Positions 1 to 64,000 of a stretch of 64,000 bases of DNA are shown here, piece after piece. Numbering within the stretch: the first letter of the stretch is position 1; every line of letters starts with the position of its first letter. This stretch comes from Desulfovibrio sp. (GTDB taxonomy: Bacteria; Desulfobacterota; Desulfovibrionia; Desulfovibrionales; Desulfovibrionaceae): contig JAISKZ010000010.1 in the NCBI GenBank assembly GCA_031260725.1, positions 7,012 to 71,011 of the forward strand, given 5' to 3'. The notes under the pieces are model-generated. The model ran no database searches, had not been told where the DNA came from, and was given only the letters and a program-made list of their open reading frames with translations. The position numbers and the translations under genes are program-made.

Positions 1-2466
1 GTCACTCCGGAAGAATTCGGCGAGATTGTTGTGCGCAACGGGCCGGACAGCGCCATGTTGCGCCTGAAGGACATCGCCGAAATTTCACTCGGCGGCAAGG
101 ATTACAGCGTGCTTTCGGAATACAACGGCAAAGCCGCGCGAGGGGCGGCCGTATTTCTTCTGCCCGGCGCCAACGCCATATCCACCGGCGACAGGGTGAA
201 GGCGAGGATGGCGGAAATAGCCCACGGCTTTCCGGAAGGCGTGGACTACACCATCGCGGTGGACACCAATGAATTTGTCTTAGAATCCATCAAGGAAGTG
301 ATCCACACTCTTGTGGAAGCCATGATTCTGGTTTTTATCGTTGTCTTTGTCTTTTTGCAGAACTGGCGGGCCACGCTCATCCCCTGCATTGCCGTTCCCG
401 TATCCGTCATCGGTACCTTCGCGGGCCTGTATGCGCTCGGCTTCACCATCAACACGCTGACGCTCTTCGGTCTGGTGCTTGCCATCGGCATTGTGGTGGA
501 CGACGCCATTGTGGTGCTGGAAAACGTGGAGCGCATCATGCGCACAGAGCATCTGCCGCCCAAGGAGGCTACAGCCAAAGCCATGAACGAGGTCACGGGG
601 CCGGTCATCGCCATTGTGCTCGTGCTGTGCGCGGTCTTTATTCCTGTTTCCTTCATGGGCGGTCTGGCCGGGCAGATGTACAAACAGTTCGCCATCACCA
701 TTTCCGTTTCCGTGATGCTGTCGGGCGTTGTGGCACTCACGCTCACGCCGGCGCTCTGCGCACTGCTGCTCAAACCGCACTCCCACGACCACACGCCCGC
801 GGCTTTTTTTGTGCGTTTCAACTATCTCTTCACCAGCATCACCCACAGTTATGTGCGTATGGTGCGCTTTATCAAAAATTCCGGCCTGCGCGCCATTCTG
901 CTTTTCGGACTCATGCTTGTCGCCATTGTATGGCTTTTCAGGGTGGTGCCCGGCGGTCTGGTGCCAAACGAAGATCAGGGCTATTTACTGGGCATGGCCG
1001 TGCTCTCTGACGGGGCATCCCAGCACCGCACCCACAACATCACCAGACAGATCGCGGATTTTGTGCTGAAAGACCCCTCGGCAAAAATCATCATGACGAT
1101 CAACGGCATAGATATCACATCCTTCTCCACCAAGAGCAACTACGGCACGTTTTTCGTGAATATGAAGCCGTGGAATGAACGCAGGGGGGCCAACATGTCG
1201 GCGCAGGACATGGCGAGAAAGGTGATGGGCCAGACCATGGCCCAGCCTGAAGCCGTTGTTCTGGGCTTTACGCCGCCGCCCATCAGCGGCATGAGTACCA
1301 CAGGCGGTTTTGACGGCTATATCCAGATGCGCGGCGACAGCACCATTCACGACATGGAAAATATGGCTAACCGTGTCACGCAGGAAGCTTTGTCTGTTGT
1401 AGGAGATGGAACGAACGCGCGAAAAAAATACCCGGCCGTCGGCAACGTGCAAAACCTCTTTTCCACGGGTGCGCCGCAGTTGTATGCCGACCTTGACCGC
1501 GAGCGCTGCCGCGACATGGGAGTGAGCGTAACGGATGTGTTCACGGCCATGAGCGGCACCTTCGGCTCATTCTACGTCAATGACTTCAACTACCTCGGCA
1601 GAACGTATCAGGTGCGTTTGCAGTCTGACGCGGCCTACCGCATTTTGCCGGAATCAATCAACGACGTGTACGTGCACAACACAAACGGCGACATGATACC
1701 ACTTTCCGCCCTGATGACGCTGGAACGTCGCACCGCACCGCAGACCATGGAACGGTACAACGTTTATCCGGCCGCGCATTTTCTGGGCAATCCCGCGCCG
1801 GGCTATTCCTCCGGCCAGGCGCTTGAGGCCATGGAACAGGCCGCCGCCGCCGTGATGACCTCTGACTACAGTTTGGGATGGGTCGGCTCGGCCCTGCAGG
1901 AAAAGCTGGCCAGTGCGGATACCACCGTGATTTTTATACTGGCGCTGGTGATGGTTTTTCTGATTCTGGCCGCCCAGTACGAAAGCTGGTCTTTGCCGCT
2001 GGCCGTGCTCACGGCCGTGCCTTTCGGCGTTTTCGGCGCGCTGGCCGCCACATGGCTGCGGGATCTCTCAAACGACGTTTATTTCCAGGTGGCCCTTGTC
2101 ACCCTGATTGGCCTTGCCGCCAAAAACGCCATCCTGATTGTGGAATTCGCCGTGGAAGCATGGCGTAGCGGCCGTTCGCTGGACACGGCGGCCATGCATG
2201 CCTCGCGGCTGCGCTTCAGGCCCATTATCATGACGTCGCTGGCTTTTATTCTCGGCTGTGTGCCGCTTGCCATAAGCACCGGCGCGGGCGCCAACAGCCG
2301 GCACGCCATCGGCACAGCCGTCATTGGCGGCATGCTGGCGGCAACGTGCATAGCCACCCTCTTTGTGCCGTATTTTTTCAAAAGCATTATGCTGCTTTCA
2401 CTCAAACTCCAAGGCAAGAAAGACCCCCATGAAGGTCAGGCGGCCGTTGACGAGGAGGATATATGA
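1..2466 (+). CDS. RND efflux transporter permease subunit (AcrB/MexF-like, HAE1), 5'-truncated by the window edge
   Basis: Frame open from base 1 (VTPEEFGEIVVR...). Motifs LAIGIVVDDAIVVLENVER, GLAAKNAILIVEFA and RFRPIIMTSLAFILG are typical of RND permeases. Confidence 0.95.
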   Translation, partial: VTPEEFGEIVVRNGPDSAMLRLKDIAEISLGGKDYSVLSEYNGKAARGAAVFLLPGANAISTGDRVKARMAEIAHGFPEGVDYTIAVDTNEFVLESIKEVIHTLVEAMILVFIVVFVFLQNWRATLIPCIAVPVSVIGTFAGLYALGFTINTLTLFGLVLAIGIVVDDAIVVLENVERIMRTEHLPPKEATAKAMNEVTGPVIAIVLVLCAVFIPVSFMGGLAGQMYKQFAITISVSVMLSGVVALTLTPALCALLLKPHSHDHTPAAFFVRFNYLFTSITHSYVRMVRFIKNSGLRAILLFGLMLVAIVWLFRVVPGGLVPNEDQGYLLGMAVLSDGASQHRTHNITRQIADFVLKDPSAKIIMTINGIDITSFSTKSNYGTFFVNMKPWNERRGANMSAQDMARKVMGQTMAQPEAVVLGFTPPPISGMSTTGGFDGYIQMRGDSTIHDMENMANRVTQEALSVVGDGTNARKKYPAVGNVQNLFSTGAPQLYADLDRERCRDMGVSVTDVFTAMSGTFGSFYVNDFNYLGRTYQVRLQSDAAYRILPESINDVYVHNTNGDMIPLSALMTLERRTAPQTMERYNVYPAAHFLGNPAPGYSSGQALEAMEQAAAAVMTSDYSLGWVGSALQEKLASADTTVIFILALVMVFLILAAQYESWSLPLAVLTAVPFGVFGALAATWLRDLSNDVYFQVALVTLIGLAAKNAILIVEFAVEAWRSGRSLDTAAMHASRLRFRPIIMTSLAFILGCVPLAISTGAGANSRHAIGTAVIGGMLAATCIATLFVPYFFKSIMLLSLKLQGKKDPHEGQAAVDEEDI

Positions 2467-3965
2467 TCTCCACTGTAAAAAACTGCCTCGCGCTGTGCCT
2501 CGCGCTGCTGCTCTCCGCCTGCTCCCTCGCCCCGAATTATGAACGCCCCGGCCAAGATATTCCTAAGGAATGGCGCAGGGTTGATCTGGGTTCAACGCCG
2601 CTTTACACAGACTGGTGGACGCGTTTTAACGACCCCGTGCTCACGTCCATGATTGCTGAAGCCCTGAGTACCAACCTGGATCTGGCGGAATCGCTGGCAA
2701 GGATTGATTCCGCCGCGGCTCAGGCCGGCGTTGCCACGTCACAACTCTTCCCCACGGTGAGCGGCAACGCTCAGGCGCTCGCGCAAAGCGCTTCGGAAAA
2801 AGGGCCAAATGCCGCCGCCTTTACCCCGCAGACCGGCATGTCGCGCTCCACCACCAATTATCAAGGTTCGCTCAATGCAGCCTGGGAGCTGGATTTCTGG
2901 GGAAAATACCGTGACAGCTACACGGCCCTTACCGACGTGCTCATGAACACCGTTGTCGGGCATGAAGCCTTGCTTCTTTCTGTGGCCGGTCAGACGGCCA
3001 GAGGCTATTTTACCATGCTCGCGCTTGACATGCAGCTTGCTACGGCCCGCCGCACCCTGAAAAGCCGTGAGGATTCCTTCGGCATCTACACAAGCCGCTA
3101 CAGGCAGGGTGACATCACCGAGCTTGACTGGCAGCGCGCTAGGGCGGAGGTGGAAACAGCCCGCTCCCAGATGCACGTCACCACAGTGGCGCTTGATCAG
3201 GCTGAAGCCGCGCTCGCTGTGCTGCTTGGCCGTTCTCCGCGCGATATTATGGAACGCTCCGTGGAGCGCGGCAAAACCATTCACGCGCTCCCTTCCCCGC
3301 CTGTTCTGCCGGAGGGGCTGCCCTCTGCACTTTTGGAACGCCGACCGGACGTGCGCGCAGCGGAATATATGATTATGGCCTATAACGCCGAAATCGGCGC
3401 GGCACGCGCGCAGTTTTTCCCCTCAATTTCCCTGACCGGTGTGCTCGGCACCCTCAGCGCGGCTGTAGGAAATCTGTTCACCGGACCTGCCGGCGTGTGG
3501 AGTTACGGCGTGACCGGCAGCCTGCCCCTTTTGGATTTCAGCCGCAACTGGTACACCGTGAAAGATGCGGAAGCCAGAAAAAAAGCTTCTGTCGCCGTGT
3601 ACCGCAAAACTGTACAGAAGGCGTTTCAGGATATCCGCACATCACTGACGTCACAGCGCGAAGCCGACGCCATTGTGCGCAGCATGCAGTTGCAGGTGCA
3701 AAGTCTGCGCCGGGCGGTGGAGATAGCCCGTCTGCAGTATGACAACGGCTACAGCGATTACCTGACGGTGCTGGACGCCGAACGCCAGCTCTTTGCGGCG
3801 GAAATGCAGCTTGCGACAGGACTGCGCGACCGGCTTGAGGCGGTCGTCAGCGTGTGCATGGCGCTTGGCGGCGGCTGGCAAGATCCGAAGGAAAGCCCTG
3901 CCTTCCCCGTGATCAATACAGAACGCCTGCTTGGCGATGTGACCGGAGGCGCACAACGGCCATGA
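2463..3965 (+). CDS. Efflux outer-membrane factor lipoprotein (OprM/NodT family)
   Basis: Lipobox LLLSAC-SLAP. Motifs WELDFWG, LLERRPDVRAAE, ARAQFFPSISLTG and ALGGGW. ATGA overlap with the RND gene. Confidence 0.93.
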   Translation: MISTVKNCLALCLALLLSACSLAPNYERPGQDIPKEWRRVDLGSTPLYTDWWTRFNDPVLTSMIAEALSTNLDLAESLARIDSAAAQAGVATSQLFPTVSGNAQALAQSASEKGPNAAAFTPQTGMSRSTTNYQGSLNAAWELDFWGKYRDSYTALTDVLMNTVVGHEALLLSVAGQTARGYFTMLALDMQLATARRTLKSREDSFGIYTSRYRQGDITELDWQRARAEVETARSQMHVTTVALDQAEAALAVLLGRSPRDIMERSVERGKTIHALPSPPVLPEGLPSALLERRPDVRAAEYMIMAYNAEIGAARAQFFPSISLTGVLGTLSAAVGNLFTGPAGVWSYGVTGSLPLLDFSRNWYTVKDAEARKKASVAVYRKTVQKAFQDIRTSLTSQREADAIVRSMQLQVQSLRRAVEIARLQYDNGYSDYLTVLDAERQLFAAEMQLATGLRDRLEAVVSVCMALGGGWQDPKESPAFPVINTERLLGDVTGGAQRP

Positions 3966-4597
3966 GCCCCCCCCAGTCGTCGGAGACTGCCAGCAGAGCA
4001 TTCCGGCTGCTCTGTCTTGTTCTGTGTCTGTTTGCCCAATGCCTGACGACAACCCTGCCGCTTTTGCCTGTGCCGGCAACGGCCGCGAGCGCGGCGCAAA
4101 CGCAGACGATGGCGCCCGGCAAAAAAAACGGGGGGGCCGCCCCCCAAAAAAATCTGCACGCACGGCCTTGGATTTTCGGCAAATCCCCTGACCGCGAAGC
4201 CGACATCTGGCGGCATGGGGAACGGGCGGAGCGCATTCGCGAACATGCCGTGCCCGACGCGAAGAGCATGCCCAAAGCGGTTAATACCGCGCCCGTCATT
4301 GACCGGGCACTCAAAAACGCAGAAAAAAAACAGGATGGCCTGAATGTGGACATACGCAATGAAAGTGCGTCCTGGCGTCCCCTCCTGCCGACGGAGAACG
4401 CGCGCCCGTATGAAAACCAGACAAGAACAGGCCGCCATATTGTAGGCGCATTCGCCGACATGAAGTCTGGCGACGATTTGAGCATACGCCTTGGGCCTGA
4501 GTTGATATTGAAAGATGAACAAAGCATTGAAAAGAGCGCGGGTAATCAGCCCGACTCCGCACTCGGCATGGGCATGCAGTTCAAGCTGGATTTTTAA
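3962..4597 (+). CDS. Hypothetical exported protein with C-terminal beta-signal-like end
   Basis: ATG 3962 overlaps the OMF stop (ATGA). Hydrophobic N-terminal stretch. Ends LGMGMQFKLDF. The ORF-track start at 3854 lies inside the upstream gene. Confidence 0.7.
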   Translation: MSPPQSSETASRAFRLLCLVLCLFAQCLTTTLPLLPVPATAASAAQTQTMAPGKKNGGAAPQKNLHARPWIFGKSPDREADIWRHGERAERIREHAVPDAKSMPKAVNTAPVIDRALKNAEKKQDGLNVDIRNESASWRPLLPTENARPYENQTRTGRHIVGAFADMKSGDDLSIRLGPELILKDEQSIEKSAGNQPDSALGMGMQFKLDF

Positions 4598-4604
4598 TGA
4601 TCTT

Positions 4605-8816
<4,212 letters not shown>

Positions 8817-8884
8817 ATTATGTTTTCCCTGCTTTGTAAAAACTTAAAGAACGCTTGTCAGCAATCAGCTGTAATAACGAGAAG

Positions 8885-11800
8885 TTATTCAGCCTCGTCG
8901 TCGCGTTCCTGCATGTAGCTGACGTGTTTGGATTTTTTTTTGTCTTCTTCCTGGTGGAGGGAGACGTTCAATCCGAGACTCATCAGTTCTTTAACGAGCA
9001 CATTGAAGGATTCCGGCAGGCCGGCTTCGAGGAAATTGTCGCCCTTGACAATTTTTTCGTACATTTTAACGCGTCCGGCCACATCATCTGATTTGACAGT
9101 GAGAAATTCCTGAAGAAGATAGGCTGCGCCATACGCTTCCAGCGCCCATACCTCCATTTCTCCCAAACGCTGGCCGCCGAACTGGGCTTTGCCGCCCAAA
9201 GGCTGCTGGGTAACGAGAGAGTATGGCCCGGTGGAACGCGCATGAATTTTTTCGTCCACAAGGTGATGCAGCTTGAGAAGATACATCACGCCTGTTGTGA
9301 CGCGATTTCTGAAGGGGACGCCGGTGCGACCGTCATACAAAACTGTTTTTCCGTCGTTTTCAAGACCGGCTTTGTCCATCCACGCCCATATTTCCTCTTC
9401 CGTGGCACCGTCGAAAACCGGAGTTTTTGTCACAATGCCGTTTTTGAGTTTTTTGACAGCGGCAATGAATTCGTCATCGTTCATGGCGTCCACAAGGGCA
9501 TTGACATCCGCCGACGAAAAGACATCCTTGACCTCTTTGCGCGCGATTTGCAGGGCAGCTCCAGAATCAACAAGCCGGGCCATCTGGCGTCCAAGCTCTT
9601 TTGCTCCCCATCCAAGATGGGTTTCCATAATCTGGCCAATATTCATGCGCGATGGAACGCCCAAGGGATTAAGCACTATGTCGACCGGACGGCCGTCAGC
9701 GAAAAACGGCATGTCCTCTTCAGGCAAAATGCAAGAAACCACGCCCTTGTTCCCGTGTCTGCCCGCCATTTTGTCGCCTACGGAAAGTTTGCGTTTAATG
9801 GCTATGTGAACTTTGACCATTTTGATCACGCCGGGCGGCAGATCGTCACCTTCAGTGACTTTGCCGCGTTTTGCGTCATAAATGGACTTCAGAAAGACAA
9901 TTTCCCGATCATATGACTTCAGCAGTTCAGCAACCGTATCATTAACGGCATTGTTCCTGAAAAGACCGGCAAATTTTTTGACGGGGAGCAGCGTCAGATG
10001 TTCTGCGGCAAGCGCTGTCCCCGCTTCAACAAGCACTTCGCCTTTTTTCTTGCCCGGCACGGAAACAGCCGTCTGCCGGCCCAGAACAGAACCGGCGAGA
10101 AGATCACGCGTTCTGTTTGTCAGCGAACGGATATGATCAGCTTCTTTTTGATCAAGCGCCGCGATATCGTGCGCTTCAATGGCGAGAGTGCGATCGTCCT
10201 TTTCGCCTGAACGGCGGTTGAAGACTTTGACGTCAATAATCGTGCCTTCAACGCCTGGCGGAACCTTAAGGGAAGTATTTTTAACATCACGGGCTTTTTC
10301 ACCGAAAATGGCCCGCAGGAGTTTTTCTTCGGGAGTCAGCTGCGTTTCGCCCTTGGGCGAAATTTTACCTACAAGAATGTCGTCGGGCTTGACAGACGCG
10401 CCGATGCGAATGATGCCGCTTTCATCAAGATTGCGTAGCATGTCTTCACTGACATTGGGAATGTCGCGGGTGATTTCTTCCGGCCCCAGTTTCGTGTCGC
10501 GGGCCACCACCTCAAATTCTTCAATGTGTATGGAGGTAAAAATATCTTCTTTAACCGTTCGCTCGGAAATGAGGATTGAATCTTCATAATTGTAGCCGCA
10601 CCAAGGCATAAAGGCCACAACAAGGTTTTTGCCGAGGGCCAGTTCGCCGTCGTCAATACCGGGACCGTCTGCCAGAATTTGACCTTTTTTGACAAATTGA
10701 CCTGCATGGCAGGTGGGTCGCTGGCCGAAGCAGGAATTCTGATTTGACTTATGAAATTTCAACAGGTCATACGCGCGCACGCCGCCCTGTTCCGGGTAAA
10801 GATCGCCATGATAGGCCACCACGATACGGTCAGCGTCAACATATTCCACCTTGCCGTCTGCAGGCGCGACGATGCACGCCCCGGAATCTCGGGCAACATC
10901 AACTTCCATGCCGGTGCCCACAAGCGGTTTTTCAGAGCGCAGCAGAGGTACGGCCTGCCGCTGCATATTTGACCCCATAAGCGCACGGTTTGCATCATCG
11001 TGCTCAAGAAAGGGAATCAATGCGGCGGAGATTGAAACCATCTGGCTGGGCGAGATGTCCATAAGCGTCACTTCATCGCGGGGACGGATTTCCACTTCGC
11101 CCCTGAGGCGTACGGTAACAAATTCGTCCGTCAGGCGTCCGTTGTCGTCAAGACGCGCATTTGCCTGGGCAACCACCTGATCACTTTCGTGCGAGGCGTC
11201 CAGATGGATGACTTCACTGGTAAGCCGACCTTCCCGGATAACCCGATACGGTGTTTCAATAAATCCGTAGTCATTGACTTTCGCGAAAGTGGTCAGTGAG
11301 ACAATCAGTCCGATATTCGGCCCTTCCGGCGTTTCAATGGGACATATTCTGCCGTAGTGGGAAGTATGGACGTCCCGCACTTCAAAACCTGCGCGCTCGC
11401 GCGTCAGGCCGCCCGGGCCAAGCGCGGAAAGACGGCGCTTATGCGTGACCTCGGAGAGTGAGTTTGTCTGGTCCATAAATTGGGAAAGCTGCGAGGTGCC
11501 GAAGAATTCTTTCAGCACCGCGGCCACAGGTTTGGGATTAATGAGATCATGCGGCATGAGTGTGGAAATTTCTTGGAGGCTCATGCGTTCCTTGATCGCC
11601 CTCTCCATGCGCACAAGGCCGATACGGTACTGGTTTTCCACCAGTTCGCCAACAAGTCTGACCCTGCGTTTGTCCAGATGGTCAATGTCATCTGCCGGAC
11701 CATGGGTGTCTTTAAGTTTAACAAGAACTTTAATGGATGTCAGAATATCTTCATCAGTCAAAGTGCGCGTCCGAGCGGATTCATTACGGCCAAGTCGCTG

Positions 11801-13021
11801 GTTCAACTTGTATCTGCCGACAGGAGAGAGATCGTAGTAGTTTGAATTTCTAAAGAGGTTGTCAAAATAATTTGCCGCAATTTCCGCCGTTGGCGGCGAA
11901 GAAGGCCGCAGACGCCGGTATATCTCTTCTTGAGCTTTCTGCTGGTCGGGAATGCGATCCAGAACCAGTGTGTCGCGAATAGAGGAAGACGCGCCGGCGC
12001 CCTTGGTGTGCAGCACAGCTATGCGTTGAATATTCGCCTCGCGCAGACGCTCCAGAAGACCGGGCGTTATTTCGTCAGCCGCTTCCGCCAGCACTTCGCC
12101 TGATTTGCCGTCGGTTGCGTCTTCAGCAAGGAACATGCTGTCCAGCAGGTCAGGCCGCACTTCAATTGCCTGAATTCCCGCTTCACAGATCACGCGCCAG
12201 CTTCGTTTTGTGATAGGCTTGCCGGCCTTAACGATTATTGTTCCATCAGGGGCAACAATGTCGGCATAAGCGTTATCTTTGCGGTAAAGATTTTTTTTGA
12301 CTTCCCAAAACAATCGGTTGTCCTGCAAGAGGTAATGTTCACGATTGTAAAAATAATCAAGTATTTGTGCCTTGCTCATCCCCATGGCTTTAAAGAGAAT
12401 GGTGGCGGGCATTTTTCTGCGCCGGTCAATACGGACATACAGTATGTCTTTGTGATCAAAGTCAAAATCAAGCCATGAGCCGCGCATAGGCATCACGCGG
12501 CAGGAATAGAGCACCTTGCGGCTTGTATGTGTTTTGCCGCCGTCGTGTTCAAAAATGATGCCGGGAGAACGTTGAAGCTGGTTGACTATCACGCGTTCTG
12601 TCCCGTTAATAATAAATGTGCCCTTTTCCGTCATCAAGGGCAGCGTGCCGAAATAGATGTCCTGTTCCTTGATGTCACGTATGCTCTTGTTGCCGGAGGC
12701 TGCATCAGCGACATAGACGATAAGGCGCATTTTTATGCGCACGGGGGCTTCGTAGGTCAGCCCTTTGGCAATACATTCAGCCTGATCATACTTGGGTTCG
12801 CTTATCTCATAACTGACGAATTCCAGACTAGCGGTTTTATTAAAATCTTCAATGGGGAAGACAGAATGGAAAACGCCTTCCAGACCTTCGTCGCGATTTC
12901 GTTCCGCATCAGAAACACCTTCCTGGAGAAATTTTCGATAGGAATCTATTTGCAGATTCAGTAAATGAGGAATAGGAAGAGAAACTTTGATTTTGCCAAA
13001 CTGTTTGGTAAGCTGATCCAT
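8885..13021 (-). CDS. rpoB: DNA-directed RNA polymerase subunit beta
   Basis: Rif region [45 protein letters not shown] 13021 chosen because GAGGTG lies just upstream. Confidence 0.99.
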
Positions 13022-13194
13022 GAGCACCTCAAATCAGGTAACGGTTGCGCCCCGGCAGCGCGGGAGAAAGCGCCGTTTGACGCCGACGGAAAATTTTAAA
13101 AAAGTCTGCGGGAACAATCAGCAATTAAAGCAGGGGAGCAAGAAAGCGCGATTCCCCAAGAAACGAATTTCCATAGACATACATTGAACCTATT

Positions 13195-13223
13195 ATAATA
13201 AACGAAATATTTATTTTTTGCAA
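13195..13223 (-). promoter_or_regulatory. Candidate sigma70 promoter for rpoBC (TTGCAA-N17-TATTAT)
   Basis: Minus strand -35 TTGCAA at 13223-13218, 17-nt AT-rich spacer, -10 TATTAT at 13200-13195. Lies downstream of the rplL terminator. Confidence 0.55.
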
Positions 13224-13238
13224 GGGCTTTCGTGTTGA

Positions 13239-13319
13239 GAGAGATTCACGTTCGCAATGATTTGACACTTGTAATTAGTTGTTTTTACTTGATAAAAATA
13301 TCACAAAGGTGAAACTCTC
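13239..13319. mobile_element. MITE-like element, copy A (81 bp)
   Basis: TIRs GAGAGATTCAC / GTGAAACTCTC (10/11 complementary). Perfect 8-bp direct repeat CGTGTTGA on both sides (13231-13238, 13320-13327). Homologous to 32500-32589. Confidence 0.8.
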
Positions 13320-13356
13320 CGTGTTGAAGTTTTTTGGCTGGCCGCTGCAGCGGCAG

Positions 13357-13396
13357 AAAAGTAAAAGCATGGCGAAACATTACGGTTTCGCCATGC
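13357..13396 (-). terminator. Intrinsic terminator downstream of rplL
   Basis: 12-bp perfect stem GCATGGCGAAAC / GTTTCGCCATGC (13367-13378, 13385-13396) followed on the minus strand by TTTTACTTTT. Confidence 0.8.
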
Positions 13397-13445
13397 ACAA
13401 TGTGTGTAACGCCTGGCGTCGGGCCCGTGAGAGATGAAGACGGAT

Positions 13446-13832
13446 TTACTTAACTTCGACGGTCGCGCCTGCGTCGGCAAGCTGTTTTCTCGCTTCTTCA
13501 GCTTCTTCCTTTGAGACCGCTTCTTTAATAGTTGAAGGAGCGCCGTCAACTTTTTCCTTTGCCTCCTTGAGGCCAAGGCTGGTCAAAGCGCGTACCGCTT
13601 TAATCACGTTAATTTTGTTGGCGCCGGTTTCTTTGAGGATCACATCGAATTCAGTTTTTTCTTCCTCTGCGACCGCGGCGTCAGCGCCGGCGGCGGGCGC
13701 CATTACCATTGCCGCGGCGGGCGCTACGGCAGATACGCCAAATTTTTCTTCCAACTCCTTGATGAACTCTGAAAGTTCGAGCACAGTCATATCAGAAATA
13801 AAGGCGACGACTTCTTCCTTGGTCACGGACAT
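13446..13832 (-). CDS. rplL: 50S ribosomal protein L7/L12
   Basis: [27 protein letters not shown] motifs. Confidence 0.99.
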
Positions 13833-13886
13833 GGTAATCTCCTGATTTTTGGCAGTTAAAATTTAAACTGTTCTCGCCTAAACGCG

Positions 13887-14414
13887 TTACGTGGCCGCAT
13901 TGTTTTTTTGTTCTTCAATGCCTTTTAAAATATAGAGAAAACCGCGTAACAAATTGGCGAACAGCGACACAAAACTGGTGGGCACGGCGTTTATGGTGCC
14001 AAGCAGCTGGGCAAGCAACTGTTCCCTGCCGGGAAGCCTTGCCAAAGCCTCAACTTGATCGGCAGTCAATTTCCTGCCTTCCAGATTGGCACAGCGCAGC
14101 TTGAACAGCTTGCTCTGCTTAGCAAAATCATTGAGCGTCTTGGCCACCGCCACAGGATCTTCATAGCCAAGGGCCACGCCGCAGTTTTCATGGAATTTAT
14201 CCTTGATCGCGTCGTGTGTGCCGCCGGTGAAAGCAATGCGAGCCAAGGTGTTTTTAACGACATGATATTCGCCGCCTGATTTTCTCAGGCTCACCCGAAG
14301 GTTCGTCAGCTCTTCCACCGTCATTCCCTTGAAGTCGGTCAGAACCGCAAAAGAAGCCTTGTCTGTCTTTGTTTTGATGGCTTCTATAATAACGGCTTTT
14401 TCAGACCTGTTCAC
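13887..14414 (-). CDS. rplJ: 50S ribosomal protein L10
   Basis: [10 protein letters not shown] motif; position upstream of rplL; GTG start. Confidence 0.98.
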
Positions 14415-14464
14415 GTGACACCTCTCACGTTCAGGGTTGTCGGATGGAATGCCGAGTCAAAGTT

Positions 14465-14515
14465 GAAGCGTCTGGACAGGAATTTATGGGGTTTACCCGC
14501 CTGTCGTCTTCGACT
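14465..14515 (-). ncRNA. L10 leader (ribosomal protein L10 autoregulatory element)
   Basis: Minus strand AAGACGACAGG-CGGGTAAACCCC-ATAAATT-CCTGT-CCAGAC upstream of rplJ. ACAGG/CCTGT stem plus a small hairpin resembles the L10-leader pattern; not scored with a covariance model. Confidence 0.6.
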
Positions 14516-14688
14516 CGAATTCCGTATTCCTCTGCCAAAGTTGTTGTTACACCCAGTCGGAGCAAATTAACACGGGAAATGTCAATTTGCCTTGAAAAGA
14601 TTTTATCAAAAATCCTTGCCGGGAGATTGCCGCAAGGCAAATGTATTGCGCCGCAAGCGCAAGTTGAAGCATAAGCTGTTCCCGGAGG

Positions 14689-15396
14689 TCAGCCCTCAAG
14701 AAATTTTTTAACCATCGGCATGTCAATCTTGAAACCAGGCCCCATCGTTGTGGAAACGGCCATTGAACACATATACACGCCTTTTGCGGTGGAAGGTTTC
14801 AATCGGTTGACAGTTTCAAGCAACGCTTTGAGATTACCGAGGATTTTCTCTGCACCAAAAGAGACTTTGCCAAGAGGAGCGTGCAGCACGCCTGCTTTGT
14901 CAACCCTGAATTCAACACGGCCGGCTTTGAGTTCTCCAACAACCTTGCCTACATCAAATGTGACTGATCCTGTTTTGGCATTGGGCATCAGGCCGTGGGG
15001 GCCAAGCAGACGGCCGATCTGCCCCACAAGCGCCATAACATCGGGTGTGGCAACCGCCGCATCAAATTCACGCCAGCCTTCTTTAATTTTTGCAACAAGT
15101 TCTTCTGCTCCAACAGCGTCGGCGCCAGCTTCACGCGCCTCGGTTTGCTTTTCGCCTTTACAGAAGACAGCCACCCTGACGGTTTTGCCAAGGCCGTGGG
15201 GAAGTGTGACAGCACCACGCACCATCTGGTCCGAGTATTTGGGGTCAACACCTAAACGTATTGCAACATCAACAGTTTCGTCAAATTTGGCAAAGGAGAC
15301 GTGCAGGGATTGATCTACAGCATCTTCAATACAATAACGTTTCTGTAGGTCAAGGCCTTCCAGGGCCTTGGAAAATTTTTTGCCATGTCTGGGCAT
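14689..15396 (-). CDS. rplA: 50S ribosomal protein L1
   Basis: [32 protein letters not shown]. Confidence 0.99.
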
Positions 15397-15575
15397 GATT
15401 CATTCCTTGTCGTTTTGCATCTCCCGCCGTTTTCAGATGTGGATAAAAACAGCAGTACAATTGATTTCAACGGAAAGCCGGCCTTTCGCCGATAAGGTCT
15501 TCGGGCTTCCCGCCGCATGCAGGACGGCTCGTTGTACAAGATTCATTATATATAAATCAAAGAACCTGAAGCGGG

Positions 15576-15998
15576 TTATGTTATATCAATGCCCATGCTG
15601 CGTGCGGTACCTACAATGGATTTAACCGCAGTTTCCAGAGAAGCGGCATTGAGGTCAGGCAATTTCATGCGCGCAATTTCTTCTGCCTGGGCGAGGGAAA
15701 TTGCTCCCATCTTATTTCTGTTGGGTTCTCCAGAACCTTTTTCAACTTTGGCGGCCTTCATAATCAAGACCGCTGCAGGTGGTGTTTTGGTAATGAACGA
15801 GAAGGAACGGTCAGCGTAGACTGTAATGACCACAGGGAGTATCATCCCTTTTTGGTCTTGTGTACGGGCATTGAATTCTTTGCAAAAACCCATAATATTC
15901 AAACCGTGCTGACCAAGCGCCGGGCCCACGGGAGGAGAGGGATTCGCCGCGCCGGCGGGTATTTGCAATTTGATTCTGGCAACTTCTTTTTTGGCCAT
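15576..15998 (-). CDS. rplK: 50S ribosomal protein L11
   Basis: [18 protein letters not shown]. Confidence 0.99.
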
Positions 15999-16064
15999 TT
16001 GCGTTATCCTTCATCGCTGTATGCGGTGTGAGCACACCAAAGGCGTACCCCGCGGGGCAATCGT

Positions 16065-16637
16065 TTACCCTTTTGAAACCTGCACAAAATCCAGTTCCAC
16101 CGGCGTCTGACGGCCGAAAATGGAAACAGAAACACGCAGTTTTCCCTTGTCGTAGTTAACATCTTCCACCATGCCGTTGAAGCCTCCAAACGGCCCATCA
16201 ATAATGCGAACTTCGTCGCCTCTGTCAAAATTAAACTTGGGCCGCGGCGTTTCTTGCCGCGTTTCCATCAGCGCCAGAATACGCTCAGCCTCAACGTCGC
16301 GCATGGGAGTTGGGCGATTTTTGCCGCCAACAAAACCTGTCACCTTGGGGATGGATTGCACCAGGTGCCAAGAGAGATCTGTCATAATCATCCGCACCAT
16401 GATATATCCGGGATATATCTTACTCGTTGTTGTGCGTTTTTCACCGCCTTTGGAAAGTTCAATCACCTTTTCAGTAGGGACAACTATTTCCTGGATAAGA
16501 CCCTGATCCTGACCTGTGCGAATCATTTCACTAATGGTTTTTTGCACCCGCTGCTCAAAACCTGAGTAGGTGTGCACAATGTACCAACGCGATTTTTGGT
16601 CCAGATCTGAATTTTCATCAATGACGGAATCTTTCAT
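16065..16637 (-). CDS. nusG: Transcription termination/antitermination factor NusG
   Basis: WYIVHTYSGFE NGN domain and C-terminal KOW (GPFGGFNG..VSIFGRQTPVEL). Confidence 0.99.
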   Translation of the reverse strand: MKDSVIDENSDLDQKSRWYIVHTYSGFEQRVQKTISEMIRTGQDQGLIQEIVVPTEKVIELSKGGEKRTTTSKIYPGYIMVRMIMTDLSWHLVQSIPKVTGFVGGKNRPTPMRDVEAERILALMETRQETPRPKFNFDRGDEVRIIDGPFGGFNGMVEDVNYDKGKLRVSVSIFGRQTPVELDFVQVSKG

Positions 16638-16646
16638 AACAGCCTT

Positions 16647-16886
16647 TTAAGACAGGATGAATTTGATCAGAGCTGACAAACCAAGATCAGCCAACCCGAG
16701 AATGACGGCCATCACAGCTACAAAGCCCAATACAGCCAGAGTGGCTTTTCGCGTCTCGGGCAATGTGGGCCAAGTGACTTTGCGCAATTCAGCCTTTGCA
16801 TCCTCCGCATAGCGCGCAAAACGCATAACAGGATTCAAGGCATTATCCGATTTAAGTTCCGTGGGTTGATCCTGTTTTTTTGTCAT
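16647..16886 (-). CDS. secE: Preprotein translocase subunit SecE
   Basis: ELRKVTWP motif plus one TM helix; lies between tRNA-Trp and nusG. Confidence 0.95.
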   Translation of the reverse strand: MTKKQDQPTELKSDNALNPVMRFARYAEDAKAELRKVTWPTLPETRKATLAVLGFVAVMAVILGLADLGLSALIKFILS

Positions 16887-16906
16887 GGCGCCGCCAAGTA
16901 ATTAAA

Positions 16907-16983
16907 TGGCAGGGCAGGAGGGATTCGAACCCCCAACTTGCGGTTTTGGAGACCGCCGCTCTAACCGTTGGAGCTACTGCCCT
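16907..16983 (-). tRNA. tRNA-Trp (CCA)
   Basis: Cloverleaf: acceptor AGGGCAG/CTGCCCT, anticodon arm GCGGT-CTCCAAA-ACCGC, GGTTCGAATCC, encoded CCA. Confidence 0.96.
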
Positions 16984-17024
16984 GCACTGTCGTTCGAGGG
17001 CATAGTGCCCCTTGAACGGAGAAG

Positions 17025-17174
17025 TTATCTGGTTTCACGATGCAACGTATGTTTTTTGTCCCAAGGGCAGTATTTTTTCAATTCAAGACGCCCTGTGGTA
17101 TTTTTTTTGTTTTTACGGGTGCTGTAGTTGTGTCGTTTGCACTCTGTGCAGGCCAAAATAATGTTTACTCGCAT
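17025..17174 (-). CDS. rpmG: 50S ribosomal protein L33 (49 aa; absent from the ORF track)
   Basis: Hand translation [49 protein letters not shown]; lies between tuf and tRNA-Trp. Confidence 0.97.
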
Positions 17175-17180
17175 ACGTTA

Positions 17181-18374
17181 TCACTCAATGATTTCAGTAA
17201 CGACACCGGAACCCACAGTGCGCCCGCCCTCACGTATGGCGAAACGCAGACCACCTTCCATGGCGATGGGGGCGATGAGTTCGACAATGAACTGCGAATT
17301 GTCGCCGGGCATCACCATTTCCACGCCTTCAGGTAAATTGATGACGCCTGTGACGTCCGTTGTGCGGAAGTAGAATTGCGGACGGTAGCCGGAGAAGAAC
17401 GGTGTATGACGTCCCCCTTCTTCTTTGGAGAGCACATACACTTCCGCTTTGAATTTTTTGTGCGGGGTAATGGATTTCGGTGCGGCCAGAACCTGGCCGC
17501 GTTCCACATCATCACGTTTTGTGCCGCGCAAAAGAGCACCGATATTGTCGCCGGCCTGCCCCTGAGCAAGGAGCTTGCGAAACATTTCAACACCTGTGCA
17601 GGTGGTTTTCTGGGTTGGCTTGATGCCCACAATTTCGACTTCATCACCCACCTTCAGAACGCCGCGTTCCACACGACCTGTCACCACTGTGCCGCGACCG
17701 GAAATAGAAAAGACGTCTTCAATGGGCATGAGGAAGGGTTTGTCAATATCGCGCTGCGGTTCAGGAATAAAATCATCGCACGCCTGCAGAAGATCTCCAA
17801 TGCATTTTGCTTCCGGCGTATTGGGGTCGTCGCATTCGAGGGCCTTCAGCGCTGAGCCGCGGATAATGGGCACATCGTTGCCGGGGAAATTATAAGCAGA
17901 CAGCTTCTCGCGGACTTCCAATTCCACAAGTTCCAGCAGTTCTTCGTCGTCAACAAGATCGCATTTGTTCAGAAAGACCACAAGATGGGGAACGCCAACC
18001 TGACGAGCCAGCAGAATATGCTCGTTGGTCTGCGGCATGGGACCGTCGGTGGCGGCCACAACAAGAATGCCGCCGTCCATTTGTGCGGCGCCGGTGATCA
18101 TATTTTTGATGTAGTCGGCGTGACCGGGGCAGTCCACATGCGCGTAATGCCGTTTTGCCGTTTCATATTCCACATGCATTGTGGCGATGGTAATGCCGCG
18201 CTCCCTTTCTTCGGGGGCCTTGTCAATTTCATCAAAAGAAATGAATTTGCCTTGACCCTTAAGAGCGGCAATCTTGGTGATGGCTGCGGTCAGGGTTGTT
18301 TTCCCGTGGTCAATATGACCGATAGTGCCGATGTTGACATGAGGCTTTTTGCGTTCATATTTTTCCTTGCCCAT
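17181..18374 (-). CDS. tuf: Elongation factor Tu
   Basis: [21 protein letters not shown]; 397 aa. Confidence 0.99.
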
Positions 18375-18585
18375 TTGTCCGTCTCCCTAAGAAAAAAGTT
18401 TGTGGGGTTTCTTGCCTCGCATTTCCGGGCTCCCACGCTGTCGGCGGGGCCTGTTCCTCGCACAAGATTCATGGTGCGACTAAGCCCCCCGTCAAACGGG
18501 TGTCGCCGTTGCCTGCACTGACTCCCTGATGGCAGGGAATACATATGGGGCCGAGGCAAATTGGAAAAGGCAGTAATTGCGGGTG

Positions 18586-18661
18586 TGGAGCGGGAAACGG
18601 GATTCGAACCCGCAACCCTCAGCTTGGAAGGCTGATGCTCTAGCCGTTGAGCTATTCCCGC
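18586..18661 (-). tRNA. tRNA-Gly (TCC)
   Basis: Acceptor GCGGGAA/TTCCCGC, anticodon arm TCAGC-CTTCCAA-GCTGA, encoded CCA. Confidence 0.96.
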
Positions 18662-18811
18662 ATGCCGACGATGCTGTCGCTGTGCGTCAGGCATCCAAGC
18701 CTGACGGCTACACCGCACCGTAGTTCTCCGACAGTTACGCTGTCTCCTACAGCCAAGGCAGTTTATTCAATCTCCACGTAACATCTCATGAAAAGCCGCA
18801 GACGAAAATGG

Positions 18812-18897
18812 TGGTGGAGGGGGGTGGATTTGAACCACCGAAGTCGTACGACGACAGATTTACAGTCTGTTCCCTTTGGCCACTCGGGAACCCCTCC
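18812..18897 (-). tRNA. tRNA-Tyr (GTA)
   Basis: Acceptor GGAGGGG/CCCCTCC, anticodon arm ACAGA-CTGTAAA-TCTGT, long variable arm, encoded CCA. Confidence 0.96.
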
Positions 18898-19142
18898 ACA
18901 ATATCCCAAAGTTCAAGTCGTCACATCGTGTTCCCGATCAGCGTCCCACTCGCAGGGTCGTGACTGGAAAATATTTATAATCCCGGAAAAATTTTTGTAA
19001 ATATTCTCATTTAAGGAACATGTCAAAATAGGTGTCTATAATTTTACCAGATTTCCGTCAAGCCTTGCCGAAAAATTATTTTTTTAGTTGCAAAGCTTTT
19101 GCAGAGTTTGCGCGGGGCAGACAGACGGCAGCATATGGATTC

Positions 19143-20039
19143 CTATGAATTTTTCGCTTTCTGCCTGATTTTCTGCGAAGGTATGTTCTTTGATTCGTTG
19201 CCGACATCCGCGAGACTGTTTTTGGTTTTCTTCCGTTCGACGGTCGCGGTTTTTGACTTGGAGGGTTTACTTTTTGCATCGGCGTTGGCTGATGCGGATT
19301 TTTTAGACGCCGCCACAGAAGAACGATTGCCTTTTTCCGCCTTCTTGCCGGACTTGTCATTCGCGGCAAGCTGTGTTGCTTTGCCGGGCTTGCCAGACTT
19401 GTCGTTGCGCCGGGTTTTGACGTCGCGTTTTTTATTGAAGGTCGTCAAGTCTCGCAGGGCTTTTTCTTCTGCGTAATCGTTGAGGCGGTTTTCCGCCTGT
19501 GCCACAAGGTTTTCATTGCCGTTAAAGCTGACGCGCCGCGCACCAAGAAAACTTTTGCTGAAATAAGGGTCGTCAAGCGAAGTGATGCGCACTGTTGTGC
19601 GGCGATGTGGGCTGTGTATAAATTTGCCGTCACCCACATAAATGCCGGTATGGTAACCGCGGCGCGGATGGCGGAAGGCGACGATATCACCGGCGCGCAT
19701 ATCTTCAATCTTCCCAATTTGCCGACCTATGCCGGATTGTTCCCTGGCTGTACGGGGCAAAGCCACCCCTACGCTTTTGTAGGCCCAGCTGACAAAGCCC
19801 GAGCAGTCAAAACCACCTGGGGTGGTACCACCGCGCACATAGGGCACACCGATAGCCGACTGCGCTTTGCGCAACAGACGAAGACTGGCCTGAGACTGTT
19901 TTTTGTCGAAGGCGGCTTCATAAGAATGGTGGAATTGCGCGTTGCGCACGTCTGCCTGCTGAGAACCCTGTTTTGCCGCACAGCCGAAAATGAAGCTCAC
20001 CCACATCAACAGTGCGCACATTCTCAGGTGTTTTACCAT
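19143..20039 (-). CDS. NlpC/P60 family cell-wall peptidase, lipoprotein, with Lys/Ser-rich tail
   Basis: Lipobox IFGC, GFDCSG catalytic Cys, YHTGIY His; low-complexity basic C-terminus. Confidence 0.9.
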   Translation of the reverse strand: MVKHLRMCALLMWVSFIFGCAAKQGSQQADVRNAQFHHSYEAAFDKKQSQASLRLLRKAQSAIGVPYVRGGTTPGGFDCSGFVSWAYKSVGVALPRTAREQSGIGRQIGKIEDMRAGDIVAFRHPRRGYHTGIYVGDGKFIHSPHRRTTVRITSLDDPYFSKSFLGARRVSFNGNENLVAQAENRLNDYAEEKALRDLTTFNKKRDVKTRRNDKSGKPGKATQLAANDKSGKKAEKGNRSSVAASKKSASANADAKSKPSKSKTATVERKKTKNSLADVGNESKNIPSQKIRQKAKNS

Positions 20040-20132
20040 CCGTACTCCTGTTTCTTGCGCCCCTAACCAAGCGCTGCACTGAAACCCGGAGCAACGGCAA
20101 ACATAGTTTTACTCCGGCTGTCTTTCAGGTTC

Positions 20133-20286
20133 TTAATCCGGCAATGTGTCCAGCATGTCATCGACGGTGCGGATGATTTTTGTGTTGGCCTTAAAGCTGC
20201 GCCGTGCGAAGTCATCCTTCATACCTACGGAATAGGCATTCAGTGCGCCTGCGCGCCTGGCTCAGGCTTTCGGTAACGCCGTTCAT
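20133..20286 (-). pseudogene. Collapsed remnant of a flagellar basal-body rod/hook-family gene
   Basis: ATG 20286 MNGVTESLS, frameshift, then ALNAYSVGM (rod N-terminal-like) joined directly to ARRSFKANTKIIRTVDDMLDTL* (Flg_bbr_C-like). Confidence 0.65.
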
Positions 20287-20367
20287 TTCCGTGAGCCAAA
20301 TTAGCACAAACAGTTTTCAGGCGCAAACAGTTTTTCAACGGTCGGCACGATATCTATATCTTGGAGT

Positions 20368-21180
20368 TTATGGTGATTCGCCGTGCGTTTGCCCTGCGGC
20401 GGCGCGATTGACGCTACGTTCTATACGGGCGAAGGCATTGTGGCTGTGGATGGACTCCATGCTCTCCACTTCCACGCTGAACCACTCCACGTGCTCATGT
20501 GCGGAAAGCCGTTGCGCCACATTACGCACGACATCTTCCACAAATGCCGGGTGAGCGAAGGCGTGCTCGGTGACGAATTTCTCGTCTTCGCGTTTGAGCA
20601 GGGTATACACGGCTGAAGAGCCGGATTCTTCAGCCATTTCAATAAATTCTTCCAGCCAGGAAAAAACGGCCATGCGCACGTTCATACGCACAATGGCGCG
20701 TTGGCTGTGCGCACCATCACGGCTGATTGCCTTTGAGCAGGGGCAGACCGTCATCACTGGCACATCCATTTCCAGCAGAAAGGACTGTCCGTTTTCATCC
20801 AGTTCGCCTGTTAGGCGGCATTCGTACGGCACAGAACTTTTGCTGCCTGAGGCGGGGGCAGTCTTGCGGATGAAATAGGGAAAGCAAAAACGCGCATAGG
20901 CTCGTTGCGCGCCCAGACGGTTTTTAATGTTTTCCAGCAATCGGCGCACAGACTGATAGTTTATTTCATCGTCCCACGCGTTCAACGCCTCCACAAAGCG
21001 GCTCATATGGGTACCCTTGAAGGCCAAAGGTAGGTCAACGCCCAGGTCCACCAAAGCCACTGTCCGTTGCGTGCCCTTTGAGCGGTCGCGCACGAGAAGC
21101 GGCAGCTTGAGATCGCGTATGCCTGCCCTGTCAATATTCAGGGGGACGGCGGGGCTGTAATTTTGCACGTCTTCCATCAC
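20368..21180 (-). CDS. folE2: GTP cyclohydrolase I type 2
   Basis: [36 protein letters not shown]. Confidence 0.95.
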
Positions 21181-21596
21181 GCCAGATCCTGTCCTGTCGT
21201 GGTTAGAGTGAATGTGCCGTGTTTGACGCCCTTGCAGGAGATCAGCCTGTCGGCAAGCACGCGCACACGTGCGCCTTGCCCTTTGATTACAAGAACTTCA
21301 AGACAGTTGTGATGGTCAAGGTGCACGTGCAGTGTAGTTACAATAATATCATGGTCGCCGTGCTGAATGTCCATAAGCCGCCGTGCAAGGTCGTTCTTGT
21401 GGTGGTCATATACAAGCGTCAGTGTGCCGGCCTGTTCGCCCTGGGCATCCCGCCAGGTTTCTTCTACCAGAGCCTTTCGGATCAGATCCCGTATAGCCTC
21501 AGAGCGGTTTGAGTAGCTTTTGCGGCGGCAAAGCCCGTCGAACGGCTCCAGCAGAGCTTCATCCAGCGAAACGCCAAAACGCGCCAGTTTGCCCAT
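21177..21596 (-). CDS. nikR: Nickel-responsive transcriptional regulator
   Basis: RHH start [36 protein letters not shown]; start set at ATG 21596. Confidence 0.95.
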
Positions 21597-21770
21597 AGCT
21601 TTTACCCGTTGTGAAATAAGTCGTCCCATGCTGAAATTATCGAAAGAATAACCAAATGTGCCTGTTCTGTACAGGAAAATTGAGACGGGCGCGTCAGTGT
21701 GACTCATCGCGCATTGTCACTTCGCCGGGCTTCTGTTATGGTGGAGCATTGCAGAATTGCTGGAGCACGC

Positions 21771-22259
21771 ATGGGGCAGGATATCTTTGATCTGAGTATT
21801 GTTCTTGTTCTGATTTTTTTTGCCGGGCGGGGTTTTGTGCGGGGTTTTGTGGGAGAACTGGCCGGTCTTGTTTCTCTTGTGGGCGGCTTTTGCGCCGCGC
21901 GCACGTGGCACCCCTTGCTAGCCCCGCGCCTTACGGCCATCAGTGACCCTGCTTGGCGGGTTATTGCCGCGTATGTGCTTATTTTTCTGGGTGTTATTCT
22001 TCTTGTGGCTTTGTTGGCCCGAGTGCTGCAAAAAATTCTTACATTTTCCTTTGTTGCTTGGGCGGACAAATTGGCGGGAGGGCTTACCGGACTAGCCAAA
22101 GGCGTTTTGCTGTGTGCGCTGGCGCTGCTTGCGCTGCAAAAATTTTTCTACAACGAACCCTTTATGCAGCAATCGCGCGTGCTGCCCTATTTTAACGCGC
22201 TGATGGAACAGACGCGGGGCTGGTTGTCTCAGGACATGCCTGCCCGACTTGGCATTTAA
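21771..22259 (+). CDS. cvpA: CvpA family membrane protein
   Basis: RGFVRGFVGEL..., DKLAGGLTGLAKG; four hydrophobic segments; ATG 21771 preceded by GGAG. Confidence 0.88.
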   Translation: MGQDIFDLSIVLVLIFFAGRGFVRGFVGELAGLVSLVGGFCAARTWHPLLAPRLTAISDPAWRVIAAYVLIFLGVILLVALLARVLQKILTFSFVAWADKLAGGLTGLAKGVLLCALALLALQKFFYNEPFMQQSRVLPYFNALMEQTRGWLSQDMPARLGI

Positions 22260-22326
22260 CGGATCTGACTCCGTGACGCCTGGAACCGGCCCTGATTCAT
22301 CAATGTTTATTAAGCGTGGTGGAAGT

Positions 22327-23124
22327 ATGGAAAACGCCTTGGAAGAACTTCTGGCAGTTATTGACAAGCTGACCGGACCTGACGGTTGTCCTTGGGACAG
22401 GGAGCAAACGCCGGAAAGTCTGGCGGATTATATTATTGAAGAAAGCCATGAACTTGTCAGTGCCATCCGCTCCGGCGACCTCGCCGATATTTGTGAAGAA
22501 ATGGGGGATGTGGCGTTTTTACTACTTTTTGTCAGCCGATTGTATGAAAAACGGCGGGCATTCAGTTTTGGCGACGCGTTAAACGGTGGCAGGAAAAAGA
22601 TGCTGCGCCGCCATCCGCATGTTTTCAGCGACACGGTTTTCAACGATCCCAACGAACAGATGAAAGCCTGGGAACAGATCAAAAGAGCGGAACAGGCTGA
22701 CGCAGGCAGACAGCAGGGGATTTTCGCCAGCCTGCCGGACTCTCTGCCAGCTCTGATCAAAGCCTATCGTATTCACTCCAAAGCCGCGTGTGTCGGTTTT
22801 ACTTGGGGAAACGATGCAGATGTGGAACAGCAGGTGGAGGCTGAATGGCTGGAATGGCTTGACGCCGCCACAAATGGTGACGGGAGTGACCGCATGCGTG
22901 AATTGGGCGACCTGCTTTTCATTATTATTGAGATGGGCCGTCGCAAGGGCATCAAAGCCAATGAAGCACTGGATCTGGCGGTGAGGCGTTTTTTGCGACG
23001 GTTCGCTTTTATGGAGAAAAAAGCCAGCGAGCGCAGTCAGGATTTTGCGACTCTGACGCTGGAGGAAAAAGACGCCCTGTGGAATATGGCCAAGGCAGAG
23101 GAAGTCTCTGCCCCACAAGCGTGA
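22327..23124 (+). CDS. mazG: Nucleoside triphosphate pyrophosphohydrolase MazG
   Basis: GCPWDREQT, IEESHEL, EEMGDV, RRHPHVF; second domain ELGDLLF. Confidence 0.93.
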   Translation: MENALEELLAVIDKLTGPDGCPWDREQTPESLADYIIEESHELVSAIRSGDLADICEEMGDVAFLLLFVSRLYEKRRAFSFGDALNGGRKKMLRRHPHVFSDTVFNDPNEQMKAWEQIKRAEQADAGRQQGIFASLPDSLPALIKAYRIHSKAACVGFTWGNDADVEQQVEAEWLEWLDAATNGDGSDRMRELGDLLFIIIEMGRRKGIKANEALDLAVRRFLRRFAFMEKKASERSQDFATLTLEEKDALWNMAKAEEVSAPQA

Positions 23125-23131
23125 CGGAGCC

Positions 23132-25288
23132 GTGCCGGTGCTGTCAATAGTGATGCTGGCATGTCACGGCCGTTTTATCGCGAGCGCGGCGCGTGTCACG
23201 ACTGTTTTGCTGCTGATATTGGCTGTTCTGACGGCCTGTGCGCCGCGCCGGCACGCCGGCGCGCCCGGAAAAGCTTTTGCACATGCCAGCACGAAAAAAG
23301 AGCTGCCGAGGGCAGAACCAGCGTATTTGCAATGGCTTGAGCGGCAATCTATGCTTGGCACCGCGCCGCAGCTGACAGCCGGAATTTCCGGAACGCAGGT
23401 GCTCTGGCGCAACAGCGCCGTCTCGCGCCGCGCGCCCGTGCTGCTCAGTGCGGCGCCCAACTGGTTCAGCGTCAATCCCCATACTGTCAGCGCCGGACAG
23501 CCGGTTTTCAAAGCGCTTGCCTCTCCGGATTTTCTGGATTTTTTGTCCAAGGCGGGCATGAACGGGCTGTATGTGGCCCCCAGCGGCGAGCGCGGCGATA
23601 TATGGGGGAATTTAACGTCGGTGGCATCGGACAGGGATAACATCACATCCTTTCATTTTGATCCGGTTCTTGGTGACGAGGCGGACTTTGAACAGCTGGC
23701 GGAACGTCTTGACCAACTTCAAATACAAATGGGCGGCGATCTACCCCCGGCCGCTACCGGGCTTGGGCCGGATTTTATGCTTCAGGCGCGACAAGCTGCC
23801 CGCTTTGACGGTGTCTACGCCATGGTTTCAGCGCCGCAAAAAAAATGGAACCTGCTGCCAACGGCGCAGTCTGAATGGGATTGCCGTCCTCTCATGCCTG
23901 AAGTGGTAACGAGCTTTGCGCAAGACGGTCTTTTGCCGGAACTGACCCGCGATCTTCTGCCCTGGGCCACATCAGGCGGCTGGGCCGTTACCGGGGAAGT
24001 GCGCGGAACTGACGGACAGACGCGGCGCTGGATATACCGTTACAGCGGCGACGTTTCGCGGCCTGTGCTGCTCTGGCAGGATCCTTCAGGACATGCCCGC
24101 CGCATTTTTTCGGCTGCCGTTATCCGACATACGGGCATGCAAAGGCAAACGTTGACGGGTGTCAAGCTGGAAACCCTGATGGGGCTTGACGCGCGGCAGA
24201 CGTCTTCCGTCAGTAAGGGATCTTCACAGGACGCGGGAAGCGGAATCGTGATGTGGAACGAACTGTCGCCTGGGCCTGAAGCTCTGAATGATATCGGTCG
24301 TGAGACGCATCGCTACGGCGGTTGGATTGTGCAGGCCGATGTACTGCCTCCCTCGCTTACTGCCTCTGTGCTTGCCGCGTCTGTGGATTTTACAAGAGAC
24401 ACAATCGCCGCGCCCGCCGCGGCGTATGCCCTGCTCAGCGCCGATGCGGCGCCGCTTGCTGCGTTGTTGCGGGTATCCTTGGCGGCGGGGGTAGACCACA
24501 GCCGTATTGCGCGCGGTCTGAATGACTGGCAGCATGTCGATTGGCGGCCTTTGCTGGACTTGCCGACAGGCCGCAATCTGGCGCAAAAGGCCCAGAATCT
24601 TTCCGGCGGATCGCCTGACGATTTGCGCAGTTGGTCAACGCCGGCCTCTGTCGCCGCGCGCGCGTTGCATTTTGATGCGGCACAGGCTGCAAGCCCCGAT
24701 AACGCGGAGATTATGCGCAGAACCTGTTTTTCTTTGCTCGCCTGGCGGACCGGCCTACCGGGGCTTGTCTTTGTCAGCCCGCAGGATTTGACAGGCACGC
24801 TTGATCTGGCAGTGACCCAAGATGGCTTCCCGGCAAGTTTCGGCGCGGCGCCGCTTTGGCAGGCGAACGGGCTTTCCCGGCAGGGCAGGCCGCAGGCACG
24901 TTTGCTGTTCGGCGCATTGCAGAATCAGTGGGCGGACGACACAAGTTTTTTGCAAAGTATGAGCCGTGTTATGCGCGTCCGCCAGCAGTCGGGGCTGGCT
25001 GAGGGGCGCCTGCTGGCGGTGTTGTCTGGACCTTCTGGCTGTATTGCCGCGTTCAGCAGACTGCCGGACGGCAGGCATTGGCTGCTCGCCACCAATTTTT
25101 CCGCAGAGCGCCGCCTTTTTCCTGTGCGTTTGCCTGCCGGCATAGTGGCGGACGTCGCGCGCGATGTTTTGGATCACCAAATACTGCCTCTGCACGGAGG
25201 CATGCTTGAACTTGTGCTTGACGCCCGTCAGTCCCGGCATATTTTGCTTGGTAAAGAAGGGGCAAAATTTGAAGGGGCGACGTCATGA
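23132..25288 (+). CDS. Lipoprotein related to Pseudomonas stutzeri-type trehalose synthase (GH13-like); function uncertain
   Basis: Lipobox LAVLTAC. YLQWLERQSML and ATGLGPDF..A...GVYAMV resemble TreS_stutzeri-type proteins (recalled similarity, not searched). Confidence 0.55.
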   Translation: MPVLSIVMLACHGRFIASAARVTTVLLLILAVLTACAPRRHAGAPGKAFAHASTKKELPRAEPAYLQWLERQSMLGTAPQLTAGISGTQVLWRNSAVSRRAPVLLSAAPNWFSVNPHTVSAGQPVFKALASPDFLDFLSKAGMNGLYVAPSGERGDIWGNLTSVASDRDNITSFHFDPVLGDEADFEQLAERLDQLQIQMGGDLPPAATGLGPDFMLQARQAARFDGVYAMVSAPQKKWNLLPTAQSEWDCRPLMPEVVTSFAQDGLLPELTRDLLPWATSGGWAVTGEVRGTDGQTRRWIYRYSGDVSRPVLLWQDPSGHARRIFSAAVIRHTGMQRQTLTGVKLETLMGLDARQTSSVSKGSSQDAGSGIVMWNELSPGPEALNDIGRETHRYGGWIVQADVLPPSLTASVLAASVDFTRDTIAAPAAAYALLSADAAPLAALLRVSLAAGVDHSRIARGLNDWQHVDWRPLLDLPTGRNLAQKAQNLSGGSPDDLRSWSTPASVAARALHFDAAQAASPDNAEIMRRTCFSLLAWRTGLPGLVFVSPQDLTGTLDLAVTQDGFPASFGAAPLWQANGLSRQGRPQARLLFGALQNQWADDTSFLQSMSRVMRVRQQSGLAEGRLLAVLSGPSGCIAAFSRLPDGRHWLLATNFSAERRLFPVRLPAGIVADVARDVLDHQILPLHGGMLELVLDARQSRHILLGKEGAKFEGATS

Positions 25289-25340
25289 CACAGGAAAATT
25301 CTGCTGTTGAATCCGGCACGGCTGAACAGGCGTTGCCGTA

Positions 25341-25563
25341 GTGCAGTTGCAGCGTCATCTGAGCCGTTCTTCTTTGCGTCTTTGCTTGCAGCGACAGGCT
25401 AGTGAGGCTACCAAAGAAAAAAACACCGCAGAGAAAAGAAATTCAAATCTTATCCTGTCGGCTGTTTCCACTTGGATATTGCGGAAATACAAACGGAAGA
25501 AGGCAAGCTATACCTTCTCTGCTGTATAAGATTCATACGGTTTTAACAGATAACGGCATTTAG
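25341..25563 (+). mobile_element. IS481-family transposase remnant (frameshifted, internally deleted)
   Basis: Three segments in different frames: HLSRSSLRLCLQR, KFKSYPVGCFHLDIAEIQTEEGKLYL (25439-25516) and YKIHTVLTDNGI* (25525-25563). They match IS481 HLTRSSLHRCLQR / YPIGYFHIDIAEV..EGKLYL / YKIHTVLTDNG. Confidence 0.85.
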
Positions 25564-25640
25564 TCCTTTATCTTCAACTTGTCGCCATTTTGCTCTGGTT
25601 AAAATGAATGTCGACAGAACATAGTGTTTTTTGCTTCTTT

Positions 25641-26033
25641 TTAGGCGAAATTTGCCCTTTCTCTTGCCAGACGATCAAGAAAGACAAGCAAATCGTCTGG
25701 CTGGCCTTGTTTGTAATCTCCGGGATAGAGAAGGGCGGACATGTAAAAAACGGAGTTAAGCTGCAGGGCGTTTCGCGCACCGGTGGCAAAGCGGCTGAGA
25801 GCTGACGCCAGATTAAAACGGAGTTCCCCCGGCAGTGGTTCAAGCAGAGTTTTTGCATCCTCGTGCAGAGTTGATAAAAGTTCTGCCTTGTCGCGCATCT
25901 TTTGATTGTGACCCTCTGTGTCTCCCGCATCAAGACACCTCAGCGCGCTGGCCTCCACTTCCATAATGCGGGAATGTCTCTCTCGAAGCCATTGGACAAG
26001 TATGTTCAAATGTACGGCAACCTGATCAGTCAT
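25641..26033 (-). CDS. Hypothetical protein (130 aa)
   Basis: Clean ORF 20 nt downstream of the CoA-ligase gene; start moved to ATG 26033 (MTDQVAV) to avoid overlap. Confidence 0.7.
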   Translation of the reverse strand: MTDQVAVHLNILVQWLRERHSRIMEVEASALRCLDAGDTEGHNQKMRDKAELLSTLHEDAKTLLEPLPGELRFNLASALSRFATGARNALQLNSVFYMSALLYPGDYKQGQPDDLLVFLDRLARERANFA

Positions 26034-26052
26034 GATGTTTTTCCATGCTTTT

Positions 26053-27318
26053 TTAATCCCAGTGGCGCTTGTCTTCAATAGGCCGAATCTGCGGCGGCAG
26101 GCTGCCGGGCGGCAGTATCAGTAATTTGGGCCGCAATTTAATTTTATCACGGAACTGGTGCAGCAGTTCATCTTCCCGTTTAAAGCCGCTTGTTTCAATA
26201 AAGAGCGTCATTTCATCCATGCCGCCTGGGTTGGTAACTTCAATAACCCAGCGTTTTATCTCTTCAAAACGGCTCAAAACCTGTTCAACCTGATGCGGAT
26301 AAACAAACATGCCCATGATGCGGGCTGTTGTGTCAACTCTGCCTACAATGTTGCCCAGTCGCGGACTTGTCCGGCCGCAGGGGCAGGGGCTGCGGTTAAT
26401 ATAAGAGAGATCTCCCGTGGCAAGGCGTATCAGCGGATAAGTCTTATTAAAAGCTGTGACGACAATTTCCCCGACTTCGCCGTCCTTCAGCGGGATGCCC
26501 GTATCAGGGTGGCATATCTCCACATAGCAGCGGTTTGCTATATGCAGTCCGGATTTGTGAAAACATTCATAGCCGATACAGCCCACGTCAGCCGTGCCGT
26601 AGCCCTGACGCATAATCAAGTCATATTTTTTTTCCATCTGGGAGCGCATTTTTTCAGAAAGCCGCTCGCCTGTAACCAGCGCAATTTCCAAAAAAAGATC
26701 CTTGCGCAGATTGAGTCCTTTTTCTTCGGCTTTTTGCGCAAGGTGCATAAGAAAACTTGGCGTGCCGACATAACCGGAGACGCGCAGTTTCTGCATGATG
26801 TCAAGTTGCGTTGCTGCCTCTGATGGGCCGGCGGGTATGACGACGCAGCCCAGATTACGCAACGGCTCTTCAAATATCAGACCGGCCGGCGAAAGCTGGT
26901 AGTTGAACGTGTTCTGCACAGCGTCCCCTGGTCGAAACCCAACGGCATAGAGCGCTTCCGTATATCCCCAGTAGTCTTCCCCGCGGTCTTCCGGGTCGAA
27001 AATGGGGCCGGGCGAAAGGAAAACGCGTTTAAGGTCGCCGATATCCTTTGTTAACAGCCCGCCAAGCCTCGGGCCCATGGATTGCAGAAAAATCAGTTCC
27101 TTTTTTTTCAGAATAGGAATGTGCTTTATGTCCGAGAGGGATTTAAATTTTTCGACATTGAACTGCGCGCGGTCAAAGCGTTTTTTCACGTCTTCGGAAT
27201 GGCGGTAGGCGTAGAAAAGCAGATCTTTAAGCTGTACAAGGCAATATTGTCGGCGTTCGCCTTCATCATACACTTCACGTCGACTGTAGATGCCTTCTGT
27301 GCGGTCTTTACGTGTCAT
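26053..27318 (-). CDS. Phenylacetate--CoA ligase family (PaaK-like) AMP-binding protein
   Basis: YVGTPSF, GYGTADVG, GEVGEIVVT, YPLIRLATGDLS, CPCGRT. Confidence 0.88.
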   Translation of the reverse strand: MTRKDRTEGIYSRREVYDEGERRQYCLVQLKDLLFYAYRHSEDVKKRFDRAQFNVEKFKSLSDIKHIPILKKKELIFLQSMGPRLGGLLTKDIGDLKRVFLSPGPIFDPEDRGEDYWGYTEALYAVGFRPGDAVQNTFNYQLSPAGLIFEEPLRNLGCVVIPAGPSEAATQLDIMQKLRVSGYVGTPSFLMHLAQKAEEKGLNLRKDLFLEIALVTGERLSEKMRSQMEKKYDLIMRQGYGTADVGCIGYECFHKSGLHIANRCYVEICHPDTGIPLKDGEVGEIVVTAFNKTYPLIRLATGDLSYINRSPCPCGRTSPRLGNIVGRVDTTARIMGMFVYPHQVEQVLSRFEEIKRWVIEVTNPGGMDEMTLFIETSGFKREDELLHQFRDKIKLRPKLLILPPGSLPPQIRPIEDKRHWD

Positions 27319-27396
27319 AGTCTTTGCCTCGAAAGGATGGTGAAATGGCTGGACTCTATGCGATGAGCGCCATATTGCAAGCCGTTATTTATCGCC

Positions 27397-29229
27397 TTAT
27401 TCTACAGTGACACTTTTAGCCAGATTGCGCGGCTGATCAACATCCTTGCCCAGATAGTCCGACATTTCGTAACTGAAAAGCTGAAGAACCGGTAAAATCA
27501 TGAAGCCGACAAGAGGTGCCGCCACACGAGGAATTATCCATATTTCGTCTGCAGCCAGTTCCATGCCTTCATTTGTCAGCGCAATAATTTTGCCTTGGCG
27601 CGCCTGCACTTCGGCAATATTAGATTTGACCTTGGGGAAAAGTGCATCGTCCGGCGCAAGGGCAAAAGTGGGGAACAGTGTGTCAATAAGGGCTATAGGG
27701 CCGTGTTTCATTTCTCCTGCAGCATAGCCCTCCGCGTGAATATAGGAAAGTTCTTTGAGTTTTAAAGCCCCTTCCAAGGCCAGCGGGAAACAATGCCCAC
27801 GACCGAGATAAAAAAAGTTCCGTGCCTGCGAGTACTTGCGTGACAGTTGGCGCGCTTTTTCGTGCATTGACGGCAGATGCGCGTCAAGCAGGGCCGGCAG
27901 GGTCTCCAGAATGGTGATCCATTTACGGCGCTGGCCTTTTGTCAGTGCGGCTGCATTATTGCGCCGGCCACTCCAATATAGGGCCAGCAGGGCCAGCATC
28001 AGCATCTGGCTGCACATTGCCTTTGTTGACGCAACGCTGATTTCAGGGCCGGCCTGCGTGTATATTACTGCTGAGGCCTCGCGTGCCATTGACGAACCGA
28101 CCATATTACATAGGCAAAGCACGGTTGCGCCATGATCACGGGCAATACGCAGGGCGGCAAGAGTATCTGCCGTTTCTCCGCTCTGGCTGATCACCAGCAT
28201 CATGTCATCCGTCTGCAGCAGCGCATCTCTGTAGCGAAACTCTGAGGCTATTTCCACCTGCACCGGGACATGAGCCCAGTGTTCCAGCAGGTGTCGGCCC
28301 CAGAGCGCTGAATGGTAGGATGTGCCGCAGGCTACAATGTGCAAGCGCCTGGGTATGGGAAGATCTTCCAATTCTGGCAGAAGAACCGTGTCGCGCCCGG
28401 TAGTTATCCGTCCTGCCAGCGCATCTGTGACGACGCGCGGCTGCTCAAAAATTTCCTTAAGCATGAAATGGCGGAATCCGGCTTTTTGCGCGGCCTGCAT
28501 ATCCCACAGTATTGTCTGCGGATCATGCTTGGCAGGCTGTAAATCTGCAAGACGCATAATTTTGTAGTCCGTAGCTGTGGCTTGCACAATGTCGCCATCA
28601 TCCAGAAAAATGACCCGCCGTGTGTAGGGCAAAAAAGCCGGAATGTCGGAAGCCACAAAATTTTCACCTGTACCGAGACCGAAAATGAGCGGCGCGGACA
28701 TGCGCGCCGCATAAAAGCAGCCGGGGGAGTCGCGTTGTATGAGGCAAACGGCATAGGCCCCGTGAGCCTCTCGCAATGCGGCAGCCAGCGCATGTAACAA
28801 ATCCGGCTCGCTCTTGCGGCGTTCAGCAATCAGGTTGACGAGGACTTCAGTATCTGTCTCAGAATGAAAGATATAGCCTTTTGTTGTGAGATCTGCTTTG
28901 ATTTCCTGATAGTTTTCAATAATGCCGTTGTGTGCTATAGCCAATGCGCCGTCATTGGAGCAATGCGGATGGGCATTTCGCTCAGCGGGTACGCCATGCG
29001 TGGCCCAACGTGTGTGACCAATCGCGCAGGTGGCTGTTGTGACAGGCTCGTCAGCCAGTTTCTCCTCAAGAGCGGCCAGTTTGCCCTTGGATCGTATGAC
29101 ACGCAGATCATTCTGTCGCACAAACGCCACTCCTGCGGAATCATAGCCGCGGTATTCCAGACGACGCAGCCCTTCTATCACGACCGGCACTGCGGGCCTG
29201 CGCCCTGCATACCCGATTATGCCGCACAT
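27397..29229 (-). CDS. glmS: Glutamine--fructose-6-phosphate transaminase
   Basis: MCGIIG, GHTRWATHG, SQSGETADT, PRNLAKSVTVE. Confidence 0.99.
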   Translation of the reverse strand: MCGIIGYAGRRPAVPVVIEGLRRLEYRGYDSAGVAFVRQNDLRVIRSKGKLAALEEKLADEPVTTATCAIGHTRWATHGVPAERNAHPHCSNDGALAIAHNGIIENYQEIKADLTTKGYIFHSETDTEVLVNLIAERRKSEPDLLHALAAALREAHGAYAVCLIQRDSPGCFYAARMSAPLIFGLGTGENFVASDIPAFLPYTRRVIFLDDGDIVQATATDYKIMRLADLQPAKHDPQTILWDMQAAQKAGFRHFMLKEIFEQPRVVTDALAGRITTGRDTVLLPELEDLPIPRRLHIVACGTSYHSALWGRHLLEHWAHVPVQVEIASEFRYRDALLQTDDMMLVISQSGETADTLAALRIARDHGATVLCLCNMVGSSMAREASAVIYTQAGPEISVASTKAMCSQMLMLALLALYWSGRRNNAAALTKGQRRKWITILETLPALLDAHLPSMHEKARQLSRKYSQARNFFYLGRGHCFPLALEGALKLKELSYIHAEGYAAGEMKHGPIALIDTLFPTFALAPDDALFPKVKSNIAEVQARQGKIIALTNEGMELAADEIWIIPRVAAPLVGFMILPVLQLFSYEMSDYLGKDVDQPRNLAKSVTVE

Positions 29230-29272
29230 ATAATTTCTCCCGTTTTATCGTTCAGTATCAGGTTGATTATGA

Positions 29273-30784
29273 TTATAAGCCGTTTCGATCAACAACATCC
29301 TGATTGAGAACTTCCACTCTGGCTTTTGAAAGAAGGTTGAGCATGAATACCTGGGCCAGACCGTCAACGCGTTCTCTGGCGACAATATTGCCCATCAGGC
29401 TTTTTATGCCGTTCCATTCTTTGATGTCCGGCTCTTCAACGGTTTCAACGCGGCAGAGCAGTGCGCCCAGGCCTTCCGCATTGTTGTTAACGGTAAAGAC
29501 CGTGGGCAGCCAGACGCCGGGATCTGCCGCAAAAACGGCTTTTGACAAGTCCGAATTGGGGGCAAAATCCGGTAAATCACCGCCTCTTTGCACAGATGCG
29601 GTTTTGATTTGCAAATTTTTGTTGCTTTTTGCACTCCTAAGTGCGTCTGTCAGTTCTTTGCTGATAAGGGTGGCGCTGTCTTGCGCTGATTTAAGCGCGC
29701 TTACCGCATTCATACGTGCAAGGACTGTGCTTTTCACGGCATTGAGCTGTTGCACAGCGGCAGGCTCTGTTTTCAGTATTCTGACTGCCAGATAATTGGC
29801 GCCAGCTTCCAAAATTGTGTCAATCGGCGTCCCTGCGCTGCTGGCAATCAGCAGGGCGGCAGTCTCGGTTGAAAGGCCAAGCGTTTTTTCCAGTTCCACC
29901 TGGGTTGCGAGACCAGTCTGTTGCGCCGTCAAACCAAAGCGGGCCGCGCTCTGGTTGAGAGGTTTATTGATGATGTTATCTTCCATCAGGCTGTCCAGAA
30001 TCTCATGGAGTTTGTCGGCGTCTTGTTTTGCGGTCTCTGCTACTGCGGAATCTGTATTCTTTAGGGCCGATTCCGGTTTGACAAGTACATATTCAATATC
30101 AACCTTGGGAGGCACTTGAAAGTCCTGCTGATGAGCATCGTAAAAAGACTGAATCTCTGTATCAGTAGGCGATACTGGGACGGTAAAATTTTTTGCGGGC
30201 AGAAAAATATAGCTGATCAAACGTTTTTCACGAAGAAAATTGTAGCATTTTTTCGCTTCATCCATATCTGTCCAGACCGGAGCTGTGAGCATGGCATAAA
30301 TTTTGTCACGCAACAGCGAAGCACTCATATTCTGTTCATACTGGTTTATGTTGAGCCGTTGAGCAGAAAGGATGCGTTTGTATGCTTCAGGATCAAAGCG
30401 CCCCTCTGCGTTCTGGAATGCCTTGATTTGTCCCACAGCCTGACGCAGTTCAACGGGAGATATCGTTATGCCGGTTCGGGCGGCCTCTTGCACCAGAAGC
30501 AGCTGAAAAACAAGATCTTGAAGCACCTGTCGACCCAGATGCGCCACTTTCAGCTGCTCGCGTGTCAGATCGGGATTCTTGCTCAAGGCAGCTTCTTCCG
30601 CGTTTCTATACGCCCGTTCAAACTGTTGAATATGTATGGAGTCGCTGTTGACGGTAGCAACCGTGTTGACGGAATTTCCGTCACTAAAACTGCCGACTCC
30701 CCAGAAAACAAAAACCAGAATGATGATGCCGAAAGCCAGTTTAATGCCGAAAGATTGGGCGTTGGAACGTATATAGTCAAGCAT
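29273..30784 (-). CDS. SurA N-terminal domain protein (PpiD-like periplasmic chaperone), apparently without rotamase domain
   Basis: MLDYIRSNAQS.GIKLAFGIIILVFVFWGVG N-terminus typical of PpiD; 503 aa; no parvulin motifs found. Confidence 0.85.
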   Translation of the reverse strand: MLDYIRSNAQSFGIKLAFGIIILVFVFWGVGSFSDGNSVNTVATVNSDSIHIQQFERAYRNAEEAALSKNPDLTREQLKVAHLGRQVLQDLVFQLLLVQEAARTGITISPVELRQAVGQIKAFQNAEGRFDPEAYKRILSAQRLNINQYEQNMSASLLRDKIYAMLTAPVWTDMDEAKKCYNFLREKRLISYIFLPAKNFTVPVSPTDTEIQSFYDAHQQDFQVPPKVDIEYVLVKPESALKNTDSAVAETAKQDADKLHEILDSLMEDNIINKPLNQSAARFGLTAQQTGLATQVELEKTLGLSTETAALLIASSAGTPIDTILEAGANYLAVRILKTEPAAVQQLNAVKSTVLARMNAVSALKSAQDSATLISKELTDALRSAKSNKNLQIKTASVQRGGDLPDFAPNSDLSKAVFAADPGVWLPTVFTVNNNAEGLGALLCRVETVEEPDIKEWNGIKSLMGNIVARERVDGLAQVFMLNLLSKARVEVLNQDVVDRNGL

Positions 30785-31053
30785 GGGAACTCCGGTTCAC
30801 TGAATTTTATTTTTACAGAATTTTCTATATAAAAGAATTTTCGAATGGATGGACTTCAGCAAAAATTTCGGCGTGCTCATCAAGGAATTTGCGTTTGCTT
30901 GCCCACGCCGTTTTGTGTTTGCTCTGGATGGAACACGGCCTATAGCCAGATAGTCCCGGAAATGACCTGCGAACCGAATTACGACGAAACGGTGGCCGCT
31001 GTCAGAAAACTGAAAAGCTGGTCCGAGCACTGTTTTGACCGGCTTTTCTATGC

Positions 31054-32349
31054 CTATTTGCCCATAGCGTTCATAAAGTCTTTATTGGATTTTGTGCCTC
31101 GCATTTTGTCCAGAAAAAACTCCATGCTGTCAATGGATGACATGGGGGCCAGAATTTTGCGCAAAATCCAGACACGATTGAGCACATCCTCCGGCAGGAG
31201 CAGGTCTTCTTTGCGTGTGCCGGTGCGATTGATGTCAATGGAGGGGAACACACGTTTTTCAGAAAGATGACGATCCAGATAGATTTCCATATTGCCGGTA
31301 CCTTTGAATTCCTCAAAAATCACTTCGTCCATACGCGAACCGGTATCAATCAGCGCTGTCGCTATAATTGTCAGACTCCCGCCCTCTTCAATATTACGCG
31401 CCGCGCCGAAAAACCGTTTGGGTCGTTGCAGGGCATTTGTATCCAGACCGCCTGAGAGGACACGGCCAGACGAAGGTGTTACCGCGTTATAGGCGCGGCC
31501 GAGGCGGGTAATGGAGTCAAGCAGAATAACCACATCGCGCTTGCGCTCCACAAGGCGTTTTGCTTTTTCCAGCACCATTTCACAAACCTGCACGTGTCGC
31601 TGTGGTGGTTCGTCAAAAGTGGAGCTGATGACTTCCGCCTTTTTAACCGTACGCTCCATATCCGTGACTTCTTCAGGGCGCTCGTCAATAAGCAGTACAA
31701 TGAGGTAGACGTCAGGATTATTAGCGTTAATTGCGTTAGCAAGCGACTGGAGCAGAATGGTTTTGCCGGTTCGCGGCGGTGCCACAATCAGTCCGCGCTG
31801 ACCACAGCCGACGGGCGCCATGATGTCAATAACGCGGTTGGAGAGATTTTTATCGCCGTTTTCCATAATGAGCTGCTGGTCAGGATATATAGGCGTAAGA
31901 TTGTCAAAAAGGACAAGATTTTTTGCGTGTTCCGGCGGTTCAAAGCCGATTTCCGTGACTTTGAGCAGAGCAAAGTAGCGTTCACCTTCTTTGGGGGGGC
32001 GTATCTGGCCAGAAACAATGTCGCCTTTGCGCAAGGAAAAACGGCGTATCTGTGAAGGAGAAACATAAATATCGTCAGGCCCAGGCATATAGCTGCACAA
32101 CGGCGAACGCAGAAAACCGAAACCGTCGGGAAGAATTTCCAGAACGCCATCGCCGTAAATAGCGCCGTTTTGCGAAGCGCAGGTCGAGAGTAGGGCAAAA
32201 ATCAATTCCTGCTTACGCATGGAACTGGCGTTTTCAATCTCAAACTGTTCAGCGAGCTCCATCAGCTCTTGCATGCTGCGTGTTTTGAGATCTGTGAGAC
32301 TCATGACGCTGTCTGTCAAAATGGCTGGAGATGCTTTCTTTTTCCACAT
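31054..32349 (-). CDS. rho: Transcription termination factor Rho
   Basis: [25 protein letters not shown]; start set at ATG 32349 (uncertain). Confidence 0.99.
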
Positions 32350-32499
32350 AACTATCCAATTTTTAAATAATACGAAATAAACCGTCAGCAGAGCCACCAG
32401 GCACAGGGGGTATTGAGATAGAATAGTAAAGGAACAAAAATGGCGTGTGCAGAAGCGATTACCGTATCTTTTTCCTTATGGCAAGAAAAATCTGTGCAG

Positions 32500-32589
32500 A
32501 AGAGATTCACTTTTTCAATGAGTTGATGCCGGTAATCCATTGTTCTTGTTTAGCCAACACATCAAAATCATCACAAAGGTGAAACGCTC
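32500..32589. mobile_element. MITE-like element, copy B (90 bp)
   Basis: Ends AAGAGATTCAC / GTGAAACGCTC. Perfect 8-bp direct repeat CTGTGCAG on both sides (32492-32499, 32590-32597). Homologous to 13239-13319. Confidence 0.8.
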
Positions 32590-32631
32590 CTGTGCAGAAC
32601 TGCTAATACAGAATAAAAGAATGGCATTTTG

Positions 32632-33180
32632 TCAGACAGACTGATCGGCAGCGCTGTCACCGTCTGTCAGCGGCCATGCTTTTTGACGACAGAATTGGAC
32701 GTAAATTTCAAAGAGTTCTGATCGTAGTGCATCTTCAGTGGTATTGAGCACTTCAGCCAGTTCACCTGTAACGAGACTCATGGCCTGTTCTTGCAGTCGG
32801 CGTTCACCGAAGGAGAGTTCTTTCGTTTTTCCAATCAGCAGCAGTTCTCTCAGAACCTCGGTAACCACCAGAAGATCAGGGCTTTTCAGACGATCGGAAT
32901 ATTCACGGAACCGACGGTTCCAATTCTGTCCCGTATACACAATTTTATCCGTATCATTGCGCAGACTGTCAAGCATGCCGATCGCTCTTTGAGATGGCAC
33001 CAGAGGGCGCAGGCCGACTTTGAGCGCATTGTCCACAGGCACCATCAGGGTAATGTTGTTCGCACGGATGCGGACTATGTAAAATGAACACGGAACGCCA
33101 TTGATATGCTGGCTGTCGATGCGTTCTATTTTACCCACGCCCTGTGCTGGATAAACTACAAGTTCGTTCGGTGTGAACAT
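32632..33180 (-). CDS. CarD/CdnL family transcription factor
   Basis: MFTPNELVVYPAQGVGKIE, NWNRRFRE, LSFGERRL. Confidence 0.92.
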   Translation of the reverse strand: MFTPNELVVYPAQGVGKIERIDSQHINGVPCSFYIVRIRANNITLMVPVDNALKVGLRPLVPSQRAIGMLDSLRNDTDKIVYTGQNWNRRFREYSDRLKSPDLLVVTEVLRELLLIGKTKELSFGERRLQEQAMSLVTGELAEVLNTTEDALRSELFEIYVQFCRQKAWPLTDGDSAADQSV

Positions 33181-33382
33181 GATTTTACCACGCGCGCTAT
33201 ACTTGCTGATTACTGAGTTGGCGCGATTATAAAGACATTTATAATCCATGAATTATACAGAACAAATTAGAAGAAAATCAACTGTACAACAAATATTACG
33301 CCATTTGCGGGTAACAGTCCAGATAAAAAATAAAAAAATTTATGTATGCTGGGGTATTGATACCTTAACCTAATACAGGTTA

Positions 33383-34012
33383 TCAGATTTTTGTTGTGTT
33401 GTCATCTGCCGTTTGCGTTGAGGCGCCGCGCGCCGTTCTGGCTGCAGCGCCCATGCCTTTGCCTGCAAAGATAAACAGGACGTCAAGCGCCTTGGGCAGC
33501 ATGGCGTCCAGAAGGGCCGCATCCGCAGTGTCTGGACGGCCCAGGACCCAGCCGAGTACGCTCCCCCTGTACGGCGGGTGGCCGATGCCCATACGCAGCC
33601 GGCAAAAATCCGGCGTGCCAAGTGATTCCGTGATGGATTTAAGACCATTGTGCCCGGCATTCCCACCGCCGCGTTTGAAGCGCAATGCCCCGGCAGGGAT
33701 GTCCAGTTCGTCGTGGGCCACGAGTAGATGATTGGTTGTAAGCTTGTGCCAGGCAAGCAATGGTTGTATGCAGCATCCGCTTGAGTTCATAAAAGTCAGC
33801 GGTTTCGCGACAAGCCAAGGGCCGCCCAAATGGTGCAGTCGGACGCGAAAGAGTTCGCAGGAAAATTTGGTGCCGTTCATCAGGTCAACGCAACCTTCAC
33901 GTTCGGCCAGTCCGATGAGCATGGAAACAAAGGCAAAGCCCATATTATGCCTTGTGGCTTCATACTCGCGTCCAGGATTGCCAAGGCCTACAAGCAGACC
34001 TTTATAGTCCAT
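33383..34012 (-). CDS. pth: Peptidyl-tRNA hydrolase
   Basis: LVGLGNPG, TRHNMG, KPLTFMN, HDELD, GHNGLKSI; start ATG 34012. Confidence 0.97.
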   Translation of the reverse strand: MDYKGLLVGLGNPGREYEATRHNMGFAFVSMLIGLAEREGCVDLMNGTKFSCELFRVRLHHLGGPWLVAKPLTFMNSSGCCIQPLLAWHKLTTNHLLVAHDELDIPAGALRFKRGGGNAGHNGLKSITESLGTPDFCRLRMGIGHPPYRGSVLGWVLGRPDTADAALLDAMLPKALDVLFIFAGKGMGAAARTARGASTQTADDNTTKI

Positions 34013-34931
34013 CCCCGGCTCCTCGGCGCGTAAGCCGCAGCGGCAGTTGCAAGCTGGCACAGGCTGTCGCGATAATGCAGGCCATATACCTGCAAAGCGG
34101 CGGGCACATGGCGGCCAGATGCCCGCCGTCGGGCAGCCAGATCATGGTTTTGTGCGGCGCGTCCAGCAGGTTGAATGTTTCATTTATGAGCTCTGGCGTA
34201 AACAGGGCGTCGTTGCGCGCATTAAAAAAATACAGTGGACAGCGCAGATGTGGAGACAGCGTCGCGTTGAAAAGACCGGCCAGAAATGCGAGGGGATAGC
34301 TCCAACGCATTTTTGAAAAATCAATGGATGTGCATTGCGCGCCTGCGCTGATGCGACGCAGAGAGAGATAGGCCGCCACAGGTATTGGCAGCCAGGGGAG
34401 GAAACGGGCCATCAAGTTGATAACGTTCATCAGACGTTCACGACGCCCGGCAAATGCGCGGAAGAGCGTCAGGCTGGCAGCCTTGGCCTGCTGCGGCAGG
34501 ACGCCGCTGATAGGAAATACCGCCGTCAGTTTGTGAGATGCGGAGGCGTGGGCAAGGGCCAGTATGCCCCCCTGACTGTGCCCGCAGACAGCAGGGGATG
34601 TAAACCCAGCGTTGGACAGCCATTGTTCTGCGTCCAGCCCGTCGTGCAGCAGATCGTCAAAACTGAACGATGACGTGTGCGGGTTAAGACCATGGCTGGT
34701 CAGATGCAGGGCGGCTACTGTTAAACCTGCTTGATGCAGGGCCGAAAGTAATGGCCTGTACTGAAAAGGTGATGACATGGTGCCGGGATAGAATAGCAGT
34801 GCCCCGGCGTTCTCGTTTGGCCAAAGTTCAATGGTCAGTTGTCGGCCATGCTGCCGCAACGTGTGGCTGCGTATGGTGTATTTCGGCATGGGCGCAATGT
34901 CAGATGTGGCTGGTATAATAAAGGCCGACAC
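34002..34931 (-). CDS. Alpha/beta fold hydrolase
   Basis: GHSQGG nucleophile elbow, NARNDAL, DGGH; start uncertain (34931 or 34889). Confidence 0.8.
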   Translation of the reverse strand: MSAFIIPATSDIAPMPKYTIRSHTLRQHGRQLTIELWPNENAGALLFYPGTMSSPFQYRPLLSALHQAGLTVAALHLTSHGLNPHTSSFSFDDLLHDGLDAEQWLSNAGFTSPAVCGHSQGGILALAHASASHKLTAVFPISGVLPQQAKAASLTLFRAFAGRRERLMNVINLMARFLPWLPIPVAAYLSLRRISAGAQCTSIDFSKMRWSYPLAFLAGLFNATLSPHLRCPLYFFNARNDALFTPELINETFNLLDAPHKTMIWLPDGGHLAAMCPPLCRYMACIIATACASLQLPLRLTRRGAGDGL

Positions 34932-34967
34932 TTTTGTAGCGCTGGCTGGTCTACTGGAGTGGGAACA

Positions 34968-35588
34968 TTAGCCCGCAACAGGTGCACTCTGCTCGTCCGC
35001 GCCGCTTTCTTCAATATCTTCCTTCGACTTTGTCAGAACGCTGACTAAAGCATAATTGCTGTCGCATACGGCACTCACATTGGCCGGCAGTTGCAGATCC
35101 GCAACAGTAACCGTATCGTTAATATTCATATCAGACACGTCAATAGTAATTTTTTGCGGCATGTCCATCGGCTTGCTGGCAAGGCGGATGCTTTTGCGAT
35201 ACGTTTCCAGTATCCCTCCCAGCTTGACGCCGCGGGAACTCCCCACAAATTCCAGCGGCACATCCACCTTGACTGCCTTGTTCAGATCAACGCCATAAAA
35301 GTCAATGTGCGTGAAACATTTTTTGTAAGGATGACGCTGCACGTTCCAGAACAACACAGGATGAGTTGTCTTTTGTCCGTTATCGTCAATCTCAAGATTG
35401 AAGACCGTTGTGCGGCCCATTTCACCGTAGATTTTTTCAAGCGGCAGTTCAAGCGCATGCACTGAAATATTGTCTCCTTTGGCAGTATAAAACACGCAGG
35501 GAATAAGATGTTGCGCCCGCAGACGCCCACTGGGGCCTTTGCCGTGATGTTCGCGTTTTTGCACGCTCAATGTTTTGTCAATGCTCAT
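34968..35588 (-). CDS. rplY: 50S ribosomal protein L25 / Ctc
   Basis: VQRHPYKK..HIDFY plus Ctc C-terminal domain. Confidence 0.95.
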   Translation of the reverse strand: MSIDKTLSVQKREHHGKGPSGRLRAQHLIPCVFYTAKGDNISVHALELPLEKIYGEMGRTTVFNLEIDDNGQKTTHPVLFWNVQRHPYKKCFTHIDFYGVDLNKAVKVDVPLEFVGSSRGVKLGGILETYRKSIRLASKPMDMPQKITIDVSDMNINDTVTVADLQLPANVSAVCDSNYALVSVLTKSKEDIEESGADEQSAPVAG

Positions 35589-35599
35589 GGATGTCTCCT

Positions 35600-36547
35600 T
35601 TAAACAAACAGTACACTCACCGATGACCCGGTATGAATGTTGTGAATGGTTTTTCCAAGAAGCGCCGCAACGGAAATGACCTTAAGTTTTGGACAGCGCT
35701 CAATTTTGTCGTCAAGGGGAATGGTATCTGTTACAATAACCTGGGAAAGGGTCTCCGTAGCATTTATACGATCAATAGCCGGGCCGGAAAGCACAGGATG
35801 CGCAGCACACGCAACGATTTTTTCGGCACCGTATTTGAGCAGCACTTCAGCCCCGGCGCAAAGCGTGCCTGCCGTGTCAATCATATCATCCACGATAATG
35901 GCGACCCGCCCTGCCACCTCTCCAATGACGTGCACGGCTGTAGCCTGATTGGGACGGTCCCGTCGTTTGTCCACAATGGCGAGGGGGGCATTGAGTCGTT
36001 TGGCATACGCACGGGCGCGTTCAACGCCGCCGGCGTCCGGCGATACGATAACAATATTATTTTCACCCAGCTCCCGTAGGGGGGCAAGCATAACCGGCGC
36101 GGCAAAAAGATTGTCCACGGGACAATTGAAAAAACCTTGAATTTGACCGGCGTGCAGATCAATGGTAACAACACGGCCTGCCCCTGCCACACTGATGAAG
36201 TCGGCCACCAGTTTTGCGCTGATCGGTGCGCGCGGCGTAATTTTACGATCCTGCCTCGCATATGCGTAATACGGAATAACCGCCGTAATGCGTGCGGCGC
36301 TTGCCCGTTTGAGGGCGTCCAATATCAGGCAGAGCTGCATAAGATTCTTGTTGATGGCCGGGGGACAGGTCGGCTGTACAACAAATACGTCATCACCGCG
36401 CACATTATCACCGATTTCAATGCGCAATTCACCGTCGCTGAAGGTCGTGGCCAGCGTGGGTGTCAGCTGGCAGCCCAGATGGTCACAAATGGCCTTGGCC
36501 AGTTCCGGATTGGCAGATCCTGTAAGAATTTTCATGTTGCTGCACAT
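35600..36547 (-). CDS. prs: Ribose-phosphate pyrophosphokinase
   Basis: FSDGE, YARQDRK, VSPDAGG, VDDMIDTAGT; start ATG 36547. Confidence 0.98.
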   Translation of the reverse strand: MCSNMKILTGSANPELAKAICDHLGCQLTPTLATTFSDGELRIEIGDNVRGDDVFVVQPTCPPAINKNLMQLCLILDALKRASAARITAVIPYYAYARQDRKITPRAPISAKLVADFISVAGAGRVVTIDLHAGQIQGFFNCPVDNLFAAPVMLAPLRELGENNIVIVSPDAGGVERARAYAKRLNAPLAIVDKRRDRPNQATAVHVIGEVAGRVAIIVDDMIDTAGTLCAGAEVLLKYGAEKIVACAAHPVLSGPAIDRINATETLSQVIVTDTIPLDDKIERCPKLKVISVAALLGKTIHNIHTGSSVSVLFV

Positions 36548-36621
36548 CTGCCTCTTCACTCCATGAATCAGCTGTTGCTCGGGTAAGAATGCATCATTGT
36601 GGTACATTCAAAAAATTAAAA

Positions 36622-36696
36622 TGGCTGGGATGGAAGGGATCGAACCTTCGTTTGACGGAGCCAAAACCCGTTGCCTTACCACTTGGCTACATCCCA
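36622..36696 (-). tRNA. tRNA-Gln (TTG)
   Basis: Acceptor TGGGATG/CATCCCA, anticodon arm ACGGG-TTTTGGC-TCCGT, encoded CCA; usual ispE-prs position. Confidence 0.94.
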
Positions 36697-36701
36697 GTGC
36701 T

Positions 36702-37601
36702 TCATAACGGCAGCAAAAAAACACGCTGTTGCCGCGTTCGCAAGGCTTTGGCAGCGTTTTTTGCAATTGCCGCTCCTGCGCGGCTGAACAGGCCAACCAA
36801 ACTGGATCCACTGCCGCTCATGCATGCCGCGTCAGCTCCAAGGCACAATAAATCGGCTTTGATAGCCGCCAGTTGCGGATAGCGGGGAAAGACTGCCGCC
36901 TCCAGATCATTGCAAAATGCTTCAATGGACGTTTCTTTAAAAGAAAATTTTCTTTTATCTTTAGCTTGACGGTTTGTCAAGTTCTTTTGCTGCACAAGGT
37001 GGTTGGCCGTTCGCGCAAGCGCGTCATAGCGGGCATATGCCCACAGCGTGCTTATATGAATGTCAGGGCAGACCAGTACAAGGTAAAATCCAGAAAAGGT
37101 ATCGTTGAGAGAGCTTAGTTTTTCTCCAATCCCATGTACACGGCACACAGTATTTTGTAGAAAAAAAGGCGTGTCCGCGCCAACAGACAGCGCCATGTTG
37201 CGCAAGGTTTTCTTGTCAAACGGAAATGCGCATGTGCTGTTGAGCCAGCGTAGCAGTGCGGCTGCGTCACTGCTGCCGCCACCAAGACCGGCACCTTGTG
37301 GAATGCGTTTGCGCAGTTCAATTTCAATGCCGGGAAGGGGCCCTGACGCTTGAGCAAACGCTGCCCATGCTTTCGTCAGTGTGTTGTCATTAGGGTCAAT
37401 ACCTGGCGTGTTGCAGCGCACAATCACGCCTGTGTGCCTCGTGTGCCGTATAATCAGGTCATCACAGGGATACGGCAGGGAATAAAAAATGGAATCCAGT
37501 TCATGGTAGCCGTCGGCACGCACGCCGGTGACGCGCAGGCCCAGGTTGACCTTGCAGCCGCATGTGATGCGTATACTGTTCGGCGTATTTTTGCGGCGCA
37601 T
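36702..37601 (-). CDS. ispE: 4-diphosphocytidyl-2-C-methyl-D-erythritol kinase
   Basis: KVNLGL, GYHELDS, GAGLGGGSSDAA, MSGSGS. Confidence 0.96.
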   Translation of the reverse strand: MRRKNTPNSIRITCGCKVNLGLRVTGVRADGYHELDSIFYSLPYPCDDLIIRHTRHTGVIVRCNTPGIDPNDNTLTKAWAAFAQASGPLPGIEIELRKRIPQGAGLGGGSSDAAALLRWLNSTCAFPFDKKTLRNMALSVGADTPFFLQNTVCRVHGIGEKLSSLNDTFSGFYLVLVCPDIHISTLWAYARYDALARTANHLVQQKNLTNRQAKDKRKFSFKETSIEAFCNDLEAAVFPRYPQLAAIKADLLCLGADAACMSGSGSSLVGLFSRAGAAIAKNAAKALRTRQQRVFLLPL

Positions 37602-38140
37602 TATTCTAAAAGTTCTATCGTCAATTGATCATTGGTGTATACACATATCTCCGACGCAATATGCATGGCTTCCCTAGCTATGGACTCTGCGTCAAGGCTG
37701 CTGTGCCTCAAAAGCGCTCTGGCTGCGGAGAGCGCGTATGGACCGCCACTGCCGATGGCCGTCACGTTGTCGTCTGGTTCAATAACGTCGCCTGTGCCTG
37801 AAAGAACAAGCAAATGTTTCCTGTCTGCCAGAAGGAGCATGGCTTCAAGTTTGCGCAGGTATTTATCTTTGCGCCAGTCTCTTGTCATTTCCACAGCGGC
37901 GCGCAGCAGGTTGCCGTGTAATTGTTTAAGATTAGCCTCAAAAAGTTCAAACAGTGTAAAAGCGTCTGCAGTTGCGCCGGCAAAACCCGCCAGTATCCGG
38001 CCGTCATTGAGGCGGCGAACCTTCTGGGCCGAGCGCTTCATAATCATGTTCTGTCCAAGAGTCACCTGACCGTCTCCTGCCATGGCAACGCGACCGTCGC
38101 GTTTGACCAGCAAAATGGTGGTGGCGTGCGTATCCATCAT
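37601..38140 (-). CDS. hslV: ATP-dependent protease peptidase subunit HslV
   Basis: [33 protein letters not shown]. Confidence 0.97.
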
Positions 38141-39546
38141 TGTTTATCCCATATTTCCTTGCGTTCTTTATACACTGCCTCCAGCCGATGAAAGGGGCGT
38201 TTGTCGACGGCGCGGTCAGCGAGATTTTTTGCTCTGGCAAAATAGAGTTCTGTCAATTTTTTGTTATTAGCGTACAATACGCTGTACGTCAGATGAATAT
38301 ATGCTTCCAGAGATTTGCCGGACTTGCCCAGAGAGTGGGCATACACCTCATGCGCTTCAGCGTCTTCCGGCACATTACGCAGCACATTCTCGTAATACTT
38401 GCCAGCCTCTGCCTGCCTGCCTGTTTCATCCAGCATTCGCGCATAGAAAAAGGCGGCCATATAATCATGTGAATCCAGACGAAGGGCTTTCAGCAGGAGG
38501 CCTTCCGCACGCTTCATATCTCCCTTGCGGAAGTGGAAAATGCCGGCCTCACGCAGCACCAGCGGATCTGCCGGAGAGACAGTCAGAGCTTCGTCAAAAA
38601 CAGCCGCAGATTCCGGAATTTTGTTCTGACGGGCAAGTACAATGCCCCGTCCCATTAAAGCAAGGCCGTCTTTTTTGACGAAGCGTTGCAGCGCTGCCTG
38701 TTCGTCGCCGTAGCGTGCCCAGAGCATGGTTTTAACGCGCAGGAAACGTTGATTGTCACAAGTGCGGTTTTTTACGGTAAGGGGCATGGTGGCGATGCGG
38801 GCCTGCAGTCCGTTGACTCTGTCACTGATGGCTGGATGCGTGGAGAGGTAAGTCGGTACAGATGTTCCGCTCATCCAGCTTTTTTGTCTGAGCACCTTAA
38901 AACCGCCTATCATGCCGTTTGGCGGATACCCGGCGGCCACAAGATATTGCAGGCCGATCTGGTCGGCCTCATTTTCATCTATCCGGCTGTAGTTGAGCAT
39001 GGCCGCCTGTCCGGCGCTCATAGCGCTCACGGCTACAGCACCGCCGGGACCCCCTGCAGCAACGCCTGCAATGGCCAGCAAGAGCGAACTGACAGTGACA
39101 AACTGCGCACGTTCCAAACGCGTGGCCACATGGCGTTGGGTAACGTGCGCCAGTTCATGCGCCAGGACTCCGGCGAGTTCGTCCTCACTGTTCAGATTCA
39201 TAATCATGCCGGTAAATACAAAAACATAACCACCGGGCACGGCAAAGGCGTTCAGGGAGTTGTGCAGAATCACAGTTCCTTTAAAATTGTATGGTTGAGG
39301 AGGCATCGCAAGAACAAGGCGATCCAGCAGTTGGCCGACATACTCTGTTACTTCAGGATCCTCCACTACCGGCAAACTTGAACGGACCATAATGTCAAAT
39401 TTATGGCCCATTTCCTTTTCATCTTTAATGCTGACCCCGCCGAAAAAAAATGCATGCGCAGGCGTAGCAATAAGTTGATGCCCAAGCAGGATCAACAGAA
39501 AACACAAAAGTAAAGCGCGGGCATGGCGGAGAAAGCGCAGGCGCAT
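38137..39546 (-). CDS. M48 family metalloprotease with TPRs (BepA/YfgC-like)
   Basis: [13 protein letters not shown] zinc motif, YSR..E.EAD, YLSTHP. Confidence 0.9.
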
Positions 39547-39554
39547 GTTGAAAC

Positions 39555-41006
39555 TTACTCCATATCCCAGATTTGCCCGGTGATCGTGTCCCGCACTGTC
39601 ACACCCATGGAAAGCAACTGCTTGCGTAATTCATCAGATTGCATAAAATTTTTTTGTGCGCGGGCCTGTTCGCGCTGCTTCAGCAGGTTTGTTACGCCAG
39701 CTAGATCAAGATTTTTTCTTTTGGCGCGCATGGCGCGCAGGTCAGATAAAAAAACAGCTGGCTGTACGCCAAAAAGTCCCAACTGGCGATCCCAGTTTTG
39801 CGCGCGTTTCAGAAATTCCGTCAGTAGGATGCGGCATCCTTCGCTCGTGCGCAGATTTTTGTCTTCCAGCAGGCGATTGACAAGTCGCACCTGGGAAAAA
39901 ACATGACCAAGAGCCTGAGCGGTGTTTATATCGTCATCCAGTGCGGCAACAAATGCCTGCGGCAGGGACGTCCATTCCTGCAGGATATCTTCAGGAAGAA
40001 CAGCATGTTTCCATTTGCTTCCCTCAAGTGCGTTGTGGGCTTCATGGAGAGAGGCATAGACGCGGTGCAGGGCTTTCTCCGCCTCGTCCATGCTTTGTAG
40101 AGTAAAATCAATGGGACTGCGATAATGTTTGTCAAGCAGAAAAAAACGTAGTGTTTCAGGTAAATAGTTTTGCAAAATCTGTCGTATGGTTGTAAAGTTG
40201 CCCAAGGATTTGGACATTTTTTCCGCATTGATCTGCACAAAGCCATTGTGAATCCAGTATCTTGCCATTTCAGAGTGACAGACAGCCTCGGACTGGGCAA
40301 TTTCGTTCTCATGATGTGGAAATATCAGATCCTGTCCACCGCCGTGTATGTCCAGCGGCAGCCAAGGAGCGCTCATGGCTGAACATTCAATATGCCAGCC
40401 AGGCCGTCCCTTCCCCCATGGGCTCTCCCAGAAAGGTTCATCAGGTTTGGCAGCCTTCCATAAGGCAAAATCCAGCGGATCGTCTTTTTCTTCGCCGGGC
40501 GTAACGCGCGCACCGGCGATGAGCTCGTCAGGGCTGCGGCCGGAGAGCCTGCCGTAGGACGGCCAGGCGCGTACACGGAAATAGACGTCGCCTGAGGGTG
40601 TTACATACGCCTTGCCTTCGGCGATCAGTGTAGAGCAGAGTTGCTGAATTTGCGTTATATATTCCGTGGCGCGCGGCTCCACGTCTGCGCGCAGCACGTT
40701 CAGACGATCCATATCGTTATGAAACGCATTGATATATGTGCTGGCCACTTCCTGCCAGTCACGGCTTTCTTTTTTTGCTCGTGCAATAATTTTATCGTCT
40801 ATGTCTGTAAAATTACGTACAAAATGCAGGTCAAAGCCAAGATAACGCAGGCGACGCGCCAGTACGTCAAAAACAACGGCAGAGCGGGCGTGACCTATGT
40901 GACAGAAGTCATAGGCTGTGATGCCGCAGACATACATATTTACTTTGCCCGGATTTGCCGGAACGAATGCTTCTTTTTTCCTTCCCAGAGTGTTATACAA
41001 CAGCAT
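39555..41006 (-). CDS. cysS: Cysteine--tRNA ligase
   Basis: HIGH and KMSKS motifs, GRPGWHIECSAM. Confidence 0.99.
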   Translation of the reverse strand: MLLYNTLGRKKEAFVPANPGKVNMYVCGITAYDFCHIGHARSAVVFDVLARRLRYLGFDLHFVRNFTDIDDKIIARAKKESRDWQEVASTYINAFHNDMDRLNVLRADVEPRATEYITQIQQLCSTLIAEGKAYVTPSGDVYFRVRAWPSYGRLSGRSPDELIAGARVTPGEEKDDPLDFALWKAAKPDEPFWESPWGKGRPGWHIECSAMSAPWLPLDIHGGGQDLIFPHHENEIAQSEAVCHSEMARYWIHNGFVQINAEKMSKSLGNFTTIRQILQNYLPETLRFFLLDKHYRSPIDFTLQSMDEAEKALHRVYASLHEAHNALEGSKWKHAVLPEDILQEWTSLPQAFVAALDDDINTAQALGHVFSQVRLVNRLLEDKNLRTSEGCRILLTEFLKRAQNWDRQLGLFGVQPAVFLSDLRAMRAKRKNLDLAGVTNLLKQREQARAQKNFMQSDELRKQLLSMGVTVRDTITGQIWDME

Positions 41007-41029
41007 GATGAACCTTGAGGTTTTTATTG

Positions 41030-41470
41030 TTAACTGCCCGCGTCCGGGGCAAGCTGGTTGACGCGCCGCGCATGACGGCCGCCTGCAAAATTGTTTTCCA
41101 AAAAAGCGGCGACGATGGCGAAGGCAAGTTCCACTCCGGTGATTCTGGCTCCGAGGCAGAGTACATTAGCGTTATTGTGGCGGCGGGCAAGCTTTGCATG
41201 CAGTTCAGTAGTGCAGAGCGCCGCTCTGATTGCCGCATGCCGGTTGGCGGCCATGGACATGCCTATGCCGGAGCCGCAGAGCAAAACGCCTGTTTCTGTT
41301 CCAAATTGTACAGCGTTGCAGAGTCGGTGCGCAAATTGTGGATAGTCGCAACTTTCTTCTGAATAAGCGCCGTGGTCAATAATTTCGTAACCAAGTTCCG
41401 TTAAATGCCGCGCCAGTGTCATTTTTAGTTCAAAGCCGGCATGGTCCGCCGCAAGATGAACGCGTTGCAT
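41030..41470 (-). CDS. rpiB: Ribose 5-phosphate isomerase B
   Basis: ADHAG, CGSGIG, HNNANVL, GGRHARRV. Confidence 0.97.
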   Translation of the reverse strand: MQRVHLAADHAGFELKMTLARHLTELGYEIIDHGAYSEESCDYPQFAHRLCNAVQFGTETGVLLCGSGIGMSMAANRHAAIRAALCTTELHAKLARRHNNANVLCLGARITGVELAFAIVAAFLENNFAGGRHARRVNQLAPDAGS

Positions 41471-41499
41471 AAAACCTCCGGAAACATGCTTATATCAGG

Positions 41500-42288
41500 T
41501 TAAAAACGTTGGCTTTTGTATTGGGCCAAAGGCCAAAGCGGCGTGTTTTCGGGTAGCGCAAGCCGCATTTGTTCGTCAGTGAAGCGGATAGTCGGATTTT
41601 CTCTTTCTTTGATAAGCACAATGGCGCGTTTGCCGTTGTCGTTCGTCAGCGAAAGTCTGCGCGGCAAAGGGGGCGTGCTGTCGTTGTAAGCAATTTCCAT
41701 TGTCCAGCCGCCGTCTGCGTGCCGGTCATCCCGCCAGAGAACAGGCAGGGCGTCTGTGTTCAGCGTCAGGCTGCCGCCTGACTTGTCGGTAAGGGTGTAA
41801 CGCATCAGGCCGTTTTGCAGGCCGCCGCTGTCGTTGTATGTTGTTCCAAAAACAAGGGCATAACGACCATTCAGCAGGTTTGCCAGACGGTTGAGGTCAA
41901 AAGGCACCGGCATGCCCATCTGTGAAAGTGGTTTTGTCGCCCCTTGGTAAAACCAGGCTTTGTTTTCGTTTGGGCTGTAAACTAAAAAATGTTGTCCGTC
42001 TTCCAGAATTCTGGCCGCAACAGCGCCGACTCCCGCCATGACGTCCATGCGCAATTTGTCGTCGCCGTTTCCCCAGAATATGGCAGTGACCCTGCGGGTG
42101 TCGTCGGCAGTGCCGAAACGCAGACTCATTTGTAAATGGTATGGCGGATGCGCAGGTGTTGTGTTTGATGCAGTAAATTTTTGCCAGCGGGCCGCCGCTG
42201 CGGTCTGTATTTCCGGGCTTGTGTCCGCGGGATGCTGTTTCGCACATGCGCAAAGAAGCAGTAATACGGCAATAAAATATTTTTTCAT
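41500..42288 (-). CDS. Lipoprotein, possibly LolB-like
   Basis: Lipobox LLLCAC; beta-rich body downstream of a TPR gene; fold assignment is inference. Confidence 0.6.
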   Translation of the reverse strand: MKKYFIAVLLLLCACAKQHPADTSPEIQTAAAARWQKFTASNTTPAHPPYHLQMSLRFGTADDTRRVTAIFWGNGDDKLRMDVMAGVGAVAARILEDGQHFLVYSPNENKAWFYQGATKPLSQMGMPVPFDLNRLANLLNGRYALVFGTTYNDSGGLQNGLMRYTLTDKSGGSLTLNTDALPVLWRDDRHADGGWTMEIAYNDSTPPLPRRLSLTNDNGKRAIVLIKERENPTIRFTDEQMRLALPENTPLWPLAQYKSQRF

Positions 42289-44063
42289 AGTTTTGAAAGA
42301 CGCTGCCGCAATGACTCGGCATTTGCGGGTTTAAAATCCAAGGCGTTCTGATATGCCTTGCGGGCCTCATCTTTAAGGTTCAAATAAATGGCTATGTCGC
42401 CGTAATGTTCCCAGATGGATGGATCAGGGGGTTCTCCCAGCTTGACGGCACGGCGGATCTCAGCAAGGGCTTCCTGTGCCTGACCGGATTTAAAAAGCGC
42501 CCAGGCAATGGAATCCACAATATAGGACTGGTTCGGCGAGATCTCGTCAGCCCTGATCAGCAGTTTCAGGGCTCTGTCCAGATCGCGATTTTCTTCAGCA
42601 AGTGTGTAGCCTACATAGTTGAGCGCATGAAAATTGTCCGGCTGTGTTTCAAGAATTTTTTCAATGACCTCGAAAGCGTTTTTTTTGTCGCCTGTTTCGT
42701 CCAGCAACGAACCCAGCAAGAAATAAAATTCCATATTGTCCGGCCAAAGCTTTTGGGCGTTGCGGGCAATGTCAAGAGCTTCCGTCATGTGTTTTGCACG
42801 GGCTAACAGACGGATTTCAATCTCCCAAAAAACGGGTATATCGGCAAAGTCGCGCTGTCCCTTGCGGGTCGATTCAAGCGCTGCCTTTTCCTGACCGGCG
42901 TCTGCCAGCAGTTGTGTGCGCAATAATTGCGCCTGACCTGCACTGCTGCTTGTGGGAAGGACATTGTCAAGCAAGGAGAGCGCCATGCTGAGATCGCGCC
43001 GTTGCCGATAGGCCATATCTGCAAGCATAATGTGGACTTCACCTGTCTGATCGCCCTCGGCGGCAATTTGTTTAAGGAGGCTTTCAGCCTGAAGGTAGTG
43101 GCGTGAATCCATAAACATGCCGGCAACAGCAAGACGAAACTGTTTTGCGTTCGGGCCGAGATTCATATATCGAAGTGCTCTTTCCGGCTGGTTCAGCCTC
43201 AGGGAAATATTGACCAGACGCAGCAGAACATCCTGTGGAGAAAAGTTGAGCTTGAGAAGGCGTTCATAAATTTTTCGCGCTTCCGGCAGATTTGAGCGCT
43301 GTTCATAAGCAAAGGCCAGTTCCGCGAGAGCTTCCACAAAGTCGGGCTGTTCCTTGACGGCCTCCTGGAGGTAGGGAATGGCCTCGCCCTGTCGCTGCAT
43401 GCCTATGAGGGTTCTTGCCTGATAATAATTTACAAGAGGGGAACGTTTCTTGTGCGGAATGGTTTTGAGCAGATTTTCGGCTTCTGCAAATTCTTTAATT
43501 TTGACGAGCAGCAGGGCAAGCTTCAGGCTCGCATCAAAAGAGTCGGGGTGTTTCCCCAGATAAGCGCGCATCAAGTCTACGCCCTGATGCGGCGCACCGT
43601 TGTTGATAAGTGCCTCGGCATTCAGCAGATTAAGCGAAATGTCATCCGGCCAGACAGCAAGCGCGTCTTGAAGAAAAGGCAAAACAATGGATGAGTTGCG
43701 GCTCATCAGCCACACACCGCCTTCCAGCCATGACCTGATCGGCAGTTTTGCCAACCTCATCATGCCCCTGGCTTGATCAAGCGCGTTTTCATCCTCATTA
43801 TTCATGGCTTGGGCAAAAATCAGATAAGCATACGTGCTTTGTGCTTCAGGAGAAAGTTCTGTCTCAGCTGGAAGGGGCGTCATGCCCTGGGGAATGCCGC
43901 CACCCGTTTCGGTTTGTCGGGCGACAGCAGGAGTATCGGCATCATGGGGAGATGCGTTTTTCCGCGGTTTGTTGCCGGTGCTGCAGCCGCTGCAGCCTGA
44001 AAAGAACACGGCAGAAGTGGCAAGTGAGAGCGCACAGAGAATGGCAATCGTCGTGTGTTTCAT
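42285..44063 (-). CDS. Tetratricopeptide repeat lipoprotein
   Basis: Signal/lipobox FFSGC, multiple TPRs, ALNYVGYTLA..., DSIAWALF; start ATG 44063. Confidence 0.88.
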   Translation of the reverse strand: MKHTTIAILCALSLATSAVFFSGCSGCSTGNKPRKNASPHDADTPAVARQTETGGGIPQGMTPLPAETELSPEAQSTYAYLIFAQAMNNEDENALDQARGMMRLAKLPIRSWLEGGVWLMSRNSSIVLPFLQDALAVWPDDISLNLLNAEALINNGAPHQGVDLMRAYLGKHPDSFDASLKLALLLVKIKEFAEAENLLKTIPHKKRSPLVNYYQARTLIGMQRQGEAIPYLQEAVKEQPDFVEALAELAFAYEQRSNLPEARKIYERLLKLNFSPQDVLLRLVNISLRLNQPERALRYMNLGPNAKQFRLAVAGMFMDSRHYLQAESLLKQIAAEGDQTGEVHIMLADMAYRQRRDLSMALSLLDNVLPTSSSAGQAQLLRTQLLADAGQEKAALESTRKGQRDFADIPVFWEIEIRLLARAKHMTEALDIARNAQKLWPDNMEFYFLLGSLLDETGDKKNAFEVIEKILETQPDNFHALNYVGYTLAEENRDLDRALKLLIRADEISPNQSYIVDSIAWALFKSGQAQEALAEIRRAVKLGEPPDPSIWEHYGDIAIYLNLKDEARKAYQNALDFKPANAESLRQRLSKL

Positions 44064-44064
44064 T

Positions 44065-45126
44065 TTATGTCTGTATCCATTCATCTGAAAAATCATTTAT
44101 ATTTTGAGAGAGATGACGGCGGATTTTTTTCAGCAGCCGAACTTCAAGCTGTCGGACGCGTTCTCGTGTGATGCTATACCGTTCGCCTATCTCGCGCAAG
44201 GTTACAGGTTCGTCTGTGAGCAGGCGATTGTGCAAAATATAGAGTTCTTTTTTATTGAGTTCGGGTATGATTGTTTTAAGGCGCGAGCGGACGATATCCG
44301 TTATTTCATCGCTGGCCAGACTGTGTTCAATACCTGGCCCAAGGGCCGGGAGAAAGTCCATGCGGGTGGCGCCGCCTGCATCTTCTCCTACCGGCGCATT
44401 AAGAGAGAGGTCAGTGGACGAGAGGCGCTGGTCCATCTCAACAATCTGATCTTCGCTTACGCCGAGTTTTGTGGAAAGCATGGCGTTATCAGGGTCATAG
44501 CCTTGGGCTATCAGTTTTTGCCGTTCCCGGTTGAGATTATAAAAGAGTTTGCGCTGCACCTGGGTAGTCCCGATTTTGACCATGCGCCAATTGTCCATGA
44601 TAAATTTCAGAATATATGCCTTGATCCAGAAAGAAGCATAGTAAGAAAATTTGATGCCCTTATCCGGATCAAATTTGTTGACGGAGCGCATCAAACCCAC
44701 ATTGCCTTCCTGCACCAGATCTAGAACGTTCTGCATCCAGCGGCGCTGGAAATCCATGGCAATGCGGACTACAAGTCGCAGATGGGAGGAGACAAGGCGG
44801 AACGCGGCGTCCGGGTCATTGTGATCACGTACGCGTAGCGCCATAGCATGCTCCTCTTCTGGAGTGAGCATGGGAAATCGGCCTACTTCGCGCAAATACA
44901 GATACAGGCTGTCACGTTCGCCGGCGAGTGTGGGCAAGCGGGATACAGAGGGCGCGGGCAGGGCTGGAGGTGCGTCAACAATGACGTCGGCTTCAAGCAT
45001 GTCTTCAGACTGAACATCCGATGGATCGGGCATGTCGTCTGCATCAGCCGCAACGTTTTCTGCCGGAGAAATGATTACAACCGCTGTTTCAGCATCTATC
45101 TTGCTATTTTTTTTCATTTTCATCAT
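44065..45126 (-). CDS. rpoH: RNA polymerase sigma factor, sigma32/RpoH family
   Basis: DLVQEGNVGLMR, VKIGTTQVQRKLFYNL (RpoH box-like), ITRERVRQLE. Confidence 0.88.
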   Translation of the reverse strand: MMKMKKNSKIDAETAVVIISPAENVAADADDMPDPSDVQSEDMLEADVIVDAPPALPAPSVSRLPTLAGERDSLYLYLREVGRFPMLTPEEEHAMALRVRDHNDPDAAFRLVSSHLRLVVRIAMDFQRRWMQNVLDLVQEGNVGLMRSVNKFDPDKGIKFSYYASFWIKAYILKFIMDNWRMVKIGTTQVQRKLFYNLNRERQKLIAQGYDPDNAMLSTKLGVSEDQIVEMDQRLSSTDLSLNAPVGEDAGGATRMDFLPALGPGIEHSLASDEITDIVRSRLKTIIPELNKKELYILHNRLLTDEPVTLREIGERYSITRERVRQLEVRLLKKIRRHLSQNINDFSDEWIQT

Positions 45127-45251
45127 ACTTAATCAAAAGGACTTAAAATCAGAACGGTTACTATCATATAGTTTTCGTTTGTTCTTTTCAATGTTTTTCA
45201 GTATTGGCCAGAGCGAAAACTGTGTAAAACGATTTATCACAGGCGGCAGAA

Positions 45252-47648
45252 ATGACATTTAGACAGGCGATTGCTTCAGGGCGGTCGCTTTTGTTCGACG
45301 GCGCCATGGGCACGCTGTTGCAAACTTCAGGAATGCCGCCTGGCGTGACTCCAGAGATATTTTGTCTCAATAATCCAAATGGGTTAGTGTCTATTCATAC
45401 GGAGTATCTGAATGCGGGGGTGGATGTGCTGACCTCCTGCACCTTTGGCGGCAATGCTTTCAAACTGCCGCCGGGAACAAATGTTGCGGATGTCAACAAA
45501 CGTATAGTCGAAGTGGCCCGTGAAGCTGGACACGGCTGCGGCAGGCCGTTTTGGGTGGCCGGCAATGTTGGGCCGAGCGGGCAGTTTGTAAAGCCTCTCG
45601 GGTCTGTGGATCCGCAAGAGCTTATTGCGGCCTTTGCCCTTCAGGTCAGAGGGCTTGCTGCCGGCGGCGCGGATGTGATTTTTATTGAAACACAGTTTGA
45701 TCTGGCTGAGGCCAGAGCCGCTGTTGTTGCGACGCGGCAGGAATGTGACCTGCCGATCATTGTTTCCATGACATTCGATCAGGGAGTGAGTCTGACAGGT
45801 TCGACACCGGTTGTTTTTGCAGAAACCATGCAGAATATGGGCGTGGATGTGGTGGGTGTCAATTGCAGTTCAGGCCCGGTACAGATGCGGGCTGTCATTG
45901 AAGATCTGCTTGCCGTCTGTTCCTGCCCTGTTATGGCCGAACCCAACGCCGGCCTGCCGGAATTGCGCGGCGACGCCACGATTTTTCCTATGGGGCCACA
46001 AGACTTTGCTCGCGAGACAGCTTTTTTTGCCGGGCTTGGAGTGCGCCTGCTTGGCGGTTGTTGCGGCACATCACCTGAGCATTTGTCTGCGTTGTGCGAC
46101 GCGTTGCGCGACATGTATTCTGAAACAGTGCAACCGCCTGCATACTCCGGCATTTGTTTGACAAGCCGTTCTTGTTTGGTGCGCATCGGTCTGGATGAGC
46201 CGCTTGTCGTTATCGGCGAACGCATCAACCCGACCGGGAAAAAGGATTTGACGCGTGAACTGCAGGAGGGCCATTTTGCCACAGCGTTGCAGTTGGCCGA
46301 TGAACAGGCGCGCGCCGGTGCACGCGTGCTGGATGTGAATGTGGGGGCGTCGTTGGCGGACGAGGCAAGCCTTTTGCCTGAACTTGTAAAACTTTTGTCC
46401 GTGCACTTGTCTCTGCCGCTCTCTTTAGATTCCTCCAATATTGAGGCTATTACCCGCGCCTTGCCGTGGTGCCCCGGTTCTTTTTTGGTTAACTCCGTAA
46501 GCGGAGGACCGGACTGTATGGAACAGCTCGGCCCGCTGTGCCGTGATTTTGGATCGCCGTTTATTCTTCTGCCGCTAAAGGGCGCGACATTGCCGGTCAA
46601 GGCAGCGGAGCGCATACGCATTGTGGAGGATATGCTTTTGCAGGCTGAATGCCTCGGCATACCCAAACGGCTGGTGATGGTGGACATACTTGCCCTGACT
46701 GTTTCCTCTACAAGTGACGGCGGTCGCGAATGTCTTGAGGTTGCGCGCTGGTGTCGCCGTCAGGGGCTGTCCACAACAATAGGCCTTTCGAATATTTCTT
46801 TTGGCTTACCAGCTCGTGATCTGCTGAACGCCACATTTTTGTCGCTGGCTTTTGGTGCCGGTCTCAATTCCTGCATCGCCAACCCTTCAATGCCCCGCCT
46901 GCGTGAGGCGGTAGACGCGCTTGCCGTGCTTTGCAATCACGACAAGAGAGCCGCTACGTTCATCGGGCAGTATACGGGCTGGAAACATGCGGGCGGTTGC
47001 GCTATTGTTGCCAGCGGTACGGTTGAATCCGCCAAAAACCTGGGCGATGCCGTGCTGACCGGCGACAGGGAAAATGTGCTTGATTTTCTCAATGCAGAAC
47101 TTGAGTCCGGGGCAGATCCTTTGATTCTCGTACAGAAAACGTTGATTCCCGCCATTACAGAAGTGGGCGTCCGTTATGAACGGCGGGAGTATTTTCTGCC
47201 GCAGCTGATCCGCGCCGCAGAGACCATGCAGGTGGCCTTTGCATATTTGAAGCCGCGCCTTGAGGCCCGGCGCGGCCTTGAAGCGCGCCCCGTAGTGGTT
47301 ATGGCCACAGTGAAAGGGGACATTCACGACATCGGCAAGAATATTGTGGCGCTAATGCTCGGCAATCACGGCTTTGACGTCATAGATGCCGGCAAGGATC
47401 TGTCTGCCGAATCCATCGTGTCTTGCGCTGAACGACATAAGGCGCGTATTGTCGGCCTGTCGGCACTCATGACAACAACCATGATACGCATGGAAGACAC
47501 TATACGTCTGATTAAGGAACGTGGTTTGCCCATCAAGGTCATGGTAGGAGGAGCCGCTGTTACTCAAGCTTTCGCTGACGCTATTGAAGCTGACGCTTAT
47601 TCCGACGATGCTGTAGGCGCGGTGCGTGCAGCCAAAAATTTATTGTAA
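45252..47648 (+). CDS. Cobalamin-dependent methionine synthase family protein (Hcy-binding, pterin-binding and B12-binding domains; no reactivation domain)
   Basis: FDGAMGT, GVNC, GGCCGT, IGERINPTGK, GDIHDIGKN; 798 aa. Confidence 0.9.
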   Translation: MTFRQAIASGRSLLFDGAMGTLLQTSGMPPGVTPEIFCLNNPNGLVSIHTEYLNAGVDVLTSCTFGGNAFKLPPGTNVADVNKRIVEVAREAGHGCGRPFWVAGNVGPSGQFVKPLGSVDPQELIAAFALQVRGLAAGGADVIFIETQFDLAEARAAVVATRQECDLPIIVSMTFDQGVSLTGSTPVVFAETMQNMGVDVVGVNCSSGPVQMRAVIEDLLAVCSCPVMAEPNAGLPELRGDATIFPMGPQDFARETAFFAGLGVRLLGGCCGTSPEHLSALCDALRDMYSETVQPPAYSGICLTSRSCLVRIGLDEPLVVIGERINPTGKKDLTRELQEGHFATALQLADEQARAGARVLDVNVGASLADEASLLPELVKLLSVHLSLPLSLDSSNIEAITRALPWCPGSFLVNSVSGGPDCMEQLGPLCRDFGSPFILLPLKGATLPVKAAERIRIVEDMLLQAECLGIPKRLVMVDILALTVSSTSDGGRECLEVARWCRRQGLSTTIGLSNISFGLPARDLLNATFLSLAFGAGLNSCIANPSMPRLREAVDALAVLCNHDKRAATFIGQYTGWKHAGGCAIVASGTVESAKNLGDAVLTGDRENVLDFLNAELESGADPLILVQKTLIPAITEVGVRYERREYFLPQLIRAAETMQVAFAYLKPRLEARRGLEARPVVVMATVKGDIHDIGKNIVALMLGNHGFDVIDAGKDLSAESIVSCAERHKARIVGLSALMTTTMIRMEDTIRLIKERGLPIKVMVGGAAVTQAFADAIEADAYSDDAVGAVRAAKNLL

Positions 47649-47650
47649 GG

Positions 47651-47797
47651 TTTGTCATAAATTTTTTGTTTTTATTGTGTCTGTTGTCTCCTGTGCTGCA
47701 TTGGCGCAAATACCCGCTGTAACTGGTTTCAGAACTAGAAACAGTTGACATGCAGACTTTAAAAATGGTGATCGACAAACTTCTGGAACGGCAATAA
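47651..47797 (+). pseudogene. Collapsed remnant of an exported protein gene (possibly TlpA-like thiol-disulfide oxidoreductase)
   Basis: One frame gives FLFLLCLLS (signal-like), an internal stop, then ETVDMQTLKMVIDKLLERQ*, whose TAA overlaps the next ATG (TAATG). Identity rests on recalled synteny only. Confidence 0.4.
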
Positions 47798-48309
47798 TGG
47801 AACATTTTATAACGCGCAAGGCGCATCAGGACGACGTGAAGGCTATGCACGGCCTGTTGCTGCGGTGCGCGCAAAAGGGTCTTTTGCTGCCGCGCGCCCT
47901 GATTTATCTGTATGGGCATATACGCAATTTTTTTGTGGCGGAATCAGGTAACGGCGAATTGGTGGCTTGCTGTGCGCTTGCGCCGGTGTGGGAGGATCTG
48001 GGTGAAATTTGTTCTCTTGTAGTAAAGGATGAACACCTCCGCAAGGGACTCGGACGGAGACTCGTAGATGCGTGCGTCAGTGAATGCCGCGAACTGCATT
48101 TGAAAAAAATTTTTGCCCTGACCTACCAGGAAACCTTCTTCACCCGCTTAGGTTTCTCTGTTGTGGAGAAAAGTGTTTTACCGCAAAAAATATGGGCTGA
48201 TTGCGTCAATTGTCCTAAGTATCCGGATTGTGACGAAATAGCTGTGTTATTGGATGTCTCGGATTCTGGAGGGGAAACAAGAACTCTTCTCTCTGGCTTG
48301 CGGGAGTGA
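47797..48309 (+). CDS. GNAT N-acetyltransferase (short ArgA-like)
   Basis: EICSLVV..LRKGLGRRLV, LPQKIWADCVNCPKYPDCDE. Confidence 0.88.
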   Translation: MEHFITRKAHQDDVKAMHGLLLRCAQKGLLLPRALIYLYGHIRNFFVAESGNGELVACCALAPVWEDLGEICSLVVKDEHLRKGLGRRLVDACVSECRELHLKKIFALTYQETFFTRLGFSVVEKSVLPQKIWADCVNCPKYPDCDEIAVLLDVSDSGGETRTLLSGLRE

Positions 48310-48338
48310 AGAGGCTTTGTTCGGCGCAGGGGAGGGGT

Positions 48339-48893
48339 ATGACTGAAACGTTGCGGTGTAAACAGATCAAGCCAGTGTTCAGCCCGGAAAAGATAGCGGT
48401 TCGCGTGCGGGAACTGGCTGAAGAAATTGACGCTCTCTACGGTGATGAGCCGCTTGTGGCAGTGTGCGTGCTCAAGGGTGGCTTTATATTTTGTAGCGAT
48501 CTGGTGCGTTTTTTGCATAATAAAAATCTTGAAGTGGATTTTGTGCGTCTGTCCAGTTATGGCCGGGGCTGCAGAAGTTCAGGCAAGATTGTTTTTAGCA
48601 AGGATGCAGAGACGGATCTGTGTGACAAGCATGTGTTGATGGTGGAAGATGTGGTCGACAGCGGACGCAGTATGCGTTTTTTGCTTGATGTGTTTGCCGC
48701 GCGACGCGTGCGTAGTCTGCGTTTGGCCGCTCTGGTGGACAAGCAGGAGCGGCGGGAAGTTGAGGTGCATGTAGATTTTGCGGCTTTTCAATTAAACAGC
48801 GGCTTTATAGTGGGTTATGGTCTTGATTACGCGGAACACTGGCGCGCATTGCCCGGCGTTTGTGAGATCATAGTGGAACAGCCGGAGAAATAA
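48339..48893 (+). CDS. hpt: Hypoxanthine phosphoribosyltransferase
   Basis: VLKGG, LSSYG, VEDVVDSG, FIVGYGLDYAE; start 48339 (alternative GTG 48306). Confidence 0.96.
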   Translation: MTETLRCKQIKPVFSPEKIAVRVRELAEEIDALYGDEPLVAVCVLKGGFIFCSDLVRFLHNKNLEVDFVRLSSYGRGCRSSGKIVFSKDAETDLCDKHVLMVEDVVDSGRSMRFLLDVFAARRVRSLRLAALVDKQERREVEVHVDFAAFQLNSGFIVGYGLDYAEHWRALPGVCEIIVEQPEK

Positions 48894-48913
48894 TATTGCA
48901 GAATGGCAGTATG

Positions 48914-49597
48914 TTATTTGAACAACTCCCGTCCCAGCGCTTTTTTGCCGATGTGGTCTTCCACCTCCACTCCTTTGGGCGGGGTGAAGCTGAAATCCGT
49001 TGATTTGAAATGGGCGTCCGGGTTGAAAGAGGTAAAACGCACGTCATTTGTGTTTCCGTAAAAATCAATGATGACGGCCCTGCGTATATATCCTGACGTC
49101 GTATCAGACCACAGCATAGCTTCAACCATTTGCGGCGCGGGTTCCCTGGGATAGAGACGCAGCCTGGTCAAGGCACCGTCACGGCCTTCCTGTTTGACAT
49201 CAAAATCTTTTGTAAGTGCCGCCTGCCCGGTGAGCACCTGGATGATAGTGCGCGAGTCTTTGACCATATCGGGCGGATAACGGTAAACCAGCTCTTCTTC
49301 GGGCAGGTAGTCCCATATTTCTTTGGACGTGACCACCAGGATTTCCTCATGCGGTTGAGCCGTTTGCCAGCGAATCAGGAGTGGTTTTTGAAACAGCAGA
49401 GAGCCGTTGCGTTTTTCCACGACACCGCTTTCTTTGTGTGTCAGGGTCTGTTCAAAGTCGGCGGAGAAGGCATTCAGATCTGTATACCGCTGTTGCATGA
49501 GCGTTATAATGTCCGCTGCATTTGTTACGCCTGTCACCAAACAGAGCGCAGCGCAAAAAGTGAAGCCTGCTGCGGCAAGTATTGGGAAGACGCGCAT
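48914..49597 (-). CDS. lolA: Outer-membrane lipoprotein carrier protein LolA
   Basis: FSADFEQ, FQKPLLIRW, FSFTPPKGVEVED; follows ftsK; ATG 49597 preceded by GGAGG. Confidence 0.9.
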   Translation of the reverse strand: MRVFPILAAAGFTFCAALCLVTGVTNAADIITLMQQRYTDLNAFSADFEQTLTHKESGVVEKRNGSLLFQKPLLIRWQTAQPHEEILVVTSKEIWDYLPEEELVYRYPPDMVKDSRTIIQVLTGQAALTKDFDVKQEGRDGALTRLRLYPREPAPQMVEAMLWSDTTSGYIRRAVIIDFYGNTNDVRFTSFNPDAHFKSTDFSFTPPKGVEVEDHIGKKALGRELFK

Positions 49598-49664
49598 AAA
49601 GACCTCCGGGTGAAATTTTTTAAAACAGGACAACTATCCAGAGAGGGCAGAAAGACGCGAGCCG

Positions 49665-52037
49665 TCACCTGACGACAGGGCGTGGTTTGCTGCCATCAGC
49701 GGGACCGATAATGCCGTCTTTTTCCAGTTGTTCAACAAGACGGGCCGCCCGGTTGAAGCCGATTTTAAATCGACGCTGCACCAGTGAAATAGAGGCCCGC
49801 CCCTGTTCACTGACGAAGGCCTGCACTTCCTGGTAAAGCGCGTCGCCGTTTGCGTCGTCTCCCCCGTCGTTTTGGCTCTGCGCCGCTGCTCCAGCGCTCC
49901 ATTCAGCAAAGTCCACCCTGTAGGAGGGCGGCAAATGGCGCTTCCAGTAGGCGACGACAGACTGCACCTCATCATCACGCAAAAAGGGGCCGTGAAGTCG
50001 CTGCAGGCGTCCGCTGCTCGGCTTGAAAAGCATGTCTCCTTGGCCGAGCAGGTGTTCCGCGCCGACTTGATCCAAAATGGTGCGAGAATCGTGCTTGGAC
50101 GTGACCTGAAAAGAAATTCGGCAGGGGAAATTTGCCTTGATGAGGCCGGTGACAACATCCACACTCGGACGTTGCGTCGCCAGAATCATGTGTATGCCGG
50201 CAGCTCGGGCAAGCTGGGCAAGTCGCACTATGCTTGTTTCCACTTCACGGGCGGCTGTCAGCATCAAATCCGCCAGTTCATCTATAACAATAACGAGATA
50301 AGGCATTTTTTCCAGATCAGCGTAATCCGGGGGAAGCTCGTTTTTATAGAGTGAGAGTTTTTGGTTAAACGCAGCTACATTACGTACGGAAAATCGCTCC
50401 AACGCCTTGTAGCGGCGATCCATTTCATGAATAGCCCAGTCCAGCGCGTTTTTTGCCTCCTTCATATCAGTAACAACAGGATGCACAAGATGAGGCTCTT
50501 CTGCATAGACAGCCATTTCAATACGTTTAGGGTCTATCAGCAAGAATTGCATTTCCTGTGGCTGCGTTCTGTAAAGCAGACTGATGAGAATGCTGTTCAG
50601 ACAAACACTTTTACCCGCGCCTGTTGCCCCTGCCACCAGCAAATGAGGCATACGCGTCAGATCAGCCATATAAGGTCTGCCGGCAATATCCTTGCCAAGA
50701 ATCATAGTCAGCGGGCCGCAGCCTTTGCGAAAATTTTCCGTGGCGGCCAGTTCGCGAAAATTGACGTTTTCACGGTTGTCGTTGGGTATTTCAATCCCAA
50801 CAGCGTCTGAACCGGGAATAGGCGCTTGAATGCGTATGGCCATGGCCTTGAGGGCAAGGGCCAGATCATCGCTTAAATTGGCGATACGGCTTACTCGTAT
50901 CCCAGGAGCAGGGCGGACTTCATACATCGTTACCACAGGGCCCGGCGTTATGCGTACAAGTTCTCCCTGAATGTCAAAATCTTTGAGGCATGCAATCAAG
51001 GTGTTGCCCTTGCCCTCGCGATCCTCTTTCTGTACTGCGGAAGGTGTTTTGGAAAGAGGCGCGAGCAGGTCAAGCCCCGGAAGCGGCGGCGGATTTTTTT
51101 TTGAGGAAGGCCTGTACAGCGGGCTGTTCTGTACAGGCGCATCACCGTTATTTCGATGTGTCGTCGATTGCGCATTGTCGTCATCAGCCAACACGTCAGG
51201 CGTTTCAGCGGCATCCCCGGCGTGCGCGTCTGCCGATGCTCCGGCATGGAAGTAACCAGTAGCGCAAGACGCGTCGGAATTCTGGGGAATATCTTCCGGG
51301 GCGGGAAAAGGTTCATCTGTGTCCGAAGCGGTATTGTCGTAAACATCAGGCAGCGTCTCGACTGCCGGACGGATATTCCCCAGCCTGTCACGCCATTTTG
51401 CAATAATCGCACTGAAAAGAAAGAAAAATTCAGTTAAAGGCCGTTTGTCATGTGTCTTTGCGGTGTTGGAGTTGTAGCCGACATCCGCAGGTATTTTTTG
51501 CAGACGCGCGAGACAACGGGTGGCCAGACTGAACCATGAAATGTTCAAGGCCAGCTGTAACCCGGTCAGGAGCACAAAAAGCCAAAGTAGTGTTGAACCG
51601 GCAGGGCTCAAATACCTGCTTGCGTTGATGTGTAGGGCATCGCCGACTATGCCGCCCCCAAAAATATCACCCGCGGAAAAATCCCATGCCGCCCCCGTTA
51701 CCAGCAGACAGAGCGTCAACAGAAACAAGCCGCACCAGCGCCACCAGTGCATGGTATAGGATGGCGAAATATAGGTCGCTCCCAGCGCGGCGAAAATTAC
51801 CGGACAGAGCAAAGATGCCACGCCAAAGATATCGTTGAGAAAGCCGGCCAGATAGGCGCCGAACAAGCCGGCCTTGTTACGGACTGGTGCATGACCGCTG
51901 ACGACATGGTTCAGGCTTGAATCATTGGCGTCAAAGCTGAACAGAGCAAGCAGCAACAGCAATGCCCAGAACAGGAGAAAAAGACCGAAAAGTTCACGGC
52001 CGAATTTATGGCTGTCCGTACGGGCCCCCTCCCTCAT
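49665..52037 (-). CDS. ftsK: DNA translocase FtsK
   Basis: N-terminal TMs, AGATGAGKS, IDELADLM, ATQRPSVDV, gamma domain VQRRFKIGFNRAAR; start uncertain. Confidence 0.97.
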   Translation of the reverse strand: MREGARTDSHKFGRELFGLFLLFWALLLLLALFSFDANDSSLNHVVSGHAPVRNKAGLFGAYLAGFLNDIFGVASLLCPVIFAALGATYISPSYTMHWWRWCGLFLLTLCLLVTGAAWDFSAGDIFGGGIVGDALHINASRYLSPAGSTLLWLFVLLTGLQLALNISWFSLATRCLARLQKIPADVGYNSNTAKTHDKRPLTEFFFLFSAIIAKWRDRLGNIRPAVETLPDVYDNTASDTDEPFPAPEDIPQNSDASCATGYFHAGASADAHAGDAAETPDVLADDDNAQSTTHRNNGDAPVQNSPLYRPSSKKNPPPLPGLDLLAPLSKTPSAVQKEDREGKGNTLIACLKDFDIQGELVRITPGPVVTMYEVRPAPGIRVSRIANLSDDLALALKAMAIRIQAPIPGSDAVGIEIPNDNRENVNFRELAATENFRKGCGPLTMILGKDIAGRPYMADLTRMPHLLVAGATGAGKSVCLNSILISLLYRTQPQEMQFLLIDPKRIEMAVYAEEPHLVHPVVTDMKEAKNALDWAIHEMDRRYKALERFSVRNVAAFNQKLSLYKNELPPDYADLEKMPYLVIVIDELADLMLTAAREVETSIVRLAQLARAAGIHMILATQRPSVDVVTGLIKANFPCRISFQVTSKHDSRTILDQVGAEHLLGQGDMLFKPSSGRLQRLHGPFLRDDEVQSVVAYWKRHLPPSYRVDFAEWSAGAAAQSQNDGGDDANGDALYQEVQAFVSEQGRASISLVQRRFKIGFNRAARLVEQLEKDGIIGPADGSKPRPVVR

Positions 52038-52169
52038 GTTGAGACAGCCGTTTCCTCGCGGCGGTTGACGAATGGCGGCAGCTACGATCGGAAAAGGATT
52101 TTTGAGCAAACACTGTCAAAGGTTGCTGCCCATGGCAAAATGATCCTTGCGGATCGAATATATTGTCAG

Positions 52170-52727
52170 TCATTCTCGTCCAAGGTATTCTCTGGAACGG
52201 CTGTCCACCTTGATTTTGTCGCCGACATTAACAAAAATGGGCACTTGTACAGTAATCCCTGTTTCCAAGGTGGCCGGTTTGGTAACATTGCTCACTGTGT
52301 CGCCCTTGACGCCCGGTTCTGTGTCTGTAACCTGCAGCACGAGCGTCAGTGGAATATCAATGTCCAGAGGACGCTCGTTGTAGAGCAAAACGCGGCATTC
52401 CTGCCCGTCTTTGAGAAAACCCTCCTTGCCGCCGGTAGATGCGGAAGGCATTTGCATTTGTTCATACGTTGTCATATCCATAAAGAAGAGGTCATCGTTT
52501 TCGCGGTATAAAAATTGCATGTCACGTGTTTCCAGATCGGGCTTCTCCACTTTTTCTCCTGAACGGAAGGTGATGTCCTGCATGCGCCCGGTCAGAATGT
52601 TGCGCAGTTTTGTTCGCACCATGGCCCCGCCCTTGCCGGGCTTGAAGTGCTGAAAATCCACTATCTCGTAAGGGGTCCCTTCAACTTCGATTTTGAGACC
52701 CTTGCGAAAATCTGTAGTTGAGTACAT
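52170..52727 (-). CDS. efp: Elongation factor P
   Basis: [29 protein letters not shown]. Confidence 0.99.
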
Positions 52728-52875
52728 ATTTCCTCTGCATTGCCGTCAGGCATAAAAGCTGTTAATATACGTCAGGTGTTTTGATGAATTGTTGCAAGAG
52801 ATATTGAATTTTTCATTATGAATAAAATCAGTTTTGCTGTCAATCCATGATGGCGCAGCAACAAGGTTGAGTGGA

Positions 52876-53529
52876 GTGAAAGCAAGCCTGACTCTGGAAA
52901 ACACAGCTTATACGTCGGCCCAGCTGCCCTTGATCAATGAACCGCAGATTGCTTTGGCCGGTCGATCAAATGTGGGCAAATCCTCTTTGCTCAATACGTT
53001 GGGCGCCCGCAGAAATTTGGCAAAGGTCAGTTCAACGCCTGGGAAAACGCGGTCTGTTAATTTTTTCAGAGTAATGCCTTATAATTTTTATCTTGTTGAC
53101 TTGCCGGGGTACGGTTATGCTCATGCCTGCCATCAGGAGCGGGAGAAGTGGGGGCAGCTTTTGGAAAATTATCTCTCGCGTTGTGGTCAACTCAAGTCTG
53201 TCCTGCTCCTGTTGGACTGCCGTCTGCCGCCCCAAAAAAATGATCTCACGCTGACATGCTTTGCACGAGACCTACGCCTTCCATTTTTGCCTGTTCTGAC
53301 AAAATCCGACAAATGCAACAGGCGCGAACGACTTGCCCGGCAAAGGGAATGGCAGTCACTGCTGGGGCAAGCGCCCTTGCTCACTTCGTCAGTTATGAGA
53401 ATGGGCATTAATGAACTTTGGGAAAGACTGCTGACCACGGTGGGTGGCGCTTGCAACGCACCGGTTTTAGATGGCGTAACAGCAGAAACGTCTGCATTTC
53501 TGGAAAGCGGCCGGCCGGGTTTGTCTTGA
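52876..53529 (+). CDS. engB: Ribosome biogenesis GTPase YihA/YsxC
   Basis: GRSNVGKS, PGKT, DLPGYG, TKSD; start GTG 52876 (uncertain). Confidence 0.95.
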   Translation: MKASLTLENTAYTSAQLPLINEPQIALAGRSNVGKSSLLNTLGARRNLAKVSSTPGKTRSVNFFRVMPYNFYLVDLPGYGYAHACHQEREKWGQLLENYLSRCGQLKSVLLLLDCRLPPQKNDLTLTCFARDLRLPFLPVLTKSDKCNRRERLARQREWQSLLGQAPLLTSSVMRMGINELWERLLTTVGGACNAPVLDGVTAETSAFLESGRPGLS

Positions 53530-54446
53530 TCTGCCGCCGCACCGCAGGGTTCAACGTGGACAGTCACGTCTGAATCTGGAGATATGGCGGCCACGGCCTG
53601 TTCCGCCTTGTGCGCGAGTTTATGTCCTTCATTGACGCTGATGTCCGGGTCAACGCCCACTGTCATGTCAACAAAGGTCTGCGCCCCGCTGCTGCGCAAG
53701 CGCAGGCGTTGCAAAGAGGTAATACCGGGCACTTGTTGGATTGCGTGAACAATGGCTGCTGCTTCTTTTTCTGAGCCTGAATCCATAAGCGTGTTGATTG
53801 CCTGGGCAGCCATGCGGAAACTTGCGCGAACAATGACCAACGCGACAATCAGCGCCGCCACGGTATCCGCCTGACCAAGAACTATGCAAAACGATTCCGG
53901 CAGCTTGAGGGCCGAAGCCAGCCAGACAGCCAGTACGCCTGCCAGGACAACGGCCGAGGAAAGAATATCCGTGGAAAAATGCAGGGCGTCCGCTTTCAAC
54001 GCATAGCTTTTGTACCGGCGGACAACACGTCGCAGAACATGCACGCGATTGACGTCAACTGCTATGGATATGACCATTGCGCCCACGCCCAAAAGGGAAG
54101 GCAAAGGCGGGCGGGCATTGTTGACAAGCCGTTGTACGCCTTCATACGCTGCCCAGATGCAGACGCACAGCAACAAGACTGTCTCTGCCAACGCAGCAAG
54201 GTTTTCAATTTTTCCATGTCCGTAAGGGTGGCCGGCGTCCGAGGGCCTGGCGGCAATGCGCACGGCAACAAGCGTCATGCCTGCCGCCAGTAAATCAAGC
54301 CCGCTGTGGAGTGCTTCAAACAGGATGCCGAGGCTGTTTGTATACAGCCCTGCCGCCAGCTTAAGGCAGGTCAGACCAAGAGCTGCAAACAGCGAAAAAA
54401 GCGCTGCGCTGTGTTTTGCAGCATTGGCGTCATGTTGACTATTCAT
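53187..54446 (-). CDS. Cation diffusion facilitator transporter with read-through tail antisense to engB
   Basis: ALHSGLD, HPYGHGK.ENL, ADALHFSTD, ZT-dimer ending VHVEP near 53545; frame stays open to 53187. Confidence 0.8.
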   Translation of the reverse strand: MNSQHDANAAKHSAALFSLFAALGLTCLKLAAGLYTNSLGILFEALHSGLDLLAAGMTLVAVRIAARPSDAGHPYGHGKIENLAALAETVLLLCVCIWAAYEGVQRLVNNARPPLPSLLGVGAMVISIAVDVNRVHVLRRVVRRYKSYALKADALHFSTDILSSAVVLAGVLAVWLASALKLPESFCIVLGQADTVAALIVALVIVRASFRMAAQAINTLMDSGSEKEAAAIVHAIQQVPGITSLQRLRLRSSGAQTFVDMTVGVDPDISVNEGHKLAHKAEQAVAAISPDSDVTVHVEPCGAAADQDKPGRPLSRNADVSAVTPSKTGALQAPPTVVSSLSQSSLMPILITDEVSKGACPSSDCHSLCRASRSRLLHLSDFVRTGKNGRRRSRAKHVSVRSFFWGGRRQSNRSRTDLS

Positions 54447-54528
54447 GGTTCTTGGATCGACCGGCATTGAAGCAGATAGCGGCTTTTTGCGCCGGCAAAA
54501 AAGACACAGATGAACACTTTTACATATA

Positions 54529-55260
54529 TTATAACCAGTTAAACCATTTTCGCAATGAACCTTGACGTTGTTCACGCACCATGTTTCCCTGTTCCTCGCA
54601 GTAGTGGTAATAGGCGGTCATGCTTTTTTCTTTTGCGTGATTTGCGACGTCCGACACGTCTGTAAAATTATTCACAATAAAATCATAGCGACGCCAGGCA
54701 GGTCCGTATTTTTTCATATGCCAGAATACGTCGGCGATATAAAGTTCATGTTCCGCCATAAATTTACGGCATTCCAGCATATGTTCATCAGCACTTTTAG
54801 CATGCTGCGCGTCCGGATATGTCTGACAAAGTCGGTTAAAATAGTCATAGGCCTCTTGTAATTCTGTCGTGGCCCTGTCAATGGAACGAAACTGCTTCAT
54901 GAGGGACATGCCCGTCTGGTAGAGAACATAAGGAATAGCCTGATGACGCGGGTGAAGCGACTCAAAATCTTTATAGCTTTCGGCAGCCAGTTCGTATTCT
55001 TCATCCAGGAAATAAGCGTCCGCGAGGGAAAGCTCCGCGTCCAAGGTATAAGGACTAAAGGGATACGTATCGCGTAATTTGTTATACAACTCCACAGCAC
55101 GCACATAATTTTTTTCACTCATGGCGTCGTTGGCTGCTTCAAAGACTTCCTGAGCGGTGTCTTCAGCAGGCGGAAGGTAAAACATGTCAATGATTCCGCA
55201 TCCGGCAACGGCAAAGATACTTATGGCAACTACAAGACAGCAGAAAAATTTTTTATACAT
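54529..55260 (-). CDS. bamD: Outer membrane protein assembly factor BamD
   Basis: Lipobox VAGC, YPFSPY, HPRHQAIPY, HELYIA. Confidence 0.92.
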   Translation of the reverse strand: MYKKFFCCLVVAISIFAVAGCGIIDMFYLPPAEDTAQEVFEAANDAMSEKNYVRAVELYNKLRDTYPFSPYTLDAELSLADAYFLDEEYELAAESYKDFESLHPRHQAIPYVLYQTGMSLMKQFRSIDRATTELQEAYDYFNRLCQTYPDAQHAKSADEHMLECRKFMAEHELYIADVFWHMKKYGPAWRRYDFIVNNFTDVSDVANHAKEKSMTAYYHYCEEQGNMVREQRQGSLRKWFNWL

Positions 55261-56179
55261 GGAGTTGTTCCAAAAAAACGAAAGCTGCCTGGGCAGCCGT
55301 TGCGCCGTCACCAGACGCTGTAATCACCTGACGGCAAAGTTTTGAACGGATATCCCCGGCGGCAAAAATGCCGGGTATATTGGTGCGCATTTCCGTGTCT
55401 GTGATAATAAAACCATGTGAGTCACGGGCAAGGTTTTCCGGCAGATAATCCGTCATTGGAGTAAAACCCACATAGACAAATAATCCGTCTACAGACAGAT
55501 GCCGTTCTTTGCCGCTGTGAACATTTTTCAGAGTCAGCCCGGTCAGAGAAGTTTCACCGTGCAGGCTGGAGATAACCGTATCGGGTAAAATCGAAACTTT
55601 GTCAGAGGCCTTTTCAAGACGTTCAAGATAAGTTTTAGCGCCTCTGAAGGAGTCCCGACGGTGTATCAGATAGACCTTGCCTGCAATTTTTGAAAGATAC
55701 AGGGCTTCTTCAAGGGCGCTGTTGCCACCTCCGACAACCGCTATCGTTTGACCGCGAAAAAAATTGCCGTCACAAAGGGCGCAATAGGAAACCCCGCGGC
55801 CTGCCAGCTTTGTTTCATTTTCAAGCCCCAGCTTTCTATGCCGCGCCCCTGTGCAAACCAGCATAGTTTTGCCGGCGTAGTCATTGCCGTCAGAGCGCGC
55901 GACAAAGTTGCCTGCAGCTCCAGAGACTGATTCAACGGCACCGGACACGCGTTCTACCGCCAGTCCATCAAGATGGGCGAGAAAGAGATCCGCAAGTTCA
56001 TAGCCTTTAATGCCTTTGGGATGCCCTAGGTAATTTTCAAGGGTGTCCGTCATGAGTATCTGCCCACCAAGCGTCATCTGTTCAAACATGAGCACTGAGC
56101 GTGCCGAACGCGCAAGATACAGAGAGGCGGTAATGCCGGCAGGGCCGCCGCCGATGACAATGGCGTCATACATTTTCAT
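55253..56179 (-). CDS. trxB: Thioredoxin-disulfide reductase
   Basis: GGGPAG, GVSYCALCDG, GGGNSALEEA, FAAGD. Confidence 0.97.
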   Translation of the reverse strand: MKMYDAIVIGGGPAGITASLYLARSARSVLMFEQMTLGGQILMTDTLENYLGHPKGIKGYELADLFLAHLDGLAVERVSGAVESVSGAAGNFVARSDGNDYAGKTMLVCTGARHRKLGLENETKLAGRGVSYCALCDGNFFRGQTIAVVGGGNSALEEALYLSKIAGKVYLIHRRDSFRGAKTYLERLEKASDKVSILPDTVISSLHGETSLTGLTLKNVHSGKERHLSVDGLFVYVGFTPMTDYLPENLARDSHGFIITDTEMRTNIPGIFAAGDIRSKLCRQVITASGDGATAAQAAFVFLEQLHV

Positions 56180-56499
56180 GCAAGTACCTTCGTTTCAATC
56201 ATTTTCGTCATGGCTGCCTTGGTGACGGCTCCGGTAATCTGTTCAACAGTGTCGCCCTTGTTAAACAGTATGAGTGTCGGAATCGCGCGAATGCCGAATT
56301 TTGTGGGGGTCGCAGGGTTTTCATCCACATTCATCTTGTATATGCGCACTCTGCCTTCATATTCAGCGGCAAGGTCATCAATGATAGGTCCAACAGCACG
56401 ACACGGGCCGCACCAAGGCGCCCAGAAATCCAGCAGAACAGGTATGTCGGATTTAATCACAAGATTTTCAAACGTGGCGTCAGTGACCTGTTCAGCCAT
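56176..56499 (-). CDS. trxA: Thioredoxin
   Basis: WCGPC active site. Confidence 0.98.
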   Translation of the reverse strand: MAEQVTDATFENLVIKSDIPVLLDFWAPWCGPCRAVGPIIDDLAAEYEGRVRIYKMNVDENPATPTKFGIRAIPTLILFNKGDTVEQITGAVTKAAMTKMIETKVLA

Positions 56500-56621
56500 A
56501 AAGGGCTCCTTGTCTTTTTGATTGTTATTCTAAGCAATTATGCGTCCAAGGGTGTGTTAAGCAAAATAATAAAGCTGTATGTCTGAAGAATGTTCTTTTT
56601 GTGTTCAGTGAGAGTAGATAT

Positions 56622-57731
56622 CTAATGCTCAACTGTCAAGCTGTCCGGGAAGCCGTGCCCTTGTCGCCCTGTAACGCGCCCGCAAACCATGTCGTCGGGA
56701 ATTGTTTTTCCACGCGGGATTGTCTCCATGCGAAGATCATGGGAAAAGCCTGCCCTTGCAAGAAGCCGGCCCGCATAAGCTATCATGACAGCGTTGTCCG
56801 TGCACAGTTCGGGGGGCGGCATCAATGCTTCTCCTCCACGCTGTTGCATAAGTCGCGTAACGCGTTCGCGCAAAAGGGAATTAGACGCCACACCGCCCGC
56901 CAGTATCAGGGTGTGCAACGCCGGGTATCTATCCAGCGCGCGTTCCACCTTGGCACAGAGGGTATCCACAACAGCTAGGGAAAAAGAGGCGCAGCAGTTT
57001 TTCAGCACCGTCGTCGCGTCGGTGACGCTTTGTAGTGGTCGCACGGTATTTTTGAGAGCGGGCGTTTGTTCAATATGGCTGACTGCCGCTGTCTTCAGAC
57101 CGCTGAAACTGAAATCCAGATTATCATTATCAAGGTAGGGACGTGGGAAAAGATGCGGGTCTGCCGCGCCGTCAGAAGCCAGCGCGTCCATCATCCGGCC
57201 GGCTGGGTACGCGAGCCCAAGTATTTTGCCGATTTTGTCAAAAGCTTCTCCAGCGGCATCATCAAGAGTTTTACCGAGTTGTCGGCATTGCCACGGAGAT
57301 TGCATATGGTAGAAATGCGTATGGCCTCCAGAAACCAGCAGCGCAAGCGCCGGGAAGTGGATATGATTATCAATGCCGACTGTGAGAAGATGGGCATGCA
57401 AGTGATTGATTCCAATAAATTTCGCATCAAGCGCAAGGGCCAATGCCTTGGCAAAGGCCACTCCTACAAGAAGACTCCCAAGGAGTCCTGGACCGCGCGC
57501 CACGGCAACAGTGTCAATCTGTTCGGGAGACAGCCCGCAACGGTGCATCAGTTCGTCAAACAAGGTGCCTATGTAGCGGCAGTGTTCACGTGAGGCTAAT
57601 TCCGGCACAACTCCGCCGAAAATTGCATGCAAATCAGACTGGCTTGCCAGAACAGAGCCGATAACGCCGCCGCCGTTCACGACAGCCAGCGCAGTTTCGT
57701 CACAAGAGCTTTCGATGCCAAGACAGTTCAC
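56622..57731 (-). CDS. tsaD: tRNA N6-adenosine threonylcarbamoyltransferase
   Basis: [42 protein letters not shown]. Confidence 0.97.
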
Positions 57732-58765
57732 AACGCACCAGTAAAAATTAAATCAGTTTGGGCATGGCGATGTTGGGCATAAATTTTTTCCACAGTCGCC
57801 ACGTCATCCGACGAGCCAATGAACAGCGGCGTACGGCTGTGCAGACATTCCGGTTTGCGTTCCATAATGCGGCCTTGTCCGTCGCTGGCCCGTCCGCCTG
57901 CCTGTTCCGCGAGAAATGCCAATGGGGCGGCCTCGCACATAAGGCGTAATTTGCCTTCCGGTCTTTTGATATCGGCCGGATACATATAGATGCCGCCATA
58001 GATAAGCGTGCGGTGAAAATCCGCGACAAGCGCTCCCACATAACGGGACGAATAAGGCGTTCCATCCTGTGTTTCGCAATTATGAAACCAGTCAACGGCC
58101 TCACAGGTGGCGGCGCTCCAGTTTTTTCGGTATCCTTCATTGACGGAATAAATCTTCCCTTGTTTTGGAATACGCATATTCGGATGAGAAAGCAAAAATT
58201 CTCCGACGCCGGGATCCAGCGTAAAGCCGTGCACCCCTTGGCCGGTGCTGAAAACAAACATGGTTGAAGGACCATACAGGATGTATCCGGCCGCCGTCTG
58301 ATTGAGGCCGGGCTGCAGCACTTCCTCCAGACTCACTTCTCCCTTGTTGCTTTGAGGACGACGTAAAATGGAAAAAAGAGTGCCCACGTTAATATTGACG
58401 TCAATATTGCTTGAGCCGTCCAAAGGATCAAAAACAAGAATGTAATCGCCCTGTGGAAATTCCGGCTTGATGCGCACAAGTTCAGCATTTTCTTCCGAAC
58501 TCATGGCGCAAAGGGCACCGCAACGCTCCATGCGGTAGGTCAGGATGCGGTTGGCGATCTCATCCATTTTTTGTACATTTTCGCCCTGCACGTTGATTTC
58601 GCCGGTGCCTCCAAGCAGATCCAGCAGACCGGCCTTGTTGATGCGACAGGCAATGGTCTTTCCTGACAGAATAAGGTCATAGAGCAGACTGGTGAACTGT
58701 CCGGTTGCATGCGGAGATTGTTTTTGATGCAGCAGGAGGTGTTCTATTACTGTAATTTCAGTCAT
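57728..58765 (-). CDS. fbp: Class 1 fructose-1,6-bisphosphatase
   Basis: [30 protein letters not shown]. Confidence 0.96.
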
Positions 58766-58813
58766 GATTTTTTCTTTATGCCCAATCTAAAGCGGGATGT
58801 CGCACTGATCTGT

Positions 58814-58847
58814 CGCCCTGCGCCTTCAAACAGGACGGCGCAGGGCG
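58814..58847. repeat. Perfect 11-bp inverted repeat (hairpin) between the lipoprotein gene and fbp
   Basis: CGCCCTGCGCC (58814-58824) / GGCGCAGGGCG (58837-58847), 12-nt loop, no U-tract on either strand. Confidence 0.6.
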
Positions 58848-58873
58848 CAGAGGGCCACAAATCAGTTTCGAGA

Positions 58874-60307
58874 TCAAAAGGGGCTTTGGCGTCCTTCCGG
58901 CAGAGGTGCCGGTGTTTGCGTATCGGATGCGGCGTCAGCCTGCGGTTCAGGCTGCGCAACGGGAGATGCGGGAGTCTGCCCCCTGGAAGTGATTTCTGTC
59001 GGCTTCAGCGTTGCCGGCTCCGCGTCCGGCTTGTCTCCAAGAACATTTTGTGAGGATCCTTCCGGGGTTTCCTGTGCCGCGTCCTTGGCGCTGCCGTCTT
59101 CTGAAGGCGCTTTGTCTGGATCGTCATCTCTGGGGCCGAAAGGACTGGGACGGCCGCCCGGCAGTGTCGGCATACTTGAATCAGGAATAATCCTTACTTG
59201 CTGAGCTTTGGGTTGCGTTGCCTGACGCGGCCGTGTCACACGCTCTGCCGGCACATTGTCGTCTGTAATCTTGTGTTCTTCCAAGCGGGATTTCGCAGGT
59301 GCATTTCCCTTAAGCAACACGCTGTCGCGATTGCCTGGTTCAATATCATTTGATGAGACGCCGCCTGTATTTTGAGGTTGCGCATGATTGTCCGCGGCAC
59401 TGGACGCGTCCGGCGCGGCTATAACGTCAATGCGGGATTTGCGTTCCGTTATTGGCGGCGGCGAAAGTTTTTCAGGTTCCTTGGGGAAGAAAGGACGACC
59501 CTGTTCAGTGTCTCCGTTGCCTTCAGGAAAGCTTCCAGATTCAGGCACGGCGAAAACCAGAGGCAGATTGCCGAGATAACGCACAATATAGTAAAAAGAG
59601 CCGTTGACGTTTTTACAGATGCCTGATGAACTATTGGAGATAATCTCCGTCCAGTCGACGCCCGCAAGCGGCGTGGCCGCGTATTCATACTTGCCCGGCC
59701 AGAGCAGCGCCCGCGGCGAGAGAATGACCATGTTCTCCGGGCTGCCGGAATATTGCGCAAGCGTGCGCATGTCAAAATGAGCCGTCACCACGCCAAGAAA
59801 GTCGACGCTGTCATACAGTGGGGCAGCCAGCATAATTTCCGGACCAAGGGGGGTGTTCTGCACGTCTGCGCGCAAAGCGCGGCTGCTCTGCTTTTTGTCC
59901 TCATAAAGAAGAGGTATGAAATCCAGATCTTTGATGGGCGCAGCCGGCTCCTGCCCTAAAATGGCGCCGTCGTTTTTCACGCCGGCAAAACCGTTAAGCC
60001 AGGGGAAGCTGGTCATGAAGTTTGTTACCCAAACGCGTGTCGGAGGTTTGTCGGCATTCAGCATGACACGTTCAAGCCGGCTCAATTCCCGGTCAATGCC
60101 CATCATGCTGGTGGTCAACTCCAGAGCGCGGGGCGACAAATCGCTTTTTTCCTCGTAATTTACTTCCGCAGGAGGACTGAGATAGGCATTCCAAAAATTT
60201 TTTGTGCTTTTCCAGGCATTCTTTGTCGGCTGATAGGAACTGCAACCGGATATTGACGTCAAAACCGCCGCCGACAGAAGAAAAGAATATAAAAGTAATT
60301 TAAGCAC
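58874..60307 (-). CDS. Hypothetical lipoprotein with Pro-rich disordered C-terminus
   Basis: GTG 60307 gives a signal ending ISGC; globular N-terminal two-thirds, low-complexity tail. Confidence 0.75.
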   Translation of the reverse strand: MLKLLLYSFLLSAAVLTSISGCSSYQPTKNAWKSTKNFWNAYLSPPAEVNYEEKSDLSPRALELTTSMMGIDRELSRLERVMLNADKPPTRVWVTNFMTSFPWLNGFAGVKNDGAILGQEPAAPIKDLDFIPLLYEDKKQSSRALRADVQNTPLGPEIMLAAPLYDSVDFLGVVTAHFDMRTLAQYSGSPENMVILSPRALLWPGKYEYAATPLAGVDWTEIISNSSSGICKNVNGSFYYIVRYLGNLPLVFAVPESGSFPEGNGDTEQGRPFFPKEPEKLSPPPITERKSRIDVIAAPDASSAADNHAQPQNTGGVSSNDIEPGNRDSVLLKGNAPAKSRLEEHKITDDNVPAERVTRPRQATQPKAQQVRIIPDSSMPTLPGGRPSPFGPRDDDPDKAPSEDGSAKDAAQETPEGSSQNVLGDKPDAEPATLKPTEITSRGQTPASPVAQPEPQADAASDTQTPAPLPEGRQSPF

Positions 60308-60323
60308 TGTCTTCTCCTGCGCT

Positions 60324-61295
60324 TTAGCCTTGCGCCCTTGTTTCCACACGTTCCGCCAACGCTTCAAGCATACTGATGAGTTTGTCCTTGCCACTGGAAG
60401 ATTCTGACGGATCAGACGATTGCGTCTGATCTGTCGTTGGGGCGTTGCCGAGTTTTGCGTTCAGGGTGGCAATGCGCTGATTCAGATCGGCGCTTTCTTC
60501 ACGGGTAACCGCAGATGCCGCCAATTCCTGATAAATGTCAAGAGCGCTTTTTATGTCGCCCTGTTCGGCCAAGACTTCCGCCATTGAACGTGTCCGGAGT
60601 GAAAAACGCTCCTCTGTGATATCCATTTCTTCTGTCAGCAGTGTATTGTCCGGCAATGCGGATGCAGACTGTGATTTTTGCTTGGTCGGCGGCGCTGCCG
60701 CATCTGCGGCCGGCAGTTGTGTGTCAGCTGGATGAACAGCAGTCTCCAGAGTGGTTTCCGCAGGTGTGACAGGCAACTCCACGGCGATTTCAGGCACCCC
60801 GTCAACGCTGTCGGATGGTTCAGGGGGCAATGACGCCGTAACGGTCTTGAAAGCAGCGTTTTCATCCGTTGTGTCGGGTTCGAGCTGGTTCAGTATAGCG
60901 GCGATGCCGCAATTGAGCACTTCATGCAGGGAAAGGTCGTTGTGCTTGAAATGGGCTGCTACAAGACGCAATACGGCGGCAACATCGCGAGAACCATCTG
61001 ATGAGGAGAGACATGCTGCCCATGCCTGCCAAAAATCTGTATAGCCGGAGAACACCCTGCTGATTTTGTTGACCTGCTCCATGCATGCAGGGCGGTGACC
61101 GGCCTTGTAAAGCAGTTCAATAAAAAAAAGGCGTGCTTCAAAAAATTCGGGATGTCTTTCCAGACCGTGTTTCAGAACATTTGCAGCTTCTTCAGGACGA
61201 TTGTCTGTCGCCAGCAGCCGCGCCAATGAAAAAAAAACCTTGGAATTTGGTTCCAGTTCCAAGACTTCTTGATACCATTTAATTTTTTCCGTCAT
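60324..61295 (-). CDS. TPR-containing protein
   Basis: MTEKIKWYQEVLELEPNSKVFFSLAR; acidic linker; TRSMAEVLAEQGD. Confidence 0.8.
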   Translation of the reverse strand: MTEKIKWYQEVLELEPNSKVFFSLARLLATDNRPEEAANVLKHGLERHPEFFEARLFFIELLYKAGHRPACMEQVNKISRVFSGYTDFWQAWAACLSSSDGSRDVAAVLRLVAAHFKHNDLSLHEVLNCGIAAILNQLEPDTTDENAAFKTVTASLPPEPSDSVDGVPEIAVELPVTPAETTLETAVHPADTQLPAADAAAPPTKQKSQSASALPDNTLLTEEMDITEERFSLRTRSMAEVLAEQGDIKSALDIYQELAASAVTREESADLNQRIATLNAKLGNAPTTDQTQSSDPSESSSGKDKLISMLEALAERVETRAQG

Positions 61296-61602
61296 CGCGT
61301 GTGGCTCCCGAAGCGTTTTTTGCTGCATCTTCAAAAAGGTACAGCACTTCATTTTCACGCACATAATGCAGATGCTGACGAATCATTTTTTCTATGTACC
61401 GGCTGTCGGACTGCAACAAGCGGATTTCACGGCTTAACGCCAGATTTTGCGCATCCAGCTCGCCAAGTTGTTTTTGCAGTTCCGTATGTTGGCTTTTGAG
61501 CTCACGGTATTCCAACAGTCCGGTATTGCCCCAGATCATACGACAAAACAGGACAACATTAACCAGACTTAATGCGACAAGTATGAAGACACGCCAGACC
61601 AT
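61279..61602 (-). CDS. ftsB: Septum formation initiator (FtsB/DivIC family)
   Basis: One TM helix, coiled coil, IEKMIRQHLHYVRENE. Confidence 0.85.
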   Translation of the reverse strand: MVWRVFILVALSLVNVVLFCRMIWGNTGLLEYRELKSQHTELQKQLGELDAQNLALSREIRLLQSDSRYIEKMIRQHLHYVRENEVLYLFEDAAKNASGATRDDGKN

Positions 61603-61604
61603 GA

Positions 61605-61871
61605 CTACTGCAAAAGACGTTTTTGTTGCGGTAATCCTTTGTTGGGGAGCCTGAGCTCCGCCAAAAAGCTGGCGGTAGCGTCTTCAAGCCGCTTGACATC
61701 GTCTTCCGCCAGCATCATGTTGTCAACCTGTTGTAAGTAATTTTTCAATGTTGTAAGCTCGTTGTTGAAATGGGAACCCAAAAATTCCGCACTCAGGTCT
61801 GCCTCCAGCTCCAAGATAGTTTGAATGCAGTTTTTGAGGCGGATTTGCAGAGTGCTCAATGGAGGTCTCAT
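61605..61871 (-). CDS. Hypothetical protein (88 aa)
   Basis: ATGA-coupled to pgsA and ends 2 nt before ftsB; helical. Confidence 0.7.
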   Translation of the reverse strand: MRPPLSTLQIRLKNCIQTILELEADLSAEFLGSHFNNELTTLKNYLQQVDNMMLAEDDVKRLEDATASFLAELRLPNKGLPQQKRLLQ

Positions 61872-62407
61872 TGCTGTATTTTTTTGTAAAAATCATAACA
61901 GTAGTTAGCGCCGGAAATGATGGTCATAACCAAGGCGGCATAGAGCAGAACTTCGCCCATCGGCCACAATTTCACGCCCATTATGGGATAATGCAATATA
62001 AGCGGCACGACAGCAATAATTTGTAACACTGTTTTTGCCTTGCCAAATTTGTCCGCAGCAAGATAGATATCGGCATCCTTGGCCATGGCTCTCAAGCCCG
62101 TCACCACCAGTTCGCGGCAGACGATCACAATCACTACCCAGGTCGGCACCCAGGCGAGTTTGACAAACATGATCAGCACCGAGCATATCAACACCTTATC
62201 CGCCAGTGGATCTAAAAATTTGCCCATGCAGGTGACCATGTTTTCGCGCCGAGCAATATAACCGTCCACCCAGTCCGTAATCGAGGCAAAAATGAAGGCA
62301 ATGGCAGCCAATACGCAAAATACAGGGCCCTCAAAGTAAAGCAAAATGACTACAAGGGGCGTCATCAGGATGCGTAACAAAGTGATTTTATTTGCAAGAT
62401 TCAGCAT
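61868..62407 (-). CDS. pgsA: CDP-diacylglycerol--glycerol-3-phosphate 3-phosphatidyltransferase
   Basis: NLANKITLLR, TDWVDGYIARR..G.FLDPLADK. Confidence 0.96.
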   Translation of the reverse strand: MLNLANKITLLRILMTPLVVILLYFEGPVFCVLAAIAFIFASITDWVDGYIARRENMVTCMGKFLDPLADKVLICSVLIMFVKLAWVPTWVVIVIVCRELVVTGLRAMAKDADIYLAADKFGKAKTVLQIIAVVPLILHYPIMGVKLWPMGEVLLYAALVMTIISGANYCYDFYKKIQQ

Positions 62408-62563
62408 TTTATTTTCTCGGACGATCCTGTAATAATTTTATCCGAACTCTCGCCCATCTCAACGGCACCTTTAAGATTCAGCATGGTTGGCACACTCGAA
62501 CGATGATGCCCACGTCGAGTATTCCCACCTTGTATCCCCGGCGGCCAACGCTGCGGCGATGGT
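62401..62563 (-). pseudogene. Mrp/ApbC (NBP35-like Fe-S carrier ATPase) remnant
   Basis: With two single-base frameshifts the minus strand reads IAAALA-RGYKVGILDVGI-HRSSVPTMLNLKG, matching Mrp ALA.RGYKVGILDVDIHGPSVP.LLGL; the P-loop is missing. Confidence 0.7.
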
Positions 62564-62608
62564 TCTGGCCTGAAGGAGTGCTGCGACGGCATGAGGGCGC
62601 CGGAAGAG

Positions 62609-63298
62609 TCACCAGCCGTGATCGCCTATCAGATCAACAAAAATAACAGGTTCCAGCGCTTCCGACTCAACACGCCCCCGCAGCTTGCGCAGACGCATTA
62701 AATATTGGCGCGGTCGCATGCCGACAGGAATCAGCAGAATGCCCCCTTCTTCAAGTTGATCCAACAGAGGCTGCGGTGTCTCCGGGCCGCCTGCCGTTAC
62801 GATAATTCGTTCAAAAGGGGCGGCGGCGGGCATCCCAAGCGTGCCGTCACCCAAGTATGTGTAGATACCGCGAAAGGGCATTTGGCGCAAGAGCGCGCTG
62901 GCATTCAAATACAGTTCACGCAAACGTTCTATGGTAAATACAGTGCAACCCAGCGCCGCCAGCACAGCTGCCTGATACCCCGATCCCGTGCCCACCTCAA
63001 GAACGCGCAAGCCCTGCCGGACTTCAAGAAGCTCGCTCATCAACGCTACAATATATGGCTGCGATATGCTCTGGCCGCACCCGATTGGGATGGGGGCGTC
63101 CTGATATGCCTGAGCTTCAAGCGCATCCTGTATAAAGAGATGGCGGGGCACGGCCGCCATGGCTTTCAGTACGTTCGGATCGCTGATGCCTTGCGCCTCA
63201 AGCTGTCTGACCATGCGCAGGCGCAAACGTTTGGGATCGACACGAGAGGGCTGAGGTTCAGTATGGCCGCATTCTGTGGAGTATTTGTAAGCCTGCAT
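62609..63298 (-). CDS. pcm: Protein-L-isoaspartate O-methyltransferase
   Basis: VPRHLF, GQSISQPY, VLEVGTGSGYQAA, APFERIIVTAG; start uncertain. Confidence 0.95.
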   Translation of the reverse strand: MQAYKYSTECGHTEPQPSRVDPKRLRLRMVRQLEAQGISDPNVLKAMAAVPRHLFIQDALEAQAYQDAPIPIGCGQSISQPYIVALMSELLEVRQGLRVLEVGTGSGYQAAVLAALGCTVFTIERLRELYLNASALLRQMPFRGIYTYLGDGTLGMPAAAPFERIIVTAGGPETPQPLLDQLEEGGILLIPVGMRPRQYLMRLRKLRGRVESEALEPVIFVDLIGDHGW

Positions 63299-63432
63299 AC
63301 TACATAAAGAACAGATTATCGGGGACAAGTCAATGTGCGCAAGCGTTTGTGGGCGGGTAGAATCAAGAGTTTTTCTTGAAAATCTACGCATAATATGCAA
63401 ACATGACTCATAGATGAGCAAGAGGGGAACAA

Positions 63433-64000
63433 ATGCGCAAAAAAAATATGTTTTCCAGCCTGTTGGGATTACTGATTATCACCGCTCTGGTGGCAGGCGG
63501 CTACACTTTTTTTAAGGACATGGACGGGCCGGTTGTAGAAGTTGCGCCGAATACCGGCAGGGTTTCACCGGCAACTATATTGCAGATATCCATGAGTGAC
63601 CAATCAGGCATACGTTCGTTGTCTGTGGGCATCCGTAAAAATAATGTTATCAATATTATTTTCAAGAAGCATTTTGACGCCTATCATACACAGCGCACTG
63701 TTGAAGTGCCGCTCAAAAATGCAAATCTCCGCGAAGGGGCGTTTGATCTTGAAATCCGCGCTACGGACAGTTCTCTTGCGGGCTTTGGGCAGGGGAACAC
63801 CCGGACTATACTGCTGCCCATGCGTCTTGACATGCAGCCGCCGCGTATCTCTGTCAAAAATTTGCCGCCGAATGTACATCGTGGCGGTTCGGCAGTCATT
63901 CGCTATACTGTTGACGAAGAGGTTGCAAGCAGCGGCGTTCTTATAGCCGGGTATTTTGTGCCTGGTTTTTTGCAGAAAGACGGTAGTTATCTCTGTCTGT
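63433..64000 (+). CDS. Membrane-anchored protein, probably M23 peptidase N-terminal part; 3'-truncated by the window edge and absent from the ORF track
   Basis: Hand translation MRKKNMFSSLLGLLIITALVAGGYTFFKDMDGP... is open to base 64000. The M23 assignment comes from recalled similarity and context; the catalytic domain is not in the window. Confidence 0.7.
   Translation, partial: MRKKNMFSSLLGLLIITALVAGGYTFFKDMDGPVVEVAPNTGRVSPATILQISMSDQSGIRSLSVGIRKNNVINIIFKKHFDAYHTQRTVEVPLKNANLREGAFDLEIRATDSSLAGFGQGNTRTILLPMRLDMQPPRISVKNLPPNVHRGGSAVIRYTVDEEVASSGVLIAGYFVPGFLQKDGSYLCL

Follow-up and report, generated by a model that had tools for sequence, protein, structure and literature searches.

Bacterial MITEs include the Correia elements of Neisseria, RUP of Streptococcus pneumoniae and MITEAba12 of Acinetobacter. 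The target duplication is TA in Correia and RUP, and 9 bp long in MITEAba12. REP and BIME repeats are 20–40-bp imperfect palindromes that are often clustered, make no target duplications and are associated with RAYTs. Among insertion sequences (ISs) that recognise a short signal, IS900-type elements insert between the ribosome-binding site and the start codon, while IS30 and IS911 insert next to end-like sequences. Promoter-targeted elements are found in eukaryotes, where Ty3 inserts at Pol III start sites, Tf1 at Pol II promoters and mPing near 5′ ends. We know of no MITE with a fixed 14–16-bp spacing to a −35 hexamer. IS1397, ISKpn1 and others target REP palindromes (PMC1525189).

The element described here was found in a 64-kb stretch of Desulfovibrio DNA (64,000 nucleotides, referred to below as the window). 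It resembles the known MITEs in being short (~80–160 bp) and non-coding, with terminal inverted repeats (TIRs), a duplication of fixed length and many intergenic copies that often lie by promoters, and in its presumed mobilisation in trans. The differences from Correia, RUP and MITEAba12 lie in its ends, which read GAGAG(A/T)TTCAC, and in its 8-bp duplication of varied sequence; compared with known MITEs it also carries no promoter of its own and lands beside an existing one. Unlike REP and BIME repeats, its units are 80–90 bp long, have duplications and occur as a single copy per site. With the signal-targeted ISs it shares a fixed distance and orientation to a short recurring genomic signal, and the resemblance of its subterminal TTGCAA/TTGTGA to the TTGACA beside the target recalls targeting by end mimicry. 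The signal here, however, is a −35-like hexamer, and the IS900 type has neither TIRs nor duplications. Ty3, Tf1 and mPing likewise integrate immediately upstream of promoters and spare coding sequence, but they do so with other enzymes, in other hosts and by transcription-factor tethering, and no factor is implicated for the present element.

The first copy, copy A, lies in the spacer between rplL and rpoB, and its features are as follows.

13231–13238: left target-site duplication of copy A, CGTGTTGA, a perfect repeat of 13320–13327
13239–13319, plus strand: MITE copy A, 81 bp, 32% G+C, non-coding (nhmmer E=3.5e-18)
13239–13263, plus strand: left inverted repeat of copy A, with the core GAGAGATTCAC at 13239–13249, imperfect to ~25 bp
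13295–13319, minus strand: right inverted repeat of copy A, with the core GTGAAACTCTC at 13309–13319
13320–13327: right target-site duplication of copy A, CGTGTTGA, a perfect 8-bp repeat
13446–13832, minus strand: rplL
13367–13396, minus strand: intrinsic terminator/attenuator hairpin of rplL, then a T-run, kept in relatives including L020
13195–13223, minus strand: predicted rpoB promoter, TTGCAA-N17-TATTAT, sigma-70-like, from a consensus scan

The order on the plus strand across 13231–13327 is thus CGTGTTGA, then GAGAGATTCAC...GTGAAACTCTC, then CGTGTTGA. The two ends of copy A match at 19 of 28 positions, and its G+C content compares with 52% for the window. An earlier note on this DNA had described an AT-rich element of 81 bp with TIRs, a perfect 8-bp duplication and no coding capacity, and all of this was verified. 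Its placement of the element between the rplL terminator and the rpoB promoter is borne out by the coordinates of the genes, the hairpin and the predicted promoter: rpoB starts at 13022, and copy A sits within the minus-strand operon between terminator and promoter. The distance of 15 bp that the note gave from the left TIR to the putative −35 is exact, counted from the hexamer at 13218–13223. This distance is the most informative point of that note because it recurs in the family. If the predicted promoter is used, the rpoB leader would be ~165 nt long (13028–13195), and it is 92% conserved across the clade. A terminator-like site at 13323–13302 in the right end of copy A was rejected as functional, as it is weak and broken in L018, and direct reading of the sequence gave no readable outward hybrid promoter from the element end.

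The second copy, copy B, lies between carD and rho.

32492–32499: left target-site duplication of copy B, CTGTGCAG
32500–32589, plus strand: MITE copy B, 90 bp, between carD and rho (nhmmer E=6.8e-19)
32590–32597: right target-site duplication of copy B, CTGTGCAG
32479–32484, minus strand: −35-like hexamer TTGCCA upstream of rho, read from the sequence, of putative rho promoter function
32632–33249, minus strand: carD
31054–32304, minus strand: rho

Copy B starts with AAGAGATTCAC and ends with GTGAAACGCTC, 42 bp past the carD stop and 193 bp ahead of the rho start, and the hexamer TTGCCA is again 15 bp from its left end. The duplication would be 10 bp long if the first AA of the element were included. 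Copies A and B align over their full length with a single 9-bp gap, which reproduces the alignment of the earlier note (27/41 ungapped identities after the left repeat, a common ATCACAAAGGTGAAAC and a 9-bp difference in length). Relatives X7, X8 and X9 also have copy B. In two related strains, X3 and X10, 32427 is joined directly to 32575, and this 147-bp deletion (32428–32574) takes 72 bp of the spacer upstream of rho together with 75 bp from the left side of copy B, whose last 15 bp remain. It also takes the hexamer at 32479–32484, the putative rho −35, which means that the strain has another rho promoter or that the hexamer is non-essential. Use of the predicted promoter would give a rho leader of 140–175 nt (32305–32478); neither the rpoB nor the rho leader matched an Rfam family.

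The window belongs to the termite-gut ‘Ca. Desulfovibrio trichonymphae’ clade: its RplL is 90–97% identical to that of named members, and the runs that contain the sequence are termite-gut samples. The TIR consensus occurs in the 64-kb window only at the four ends of copies A and B. When a TIR with at most one mismatch in 11 and an abutting perfect 8-bp direct repeat was modelled in Markov simulations, the expected chance occurrence was 0.003 per 64 kb. A scan of species-representative genomes with both ends gave 12 matches, four of which are copies in the MAG JAITNF01 (Desulfovibrio sp. Po218_bin116), a separate termite-gut lineage. The other eight were set aside as chance, being the number expected from the pattern length and having only partial nhmmer scores. 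Several more flanks came from runs of the window clade. The JAITNF01 copies are 79–82 bp long, intergenic and alignable end to end with A and B, and one of them, L003, has a perfect 8-bp duplication, GATATTTT, the third perfect one in the family. All known copies are intergenic, with der, dnaK and guaB among the JAITNF01 neighbours.

Contig depth indicates that the element is present many times. In contigs of the JAITNF01 run the depth is 80–108 on the element versus 8 on the flanks, giving ~10–13 copies. In six runs of the window clade the depth on copies A and B is raised 3–7x, with several different flanks, and two copies lie on a single 11-kb contig. The copy number in the clade genomes is at least about 10 per genome. 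Reads on half-elements of 48–52 nt were less sensitive and added no new flanks, and neither an nhmmer profile nor fuzzy end searches found further copies or solo ends in the window or loci. A repeat search found no other repeat family.

The ends of the element are better conserved than its interior, at 89–96% versus 75% across lineages. The 11-bp core of the TIR matches at 10/11 positions, the repeats reach 17–19/28 in six independent copies and ATCACAAAGGTGAAAC in the right repeat is common to all copies. A subterminal hexamer lies 13 bp from each terminus, TTGCAA or TTGCAG at the left end and TTGTGA at the right end. All copies retain the A/T difference between the two ends at position 6, so it is the sequence and not the pairing that is conserved, which points to recognition by a protein over RNA pairing. 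The perfect duplications differ in sequence at three independent loci (CGTGTTGA at A, CTGTGCAG at B and GATATTTT at L003), while four of seven duplications at other copies match at only 4–5/8 positions. The earlier note had called the element MITE-like, and with non-coding copies well below the ~300 bp that bounds MITEs, and with TIRs and 8-bp duplications, dispersed in two Desulfovibrio lineages, we hold its identification as a MITE with high confidence. The family appears to be previously undescribed in the literature searched, and the two ‘Ca. D. trichonymphae’ genome papers (including PMC5322295) make no mention of MITEs.

A new finding is the position of the copies relative to promoter-like sequence. 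Among the 11 copies with known flanks, 10 have one end 14–16 bp from an outward-facing TTGACA-like hexamer. For five of the 11, the flanks come solely from 30-nt contig overhangs, each of them recovered from 2–4 runs. The hexamers, and their distance from the left end in the clade or the right end in JAITNF01, are listed below.

Clade copy A: TTGCAA, 15 bp from the left end
Clade copy B: TTGCCA, 15 bp from the left end
Clade copy C: TTGACA, 15/16 bp from the left end
Clade copy D: TTGACA, 14 bp from the left end
Clade copy E: TTGACA, 14 bp from the left end
Clade copy F: none
Clade copy G: TTTACG, 15 bp from the left end
JAITNF01, four copies: TTGTCC at 15 bp, TTGACG at 14 bp, TTGACA at 16 bp and TTGACA at 15 bp from the right end

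To obtain a null distribution for the clade set that allows for the choice of spacing, we drew random sites 20,000 times from the window's own intergenic DNA and permitted any spacing. The clade set has a hexamer score of 34/42 versus a null maximum of 30 in these draws, and the JAITNF01 set scores 21/24 versus a null maximum of 20 in 20,000 draws, with nothing on the opposite flanks. Measured on 11 copies in all, the bias is significant in both of these independent sets (P<5e-5 and P<1e-4) and very probably real. Two of the JAITNF01 hexamers are followed by good −10 boxes: the TTGACG at 14 bp by N17 and TATAAA, and the TTGACA at 15 bp, which lies 77 bp upstream of guaB, by N16 and TATACT. A right-flank consensus of four contigs from the JAITNF01 run also has TTGACG at 14 bp. 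The hexamers are putative parts of active promoters. The TTGTCC of L003 lies within a hairpin with a perfect 8-bp stem (TTGTCCTG-N9-CAGGACAA, L003:1340-1383) just upstream of der; it is without a good −10 and may not be a promoter.

From these spacings the target looks like N8, which is duplicated, followed by N6–8 and then cTTGACA. The hexamer lies by the left end in 6/6 clade copies that have one, and by the right end in 4/4 JAITNF01 copies (L003, L004, L011 and L012). A simple targeting model does not predict such an orientation, uniform within lineages and opposite between them.

The clade copies are old. Two ‘Ca. D. trichonymphae’ assemblies and all related runs share copy A at one and the same site, and its duplication CGTGTTGA is conserved in the ‘Ca. 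D. trichonymphae’ loci L017–L019. Between lineages the element is 85–86% identical versus 92–93% for the flanking promoter and terminator DNA, and this faster change, together with the partial deletion of copy B, identifies the copies as fixed, decaying fossils and not as conserved functional modules. Copy A is therefore a real and old copy that is fixed and decaying across the clade. The genome of ‘Ca. D. trichonymphae’ is itself reduced and deletion-prone, with many pseudogenes and with pseudogenised transposases (PMC5322295). The JAITNF01 copies are ~90–95% alike and form a young family.

Two relatives have the same loci free of the element. L020, which is more distant (RplL 87%), has a 305-bp rplL–rpoB spacer without it and without an nhmmer match, and keeps the terminator and the −35/−10 region of rpoB. 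L029, which is syntenic around rho, is without copy B and keeps CTTGCCA and the DNA downstream. As these element-free relatives retain the promoter regions, the promoters are older than the insertions. Just upstream of the −35, both have diverged too far for an exact empty site to be recognised. The earlier note had staked its reading on an empty-site form in relatives or on further duplication-flanked copies in the genome; the close relatives all have copy A and gave no exact empty site, while further copies flanked by target duplications do exist. The RplL homologues P0046 and P0021 and the Rho homologue P0126 were set aside because their loci are non-syntenic or truncated.

The copies contain no gene for their own movement, and a transposase acting in trans would have mobilised them. 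The window, the loci, the JGI metagenomes, IMG/VR and PLSDB yielded no autonomous element, transposase or solo end with these termini. The right end gave three matches in the JGI metagenomes, all of them chance and none with a left end; a scan of IMG/VR gave one chance match, and blastn of the JAITNF01 consensus against PLSDB gave nothing below E=2. Pfam identified no transposase among ten window proteins. A 324-aa open reading frame at 3758–4732 on the minus strand also has no Pfam match; it overlaps both the end of an outer-membrane-factor gene (2463–3965, plus strand) and the 3′ end of rpoC (4605–8816, minus strand) and is probably not a gene. The search for a full-length IS with the same TIRs, which the earlier note had suggested, thus found none, and the sole hint is a 1210-bp contig of the JAITNF01 run X16. 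This contig has the left-terminal 41 bp of the JAITNF01 element with one mismatch (L011:4869-4909), and in the orientation of the element continues past the junction between AAATACAA and TCTGTATACGCTGTCCGTGACCTGCCGGTA into unrelated G+C-rich sequence that ends 115 nt on. It could represent the border of a complete parent IS, a longer relative or a copy that was cut short.

The earlier note had also seen a likeness to the IS256 family. Members of that family duplicate 8–9 bp of the target, have termini that start with G(A/G)G and carry imperfect repeats of 20–40 bp, while 8-bp duplications are also made by ISL3, IS6, IS1595 and ISH6. The 8-bp duplication and the termini, GAGAG or AAGAG, fit the IS256 definition weakly and are shared by other families. 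The likeness consists of the GAG ends and the 8-bp duplication only, and no member with matching ends or a Transposase_mut (PF00872) gene was found or compared.

The observations as a whole are probably best explained by a MITE family whose target lies 6–8 bp upstream of a cTTGACA-like hexamer and whose copies in this clade are old. Each copy would consist of the two termini of a DDE-type insertion sequence without its transposase gene. A transposase provided in trans would bind the ~25-bp imperfect repeats, recognising GAGAG(A/T)TTCAC and, at positions 14–19, TTG(C/T)(A/G)(A/G), and would make a staggered 8-bp cut in the target, the repair of which would yield the 8-bp duplication. The target would be an 8-bp site 6–8 bp upstream of the cTTGACA-like hexamer, which in intergenic DNA would usually be a sigma-70 −35 box, and such a non-random target site would leave one end of the element 14–16 bp upstream of the −35 after insertion. 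Copy A would in this way have landed with the rplL terminator on one side and an rpoB promoter that was already there on the other, and copy B between carD and an equally older promoter-like site of rho. The element does not supply these promoters; it pushes all DNA upstream of about −43 some 90 bp away. Copy A neither makes nor breaks the predicted rpoB promoter, but parts it by ~89 bp from the rplL terminator side and takes the place of the DNA beyond about −43, and the same is true of copy B and the putative rho promoter.

The similarity of the subterminal TTGCAA/TTGCAG/TTGTGA to the hexamer beside the target suggests that the transposase may read an end-like hexamer there. That it selects its target via the promoter, either by reading cTTGACA with its end-binding domain or by docking on promoter-bound RNA polymerase, is a tentative proposal that we think rather doubtful; the element would in that case integrate around −43 to −50.

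Whether the bias arises at insertion or by later filtering is the point on which the explanations differ, and on balance we favour insertion. An ordinary MITE without target preference would be found beside promoters if only copies at that place and in that orientation persisted, or if they were favoured because the element end modulates the promoter in place of the UP-element or activator region. The copies in the reduced-genome clade are indeed old and have been filtered by long deletional decay, and an orientation that is uniform within lineages and opposite between them is closer to lineage-specific filtering than to a fixed insertion geometry. Survivorship, however, predicts neither a spacing precise to ~1 bp nor duplications that lie unbroken directly at the element ends, and the young JAITNF01 family has the same 14–16-bp spacing. 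Selection is also expected to be weak in a pseudogene-rich symbiont (PMC5322295), and we regard an element without target preference as unlikely.

A host repeat with a cis-regulatory or structural role, for example a module that binds a regulator or a nucleoid protein, or else an RNA element, would account for the common orientation of copies A and B upstream of genes of the transcription machinery (rpoB and rho) and for the long hairpin that the transcribed strand can form via the repeats (z = −3.0 and −2.2). Such a repeat is not expected to have flanking 8-bp duplications that differ from locus to locus, to adjoin genes as unrelated as der, dnaK and guaB, to change faster than its flanks or to have lost part of a copy in two strains. 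The stem keeps its mismatch, a change in copy B is uncompensated and Rfam 15 matched only tRNAs at gathering score in the window, with a best E=0.7 on the copy A and B loci, making a host repeat highly improbable. The pseudogenised transposases and deletion-prone genome of ‘Ca. D. trichonymphae’ (PMC5322295) would also suit copies that are each an independent internal-deletion remnant of a full-length IS, with no short family that spreads, and the X16 contig, with its 41 bp of left end and then unrelated G+C-rich sequence, could be read in this way. All copies in both lineages nevertheless have the same 80–90-bp architecture and an alignable interior, which independent deletions would not yield, and we consider this origin extremely improbable.

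Taken as a plain MITE, the element adds a routine repeat family to those that need masking and annotation in symbiont genomes, and it is a marker older than the divergence of the ‘Ca. D. trichonymphae’ lineages. It is the positional rule that matters and lifts it above a routine MITE. If the insertion preference is true, the family would be a simple and testable example of bacterial transposable elements drawn to the DNA upstream of promoters, and its persistence in gene-dense genomes would be explained, since coding sequence would never be struck. Systematic rewiring of UP-element and activator inputs would be predicted at essential genes, rpoB and rho among them, and the family would be a possible source of a compact promoter-proximal integration tool. 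If the transposase does read promoters, the element would be a bacterial counterpart of the promoter-tethered integration of Ty3 and Tf1, and a natural device for uncoupling promoters from their upstream regulatory DNA.

Follow-up and report, generated by a model that had tools for sequence, protein, structure and literature searches.

Two related elements upstream of rho and rpoB

In the window, by which we mean the entire 64,000-nucleotide stretch of DNA analyzed here, rho lies downstream of carD and carD downstream of pth, and all genes around the two elements described below are on the minus strand. The carD product is 182 residues long according to public records; the open reading frame itself reaches 33249. 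The carD–rho spacer contains a 90-bp element (copy B) that begins with AAGAGATTCAC, ends with GTGAAACGCTC and is bracketed by two occurrences of the 8-mer CTGTGCAG (Table 1). This two-ended pattern was found once in the window, with 0 occurrences expected from shuffled sequences. A homologous 81-bp element (copy A), with the ends GAGAGATTCAC and GTGAAACTCTC, is placed between the rplL terminator hairpin and the promoter-like site of rpoB (the identities of both genes were confirmed) and is flanked on both sides by CGTGTTGA. The chance probability of a perfect 8/8 flanking duplication is ~1.5e-5 for each. A preliminary description of this DNA had reported a 90-bp element with a perfect 8-bp duplication at 32492–32597, had named the neighboring genes carD, rho and rpoB, and had taken A and B for independent insertions. 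The element and its duplication were confirmed at this position, the gene names agree with Pfam and NCBIfam matches, and the two copies indeed differ both in their duplications and in the subfamily to which they belong (see below).

Table 1. Features of the carD–rho and rplL–rpoB regions (positions in the window)
Feature	Position	Strand	Evidence or remark
rho, downstream of copy B	31054..32304	-	NCBIfam Rho equivalog, 3e-207
Segment of 147 bp missing in 'Ca. D. trichonymphae'	32428..32574		Lost between two CCTTT repeats; joint in X3 and X5; alignment of L018-L022
−35-like TTGCCA near copy B	32479..32484	-	Starts 16 nt outside the left end and points to rho; conserved host block
Copy B, left target-site duplication CTGTGCAG	32492..32499	+	Unmutated in the ortholog of strain L024
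MITE copy B, 90 bp, non-coding	32500..32589	+	nhmmer family profile, E=7e-23
Copy B, left terminal inverted repeat AAGAGATTCAC	32500..32510	+	Consensus RAGAGATTCAC (7-copy alignment); pairs with the right repeat
Copy B, right terminal inverted repeat GTGAAACGCTC	32579..32589	+	Conserved subterminal block AAAATCATCACAAAG just before it
Copy B, right target-site duplication CTGTGCAG	32590..32597	+	Part of the D. trichonymphae remnant, together with a 15-nt piece of the element end
carD, upstream of copy B	32632..33180	-	Pfam CarD_C and CarD_TRCF_RID; cluster P0001
Promoter-like site TTGCAA-17-TATTAT upstream of rpoB	13195..13223	-	−35 begins 16 nt beyond the left end of copy A
Copy A, left target-site duplication CGTGTTGA	13231..13238	+	Unmutated in D. 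trichonymphae L032
MITE copy A, 81 bp	13239..13319	+	Homologous to copy B; between rplL and rpoB
Copy A, right target-site duplication CGTGTTGA	13320..13327	+	Sequence
rplL terminator/attenuator hairpin, followed by TTTTACTTTT	13367..13396	-	Hairpin conserved in outgroups

The open reading frames that overlap copy B are 51–70 codons long, and a 70-residue gene called over its ortholog in strain L024 gave no Pfam match. Neither copy region matched any Rfam family; at E≤1, only chance-level matches to eukaryotic families were returned. Alignment of A with B over their full lengths yielded 64 matches, 17 mismatches and 9 gap columns, of which 44 matches, 15 mismatches and 9 gaps fall in the interior. 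The earlier estimate that the interiors differ at about a third of positions holds if indels are counted, but not otherwise. The terminal inverted repeat is 11 bp long (RAGAGATTCAC / GTGAAACKCTC, the partner of RAGAGATTCAC being GAGMGTTTCAC), pairs at 10/11 positions in A and 8/11 in B, and continues imperfectly to ~18 pairs in five independent copies. Across the family alignment, the ends and the right subterminal block AAAAT-ATCACAAAGGTGAAAC-CTC are conserved; the interior is not.

Several shorter motifs were recorded near the two copies. TGTGCAGAAG(C/A)GATT occurs twice, 47 nt apart: the occurrence at 32493–32507 consists of the left duplication and the start of copy B, and that at 32446–32460 falls within the conserved promoter-like block preceding rho; the outgroup sequence at this place is TGTGTTGAAGCGACT. 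The conserved sequence to the left of copy B was also considered as the remnant of an older element; nhmmer detected no homology, and the idea was rejected. The sequence TATTTCGT(T)TATTAT is found on the minus strand upstream of rpoB (13195–13211) and of rho (32367–32381) alike, and variants are kept in the outgroup spacers (TTCGATTATCC, TTTGATTATTT and CTCGTTTATCA); it may represent a common −10-region architecture of the two promoters.

A dispersed family in Desulfovibrio from termite guts

The sequencing runs that contain the window sequence are termite-gut metagenomes and related samples. CarD of the window clusters at ≥90% identity with CarD of 'Candidatus Desulfovibrio trichonymphae' (BAV91815.1), and rho is 97% identical at the nucleotide level to the genome of that organism. 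We therefore regard the window as derived from a close relative of this protist-associated bacterium. Exact-protein look-ups with Rho, RplL and RplK of the window gave matches in the window's own lineage only.

Genomes were scanned with the two-ended pattern, using one genome per species and requiring both short ends within 75 bp. Three copies were found in the metagenome-assembled genome (MAG) Desulfovibrio sp. Po218_bin116: L001, upstream of der, has the perfect 8/8 duplication GATATTTT; L004, upstream of guaB, has a 6/8 duplication (GCGCGTGG / GCGTGTAG); and L003, upstream of pyrR, one of 4/8. The preference for core transcription genes suggested by the positions of A and B does not extend to these copies. 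The pattern was too strict for the copies of D. trichonymphae, whose ends have mutated. Two further loci of the genome scan (L002 and L005) were chance matches, as were 12 loci from the scan of metagenome contigs, none of which had the family ends.

Additional copies came from assemblies of related organisms. In run X18, which holds Po218_bin116, ~10–12 contigs match the L004 copy. The D. trichonymphae single-cell assembly X3 gave at least six B-type and four A-type further matches, and the assemblies of this lineage contain ~10 or more copies or fragments overall. Other contigs match the interior of B (e.g. 32501–32589, with 7 differences) or A (13239–13307, with 7–8 differences). By sequence, A and B are thus assigned to two subfamilies. 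Each has closer relatives at other places in related genomes, which explains the diverged interiors of A and B without recourse to selection. A search of 446 kb of related DNA with the family profile returned solely these copies and their orthologs. Contigs often stop inside element copies, which indicates that the repeat breaks assemblies. In runs X3–X6 (contigs of 3.9–10 kb), two inverted copies enclose a segment of ~3.7 kb in assemblies of the D. trichonymphae lineage.

The 446 kb of related DNA yielded no autonomous IS or transposase gene with matching ends. A blastn search of plasmids likewise gave no autonomous IS (best E ~8), nor did the genome and metagenome pattern scans, whose 75-bp end limit could not detect a full-length IS.

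Insertion into pre-existing spacers

Empty counterparts of the occupied sites were found at three loci. The outgroup Desulfovibrio MAG L026 has a carD–rho spacer without the element and retains the block left of copy B (TTTTTCTTGCCA...AAAAGAT.CGGTA.TCGCTTC..CACACGCC). In the outgroups L033 and L034, the rplL–rpoB spacers are ~100 bp shorter and are without copy A, while the rplL terminator and a CTTGC(A/C)AA-17-TAT..T promoter are kept. Finally, the region upstream of guaB is without the element in two relatives of Po218_bin116 (L027–L030), in which the TTGACAT promoter is kept. The flanks of the empty sites are too diverged for the exact single-copy target to be read. Together with the duplications, the empty sites at three loci establish insertion.

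Taken together, the copies are short (80–92 bp) and non-coding, have 11-bp terminal inverted repeats, are flanked by duplications of constant length and differing sequence (CTGTGCAG for B, CGTGTTGA for A and GATATTTT for L001, each 8/8), are dispersed in multiple copies over at least two species and are absent from orthologous sites at carD–rho, rplL–rpoB and guaB. Judged at the sequence level, all hallmarks of a bacterial miniature inverted-repeat transposable element (MITE) are present except an identified parent IS. The MITE model of the preliminary description was borne out by the duplications of the three Po218_bin116 copies and by the empty sites. The duplications CGTGTTGA, CTGTGCAG and GCGTGTAG (the last at 1683–1690 of L004) have CGTGT/CTGTG-like starts in common; this may reflect a weak target preference, 4–5 sites being too few to judge.

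We considered the alternative that the feature is not mobile at all and instead constitutes a conserved cis-regulatory palindrome, i.e. a two-half-site operator of rpoB and rho, the 8-mers being due to chance or forming part of the site. Conservation of the two ends across species and a third occurrence of TGTGCAGAAG at 32446 would fit such an operator. However, an operator does not account for three different perfect 8/8 flanking repeats, for empty orthologous sites at three loci or for a multi-copy family that adjoins unrelated genes, and the supposed half-sites decay in orthologs. We consider an operator extremely improbable. Copy B is very probably a non-autonomous MITE of an undescribed family of termite-gut Desulfovibrio symbionts and is now a neutral passenger. 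A DDE-type transposase encoded elsewhere would have bound the ends, cut the target with an 8-bp stagger and inserted the element.

Age and decay of the insertions

Orthologs of copy B were found in L024 and in runs X7, X9 and X10, and orthologs of copy A in X3, X5, X9 and L032. Both insertions are thus common to strains that are ~3–7% divergent, which speaks against the earlier proposal that they were fairly recent. Orthologous copies with intact duplications are those of L024 (B) and L032 (A); at ~3–7% divergence, intact duplications (two 8-mers, 16 nt) are expected under neutrality. By these comparisons, both insertions of the window are dated before the split from D. trichonymphae. Copy B would have entered the carD–rho spacer in an ancestor common with 'Ca. 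D. trichonymphae' and would then have drifted neutrally; several strains retain it, and D. trichonymphae has lost most of it.

The earlier suggestion that the ends or flanks are under selection was not supported by comparison of the orthologs. Copy A of the window and its D. trichonymphae ortholog are unlike at 11/81 positions, as against 24/353 in the flanking spacer, and both terminal repeats are changed in D. trichonymphae (GAGAGATTCAT and GGCGAAAC). Between the window and L024, copy B differs at 4/90 positions versus 19/263 in the flanks.

In every 'Ca. D. trichonymphae' assembly examined (L018–L022, comprising the AP017368 genome, draft and single-cell assemblies), the 147-bp segment listed in Table 1 is missing. 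The loss takes most of copy B together with the conserved TTGCCA block, and the remnant, CTGCACAG joined to GAGCGTTTCACCTTT, consists of a single duplication and a 15-nt piece of the element end. Because the outgroup still has the lost block, this is a deletion in the endosymbiont, of the microhomology type, with its breakpoints in the CCTTT repeats. Part of the deleted region (32428–32499; around 10590 in L018–L022) includes the promoter-like block preceding rho, which apart from this loss is conserved across species. Since this block is lost, rho of D. trichonymphae would have to be transcribed from another start or by read-through from carD. One assembly (L019; GCA_025997355.1, BNUM01000005.1) has an extra SurA_N fragment and a 270-residue fragment of the Rho C-terminus at 12263–13694, between rho and a surA-like gene; these fragments are absent from the other assemblies and reflect either a local duplication or an assembly artifact.

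Folding of the element

The preliminary description had raised the possibility of a domesticated hairpin. According to this proposal, a minus-strand stem–loop terminates, attenuates or stabilizes transcripts into rho and rpoBC. The minus-strand RNA of B had a predicted folding energy of -28.5 kcal/mol (z = -2.2) and that of A -20.8 kcal/mol (z = -3.1), both copies have the same orientation and separate a core transcription gene from the gene that precedes it, and a T-run (ATTTTTC) follows the hairpin of B, all of which would suit a functional hairpin. However, the consensus fold consists of the terminal inverted repeat alone, and compensatory changes were found in 0/18 predicted pairs. The plus strand of B folds better still (z = -3.4), so the folding is not strand-specific. 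The T-run is pre-existing flank, present in the empty site of L026, and a scan of 32250–32700 revealed no terminator-like site at B. No intrinsic terminator was assigned to copy A: the rplL terminator (13367–13396) lies outside it, and a weak match at 13302–13323 needs bases of the flank. Nor did the search for a structured regulatory RNA give a positive result, with no compensatory pairs and no Rfam family.

The distribution of copies points in the same direction. A and B lie upstream of promoter-like hexamers, so promoter-proximal transcripts would exclude both. At least at guaB and pyrR, the Po218_bin116 copies are oriented oppositely relative to the downstream gene, and the family adjoins unrelated genes. 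Moreover, the element diverges at the rate of its flanks or faster, D. trichonymphae has lost most of B, and both repeats of A are mutated there. A domesticated hairpin is rejected because the fold is confined to the terminal repeats, compensation and a terminator are lacking, the T-run belongs to the flank, and other copies are inverted and lie next to unrelated genes; we rate it as very improbable. A read-through transcript from carD would fold copy B into a long imperfect hairpin, but nothing indicates that this is used. Thus, copy B is an old, unconstrained insertion and not a regulatory hairpin.

Spacing between the element and −35 hexamers

Both flanks were read for five independent copies; for the others, we used 30-nt flank consensi, some of them merged over several copies. 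In 4/5 fully sequenced independent copies, the layout outward from one end is the 8-nt duplication, 7–8 nt and a −35-like hexamer, such that TTG[AC][AC]A begins 16–17 nt beyond the end of the element. Compared with the background frequency of the motif, which was defined after seeing the data, finding it in 4/5 copies corresponds to a binomial P of ~8e-9. The hexamer is TTGCAA for copy A, with TATTAT at 17 nt, and TTGCCA for copy B. It is TTGACA for L004 (TTGACA-16-TATACT, before guaB) and for L003, where TAAGTT follows ~18 nt on, before pyrR. At the expected offset, L001 has only TTGTCC.

The 30-nt flanks from related assemblies contain TTGACA or TTGACT at an equal offset in at least three further loci and TTTACG in one copy. 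No hexamer was seen at either end of the X1/X2 copy or in the merged flank consensus of ~5 further Po218 copies; the latter result means that the spacing rule is not universal. Wherever a hexamer was found next to a copy in the lineage of the window, it was the left end that faced it; in Po218_bin116, the right end does so. This asymmetry between the lineages is provisional because right flanks were rarely recovered in the window lineage. The earlier remark on a shared orientation thus applies within the window lineage, where the left end faces the −35 hexamer, but not at guaB and pyrR, where the opposite end does so.

At copy B, the TTGCCA block is conserved in L026, which is without the element. 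The −10 hexamer paired with it (TAATCG) is poor, and no sigma-70-like site near copy B passed the scan; we infer that the block would have promoter function. The duplication of copy B would have landed 7 nt upstream of this pre-existing hexamer. Indeed, hexamers were already present at the empty sites of all three compared loci (A, B and L004). They are therefore host promoter elements there and not parts of the transposon, and their prior presence suggests promoter-targeted insertion, although the sample is small.

Survival of random insertions would hardly account for the fixed distance of 16–17 nt. It could result from selection if the element had been exapted as an upstream promoter module, activating transcription through its end or an internal IHF-like site. 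Apart from the spacing, which is fixed in most of the copies examined, this explanation draws on the left subterminal region of A/B-type copies, where the sequence CAATGA(T/G)TTGA(C/T)(A/G) (e.g. 13255–13268 and 32516–32529) resembles the IHF consensus (WATCAANNNNTTR); copy A of D. trichonymphae (CAATGATTTGATA) matches it fully. Yet outgroups that have no element keep the promoters at three loci. In D. trichonymphae, copy A has mutations in the repeat next to the promoter and has diverged more than the flanking sequence, and copy B was deleted together with the adjacent hexamer. In addition, selection for activation would be expected to yield helical-phase alternatives ~10 bp apart, and none was seen. 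Given that the outgroup promoters stand without the element and that the ends next to the promoters decay, targeting is a likelier cause of the spacing than selection for an upstream module, and we regard such a module as improbable.

Targeting itself is advanced with reserve. On the sequences at hand, we give slightly less than an even chance to promoter-targeted transposition, in which the family would prefer insertion sites at a set distance upstream of sigma-70-type −35 hexamers. Put more specifically, and a shade more tentatively still, the MITE family may home to promoters such that the duplication comes to lie 7–8 nt upstream of the −35 hexamer (~-52 to -45 from the transcription start), with the end that faces the promoter being specific to the subfamily. 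Homing could proceed through a DNA-binding domain that reads the −35 hexamer or through recognition of promoter-bound RNA polymerase.

Significance and comparison with known systems

As a MITE, the element is ordinary; what it contributes is an undescribed mobile family in the reduced genomes of Desulfovibrio associated with protists. The genome papers on the D. trichonymphae lineage do not mention it and report, of repeats, MITEs and transposons, solely transposase pseudogenes. The copies provide dated markers of insertion and deletion during genome reduction, as exemplified by the loss upstream of rho in D. trichonymphae. The feature that deserves dedicated follow-up is the promoter-proximal spacing. 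A limited search of the literature revealed no description of a Desulfovibrio MITE or of a −35-spaced insertion. If the fixed spacing is true, it would point to a transposase that recognizes promoters and to a generic mode of promoter-targeted transposition in bacteria. It would also help to explain how small elements spare compact genomes and might offer a targeting principle.

Among known elements, MITEAba12 of Acinetobacter is 113 bp long, has 16-bp repeats and generates 9-bp duplications, which 40% of its copies retain unmutated; it carries outward promoters, and its target bias is for A+T only (PMC6382973). The present family is similar in being short (about 80–115 bp for the two together), non-coding, A+T-rich and multi-copy, in having imperfect terminal inverted repeats and fixed-length duplications that are intact in some copies only, and in its intergenic location near promoters. 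It differs in its ends (RAGAGATTCAC versus GGCTTTGTTGCACAAA) and in the length of the duplication (8 bp versus 9). Furthermore, the promoter hexamers here are host sequences at a constant distance beyond the element, and the parent IS was not found.

Correia elements (CREE/NEMIS) of Neisseria are 100–155 bp long, with 26-bp repeats, a TA duplication, their own promoter boxes and RNase III sites; they are small intergenic inverted-repeat elements near promoters that form transcript hairpins and contain an IHF-type site. Our element resembles them as a small intergenic inverted-repeat element near promoters, with a predicted transcript hairpin and an IHF-like sequence, but is without the size, repeats, TA duplication, promoter boxes and RNase III sites of Correia elements. 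REP sequences have no target-site duplications and are linked to RAYT transposases; ERIC/IRU sequences are ~127 bp long and have a TA target. Like the REP/BIME and ERIC/IRU sequences of proteobacteria, the present family is a dispersed imperfect intergenic palindrome that can fold in mRNA; unlike REP and ERIC, it has variable 8-bp duplications and empty sites. Judged against the general descriptions of these families, it is not a Correia, ERIC or REP element.

Tn7, through TnsD at attTn7, and CRISPR-associated transposons duplicate 5 bp of the target and are directed to one site or a programmed site by dedicated target-selector proteins or guide RNAs. In the present case, the signal would be a generic promoter hexamer, and no genes for a selector protein or guide RNA were seen here. 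The likeness to these transposons is one of mechanism only, and membership is not claimed: insertion would occur at a set distance from a signal, with a particular end of the element facing it.
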